Shown: positions 1 through 11,046, counted from the first letter of the stretch. The stretch: DNA of 11,046 bases from Candidatus Eiseniibacteriota bacterium (GCA_041483195.1 JBGPFC010000064.1:1-11046), one strand, 5' to 3'. Numbers and translations are program-made. The notes: generated by a model not told the origin, from the letters alone.

Positions 1-1
1 C

Positions 2-511
2 ACGCTCAACAGCTTCGTGAGCACCAATCCGGTGTTCGCGGTGGATGAGTCGGGCTCGTTCACGCTGGCGCCGGGGGCGAGCCTCACGCTGCACGTGACG
101 TTCACGCCGCCGGCGGCCGGGACCTACACGGGCAAGCTTTACCTCAGGTCGGTGAGCGCGAGCGAGCTGATCGCGCAGGACGTCGAGCTCCGGGGCGTCA
201 CCGGCCCGCGACCTTACTCGGCGCCGCTCGCGGCGGAACGGGCGACGGGCCGGTTCGAGCTCCACGCGGGGACCCCGAACCCGGCGCGCGCGGCGACCAC
301 GATCGCGTTCGAGCTGCCGCGCGCCTCGAGGGTCACGCTCGAGGTGTTCGGGGTGGACGGCCGGATGCGGGAGCGGCTGCTCGACACGGTGCTGCCGGCG
401 GGGTCTCACGAGCGGATCTGGGCGCCGAAGGACGCGGCGAGCGGCGTCTACTTTTACCGACTCACCGCGGGGAGCCAGGTCGCGACGCGCAAGGTGGTGT
501 TCTTGAGGTAG
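2..511 (+). CDS. 3' end (5'-truncated) of a secreted protein: ASH/choice-of-anchor-D-like Ig domain followed by a T9SS type A / FlgD-Ig-like C-terminal sorting domain
   Basis: The frame is open from base 2 (TLNSFVSTNPVFAV...) to TAG at 509-511, so the GTG at 17 is probably internal. 'FTLAPGASLTLHVTFTPPAAGTYTGKL' fits the ASH/Ig pattern. 'PNPARAATTIAFELP...VTLEVFGVDGR...ASGVYFYRLTAG...TRKVVFLR' fits the typical PNP...SGVY...K C-terminal secretion tail. Confidence 0.85.
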   Translation, partial: TLNSFVSTNPVFAVDESGSFTLAPGASLTLHVTFTPPAAGTYTGKLYLRSVSASELIAQDVELRGVTGPRPYSAPLAAERATGRFELHAGTPNPARAATTIAFELPRASRVTLEVFGVDGRMRERLLDTVLPAGSHERIWAPKDAASGVYFYRLTAGSQVATRKVVFLR

Positions 512-538
512 CGCGTGAGTGGGTCGCGGGTGCGCCGG

Positions 539-1894
539 CTACGCGCCCGCCGGCTCGCCGCTCACGCGCCGGTGCTCGCGCGCGATCAGCGCCACGATCG
601 CGAGCCACGCGATCACCAGCACGATGTTCACGCCCGCCACGCTCGATGGCGCGAGCCGGAGCGACGTCACCGCCAGCACCACGCCCGCCGACAGCACGTC
701 GCCCGCGCGCACGAAGAACGTGTCGATCGCGGCCTTGGCCTTGTACTTCGCCTCGCGGGTGGTGGGCAGGAACAGCGCCTGGCGCGTGGTGTTCTGGAGC
801 GAGTAGTCGGTGGCGTTCTCGAGAATCTTCACGCCGCGGATGACCCCGATCACCGGTGTCAGCGCCAGCACCGCGTAGCCGCCGAGCGCGATGACCGGCA
901 GCACGAACAGCGCGGCGCGCACGCCGAACCACTTGAGCACGCGCGACACCACGAACAGCTGCACCAGCGCGCTCACCACGTTCACCCACGTGAAGAAGCC
1001 AGCGTAGAACTGCCCGATGAAGCGCTCCTTGAATTCCGCGGAGGACGTCGTGCCCAGGTGTCCGGCCGCGATCATGCGGTCGGCGCCGAGCGCGAGCGTC
1101 TTGCCCAGGATGTACTCGCCGTTGGTGTTCACCACGTTCAGCACCAGCATCAGCAGCGCGATCAGCAGCAGGTAGCGGTCGCTCATCACCAGCCGGAATC
1201 CGCCGACGCTCTCGAGCGGCGCGTCGGCCGCGACCGTGTGTCCGGCCGCGCCATGCGCCGCGTGCTCGCGCGCGCTTACCACGCGCGAGAGCGCAGCGGC
1301 GAGCGCGAGCAGCGCGGCGGCGACCAGCATCGGGGTGTACGTGCCGAACGCGCCGATCAGGGGCCTGGCGATCCACGCGCCAACGATCGCGCCCAGGCTC
1401 GAGCCGAACGCCACGACCGCGAACAGCCGCTTGCCCTGCTCCGGGGTGTACACGTCGTTCGCGAACGACCAGAACTGGGCGACGATCATGAGGTTGAAGA
1501 TTCCGACCCACAGGAAGAACGCAACGCCGAGATGCTGCACCTTCATCTGCCCGAGCAGCCAGAAGACGGCGAGGTGGCTGATGAAGAACAGCGTCACCCA
1601 GCTGATCAGCTTCGCGCGGCCCACGCGGCTCGCGAACGCGCCGTAGGCCGGCACCAGCACCACCAGCAGCGCGGCCATCCCGGCGGAGGCGTAGCTCTTC
1701 ACCTCCGCGCCTTCGCCGCCGAGAATCAGCGCCTCGCGCAGCGGCTTGAGGATGTAGTAGCTCGTGAGCAGCAGGAACACGTCGAGCATCAGCAGCAGCG
1801 CGGTGAGCCCCTCGCCCGGCCGAACCTCGGCGAACGGCGCGAGCATGCGGTCCAGCGCCGTCCGGCGCGCGACCCGCGGGTGAATCTCGCTCAC
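539..1894 (-). CDS. TLC/NTT (Npt1/Npt2) family nucleotide translocase, MFS-like, about 451 aa
   Basis: C-terminal part of ORF 539..2665. The GTG at 1892-1894 overlaps the upstream TGA (GTGA). About 12 hydrophobic segments. Family-like motifs: YYILKPLREALIL, QFWSFANDVYTPEQGKRLF, NTNGEY, DYSLQNTTRQALFLP, KYKAKAAIDTFFVRAGD. Confidence 0.9.
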   Translation of the reverse strand: MSEIHPRVARRTALDRMLAPFAEVRPGEGLTALLLMLDVFLLLTSYYILKPLREALILGGEGAEVKSYASAGMAALLVVLVPAYGAFASRVGRAKLISWVTLFFISHLAVFWLLGQMKVQHLGVAFFLWVGIFNLMIVAQFWSFANDVYTPEQGKRLFAVVAFGSSLGAIVGAWIARPLIGAFGTYTPMLVAAALLALAAALSRVVSAREHAAHGAAGHTVAADAPLESVGGFRLVMSDRYLLLIALLMLVLNVVNTNGEYILGKTLALGADRMIAAGHLGTTSSAEFKERFIGQFYAGFFTWVNVVSALVQLFVVSRVLKWFGVRAALFVLPVIALGGYAVLALTPVIGVIRGVKILENATDYSLQNTTRQALFLPTTREAKYKAKAAIDTFFVRAGDVLSAGVVLAVTSLRLAPSSVAGVNIVLVIAWLAIVALIAREHRRVSGEPAGA

Positions 1895-3213
1895 GGCGCC
1901 TGCGGCGGGTGCGCGAGATCGATGCGGTCGAGCGGCGAGGCGCGGCCGCCGCTGCGCACGCGATACGCCTGCATCGTGAGCGCGCCATCCGGCGCGCCCG
2001 CGGGAGGGAGCGCCAGCCGGCAGAAGTTGTACACCGATTTCGAGAACACGGACGACGGCACGATGCCGATGCCCGGAGGCAGCGGCTTCGCCAGCTCGAT
2101 GTCGCGGATCCTGGGATCGAGCACGTAGAGCGGCGCGCCGCCCCCGGCGGCGGTGATGTGCCAGAACCCGCCGCCGTTCGCGCCGCGCACGAACACGCGC
2201 TGATACAGGTGCTCGTGCCCGGTGAACGCCGCCGTGACGCCGCGCGCGACGAACATCTCGAGCAGCCGCTCGCGCCGCTTCGCCGCGGGATCCTCCGGCC
2301 GATGGCTGTCCCACGCGTTGCGATAGTGGCCGGCCGAGATCAACGGGTGATGGAAGACGACGAACTTCCAGCGGGCGGGGAGCGCGAGCACCGAGTCGGC
2401 CCACGCGAGCTGCGCCTCCGCGAGGTCCGCCGCCGCGCCGCGATGCGTGTCGCGCAGCGCGTTGGAGTCGAGCACCACGATGCGGGCGTCGCAGTCGGGC
2501 AGGTCGAGCGCGAACCAGTAGCGCCCGGGCTCGGCCGGCGCGCCCATCGTCGCGTCCCAGTTGGCGCGGGCGAGCGAATCCGCGGTGCGCTCGTGGTTGC
2601 CGGGGGTGGCGACGAACAGCGTGCGCGCGCGGAGCGCCTCGTGACGGTCGACGAAGCGCCGCCACAGCCCGCCGCGCCGCCCGTCGGTGACCAGATCGCC
2701 GTTCGACACCACGAGATCGGCGGGCAGCTGCCGCTCGAGCGCGCGCAGCACGCTGGTCTCCGCGCCGCCGGTGGGCGCCTTGCTCCAGTGCGCGATGATG
2801 TCGCGGGGAATGTCGAGGTTCGGAACGATGCCGACCACCAGGAACACCGGAATGGCGGCGAGCCCGCGCGCGAGCTTGATCGGGTGCTTGAACGACATCC
2901 GCTTCACCGCCCGCATCAATCGCGAGTGCGCCTGCAGGCGCATGCCCGCGCGGTTGTCGCCGTAGATGAGCACGACCGTGCTGTCGGCGCCGTGGGCTGC
3001 GGCGCGTGCGCCCATGCGGTGGTGCGCGGCGTCGGTCGAGCCGGGCGCGAGCCGCGCGTCGCCGCCGGGCTCGAACGCGGTGACCGCGCCGGGCACCGGC
3101 GCCGCGCCGCGATAGGCGGCGATCGGCGCGCAGCCCGCGAGCGCGGCGACCAGGACGGCCGCAAGCGCCGGCGCTAGCGCGGCGCGGCGGACCGGCTCCG
3201 TGACGCGCGTCAT
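1891..3213 (-). CDS. Lipoprotein calcineurin-like metallophosphoesterase (purple acid phosphatase-like), about 440 aa
   Basis: ATG at 3211-3213 overlaps the upstream TGA (ATGA). The N-terminus MTRVTEPVRRAALAPALAAVLVAALAGC ends in a lipobox (LAGC). All five metallophosphoesterase motifs are in order: YGDNR, NGDLVTDG, PGNHE, VFHHP, FTGHEHLYQR. Confidence 0.9.
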   Translation of the reverse strand: MTRVTEPVRRAALAPALAAVLVAALAGCAPIAAYRGAAPVPGAVTAFEPGGDARLAPGSTDAAHHRMGARAAAHGADSTVVLIYGDNRAGMRLQAHSRLMRAVKRMSFKHPIKLARGLAAIPVFLVVGIVPNLDIPRDIIAHWSKAPTGGAETSVLRALERQLPADLVVSNGDLVTDGRRGGLWRRFVDRHEALRARTLFVATPGNHERTADSLARANWDATMGAPAEPGRYWFALDLPDCDARIVVLDSNALRDTHRGAAADLAEAQLAWADSVLALPARWKFVVFHHPLISAGHYRNAWDSHRPEDPAAKRRERLLEMFVARGVTAAFTGHEHLYQRVFVRGANGGGFWHITAAGGGAPLYVLDPRIRDIELAKPLPPGIGIVPSSVFSKSVYNFCRLALPPAGAPDGALTMQAYRVRSGGRASPLDRIDLAHPPQAP

Positions 3214-4529
3214 GGCGTCACCGCGTCGCGAGCGTCGCCCAGCCAGCGGCGCGCGATCGCGTCGCGCCGCGCGATCAGAACCTTCGCCAGGTAATCGGCC
3301 GAGCGCGGATCGGAATACCTTCCGCGCGCGATCGCGGCGCGAACGATGTCGTCCGAGAACGCCGCCACGATGCGCGCGCCCCACCGCACGTCCCGCTCGG
3401 TGCGCTCGTCGAAGGCGGGGTTGGGGTAATCCGGGCGCCAACCTTCCGGGTCGAAGGCGCTCGCCTCGATGAAGCCGACGCTCGTCAGGTGCGGGTCCAC
3501 GATCCTCTCCCATGGGAACGGCACGAGCCCCAGCGTAAGGAGCGAGCGCGCCATGACGCCGTAATCCACGAAGTACTCGTTGCCCGTCATGTACGACTTG
3601 CTCGCGATCGAGCCGGCGCCCAGGCAGCCGTTGAAGTCGATCAGGTAATGGCGCACGAACCGGCGGCCGCCCTCGTCCACCCACACGTCGAGCGAGTTGG
3701 GCCCGCGCACGTCGGCGTGGTTGGTCCACGCCGCGATCGTCCACAGCCCGCGCAGCTCGCGGCGCAGCTGGTGGGGGATCAGGTCCTCCGGGTCGTCGCG
3801 CCTGCGCCCGCGAAACTCGCGGGGGCCGAGCGGCTTGCCGCGAATCAGCCGGCTCACGAGCACGCGATAGCTTCCATCCGGCTCGCGAGCGGCCTTCTTC
3901 AGCAGGCGCGCGACGTCCTCGCGCGTCATCGCGCGCTTGCGCCCGAGCGCGTCGGTGAGCTTCGCGCTGGGGGAGACGTCCAGGCTCTCGGGGCGGAAGA
4001 ACGCGATCGCGTCGTCCGGCACGTTGTAGCCCGCCGCCCAGAACAGGTAGCAGGACACGATGTCGGCGCTGGTCGCCATCTCGAGGTCGTCCGGCTCGTC
4101 GAACTTGACGATGAATCGCGCGCCTTCCGCGTCCTGGATGAAGAAGCCGGGCGTGACGCCCTGGGTCTTCGCGCGCGTCACCGTCCAGCGGCCGGGCGCG
4201 GGGCCCGAGCCCGGGCCGGGTCCGCGCAGCATCTGCTCGACCGTCACCTCGCGAAATCCCAGCCGTGGCTGCCACCAGGTGCTCGGGAGCCGCACCCGAT
4301 CGCTCGAATCCACGTTCGCCGCCTCGCGCGGCCGGCGCGCGAGCTTGCGGATCCCGAGCGCCGGATCGAAGAGCCGCGTGACCGGGCGCACGAAGCTGTT
4401 GTCGAACAGGTCGTAGTAGTACGAGATCTCCGTGGCCTCGGGCTCCGGCGGGGCGGCAAGCGTGGCGGCATGCGCCGCCACCGGCGCGAGCGCGATCAGC
4501 GCGGCGCGCGCCGCGGCGCGCGCCCTCAC
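3210..4529 (-). CDS. Exported protein with an atypical kinase-like fold (HipA/PI3K-PI4K-like), about 439 aa
   Basis: GTG at 4527-4529 has GGAGG 6 nt upstream and overlaps the previous stop. Sec-type signal MRARAAARAALIALAPVAAHA. Ordered kinase-like motifs: QGVTPG (Gly loop), FIVKFD (beta3 Lys, codon 4104-4106), EMATSADIVSCYLFWAAGYNVP (alphaC region), HADVRGPN (catalytic loop, DVRGPN at 3696-3713), YLIDFNG (DFG-like, IDF at 3633-3641), C-terminal YLAKVLIARRDAI helix. The CDS is secure; the kinase call is motif-based. Confidence 0.75.
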   Translation of the reverse strand: MRARAAARAALIALAPVAAHAATLAAPPEPEATEISYYYDLFDNSFVRPVTRLFDPALGIRKLARRPREAANVDSSDRVRLPSTWWQPRLGFREVTVEQMLRGPGPGSGPAPGRWTVTRAKTQGVTPGFFIQDAEGARFIVKFDEPDDLEMATSADIVSCYLFWAAGYNVPDDAIAFFRPESLDVSPSAKLTDALGRKRAMTREDVARLLKKAAREPDGSYRVLVSRLIRGKPLGPREFRGRRRDDPEDLIPHQLRRELRGLWTIAAWTNHADVRGPNSLDVWVDEGGRRFVRHYLIDFNGCLGAGSIASKSYMTGNEYFVDYGVMARSLLTLGLVPFPWERIVDPHLTSVGFIEASAFDPEGWRPDYPNPAFDERTERDVRWGARIVAAFSDDIVRAAIARGRYSDPRSADYLAKVLIARRDAIARRWLGDARDAVTP

Positions 4530-5908
4530 TCGACGCCTCCGAGCGTGTACTGGATCCGCAGCGCCTCGGCGCTCCAGTCCACGCCGATCGCGCCCAGCGG
4601 CGCGGCCTTCGAGCGCGGCCGCAACGCGACGCCGTACGAGCCCTTCAGGGTGTCGAGCCGCGCGTCGTGCTGGAGATCGGGGTAGACGCCGCCCGCCTCC
4701 GCGTGAGCTTCGAACTCGAAGCTCTTCGCGAGCGGGAAGATGTACGAGAGCTTGACCACCATCGCGTCGAGGTCGTGAAAGCGATGCGGCTCGAAGCCGG
4801 CGAGCCCTTCGGATCCGCCGAGCCGCGCGAGGTCGGGGAGCGGGAGCACGCGCCCCTCGCGGGGCGATGGCTCGGTGTCCACCGCCTTGAACCTCACTCG
4901 CAGCGTGCGCGGGTCGCGCATGAACGAAATGCCCGCCTCTGCATCGAGCGTGTAACGGTTGAACGAGTTGGCACTCTGAGCCGGCTTCGAGCCGTGGTAG
5001 GGCCCGAACGCACCGAGGGTGAAGTCGGCGTCGATGCGCTCGGCGCTGAACGCGGCGCGCGCTCCGTGCGTCCAGTGCGGCGCGCCGCCGCGCAGGTCGA
5101 CCGCGGCCCGCGCGCCGCTCACGACTTGCGCGAAGGACCGGTCGCGCTGGCGGGTCCTGGGGAATTCGACGTCGGTCGATGGCGACGCGCTGTCGTGTCC
5201 GCGGCGCGTCACCAGCGCGCGCTCTTCGAGCCACATCGACAGCTGTCCCCGCGGGCTGCCCCCCGCGAGTTTCACAGGAACCGCGAGCGCGAATCGCGCG
5301 GTCTGACTCTGCCACGCGTAGTCGCTCGCGCTCGAGTGCGCGGACTGGAGCCCGGTGCCGTAGAAGCGATCCTGCGGCCGCCACTCGCTCCGATACCCGA
5401 GCGAGAGCGGGCCGCCCGCAAGCGCGGCCTGCACCACTCCATATCCGCGCGTGCTGCCTTCCATCAGCAGCGTGAGCGGCCGCGCGGGCAGCGGCGGCCG
5501 GTAGCCGAGCTTCGCGCCGATTCCGGTGCGATCGCCGAGGCTCGCGGGCAGGATCGCGATCCCCGCGCGCGGGAGCTCGGCGAACACGAACAGCGCGCGC
5601 GGGATCAGCGACTGCTGCTCGGCGCGGAGCATCCCGTTGCGCGTGAGCCAGCCCAGCCCCGAGAGCGGAAGCGACACGATCCGGCCGGGCAGGCGCACCA
5701 CGGTCTCCCACGGCTCGGCCGCCGGGATCGCGCGCGGAGGGTTCCACGGTGGGGCGGTGGTGGGGCCGAGATCGTCCGGGCCGCCGTTCGCGGGCGCGGC
5801 GGAGGCGGTGTCCATCGGCGCGCCCTGCGCGCGCGCGGCCGCCGCGCCGAGCGATAGCCCGAACAACGCCAGCAGGATGGGAGCGACGGGGCCTGGGGGG
5901 CGGAACAT
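4526..5908 (-). CDS. Omp85/BamA-TamA-like outer-membrane beta-barrel protein without recognisable POTRA domains, about 460 aa
   Basis: ATG at 5906-5908 starts a signal peptide (MFRPPGPVAPILLALFGLSLGAAAARA/QG). Many alternating amphipathic beta-strands. 'RFYGTG' and 'LARLGGSEGLAGFEPHRFHD' resemble the Omp85 LGG..LRG(F/Y)...RF loop-6 motif. It ends with 'EAGGVY...SYGVALR...IGVDWS..ALRIQYTLG' terminal strands. Confidence 0.75.
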   Translation of the reverse strand: MFRPPGPVAPILLALFGLSLGAAAARAQGAPMDTASAAPANGGPDDLGPTTAPPWNPPRAIPAAEPWETVVRLPGRIVSLPLSGLGWLTRNGMLRAEQQSLIPRALFVFAELPRAGIAILPASLGDRTGIGAKLGYRPPLPARPLTLLMEGSTRGYGVVQAALAGGPLSLGYRSEWRPQDRFYGTGLQSAHSSASDYAWQSQTARFALAVPVKLAGGSPRGQLSMWLEERALVTRRGHDSASPSTDVEFPRTRQRDRSFAQVVSGARAAVDLRGGAPHWTHGARAAFSAERIDADFTLGAFGPYHGSKPAQSANSFNRYTLDAEAGISFMRDPRTLRVRFKAVDTEPSPREGRVLPLPDLARLGGSEGLAGFEPHRFHDLDAMVVKLSYIFPLAKSFEFEAHAEAGGVYPDLQHDARLDTLKGSYGVALRPRSKAAPLGAIGVDWSAEALRIQYTLGGVE

Positions 5909-5920
5909 GGCAGGTTCGCG

Positions 5921-5949
5921 ACGATTCCATGAAGCCCGCGGCAAGTCAA
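5921..5949 (-). promoter_or_regulatory. Candidate sigma70-type promoter for the minus-strand four-gene operon
   Basis: The minus strand reads TTGACT (5949-5944), 17 nt, then AATCGT (5926-5921), preceded by TGG (extended -10-like). This implies a very short leader before ATG 5908, consistent with the lack of a Shine-Dalgarno. Confidence 0.4.
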
Positions 5950-5977
5950 CGCCGGATCCACTTGCGGGTCCGGCGTT
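5948..5977. repeat. 12-bp imperfect inverted repeat in the divergent intergenic region (possible operator)
   Basis: AACGCCGGATCC (5948-5959), ACTTGC, GGGTCCGGCGTT (5966-5977): 11 of 12 positions Watson-Crick complementary, the other a G.T. Confidence 0.7.
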
Positions 5978-5990
5978 CGCCCGCTAGCGT
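5962..5990 (+). promoter_or_regulatory. Candidate sigma70-type promoter for the NTT-HEAT/cNMP operon
   Basis: TTGCGG (5962-5967), 17 nt, TAGCGT (5985-5990), ending 25 nt upstream of ATG 6016. Confidence 0.45.
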
Positions 5991-6015
5991 CCCGGGCTCC
6001 ACCCGGGGCCCCCTG

Positions 6016-8733
6016 ATGTTCGAACGCATCGCGTCTCACCTGAAGCTCGAGCCCGCCGAGTTGAGGCGCGCGATTTTGCTCGGCCTCACGCTGTCCACGC
6101 TGACGGGCTCCTACACGCTGGTGAAGACCGCGCGCGACGCGCTGTTCCTCGCGCGCATGCCGGCCACCACGCTACCGTACGTATTCCTCGGGGTCGGAGC
6201 GCTCACGCTCGCGGCGGCCTCGCTGTTCGCGCGCGCGACGCGCAACCGCGCGACCCACGAGACGCTGGCGGCGGGATCGCTCGCGGCCGCGGTGTCGCTC
6301 GCGGCGTTCGCGCTGCTGTTCCGAATCCACGCGAGCTGGGTGGCGATCGCGTTCTACCTGTGGGTGAACGTCTACGGCCTCCTGCTTTTCTCCCAGTTCT
6401 GGATCTACACCAACAGCATGAGCCATCCGCGCGAGGCGAAGCGCATCTTCGGCATCGTCGGCGTGGGAGGGATCCTGGGCGGCCTCACGGGGGGATTGCT
6501 CGCCGCGCCGCTCGCGCATGGGTTCGGAGTCACGTCGATGCTGCTGGCGGCGTCGATCCTCCTCGCGCTGGTGGCGCCCCGCGTCTACCTGGGCATGCGG
6601 CACGGCGTGCTGCCCCGGCCCGAGCCGGTGGCGGACGAGGCGACGCCGCCCCAGCACCCGCTTCACCACCGCTACGTGCGCTGGCTCGCGCTCGCCGCGC
6701 TGTGCTCGGTGATCGTCACCGGGCTGCTCGACTATCAGTTCAAGGTCGAGATCCAGCGCCGCTTCCCATCGGGCGCGGACCTGGCCTCGTTCCTCGGCCT
6801 GTTCTACACCGCGATCAACCTCGCGGCGCTCGTCGTGCAGCTGTTCGCGACGCGCTGGGCGCTGCAGGTGCTGGGCGCGGGGTGGTCGGCCGCGGTGCTC
6901 CCGGGCGGGCTCGGGCTGGGCGCCGCGATCACCATGCTGGTGCCGGGCTTCGGCGCGGTGCTGGGCTCGCGACTCTGGGACCAGGTCATGCGCCAGTCCA
7001 TCAATCGCTCATCGGTCGAGCTGTTCTACATTCCACTCGAGCCCGGGCTGCGGCGGCGCGCGCGCTCATCGATCGAGGCCGGGCTCGAGCGCGTGGGCGA
7101 CGGCCTCGCCGGCCTCCTGATCCTCGCGGCGGGCGCCGCGATGGGCGCCGGCACCTTCACGCTCGCGGCGCTGATCGCGGCGGTGGTGGTGGTGTGGATC
7201 GTCGCGTGGATGCAGGTGCGCCGCGGGTACGTCACCGAGCTGGGCCGCAATCTGCGCCGAATGAATCTCCAATCGCACCACGAGCCGGTTTCGCTGCGCG
7301 AGGCGAGCATGCTGCGCGAGATGGCGCGGCTGCTCGACAGTCCGTACGAGCGGGTGCTGATTCACGGCATGACGCTGCTGGAGGAGAACGCGCCAGACAC
7401 GCTGGCGGAGCGCGTGCCGAGCCTGCTCGCGCATCCGCGGCCGGCGGTGCGCGCGCGCGCGCTCGCGGCCGTGGCGGCGCACGGGCTGCAGGGACTCGCC
7501 GCGGAGGTGAACGCGCTGGTGACCGACCCCGATCCCGACGTGCGCATCGCGGCGCTGCGCGCGCACTGCACGCTCGGGTGCGACGATCCCGCCGGGCGCA
7601 TCGAGGAATTTCTCGCGGCGGAGGACCCGCGCCTGCGTCACGCGGCGATCCAGCTCGCTGTGGAGTTCGCGCCGGCGGGCGAGGAGCTGAAGGTGAAGGC
7701 CGTGCTCGAGAACCTGATGCGCGACGGGTCGTCCGCGGAGCGGACGGCGGTCGCCGAGGCGCTGGGGCGCCGCGCGCCGCCGAGCGTGCTGCACGATCTG
7801 CTCTCGCCGCTCCTGCGCGACGCCGACCTCGAGACCCGCTGCGCCGCGCTGCGCAGCGCGGGCCGCGCGCAACGCCGCAATCACATTCCGGCGCTGATCG
7901 AGGCGATCGGCGCGCGCCCCACCCAGCGTGCCGCCCGCCACGGGCTGGCCGGGTTCGGCGATCGCGTGGTCGGAACGCTCGGCGACTACCTGAGCGATTC
8001 GAGCGTTGCCACCGAGATCCGCCAGCGACTGCCCTACGTGCTGGGCGACATCGCGAGCCAGGAATCGCTCGCGGCGCTGCTCCGCTGCCGCGAGACCGGG
8101 GACGTGCGGCTCTGGTACCGCGTGCTCAAGGCGCAGAATCGGATGCGCGCGGCCGGCGCGCGCGTCGAGTTCCCGCGCGCGCGGGTGACCGAGGACCTGG
8201 AGCGCGACGTGCGCAGCTACCTGTTCGCGTACGTCCACTACCGCGCGTGCCCGCTCGGCGAGAAGCGCAGCGCCGAGCGATTGTTCTGCATCGCGCTCAA
8301 CGAGCGCCTCGACCAGTCGCTCAATCGCGTGTTCCGGCGTCTCGCGCTGCTCTACCGGCCGGAGAACATGCTGGCCGCCTACCAGGGCACGGTGTCGGAC
8401 CAGCCCCGGCTGCGCGGCAACGCGGTCGAGTATCTCGAGAACGCGCTCGCGCCGGACCACCGCGCGCTGGTGCTCCCGCTGGTCGCGGACGGCGGCGATC
8501 AGGCGCGGCTCGCCTTCGCGGAGGTGCGCTTCGGAATCCGCTTCACCACCTTCAACGATTCGCTCGAGGCGATCCTCGCCGGGGAGGATCAGTGGCTCCG
8601 CACCTGCGCGTTGTTCGTGGTCGGCGCGCGCAAGGAGCGCGCGCTGGCGGCGCAGGTCAAGGCCGCGGCCTCCGCGCTCGATCTGCGCGTGCGCGAGACC
8701 GCTCTCTGGGCCAGCCTCGCGATGGAGATCTGA
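6016..8733 (+). CDS. TLC/NTT-family transporter fused to C-terminal HEAT repeats, about 905 aa
   Basis: ATG 6016 (MFERIASHLKLEPAELRR) chosen because earlier starts overlap the Omp85 gene or the promoter region. The N-terminal ~410 aa has about 12 TM segments with NTT motifs YTLVKTARDALFL, SQFWIYTNSMSHPREAKRIFGIVGVGGILGG, LLDYQFK, ELFYIPL and IEAGLERVGDG. It is followed by HEAT-like repeats (LLAHPRPAVRARAL, LVTDPDPDVRIAAL, LLRDADLETRCAAL, RLRGNAVEYLEN, DQWLRTCAL, DLRVRETA). Confidence 0.9.
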   Translation: MFERIASHLKLEPAELRRAILLGLTLSTLTGSYTLVKTARDALFLARMPATTLPYVFLGVGALTLAAASLFARATRNRATHETLAAGSLAAAVSLAAFALLFRIHASWVAIAFYLWVNVYGLLLFSQFWIYTNSMSHPREAKRIFGIVGVGGILGGLTGGLLAAPLAHGFGVTSMLLAASILLALVAPRVYLGMRHGVLPRPEPVADEATPPQHPLHHRYVRWLALAALCSVIVTGLLDYQFKVEIQRRFPSGADLASFLGLFYTAINLAALVVQLFATRWALQVLGAGWSAAVLPGGLGLGAAITMLVPGFGAVLGSRLWDQVMRQSINRSSVELFYIPLEPGLRRRARSSIEAGLERVGDGLAGLLILAAGAAMGAGTFTLAALIAAVVVVWIVAWMQVRRGYVTELGRNLRRMNLQSHHEPVSLREASMLREMARLLDSPYERVLIHGMTLLEENAPDTLAERVPSLLAHPRPAVRARALAAVAAHGLQGLAAEVNALVTDPDPDVRIAALRAHCTLGCDDPAGRIEEFLAAEDPRLRHAAIQLAVEFAPAGEELKVKAVLENLMRDGSSAERTAVAEALGRRAPPSVLHDLLSPLLRDADLETRCAALRSAGRAQRRNHIPALIEAIGARPTQRAARHGLAGFGDRVVGTLGDYLSDSSVATEIRQRLPYVLGDIASQESLAALLRCRETGDVRLWYRVLKAQNRMRAAGARVEFPRARVTEDLERDVRSYLFAYVHYRACPLGEKRSAERLFCIALNERLDQSLNRVFRRLALLYRPENMLAAYQGTVSDQPRLRGNAVEYLENALAPDHRALVLPLVADGGDQARLAFAEVRFGIRFTTFNDSLEAILAGEDQWLRTCALFVVGARKERALAAQVKAAASALDLRVRETALWASLAMEI

Positions 8734-8735
8734 CC

Positions 8736-9272
8736 GTGGACGAGACCCTGACGCTCATCGAGAAGACGGCGTTTCTCAAGGGCATGGACGTGCTCGCGAG
8801 CGTACCGACCGAGGCGCTCGCCCAGCTCGCGGCGCGCGCGCGCGAGTTCCATCACGAGGCGGGCGACGTCGTGTTCGCGCAGGGCGAGGCCAATCGCGGC
8901 GCGTTCGTGATCGTCGAGGGGCTGGTCGAGCTGCGACGCGGGCGGGCGCTGGTGCGCATGTTGCGCGACGGCGACGCGTTCGGCGAGGTGTTCTCGAACG
9001 AGGGCGATCCGCACGAGTATTCGGGCATCGCATCGACCCACGCCCACGTCCTGAACGTGACGCTCGCGGAGATGTGGGACGCGATGCTCGACTTCCCGGA
9101 GTTCGCGGTGGGCATGGTGCGCTCGGTGTCGCGCCGAAATCACGAGCTCACCACGCGGCTGCTCGAGCTGGAGGGCCTGCTCGAGCGTTTCCACGCTGCG
9201 CTGAAGCAGGCCGGGATCGATCCGCCCGCGCCGCCGGTGGGCGAGTTGGCGCCTACCACGGTGAAGTTGTAG
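8736..9272 (+). CDS. Stand-alone cyclic nucleotide-binding (cNMP/Crp-type) domain protein, about 178 aa, with no HTH
   Basis: GTG at 8736, 2 nt after the upstream TGA, with GGAG at 8724-8727. Motifs LIEKTAFLKGMDVL, GDVVFAQGE, FVIVEGLV, GDAFGE. It ends in a C-terminal helix/coiled coil (RRNHELTTRLLELEGLLERF) and a Pro-rich tail. Confidence 0.88.
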   Translation: MDETLTLIEKTAFLKGMDVLASVPTEALAQLAARAREFHHEAGDVVFAQGEANRGAFVIVEGLVELRRGRALVRMLRDGDAFGEVFSNEGDPHEYSGIASTHAHVLNVTLAEMWDAMLDFPEFAVGMVRSVSRRNHELTTRLLELEGLLERFHAALKQAGIDPPAPPVGELAPTTVKL

Positions 9273-9438
9273 GGCGGGCGACGAGATCGCCGCTATCGGG
9301 AATCATCAGGATCAGAGGCTGGCGCCGAATGTGCGCACCCCTAATATGCGCCGAGGGGGGTCGATTTGAGGGCGCAGTTGTCGTTGATCTGCAATCGGTT
9401 GCGGGGTTCTAAGAGCTCCGGGCATGAGCAAAAATCAT

Positions 9439-9467
9439 TTGACCGCCAGCGCAGATCGTTGCATGTT
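9439..9467 (+). promoter_or_regulatory. Candidate sigma70-type promoter
   Basis: TTGACC (9439-9444), 17 nt, CATGTT (9462-9467), preceded by the A/T-rich tract AAAAATCAT (UP-element-like), which is unusual in this GC-rich window. Confidence 0.4.
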
Positions 9468-9739
9468 CTTGGCCCCATCTGGGCCGCACTAGCCATGTTC
9501 GGACGAGGAGAATTGCCTGCCAGGGACGGGAGCGCCGAGGCCGTTCGATTCCACGAGCGACCCCTCGGGCGAACTCGTCCACTAAGGTTCGTGTGGATCG
9601 GGTGCGTGCATCATGGGGGAAATTCGCAATCATCGTCTCTGTGCCTCGTTCAGTTGCGCCGTGGCTGGATGTGCAGCGAATCGAATGAGCTGGACTGCGA
9701 GATGATGAGACACGACCGAGTCCACATCGGAGCGCCGCA

Positions 9740-10483
9740 TTGGCAATCGAGGTCTGGTGTTGGCCGTTCGAGGAAAGAATTCGCCGGTGGTGCGGCAATG
9801 CGGGGCACGCCGGCATCCGGATCGGCCAGACCGTCTACGACTTTCACCCGGCGCGTCACGATGGCGCGAATGTTCCTGTGAAGAGCTACCAGGATGAGGT
9901 TCCGAGGCTGACGATGAGCATGGCACGAGTCCTCGAAAAAAATCCCCTAGATCCAGAGTTGAATAAGCTGATCATGCGTGGATGCGTCTTGGATCGCACT
10001 CAGCGGGACGTCGCAAACGAGATGGCCGTCCAGTTCGATGTCTACGCACAGTGTCTGCAGAATCATGTTCAATTCGACAAGAACACGGGTGTATTTAAGG
10101 AGGGTCTCTACGGCGTACTCCCGAAGCTCCACGCATACCGCGTCGAGGCCGATGTGGCGGCGGAGCAGCGGCTCACCGCTTTCATCATGACCGAACAACG
10201 ACGAGTGCCCGATTACCACATTGCGCGGCACAATTGCACTCACTTCGTCCGCCGGTCGCTCGCCGTCAGCCTGATCAAGGTCCTGGACGGGGACGGTTGG
10301 CAGCCGCGCGGGGATCACCCCGGCAATTGGCGCCCGGACAAGTTTGATGCTCTCCTCCAAGAGCACTTCGGCCCCCCGAAGGAAGTGGCCCTCGCGTTGG
10401 AATTCCAAGAGGGTACCCGCCGGGCAGGGGGCAACAGCTTCTACTGGAAGGAACTCTCACCAATTTCTGAGTTCGCCGGTTGA
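9740..10483 (+). CDS. Circularly permuted papain-like (PPPDE/LRAT/permuted NlpC-P60-type) cysteine hydrolase, 247 aa
   Basis: TTG start with GGAG (9729-9732) 7 nt upstream. N-terminal His strand 'GHAGIRIGQTVYDF' and later 'YHIARHNCTHFVRRSL' (the Y.....NC..F pattern) give the His-before-Cys order of permuted papain folds. No signal peptide. Confidence 0.7.
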   Translation: MAIEVWCWPFEERIRRWCGNAGHAGIRIGQTVYDFHPARHDGANVPVKSYQDEVPRLTMSMARVLEKNPLDPELNKLIMRGCVLDRTQRDVANEMAVQFDVYAQCLQNHVQFDKNTGVFKEGLYGVLPKLHAYRVEADVAAEQRLTAFIMTEQRRVPDYHIARHNCTHFVRRSLAVSLIKVLDGDGWQPRGDHPGNWRPDKFDALLQEHFGPPKEVALALEFQEGTRRAGGNSFYWKELSPISEFAG

Positions 10484-10508
10484 TGCAACAATGCAGGGAG
10501 GGAGAAAG

Positions 10509-10892
10509 ATGGCGCGTCACAAGCCGGCTGTAGGCGAGATCACAATCGACAAGCGGTGGCTGGAGGGGGGAAATGTCACCCTCAAGACCGTCACCATCAG
10601 TGATCGGGCTCAGATCGCTGAAATCTGCGATGTGCTCGAGGTGGGCGAAGAGGTCGTCTATCACGTCCAGCGCCCGGACACGCCCACTTACACGGTGATG
10701 GAGTTGGGTGTGGGGGGCCGGAAGGTGCGGGAGACCAGAATCATCGGCGGGGAACTGATCCTTCGCGGGGACGCCTGGTATATTCCCAGCACCCCTCGGC
10801 TCCGAGCCGTCTTGGACAAGGTCTTGCGTCGCGCGTCCGAGACGAAGCTGCACCTAGCGACCAAGATGCGGGAGCTTCGCGCCACCCACTGA
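10509..10892 (+). CDS. Hypothetical protein, 127 aa
   Basis: ATG 10509 follows a strong Shine-Dalgarno (GGAGGGAG) and lies 25 nt after the preceding stop. Globular-looking composition (MARHKPAVGEITIDKRWLE...). No family recognised. Confidence 0.7.
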   Translation: MARHKPAVGEITIDKRWLEGGNVTLKTVTISDRAQIAEICDVLEVGEEVVYHVQRPDTPTYTVMELGVGGRKVRETRIIGGELILRGDAWYIPSTPRLRAVLDKVLRRASETKLHLATKMRELRATH

Positions 10893-10906
10893 CTACCGGG
10901 GTGTGG

Positions 10907-10925
10907 CTAGGAGCCTGTCCGAGTA
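10907..10925. mobile_element. Possible terminal inverted repeat of an IS or MITE next to a CTAG target
   Basis: CTAG followed by GAGCCTGTCCGAGTA resembles, from memory, ends of IS5/IS1182-type elements and derived MITEs. No transposase or partner end is visible in the window. Confidence 0.35.
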
Positions 10926-11046
10926 TTCGCAACGTCGGCGCGCATGATCCGAGATCCTGGGTGGTGCGCGTCGATCGTCGTTTCGGCCGGCCTGCGAAGG
11001 GATCCGCGACGCCCTCGGCGGCGGTCGACCTCGCCCCGGGCCACGG

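Follow-up and report, generated by a model that had tools for sequence, protein, structure and literature searches.

Teaching has it that the periplasm and outer membrane contain no ATP, and known outer-membrane processes are powered by way of TonB, Tol or bridges that span the envelope. What, then, could a kinase-like protein with a signal peptide be doing when its gene is packed among genes for a barrel protein, a lipoprotein phosphoesterase and two TLC/NTT carriers? The question is raised by a stretch of 11,046 nt (hereafter the window) from a Candidatus Eiseniibacteriota bacterium, an inhabitant of soil or sediment, and we address it here from the gene content of the window, the predicted structures of its proteins and their recurrence in other genomes.

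Gene content of the locus

The locus comprises six genes in two divergent, tightly packed operons (Table 1). All six are present and real: open reading frames, Pfam matches, relatives and structure bear out the arrangement that an earlier note on this DNA had read from it. Coordinates were set via ORFs and start-codon context, and NTT1 starts either with the GTG at 1894, where it overlaps the stop of the gene upstream, or with the ATG at 1846. All three gene junctions of the minus-strand operon are 4-nt overlaps (GTGA/ATGA), and on the plus strand 2 nt separate the NTT-HEAT stop from the start of the cNMP-binding gene. No sigma-70-like consensus was found in the spacer, an absence that is uninformative for the host phylum. 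The signal peptides and the lipobox can be read directly from the sequence.

Table 1. Features of the window, with positions counted from its first nucleotide.
Feature	Coordinates	Strand	Length and characteristics
TLC/NTT carrier (NTT1)	539..1894	-	~435-451 aa; PF03219
Lipoprotein calcineurin-like metallophosphoesterase	1891..3213	-	440 aa; lipobox LAGC; PF00149
Exported protein with predicted atypical kinase fold, unnamed family	3210..4529	-	439 aa
Putative Omp85-superfamily barrel	4526..5908	-	460 aa; signal peptide
Spacer between divergent operons	5909..6015		107 nt; presumed shared regulatory region
NTT-HEAT fusion	6016..8733	+	905 aa; PF03219 + HEAT_2
Stand-alone cyclic-nucleotide-binding protein	8736..9272	+	178 aa; PF00027

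Both carriers pass the Pfam gathering score for the TLC family of Rickettsia Tlc1, Chlamydia Npt1 and plastid NTT1 (PF03219, cutoff 21 bits), the window's NTT1 with 57.9 bits (1.1e-15) and NTT-HEAT with 47.1 bits (2e-12). These matches are distant and mostly C-terminal, that to NCBIfam TIGR00769 falls far below its cutoff, and NTT1 also matches MFS_1 (2.5e-8). TLC carriers have been solved as 9j3n and 9j3j; the relationship of NTT1 to the former, 'ADP,ATP carrier protein 1', is likewise distant (3.6e-8, 36 bits). A crude hydropathy scan gives 12 hydrophobic segments for NTT1 and 10 for NTT-HEAT, the latter confined to residues 50-399, and in NTT-HEAT the N-terminal TLC domain (~1-400) is followed by a cytoplasmic HEAT-repeat domain (HEAT_2, 9.9e-19). 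The cNMP-binding protein matches PF00027 at 9.1e-12, and the order NTT-HEAT then cNBD is repeated in three further loci (L010, L034 and L060).

A TLC+HEAT fusion with a cNBD gene 2 nt on is the NTT-HEAT-cNBD module as Major et al. (2017; PMC5381601) define it, and the parts of that paper concerned with HEAT and cNBD proteins describe an architecture and gene order identical to those of the window, propose that cNMP tunes transport, state that all characterised NTTs are importers, and make no mention of kinase, Omp85 or phosphatase neighbours. The earlier note had taken the composition of the locus to be uncharacterised. That stands for the grouping as a whole, of which we found no published description in the literature, but the NTT-HEAT/cNBD pair and the idea of cNMP gating were already in print. 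What appears to be new is the recurrent linkage of NTT-HEAT/cNBD to the kinase-barrel pair.

The kinase-like protein and the neighbouring barrel

Neither the kinase-like protein nor the barrel of the window matches a Pfam or NCBIfam model, even at E<=10 (for the barrel this includes PF01103 and DUF5982), so their identities were drawn from other evidence. The kinase-like protein also has no sequence match in the PDB, and none of 18 relatives matches a kinase Pfam family. ESM scores against the HipA_C, PI3_PI4_kinase and Fam20C families are only 0.82-0.84, sequence models place the protein in none of the three, and there is no sequence kinship with Fam20C (no Pfam Fam20C match, ESM 0.84). Its AF2 model (pLDDT 94.8, pTM 0.92) aligned best in VIA-align with CtkA of H. 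pylori (Z 13.7), Fam20C (Z 12.4, rmsd 4.2, 256 aligned), PI4KIIα (Z 12.3) and CotH of the Bacillus spore coat (Z 12.1), with HipA (Z 10.4) and MavQ (Z 10.3) further down. Kinases or kinase-like chains fill the top ten rows (Z 10.4-13.7) and the majority of the 50 listed, with RIO-type and Bud32-type chains appearing at Z 6-7, and the top Foldseek matches, also kinases, agree. Fam20C, CotH and CtkA are secretory-pathway or exported kinases. On this modelling the 3210..4529 protein has an atypical bilobal kinase fold of the PKL superfamily, as had been suspected from the sequence. The fold class is common to CtkA, CotH and HipA/HipT, from which the present family differs in being exported and barrel-linked, in its want of Pfam or PDB sequence matches, and in its extra conserved motifs (PSTWW and DDPxDxIPHxxRRELRGL).

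Four putative catalytic residues (K142, D273, N278 and D298) hardly vary, with conservation of 90% or more across 143 sequences, and their placement agrees with the strands and loops that the model predicts; their roles as beta3 Lys, Asp/Asn loop and DFG-type Asp were assigned by motif reasoning, not superposition. The motifs NHxDxRxxN and IDFG resemble the catalytic and Mg-binding loops of HipA/PI3-4K, and the protein is apparently intact as a catalyst. Its signal peptide ends AHA|A. Export of the homologues, which the earlier note had assumed, agrees with the N-terminal hydrophobic segment found in 141 of 143 relatives by a hydropathy heuristic rather than SignalP; 54 of the 143 have a lipobox-like motif. 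The family, which is without a Pfam model, numbers 2618 representatives at 50% identity, and no other protein of the cluster is as well conserved as the kinase (59-67% identity in seven of the eight Eisenbacteria-type loci L002-L009, 53% in L009).

The identity of the barrel comes from its relatives and from ESM features, which score it at 0.98 to Omp85 clusters. PF01103 is matched by 5 of 38 chosen relatives (best 7.7e-10), and by the ORF immediately preceding the kinase gene in 11 of the 16 loci examined (down to 1.7e-25). These comparisons suggest that the 4526..5908 protein is an Omp85-like outer-membrane barrel of the noNterm type, a class reportedly treated by Heinz and Lithgow in 2014 (PMC4104836). 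By Pfam, POTRA domains are absent both from the window barrel, which has only ~100 residues ahead of the barrel region, and from the kinase-adjacent upstream barrels of the scanned loci; at one locus (L077) POTRA does occur, in a second Omp85 gene that stands apart, further upstream. The noNterm Omp85 proteins of Leptospira, paralogues described in one account (PMC11358297) as barrels without POTRA that are common in environmental diderms, are similar in this respect, but the window barrel has its own conserved N-terminal periplasmic motif (residues ~47-107) and no DUF5982. The word 'kinase' has 0 occurrences in that account.

We compared 79 kinase loci from at least eight lineages, chosen as the best matches to the query alignment and thus not a random sample. 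With an iterated HMM, 76 of them proved to have a co-directional barrel homologue immediately upstream of the kinase gene; among the other three, two overlap the kinase start and one is without upstream DNA. The pair occurs in Acidobacteriota, Eisenbacteria, Zixibacteria, Ignavibacteria, Latescibacterota and other groups, and the kinase is naturally fused to Omp85 in two proteins (kinase N-terminal, Omp85 C-terminal) and to PAP2 in three independent cases, each with a segment of ~200 residues containing a long stretch of low complexity. Complex prediction scored kinase and barrel at 0.72 (runs 0.74, 0.72 and 0.67; best control 0.01), a mark reached by 116 of 157 solved complexes but by just 2 of 215 pairs that were mismatched. 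At least 70% of contacts are common to the runs, partner pLDDT is at least 84, and since neither protein has a PDB sequence relative, memory of a solved complex is unlikely to lie behind this result. On the kinase side the predicted interface includes both extra motifs, and on the barrel side the N-terminal extension with its conserved motif, together with residues that strand-parity reasoning would place in periplasmic turns. The kinase is predicted to dock at the periplasmic face of the barrel, which looks like a docking partner rather than an export channel, one of the roles that the earlier note had proposed for it.

Recurrence of the carriers and phosphatases

The two carrier genes of the window are the only TLC-family genes in the 4.17-Mb host genome, where they flank a single-copy kinase-like gene; together with the recurrence across phyla, this puts the grouping far beyond chance. 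Of the 79 kinase loci, 39 have a TLC gene no more than 10 kb away, and in one ignavibacterial locus (L010) all six genes are present, in one direction. Where the locus is TLC-less, five of five genomes have TLC elsewhere, two of them beside a second kinase copy. In an evenly drawn sample of 201 Acidobacteriota genomes (including the unpublished G054), TLC occurs in 35 of 40 kinase-positive versus 39 of 161 kinase-negative genomes (odds ratio 21.9, Fisher p 1.6e-13, a statistic that ignores shared ancestry), with kinase and TLC adjacent (<=10 kb) in at least 6 of the 35 only. The other five kinase-positive genomes yielded no TLC with three different queries, although at least two of them, G093 and G153, are represented by contigs of several megabases. 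The kinase is therefore not strictly dependent on a TLC carrier, which weakens the case for ATP export made below; TLC and NTT-HEAT, for their part, are common in the absence of the kinase, so the carriers have other roles.

The metallophosphoesterase matches PF00149 at 6.5e-11 (43.5 bits, cutoff 21.5) and, weakly and below cutoff, the NCBIfam model for the cAMP phosphodiesterase CpdA; it has no PDB sequence match. Its translation contains GDxx, GDLV, GNHE and GHEH, which we take to be the metal-binding motifs of calcineurin-like metallophosphoesterases. In relatives, PAP2 genes adjoin the kinase or barrel gene or are joined to it in a fusion; the window has no PAP2, and the metallophosphoesterase (MPE) occupies that slot. 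MPE or PAP2 is found within 10 kb in 38 of the 79 loci, in 30 of the 39 TLC-positive loci versus 8 of the 40 TLC-negative ones, and other phosphoesterase-type genes (DUF1501 and Phosphodiest) lie near the kinase-barrel pair in TLC-less genomes. The co-occurrence expected from the window alone is thus conserved for barrel, carrier and phosphatase, and at the level of whole genomes.

A candidate envelope phosphoryl-transfer module and its alternatives

In about half of the loci the kinase-barrel pair is accompanied by a periplasm-facing phosphatase and one or two TLC/NTT inner-membrane carriers. We tentatively read this grouping (probability roughly 0.4) as a conserved envelope phosphoryl-transfer module made up of a barrel-docked exported kinase, carriers that export ATP, and a phosphatase. 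The kinase would act at the outer membrane from within the periplasm, its target being a protein, lipid or glycan of the envelope; the carriers would be antiporters that pass cytoplasmic ATP out and ADP (or AMP/Pi) back; the phosphatase may reverse the mark or clear nucleotide products; and the cytoplasmic HEAT domain and the cNMP-binding protein could throttle the second carrier. The interpretation of the earlier note is to this extent partly supported. ATP export is the best-fitting inference. A parallel is found in secretory-pathway kinases of the Fam20C type, which are fed by the ER/Golgi ATP/ADP exchanger SLC35B1/AXER: there too an atypical kinase is equipped with a signal peptide, operates outside the cytosol and needs ATP delivered by an antiporter. 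That system differs in being eukaryotic, with an unrelated carrier, whereas the present kinase pairs with an outer-membrane barrel and its ATP supply would be of the kind proposed here. Outward transport of ATP in a free-living host with a 4.2-Mb genome would be the reverse of energy parasitism. Periplasmic ATP could leak through porins, which counts against such a supply, and we are more doubtful of the broader proposition that free-living diderms deliberately supply the periplasm with ATP, a reverse TLC antiporter feeding a barrel-docked kinase or ATPase, with a phosphatase and a cNMP-gated flux.

Other readings account for parts of the evidence. The kinase-fold protein might be an NTP-driven ATPase or a nucleotidyl-transferase, as are the RIO and Bud32 ATPases and the SelO-type AMPylases, using carrier-supplied ATP to power or regulate whatever task the barrel has at the outer membrane, for instance insertion, secretion or the handling of lipids. 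The near-constant pairing with the barrel, the predicted docking, the kinase-Omp85 fusions and the RIO-type and Bud32-type fold matches suit this, and it explains the TLC link equally well; we nevertheless consider it unlikely, as bona fide phosphotransferases head the fold matches (Z 10-14) and recurring association with two unrelated phosphatase families befits a reversible phospho-mark better than a motor. Similarly improbable is the scavenging of nucleotides or organic phosphates, in which the MPE would trim external nucleotides or phosphoesters, TLC import nucleotides in the manner of energy parasites, and barrel and kinase-like protein help to capture or process substrate. It would agree with the import by characterised NTTs, the CpdA-like match, the tracking of TLC by the phosphatase and the DUF1501 and Phosphodiest neighbours. 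It leaves the conserved and apparently intact kinase, the cluster's most conserved protein, without a role, a periplasmic kinase would still require a phosphate donor, and the PAP2 partners point to lipid phosphates, not nucleotides. Omp85 barrels are, moreover, not known to be solute channels.

We give little credence to a type V-like secretion pair on the model of PlpD or two-partner secretion, with the barrel exporting the kinase to the surface or medium against other cells, and the carriers and phosphatase separate. The kinase-first order of the fusions recalls passenger-barrel layouts, and the kinase at the top of the fold matches, CtkA, is secreted; no POTRA was detected, however, in the window barrel or the kinase-adjacent barrels of the scanned loci, the predicted interface involves the N-terminal extension and presumed periplasmic turns, fusion to PAP2 would anchor the kinase in the inner membrane, and the TLC association at both genome and locus level is left unexplained. 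Periplasmic-face phosphoryl chemistry on envelope lipids is known from LpxT and PAP2, and LpxT needs no ATP. An ATP-free lipid-phosphate cycle in the periplasm, drawing on a lipid-pyrophosphate donor as LpxT does, would have kinase and PAP2 or MPE phosphorylate and dephosphorylate lipid A, undecaprenyl phosphate or some other lipid of the outer membrane, and the carriers move something other than ATP. The PAP2 domains fused or adjacent in relatives are in keeping with such a cycle (the window differs in having a metallophosphoesterase instead), as are the lipid kinases PI4KIIα and MavQ among the top fold matches and the five kinase genomes without TLC. This, too, seems a slim prospect, given that the nucleotide-bound fold relatives carry ATP, ADP, AMP or AMP-PNP according to their entry titles, that residues at the expected nucleotide- and Mg-binding positions (Lys and DFG-type Asp) are conserved, and that the TLC association would again go unexplained.

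If the broader proposition, a periplasm deliberately supplied with ATP, is true, bacteria would have in this cluster their own counterpart to the ER/Golgi arrangement of ATP exchanger and Fam20C, and it would be an exception to the rule that no ATP-driven chemistry takes place at the outer membrane. Old reports of ATP-dependent periplasmic reactions without a known ATP source are discussed in one paper (PMC4289276), and the cluster offers testable candidates for both the source (the two TLC carriers) and a consumer (the kinase). It also suggests a free-living role for TLC carriers, an open question since 2017 to judge from PMC5381601, and would give one class of POTRA-less Omp85 barrels a function. 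Even if ATP export proves wrong, the kinase-barrel pair is a new envelope machine in many bacterial groups.

Gene content of the cluster

The contig (G000:C64, 11,046 bases) belongs to a genome of 4.17 Mb that is 97% complete. All six genes described in the earlier note were located on it, four by Pfam and two by other evidence, and that observation is borne out and greatly extended here. Gene coordinates were set from the ORF listing and start-codon context, and each junction among the four minus-strand genes is a 4-nt overlap. The Metallophos, TLC (two proteins), HEAT_2 and cNMP_binding matches all exceeded Pfam gathering scores. The barrel and the kinase-like protein matched no Pfam or NCBIfam family even at E ≤ 10, and searches of PDB sequences and profiles returned nothing usable for either of them or for the metallophosphoesterase (MPE) sequence. 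As the barrel and kinase lacked a database match, two of the six labels required independent proof.

Features of the cluster, in gene order from the barrel outward on each strand
Feature	Coordinates	Strand	Basis or remark
Barrel	4526-5908	-	ORF and start context
Kinase-like protein	3210-4529	-	ORF and start context
Lipoprotein metallophosphoesterase (MPE)	1891-3213	-	ORF and start context; Pfam Metallophos
TLC carrier NTT1	539-1894 (alternative ATG 1846)	-	ORF and start context; Pfam TLC
Divergent spacer			107 nt between minus-strand and plus-strand genes
NTT-HEAT	6016-8733	+	Pfam TLC and HEAT_2
cNMP-binding protein	8736-9272	+	Starts 2 nt past the NTT-HEAT stop; Pfam cNMP_binding

Scans of the window for tRNAs, Rfam families and sigma-70-like promoters were negative (the sigma-70 consensus may not be the host's), and its two terminator-like sites fall below the number in shuffled sequence. 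The GC content is 71–74% throughout the cluster and ∼60% beyond position 9300. At the contig end (9273-11046) it falls from about 72% to about 60%, a 247-aa ORF (9740-10483, +) matches neither Pfam nor NCBIfam, and the DNA may be foreign or evolving rapidly. At the opposite end, positions 2-511 (+) hold the 3′ end of a gene with an Ig-like domain followed by a T9SS type-A C-terminal sorting domain (TIGR04183, 8.8e-9; Por_Secre_tail), so that the host appears, from this sequence, to use type IX secretion. Within the MPE, a second strongly hydrophobic segment (residues 112–130, KD 2.06) follows the lipobox signal peptide.

The kinase-like protein and its barrel partner

A phmmer search of 1.84 billion representatives returned 2618 relatives of the kinase-like protein at E ≤ 1e-3 and 734 at E ≤ 1e-30, most of them ∼560 aa long with an extra C-terminal region of ∼120 residues that is absent from the window protein. 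None of 18 relatives scanned carried a kinase Pfam domain, and the 30 nearest ESM-Atlas clusters, one of them auto-named ‘putative Secreted protein’, had no Pfam family in common. A single-sequence AF2 model was set aside (pLDDT 36.5), and a model built with a 143-sequence alignment reached pLDDT 94.8 and pTM 0.92. When this model was compared with 48,161 PDB representatives by VIA-align, 14 chains scored Z ≥ 8, and kinase or kinase-like chains filled the top ten rows (Z 10.4–13.7) and most of the 50 listed. At the head of the ranking stood CtkA (Z 13.7, rmsd 3.9 Å, 220 aligned), Fam20C (Z 12.4, rmsd 4.2 Å, 256 aligned), Hydra Fam20 (Z 12.3), PI4KIIα (Z 12.3 at rmsd 21.7 Å; second entry Z 12.0), CotH (Z 12.1), actin-fragmin kinase (Z 11.7), HipA and HipT (Z 10.4) and MavQ (Z 10.3). 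Foldseek concurred on a kinase fold. Lipid and glycan kinases scored on a par with protein kinases, and protein, lipid A or polyprenyl phosphate, and glycan are all candidate substrates.

Four residues, K142 at the end of the third strand, D273 and N278 in NHxDxRxxN, and D298 in IDF[GN], are at least 90% conserved among the 143 sequences; with catalytic roles given by motif reasoning, this sequence pattern fits an active enzyme. An N-terminal hydrophobic segment was present in 141 of the 143 relatives by a hydropathy heuristic (not SignalP), the other two appear N-terminally truncated, and a lipobox-like motif was detected in 54 by a similar heuristic. The kinase fold and the export proposed in the earlier note thus both stand: the protein very probably has a kinase fold and is exported, and is best described as an atypical exported kinase whose family has neither a name nor a Pfam model. 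In one relative (P0390, 808 aa) a Peptidase_S51 domain (5e-10) is joined C-terminally to the kinase-like domain.

The Omp85-like label of the barrel draws support from PF01103 matches in relatives and positional orthologues and from ESM features that score 0.98 to clusters with Omp85 in 73–81% of their members. PF01103 was matched by five of 38 relatives, a set hand-picked from 120 listed that purposely included all ten long ones. To these we can add the genomic neighbourhoods of 79 kinase homologues, obtained from the best 80 of 597 confirmed matches to a 7-sequence query alignment and so biased toward its close relatives. They span Eisenbacteria, Acidobacteriota, Ignavibacteria, Marinimicrobia, Krumholzibacteriia, Calditrichaceae, Zixibacteria, KSB1, Latescibacterota and Cytophagia, and labels of the metagenome-assembled genomes suggest Bryobacter, Paludibaculum and ‘Ca. 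Solibacter’ lineages among the bearers. The ORF directly 5′ of the kinase was Omp85 by Pfam in 11 of 16 scanned loci, the other five comprising two ORFs without a match, one long ORF containing PAP2 (a second phosphatase family) and two failures of a crude ORF caller. The window barrel found a homologue directly upstream of the kinase in 46/79 loci by tblastn, and an iterated local HMM placed a barrel domain in the kinase orientation, ending no more than 700 nt upstream of the kinase, in 76/79; in the remaining three the barrel overlaps the kinase start (two loci) or there is no upstream DNA (one). The genetic pairing is obligate, and the barrel, probably a divergent Omp85 without POTRA domains, is the fixed partner of the kinase.

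Complex prediction for barrel residues 29–460 with kinase residues 22–439 scored 0.72 (runs 0.74, 0.72 and 0.67; best control 0.01), a mark attained in calibration by 116 of 157 solved complexes and two of 215 mismatched pairs, although that calibration is only roughly valid with user-made alignments such as those used here. The runs agreed in at least 70% of contacts, with partner pLDDT of at least 84. The predicted interface involves a conserved N-terminal barrel motif (47–107, including invariant P54, W55, W67 and E68) together with residues 330–334, 389–401 and 434, and, on the kinase, conserved family-specific motifs near S83/W85 and D246–H253, PSTWW and DDPxD being among the kinase's motifs. 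Counting strands from the C-terminus would place the barrel residues in periplasmic turns, and the predicted docking is accordingly periplasmic. Two natural fusions (P0393 and P0395) carry the kinase N-terminally and the Omp85 barrel C-terminally; this domain order reverses that of the genes, which rules out a read-through artefact. Apparent barrel–kinase fusion ORFs in three further genomes (G093, G131 and G153) were rejected as crude ORF-caller artefacts or C-terminal extensions. We consider it likely that the two proteins form a complex.

Phosphatases and carriers at related loci

Local HMMs applied within 10 kb of the kinase found a TLC gene in 39 of the 79 loci (32 within 3 kb), MPE in 30, PAP2 in 13, either phosphatase in 38 and a cNMP-binding domain (cNBD) in 13, so that the co-occurrence across phyla anticipated by the earlier note is confirmed. 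A phosphatase was present in 30/39 TLC-positive vs. 8/40 TLC-negative loci, and phosphatases and carriers behave as an accessory module whose members co-vary. Relative to the kinase, the nearest TLC gene is 3′ in the same orientation in 25 loci, 5′ and divergent in eight and 5′ in the same orientation in six, a variety of placements which indicates that the linkage survives rearrangement. In one ignavibacterial locus (L010), Omp85, kinase, MPE, TLC, TLC-HEAT and cNBD genes share one direction; a Zixibacteria locus (L034) has additional upstream genes for a histidine kinase and PAP2, its MPE detected by tblastn only, and L060 combines Omp85, kinase, TLC-HEAT, cNBD and a PAS histidine kinase.

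That two unrelated phosphatase families occupy the same slot argues for phosphoryl chemistry. In three independent kinase–PAP2 fusions the PAP2 domain is C-terminal, behind a linking segment of ∼200 residues with a long low-complexity stretch inside. PAP2 active sites lie on the periplasmic face, and these fusions thus argue for a kinase that remains in the periplasm. An N-terminal PAP2 domain occurs in 10 of 120 listed barrel relatives, all long ORFs: P0312, P0363 and eight more, as well as L005:7791-9959, encode a membrane PAP2, a signal-peptide-like segment ending in AxA and then the barrel. Given this internal segment they are not counted as proven fusions, and they may represent one cleaved precursor or two products from internal starts.

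Other kinase genes near these clusters (L045:5598-7187, L078:15021-16637, L034:5180-7345, L060:8059-9672 and L078:5450-7285) encode Hanks-type Ser/Thr kinases, beside the long TLC or MFS-HEAT carrier genes, and, around several clusters, sensor histidine kinases (7TMR-DISM, PAS, CHASE2), which suggests regulatory input. On one 81-kb contig, paralogous barrel–kinase clusters (L002 and L004) ∼20 kb apart each have a divergent NTT-HEAT–cNBD pair, indicating duplication of the whole module.

Does the carrier supply the kinase?

The window genome has one copy of the kinase gene, and its TLC-family matches are confined to the pair of genes next to that copy; TLC was matched in none of 14 control genomes. 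Chance co-location is ruled out, since the lone kinase gene lies between the only two TLC genes in 4.17 Mb, and the pattern recurs in several phyla. All five genomes with a TLC-free kinase locus had TLC elsewhere, and two (G003 and G004) had a second kinase copy directly beside TLC. Of 201 Acidobacteriota genomes sampled evenly, 40 had the kinase (threshold E ≤ 1e-20) and 74 had TLC. By a tally of listed genomes, TLC was present in 35/40 kinase-positive vs. 39/161 kinase-negative genomes, an odds ratio of 21.9 (Fisher p 1.6e-13) in a statistic that ignores shared ancestry; without the unpublished genome G054 the counts are 34/39 and 39/161. Full-length NTT1 orthologues (≥ 43% identity) occurred in 18 sample genomes, 13 of them kinase-positive. 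A functional link of the kinase to carriers and phosphatases is probable.

The earlier note had gone further, proposing that the carriers could furnish ATP to the exported kinase. Its interpretation as a whole is supported in part, by kinase fold, export and co-occurrence; against the ATP supply that it envisaged, five of the 40 kinase-positive genomes (G034, G050, G093, G131 and G153) yielded no TLC by the Pfam model or by NTT1 or NTT-HEAT carrier-domain queries, and two of these (G093 and G153) are assembled in multi-megabase contigs. In these two, at about 10.5–12 kb of the syntenic loci L084 and L085, the barrel–kinase pair is followed by a DUF1501 gene (2.4e-136), a member of the alkaline-phosphatase-like superfamily and a third kind of phosphoesterase-like neighbour. 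Moreover, among the matches listed, kinase and TLC are no more than 10 kb apart in only six, a minimum, of the 35 Acidobacteriota genomes with both, TLC genes are often present without the kinase (the 39/161 genomes), and the window carriers match characterised NTTs only distantly.

Under the supply reading, a periplasmic kinase would require NTP in the periplasm, TLC antiporters would provide it by ATP-out/ADP-in exchange, the phosphatase would remove the mark or clear products, and cNMP might gate the flux through the second carrier, which has a cytoplasmic HEAT domain (as computed) and a cNBD partner. The closest working analogy is a eukaryotic secretory-pathway kinase supplied by an ER/Golgi ATP/ADP exchanger. 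The NTT-HEAT and cNBD pair has been published, though it is uncharacterised, and cNMP gating of flux is already put forward, for import (Major et al., 2017; PMC5381601). POTRA-less Omp85 proteins form an established class with no assigned function (PMC11358297; PMC4104836). In mainly open-access literature, we found no description of the kinase–barrel pairing or the whole cluster, and nothing relevant on NTT or Omp85 partners of a periplasmic kinase. To the full chain, from docked periplasmic kinase through ATP-out/ADP-in carriers and reversing phosphatase to cNMP gating, we assign a tentative probability of about 0.4, its component steps being much more likely. The system is assembled from parts of known superfamilies.

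Follow-up and report, generated by a model that had tools for sequence, protein, structure and literature searches.

Textbook accounts of the Gram-negative periplasm allow it neither ATP nor kinases, and the question raised by the present locus is whether it encodes an enzyme at odds with that description, namely a protein that combines the fold and active site of a kinase with a signal for export. The locus lies in an 11,046-nucleotide stretch of DNA from Candidatus Eiseniibacteriota bacterium (GCA_041483195.1 JBGPFC010000064.1:1-11046), the whole of which is referred to as the window, and the gene in question is the following.

Gene B, 3210..4529, minus strand: predicted exported atypical protein-kinase-like enzyme, 439 aa, GTG start after GGAGG.

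The open frame of gene B comprises 439 codons and a stop, and is assigned as the coding frame because its third-position GC is 0.93 in a window of 72% GC. It forms the downstream part of a 906-aa ORF (3210-5930), in which the ORF listing and third-position GC show the coding frame to switch at ~4530. An earlier note on this DNA had read from the translation an ordered series of kinase-like motifs, and each of these is present, in that order, in what is a real 439-aa gene: a Gly-loop (G124-VTP-G128) is followed by V141-K142-F143, a helix (151-165) that ends in G167-YNVP, the D273-VRGP-N278 and I297-D298-F299-N300-G301 motifs, and finally L418..R421-R422..I425. Sequence searches with gene B returned no Pfam family at E <= 1 and no match from NCBIfam or from phmmer against the PDB, and a profile of the 110-sequence gene B family retrieved from the PDB only a chance Armadillo match (E 0.63).

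The AF2 model of gene B is of high confidence (pLDDT 94.4, pTM 0.91) and displays the bilobed kinase fold of the PKL superfamily. A VIA structure search of 48,161 chains yielded 14 matches with Z >= 8 (Z 10.1-13.8), all of which are atypical kinases, including CtkA (13.8), Fam20 (12.8/12.7), PI4KII-alpha (12.4), CotH (12.2), actin-fragmin kinase (12.1), HipT (10.7), HipA (10.6) and MavQ (10.1), and the ranking falls to Z 7.6 immediately after these 14. The top Foldseek matches belong to the same families, with probabilities of 0.9-1.0 for Fam20, CtkA and PI4KII. The HipA/PI4K-like fold proposed in the earlier note is therefore supported by a confident model whose best structural matches are exclusively kinases, and the relatives that it had expected (HipA, PI4K, CtkA, CotH or Fam20-like kinases) were all returned, with HipT and MavQ in addition.

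The family also carries the catalytic residues of a PKL enzyme, these being the beta-3 Lys (K142, in 107/110 homologs), the C-helix acid (D/E156, 99/110), the catalytic Asp and downstream Asn (D273, 107/110; N278, 108/110) and the DFG-like Asp (D298, 108/110). The kinase proposal had been made to depend on conservation of K142, D273 and D298, and these counts bear it out. In the model, K142 lies on strand 138-143, the loop that links helix 262-268 to strand 279-286 carries D273 and N278, and D298 is positioned just past strand 289-296. These strand and loop positions are canonical, and lend indirect support to a single nucleotide pocket on which the residues would converge. Seven further residues (H294, R421, D246, D249, H253, R257 and R260) are each present in 110 of 110 homologs, and position 275 is occupied by Arg in 64 of these sequences and by Lys in 32. 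Conservation across the 110 homologs indicates that the motifs are more than a chance resemblance.

At the level of sequence, similarity of gene B to every known kinase family is below significance. It matches neither of the HipA family profiles (HipA_C, PF07804; HipA_2, PF20613), nor the Pfam families Fam20 (PF06702), CotH (PF08757, which we take to be the accession of the CotH kinase family) or PI3-PI4 kinase (PF00454), and an Atlas feature search placed the Fam20C, HipA_2 and PI3_PI4 clusters at only 0.82-0.84, the level of a lead. An hhalign comparison of the family with an alignment of E. coli HipA and four HipAs from the phylum of the window is weak (probability 6.9%, E 0.005) and was used for register only; it sets K142, D156, D273 and N278 opposite HipA K181, E203, D309 and N314. 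The same register recurs in sub-threshold Pfam HipA_2/HipA_C matches in 11 of 70 homologs (best 19.8 bits, cut-off 27). We infer that gene B is a catalytically competent phosphotransferase of protein-kinase-like fold, and that it acts as a kinase; judged by the model, its family would be a new one, nearest to the CtkA/HipA/Fam20/CotH/PI4KII group of atypical kinases.

The N-terminus of gene B comprises an Arg-rich n-region, a hydrophobic stretch (AALIALAPVAA) and then AHA, and has the appearance of a Sec signal when judged by simple hydropathy. A hydrophobic N-terminal segment of this kind is found in 108 of the 109 homologs with a full N-terminus, and a lipobox-like Cys in ca. 38 of the 109. 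These features are consistent with export of gene B by a Sec-type signal, as had been proposed, and suggest that many of its relatives are exported as lipoproteins.

Gene B stands second in a series of four genes (A-B-C-D) that are translationally coupled, with start/stop overlaps of 4 nt at the A-B, B-C and C-D junctions. The stop of gene A overlaps the start of gene B (GTGA), and the ATG of gene C overlaps its stop (ATGA). The partners of gene B are listed below.

Gene A, 4526..5908, minus strand: POTRA-less Omp85-family outer-membrane barrel, 460 aa.
Gene C, 1891..3213, minus strand: lipoprotein (LAGC lipobox), calcineurin-like metallophosphoesterase, 440 aa.
Gene D, 539..1894, minus strand: TLC (ATP/ADP-carrier-type), MFS-like inner-membrane transporter, about 435-451 aa.

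This operon context, which the earlier note did not take in, is the source of most of the biological interest of the locus. Gene C matches Pfam Metallophos (PF00149; 6.5e-11, 43.5 bits, cut-off 21.5), and the GDNR, GNHE and GHEH motifs visible in its translation are presumably those of the calcineurin-like metallophosphoesterases; an NCBIfam match to cAMP phosphodiesterase is weak (2.8e-5, far under its cut-off). Gene D starts either at a GTG at 1894, which overlaps the stop of gene C (GTGA), or at an ATG at 1846. It matches Pfam TLC (PF03219; 8e-16, 58.3 bits, cut-off 21), and reaches only 43.8 bits with TIGR00769 (cut-off 387), as a distant member of the TLC family. Scans of the window for tRNAs and Rfam families detected nothing, as did a promoter/terminator scan of both strands of positions 400-6400, a weak scan that says little in a genome of 72% GC, and none of genes A-D has a PADLOC match. 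A search for RNA data sets containing positions 540-5910 likewise returned none.

The presence of HipA and HipT among the structural matches (Z 10.2-10.7), as well as the UniRef name 'HipA domain-c...' borne by homolog P0059, could be taken to mean that gene B is an ordinary toxin of a HipA-type toxin-antitoxin system that has been misread as exported. However, gene B has no HipA_C or HipA_2 match even at E <= 1, and no HipA_C match is found anywhere in the genome of the window. Instead of a cytoplasmic protein with an adjacent HipB or HipS, the locus presents a gene with an export signal, retained in 108/109 homologs, whose flanking genes A and C overlap its start and stop and encode an Omp85 barrel and a phosphoesterase; no neighbor is HipB-like, PADLOC gives no match and the conserved partner is an outer-membrane protein. 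A toxin of this type is thus very improbable, in agreement with the earlier note, which had pointed to the lack of an adjacent antitoxin.

Compared with the closest structural relatives, gene B shares with CtkA (PDB 3akj; Z 13.8 over 221 residues, rmsd 3.8) and with HipA/HipT (PDB 4pu3, 5k98, 7ab3) the same order of Lys, C-helix acid, D-x-x-x-x-N loop and DF motif, but no significant sequence similarity. It differs from CtkA and HipA in ca. 100 extra N-terminal residues with an invariant R89 and an S83/W85 motif, in an invariant RxDDPxDxxxHxxRRxLR segment (243-260), and in that it carries an export signal, lacks an antitoxin and has an Omp85 barrel as obligate partner.

That partner, gene A (GC3 = 0.89), carries a signal peptide and a disordered linker; two long helices, also N-terminal, precede a barrel of roughly 16 strands. 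Its loop-6 motif is of the LGGxxxLRGF type, which is also the consensus of its homologs. The gene A of the window has no Pfam match at E <= 0.1. A profile of 76 homologs matches F. nucleatum BamA (9ccg; 6e-12), TamA (8e-11) and BamA (8e-9), and the AF2 model (pLDDT 86.8) retrieves with Foldseek the BamA barrel 7nre (9e-11) as well as Sam50 and TamA. Both the BamA/TamA-like barrel and the loop-6 motif place gene A in the Omp85 superfamily. BamA and TamA carry POTRA domains, whereas in the one model of gene A, and in Pfam, no POTRA-like beta-alpha-alpha-beta-beta unit is found ahead of the barrel, only the two helices. In this respect gene A resembles the 'noNterm' class of Omp85 proteins (Heinz and Lithgow, 2014; PMC4104836), in whose main text the words 'kinase', 'operon' and 'neighbor' are absent.

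The pairing of the two genes is strict. Of the 93 unique loci for which DNA upstream of the kinase is available, 92 have a gene A homolog immediately upstream on the same strand, and the sole locus without a gene A call (L078) has a tblastn match of 22% identity in that position. Furthermore, kinase and barrel are fused in P0279 and P0281, in which the kinase is N-terminal and the Omp85 part, matching Pfam PF01103, is C-terminal. Such fusions, and fusions of a PAP2 phosphatase to the barrel, mimic the module-plus-barrel layout of BamA/TamA and of PlpD (patatin-POTRA-barrel, type Vd), with the difference that the module in the present operon is a kinase, encoded by a separate, translationally coupled gene.

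Co-folding of A(60-460) with B(24-439) gave an ipSAE of 0.68 in three runs (best control 0.00), a mark that was attained by 116 of 157 solved complexes and by 2 of 215 mismatched pairs, and which is the model's own confidence, obtained with alignments built in this analysis. At least 94% of contacts were common to the runs, and the pLDDT of the partner was at least 83. On the gene A side, the predicted interface is composed of the N-terminal helices and residues 330-334 and 389-399; the latter two segments are predicted to face the periplasm because the strand order puts them before and after loop 6. On the gene B side it would involve the N-terminal helix, the conserved RxDDPxDxxxH segment and the segment past the DFG-like Asp. 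The hydrophobic patch MARSLLTLGLVPFPW, which the earlier note had suggested might contact a membrane or a lipid substrate, is instead placed by the co-fold on the periplasmic turns of the barrel. Gene B is accordingly predicted to dock on the gene A barrel in the periplasm.

A barrel of this superfamily may also be imagined to move its partner, in which case A and B would form a type V-like pair, comparable to TpsB with TpsA or to the PlpD barrel with its patatin passenger, and gene B would be a surface or extracellular kinase, much as CtkA is described to leave the cell. The strictness of the A-B pair is compatible with this, as are the order of kinase and barrel in P0279 and P0281, which is that of passenger and barrel in type Vd autotransporters, and the secreted H. 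pylori kinase CtkA as best structural match of gene B; dedicated protein translocators are well established among the Omp85 proteins, on which reviews exist (PMC5422565, PMC4104836). On the other hand, neither the POTRA nor the TPS domain of two-partner (Vb) or Vd secretion is seen in the pair, as judged from one model and Pfam: the gene A model lacks the POTRA domains that TpsB and PlpD use, and gene B has no Pfam family, and hence no TPS domain. In addition, the co-fold places an already folded kinase on the periplasmic turns, and the lipoprotein phosphatase, the PAP2 domains on the periplasmic N-terminus of the barrel and the inner-membrane TLC carrier better fit action in the periplasm. 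Translocation of the kinase across the outer membrane is therefore considered unlikely, and docking beneath the barrel is preferred.

Phosphatases accompany the kinase in other lineages as well. Of 98 kinase loci, 33 contain a metallophosphoesterase; PAP2 genes occur in 11 loci, and PAP2 is fused to the N-terminus of the barrel in L038, L054 and L055 and to the C-terminus of the kinase in P0124, P0277 and P0278. The PAP2 domain of P0124 was also considered as an inner-membrane anchor, an idea that was dropped in view of the PAP2 fusions to the periplasmic barrel N-terminus and of the existence of soluble periplasmic PAP2 enzymes. The usual substrates of PAP2 enzymes are lipid phosphates, and the association with PAP2 is one likeness of gene B to the lipid kinases, along with its fold (PI4KII-alpha, 4hnd and 4pla, Z 12.2-12.4; Legionella MavQ, 7m7a, Z 10.1) and its D-x-R-x-x-N catalytic loop, which resembles their DRHxxN. 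Unlike these enzymes, gene B has no PI3_PI4_kinase Pfam match, position 275 is mostly Arg or Lys in its family, and its proposed lipid-binding segment is predicted to bind the barrel. The metallophosphoesterase and PAP2 folds also serve nucleotidases and lipid phosphatases, so the presence of a phosphatase is no proof of reversible phosphorylation of a single substrate.

A TLC carrier is found within about 7 kb of the kinase in 47 of the 98 loci, with 51 lacking a nearby TLC gene. Among 201 genomes of the phylum of the window, which are related and not independent, 82 (one of them the unpublished genome G014) have both kinase and carrier, 17 the kinase only, 5 the carrier only and 97 neither; thus 17 of the 99 kinase-bearing genomes have no D-type carrier at E <= 1e-60. 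The Fam20 kinases (Fam20C/Fam20B, PDB 4kqa, 5xom, 5yh0; Z 11.9-12.8 and the top Foldseek matches) offer a parallel. They work outside the cytosol and depend on an ATP/ADP exchanger of the ER/Golgi that brings ATP, and by analogy the TLC carrier could play the part of that exchanger here. Differences from Fam20 are the lack of a Pfam Fam20C match, the other domain of life and the outer-membrane barrel partner. Gene D itself resembles the ATP/ADP translocases of Rickettsia and Chlamydia (PF03219) in exceeding the Pfam TLC cut-off, but is far under that of TIGR00769, and its host is a free-living sediment bacterium, judged by sequencing-run labels. The proposed direction of transport, ATP out and ADP in, would be opposite to that of the characterised TLC carriers, which import ATP; we know of none that exports ATP into the periplasm.

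The periplasm is generally held to be without ATP, and this, together with the import activity of known TLC carriers, favors the idea that the gene B fold serves something other than phosphorylation with carrier-supplied ATP, for example as a pseudokinase or nucleotide-binding adaptor of the barrel, in AMPylation or with a non-ATP donor, the carrier, phosphoesterase and barrel then taking up or scavenging external nucleotides. A barrel, a periplasmic phosphoesterase and a nucleotide transporter could plausibly act together in scavenging, gene C is weakly similar to cyclic-nucleotide phosphodiesterases, and kinase-fold enzymes with other chemistries are known. Nevertheless, the full catalytic set, including Asp-x-[RK]-x-x-Asn, is kept in 99-108 of 110 homologs, a degree of conservation uncommon among pseudokinases, and no role as a nucleotide channel is known for Omp85 barrels. 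Half of the loci, moreover, lack carrier and phosphoesterase while still retaining the barrel-kinase pair, which argues for an independent function of the pair. We hold this explanation to be quite improbable.

The favored reading is that gene B is an Omp85-docked periplasmic kinase, probably supplied with ATP by the TLC carrier. After export to the periplasm by its Sec-type signal, gene B would bind the periplasmic face of its dedicated POTRA-less barrel, where it would occupy the place held by the POTRA domains in BamA or TamA, and phosphorylate a target at the outer membrane. This target is about as likely to be a protein, whether cargo of the barrel or a protein of the envelope, as the head group of a lipid or glycolipid. 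The periplasmic phosphatase encoded alongside, which is a metallophosphoesterase in this locus and PAP2 in other lineages, may reverse or balance the reaction, and the co-inherited inner-membrane TLC carrier may swap cytoplasmic ATP for periplasmic ADP. As a whole, this account of a phosphatase-balanced, TLC-fuelled kinase at the outer membrane is judged somewhat probable. The A-B loci extend over phyla that include Eisenbacteria, Acidobacteriota, Zixibacteria, Calditrichota, KSB1, Latescibacterota, Marinimicrobia and Krumholzibacteria, and the recurrence of the kinase beside the barrel, often with TLC and phosphatase genes, suggests periplasmic phosphorylation in many double-membraned bacteria. 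That ATP exported by TLC carriers, a barrel-bound kinase directed at barrel cargo or an outer-membrane lipid, as we propose, and a resetting phosphatase together sustain such phosphorylation across these phyla is a fair conjecture whose chances we put slightly short of even.

The intact active site, export signal, dedicated barrel and ATP/ADP-carrier homolog make the assumption of a periplasm free of ATP and kinases directly testable. If correct, the favored reading would provide a function for the enigmatic POTRA-less Omp85 barrels and for the TLC homologs of free-living bacteria. The wider conjecture, if true, would amount to a bacterial equivalent of the secretory-pathway kinases of eukaryotes, and Omp85 barrels would gain a new role. 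Judged from titles and abstract openings, in literature largely from outside the subscription journals, no description of an Omp85-paired exported kinase was found. The gene B family comprises 2,618 clusters at 50% identity, with at least 577 matches in one-genome-per-species contigs, and would define a new branch of atypical kinases missed by current family libraries. The kinase fold and export signal, with no sequence match in Pfam, NCBIfam or the PDB, also favor the distinct envelope-kinase family that had been suggested beforehand. Even on a conservative view, the kinases are a new family that occurs widely and has an Omp85 barrel as obligate partner, and they merit definition as such.

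Two further genes, divergent from the operon, are associated neighbors.

Gene E, 5980..8733 (approximate start), plus strand: second TLC-type transporter, fused to HEAT repeats.
Gene F, 8700..9272 (approximate start), plus strand: cyclic-nucleotide-binding domain protein directly after gene E.

Gene E (Pfam TLC 2e-12, HEAT_2 1e-18) stands outside the core pair; its close homologs (51-60% identity) adjoin the A-B pair in L032, L033, L034 and L039. A gene of the F type (Pfam cNMP_binding 1e-11) follows E in these four loci and in L049. Long TLC ORFs are also observed in many other loci.

Because the GC content of the window is 72%, false frames crowd mechanical lists of its open reading frames; the 906-residue ORF at 3210-5930 (-) is in fact two genes in different frames, with a junction at about position 4530 according to third-position GC. 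The kinase-like protein under study (gene B) occupies the coordinates that the earlier note had assigned to it, 3210-4529 (-), which encode 439 residues with a GTG start and a third-position GC of 0.93. It is the second of four minus-strand genes with overlapping start and stop codons (the TGA of gene A with the GTG of gene B, the TGA of B with the ATG of gene C, and the TGA of C with a possible GTG start of gene D), and a scan found no terminator-like sites between them:

4526-5908 (-), gene A: signal peptide and Omp85-family barrel (BamA, TamA, Sam50), assigned by a 76-homolog profile and by fold
3210-4529 (-), gene B: kinase-like protein
1891-3213 (-), gene C: lipoprotein metallophosphoesterase
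539-1894 (-), gene D: TLC (ATP/ADP-carrier-type) transporter, above the Pfam cut-off and far from the TIGR equivalog

Gene A carries the LGGxxxLRGF loop-6 consensus, its family consensus has a terminal Phe, and two long helices are predicted where POTRA domains would stand.

The motifs previously read from the gene B sequence are all found in the order proposed, namely GVTPG (residues 124-128), VKF (141-143), a helix ending in GYNVP, DVRGPN (273-278), IDFNG (297-301) and a C-terminal L..RR..I helix; the observation is confirmed, and its interpretation as an exported protein with a HipA/PI4K-like kinase fold is supported. Across 110 homologs the catalytic set is retained almost throughout (K142 in 107, an acidic residue at 156 in 99, D273 in 107, N278 in 108 and D298 in 108), with position 275 being Arg in 64 and Lys in 32. 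In an AlphaFold2 model built from the homolog alignment (pLDDT 94.4, pTM 0.91), these residues are predicted to lie on strand 138-143, in the loop between helix 262-268 and strand 279-286, and directly past strand 289-296, which are the positions that they have in a kinase. A Foldseek search of the PDB with this model returned Fam20C, Hydra Fam20, CtkA, PI4KII-alpha, VPS34, HipA and HipT, and a second, Foldseek-independent search of 48,161 chains returned CtkA (Z 13.8), Fam20 (12.8 and 12.7), PI4KII-alpha (12.4 and 12.2), CotH (12.2), actin-fragmin kinase (12.1), HipT (10.7), HipA (10.6 and 10.2) and MavQ (10.1), below which the scores fall to Z 7.6. The families that these structure searches returned are almost exactly those that had been anticipated.

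The family is large, though sequence libraries do not recognise it. By sequence, gene B matched nothing in Pfam (E ≤ 1), NCBIfam or the PDB; a profile of its 110 homologs matched no solved structure, and a Pfam domain is absent from all 120 relatives among the matches listed in a word-indexed search. Of 8,000 candidates scored in that search, 1,093 passed E ≤ 0.001, and an exhaustive search found 2,618 cluster representatives at the same threshold, 734 of them at E ≤ 1e-30. Also invariant are R89 in the N-terminal extension, the series R243-D246-D249-H253-R257-R260 ahead of the catalytic loop, and D380, W383 and R421 in the C-lobe, for none of which do we know a counterpart. The gene B protein is rated a new atypical-kinase family. 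Most relatives outside the clade of the window are about 560 residues long, their C-terminus extended by a further domain (about 120 residues, alignment columns 500-658) that has no Pfam match and is absent from gene B and its close kin. A second kinase-gene copy in a related genome (G083:C11:111598-112820) is in pieces, with two in-frame TGA codons, and is probably a decaying paralog.

A profile-profile comparison with a small alignment of HipA sequences, which is not significant (probability 6.9%, E 0.005), places K142, D156, D273 and N278 on HipA K181, E203, D309 and N314, and 11 of 70 homologs give sub-threshold matches to Pfam HipA_2 or HipA_C in the same register. A plain HipA toxin is highly improbable, being contradicted by the lack of a Pfam match for gene B, of HipA_C in the genome and of a PADLOC match, by the export signal and by the upstream Omp85 gene. 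The N-terminus of gene B consists of Arg residues followed by the hydrophobic run AALIALAPVAA and AHA, and the export signal attributed to it recurs as a hydrophobic, signal-like segment in 108 of 109 homologs with a complete N-terminus, about 38 of which have a lipobox-like Cys (both by a heuristic rather than SignalP). This switching between signal peptidase I and lipoprotein signals argues that the family is exported.

The genomic context was compared in 100 loci, 20 of them in the phylum of the window and 80 in genomes of named species (Eisenbacteria, Acidobacteriota, Zixibacteria, Calditrichota, KSB1, Latescibacterota, Marinimicrobia, Krumholzibacteria and others), of which 98 remained after removal of 2 duplicates. 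In 92 of the 93 loci with at least 1 kb of upstream DNA, the gene immediately before the kinase, on the same strand, is a homolog of gene A; in the remaining locus, L078, tblastn gives a weak match to gene A at that position. A TLC gene is found in 47 of the 98 loci, a metallophosphoesterase gene in 33 and both in 29, while 11 loci have PAP2 phosphatase genes on the same strand. Among 201 genomes of the phylum, 82 (including the unpublished G014) have both the kinase (E ≤ 1e-10) and a D-type carrier (E ≤ 1e-60), 17 the kinase alone, 5 the carrier alone and 97 neither, an association that is descriptive rather than a clean statistic, as the genomes are related. The two genes are non-adjacent in G020 and G082. 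Within the family of the window their distribution is patchy (kinase in 31 and carrier in 30 of 86 genomes), consistent with an accessory module that genomes acquire and lose as one. The kinase gene also occurs on contigs labelled Clostridia (L107), Bifidobacteriaceae (L069) and Limnocylindria (L051 and L053); it adjoins an Omp85 gene in L107, L051 and L053 and lies at a contig edge, without upstream DNA, in L069. Since an outer-membrane barrel is unexpected in these groups, at least the three barrel-bearing contigs are probably mis-binned or mis-labelled.

Co-folding of A (60-460) with B (24-439) gave ipSAE values of 0.68, 0.68 and 0.69, whereas each of three controls scored 0.00. In the calibration of the method, 116 of 157 solved complexes attain that mark, as do 2 of 215 mismatched pairs; it applies only roughly here because our own alignments were used. 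The runs agree in at least 94% of their contacts, with a partner pLDDT of at least 83, and as we know of no comparable solved complex, a pass through memorisation of a known structure is unlikely. The predicted interface joins the N-terminal helices (60-107) and residues 330-334 and 389-399 of A to residues 34-60, 192-196, 240-255 and 312-341 of B. By model strand order, A 330-334 and 394-397 are short turns flanking the long LRGF-bearing loop 6 and so, given known Omp85 topology, would face the periplasm. The hydrophobic patch of gene B (326-341), for which contact with a membrane or lipid substrate had been suggested, is placed by the co-fold on the barrel, not on lipid.

Furthermore, a search among longer proteins found seven relatives. 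The kinase is N-terminal to an Omp85 barrel in P0279 (PF01103, 5e-20), which begins with a lipobox, and in P0281; it has a C-terminal PAP2 domain in P0124, P0277 and P0278, and is joined to a Peptidase_S51 domain in P0276. In three Eisenbacteria loci (L038:5692-7992, L054:3654-5999 and L055:4767-6956) the barrel ORF itself bears an N-terminal PAP2 domain. The kinase-barrel fusions invert the order of the separate genes and so are not read-through artefacts. The fusions indicate a joint action of kinase, barrel and phosphatase, which would take place at the periplasmic face because an Omp85 barrel has its N-terminus in the periplasm. A type V-like secretion pair would instead place the kinase on the cell surface and is considered unlikely.

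The most economical reading is that of a docked kinase with a phosphatase and a TLC carrier, and the gene B finding grows into a putative four-part envelope module (genes A-D). The exported kinase would dock beneath its own POTRA-less barrel and phosphorylate a substrate located at the outer membrane, with a periplasmic phosphatase, which has either of two unrelated folds, counteracting it and the TLC carrier bringing ATP and taking ADP away. This ATP supply is suggested by co-inheritance and by the known substrate class of the TLC family; characterised TLC carriers are importers, whereas the direction proposed here is the opposite. Alternatively, the kinase fold could have a non-kinase or non-ATP use, with the carrier and the phosphoesterase serving nucleotide scavenging, which is rather improbable beside the conserved catalytic set. 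The proteins nearest to the kinase in structure comprise protein kinases (CtkA, Fam20C, CotH, HipA) as well as kinases of lipids or sugars (PI4KII, MavQ, Fam20B-like); a PAP2 partner would favour lipid phosphates as the substrate, and a metallophosphoesterase partner would favour protein or nucleotide phosphoesters. POTRA-less 'noNterm' barrels are defined in the Omp85 survey of Heinz and Lithgow (PMC4104836), in the main text of which the words 'kinase', 'operon' and 'neighbor' do not occur. No description of an Omp85-paired exported kinase was found in the titles and abstract openings covered, a partial coverage that leaves absence from print unproven; if confirmed, a barrel-docked periplasmic kinase fed by a carrier would be categorically new as a system.

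Elsewhere in the window, GC falls from about 0.72 to about 0.60 across 9300-11046, where the ORFs at 9740-10483 and 10344-10892 (+) have no Pfam match and tRNA and Rfam scans gave no match either; this end of the contig may consist of foreign or non-coding DNA. Two genes divergent from the operon (5980-9272, +) encode a second TLC transporter with fused HEAT repeats and, after it, a small cyclic-nucleotide-binding protein, a pair that is kept beside the barrel-kinase operon in L032, L033, L034, L039 and L049 and may be a cyclic-nucleotide-regulated nucleotide carrier. Positions 2-511 (+) cover the 3' end of an Ig-like-domain protein gene; its match to Por_Secre_tail, the C-terminal sorting domain of type IX secretion, is sub-threshold (21.1 bits, cut-off 27) and hints that the organism has a T9SS cargo.
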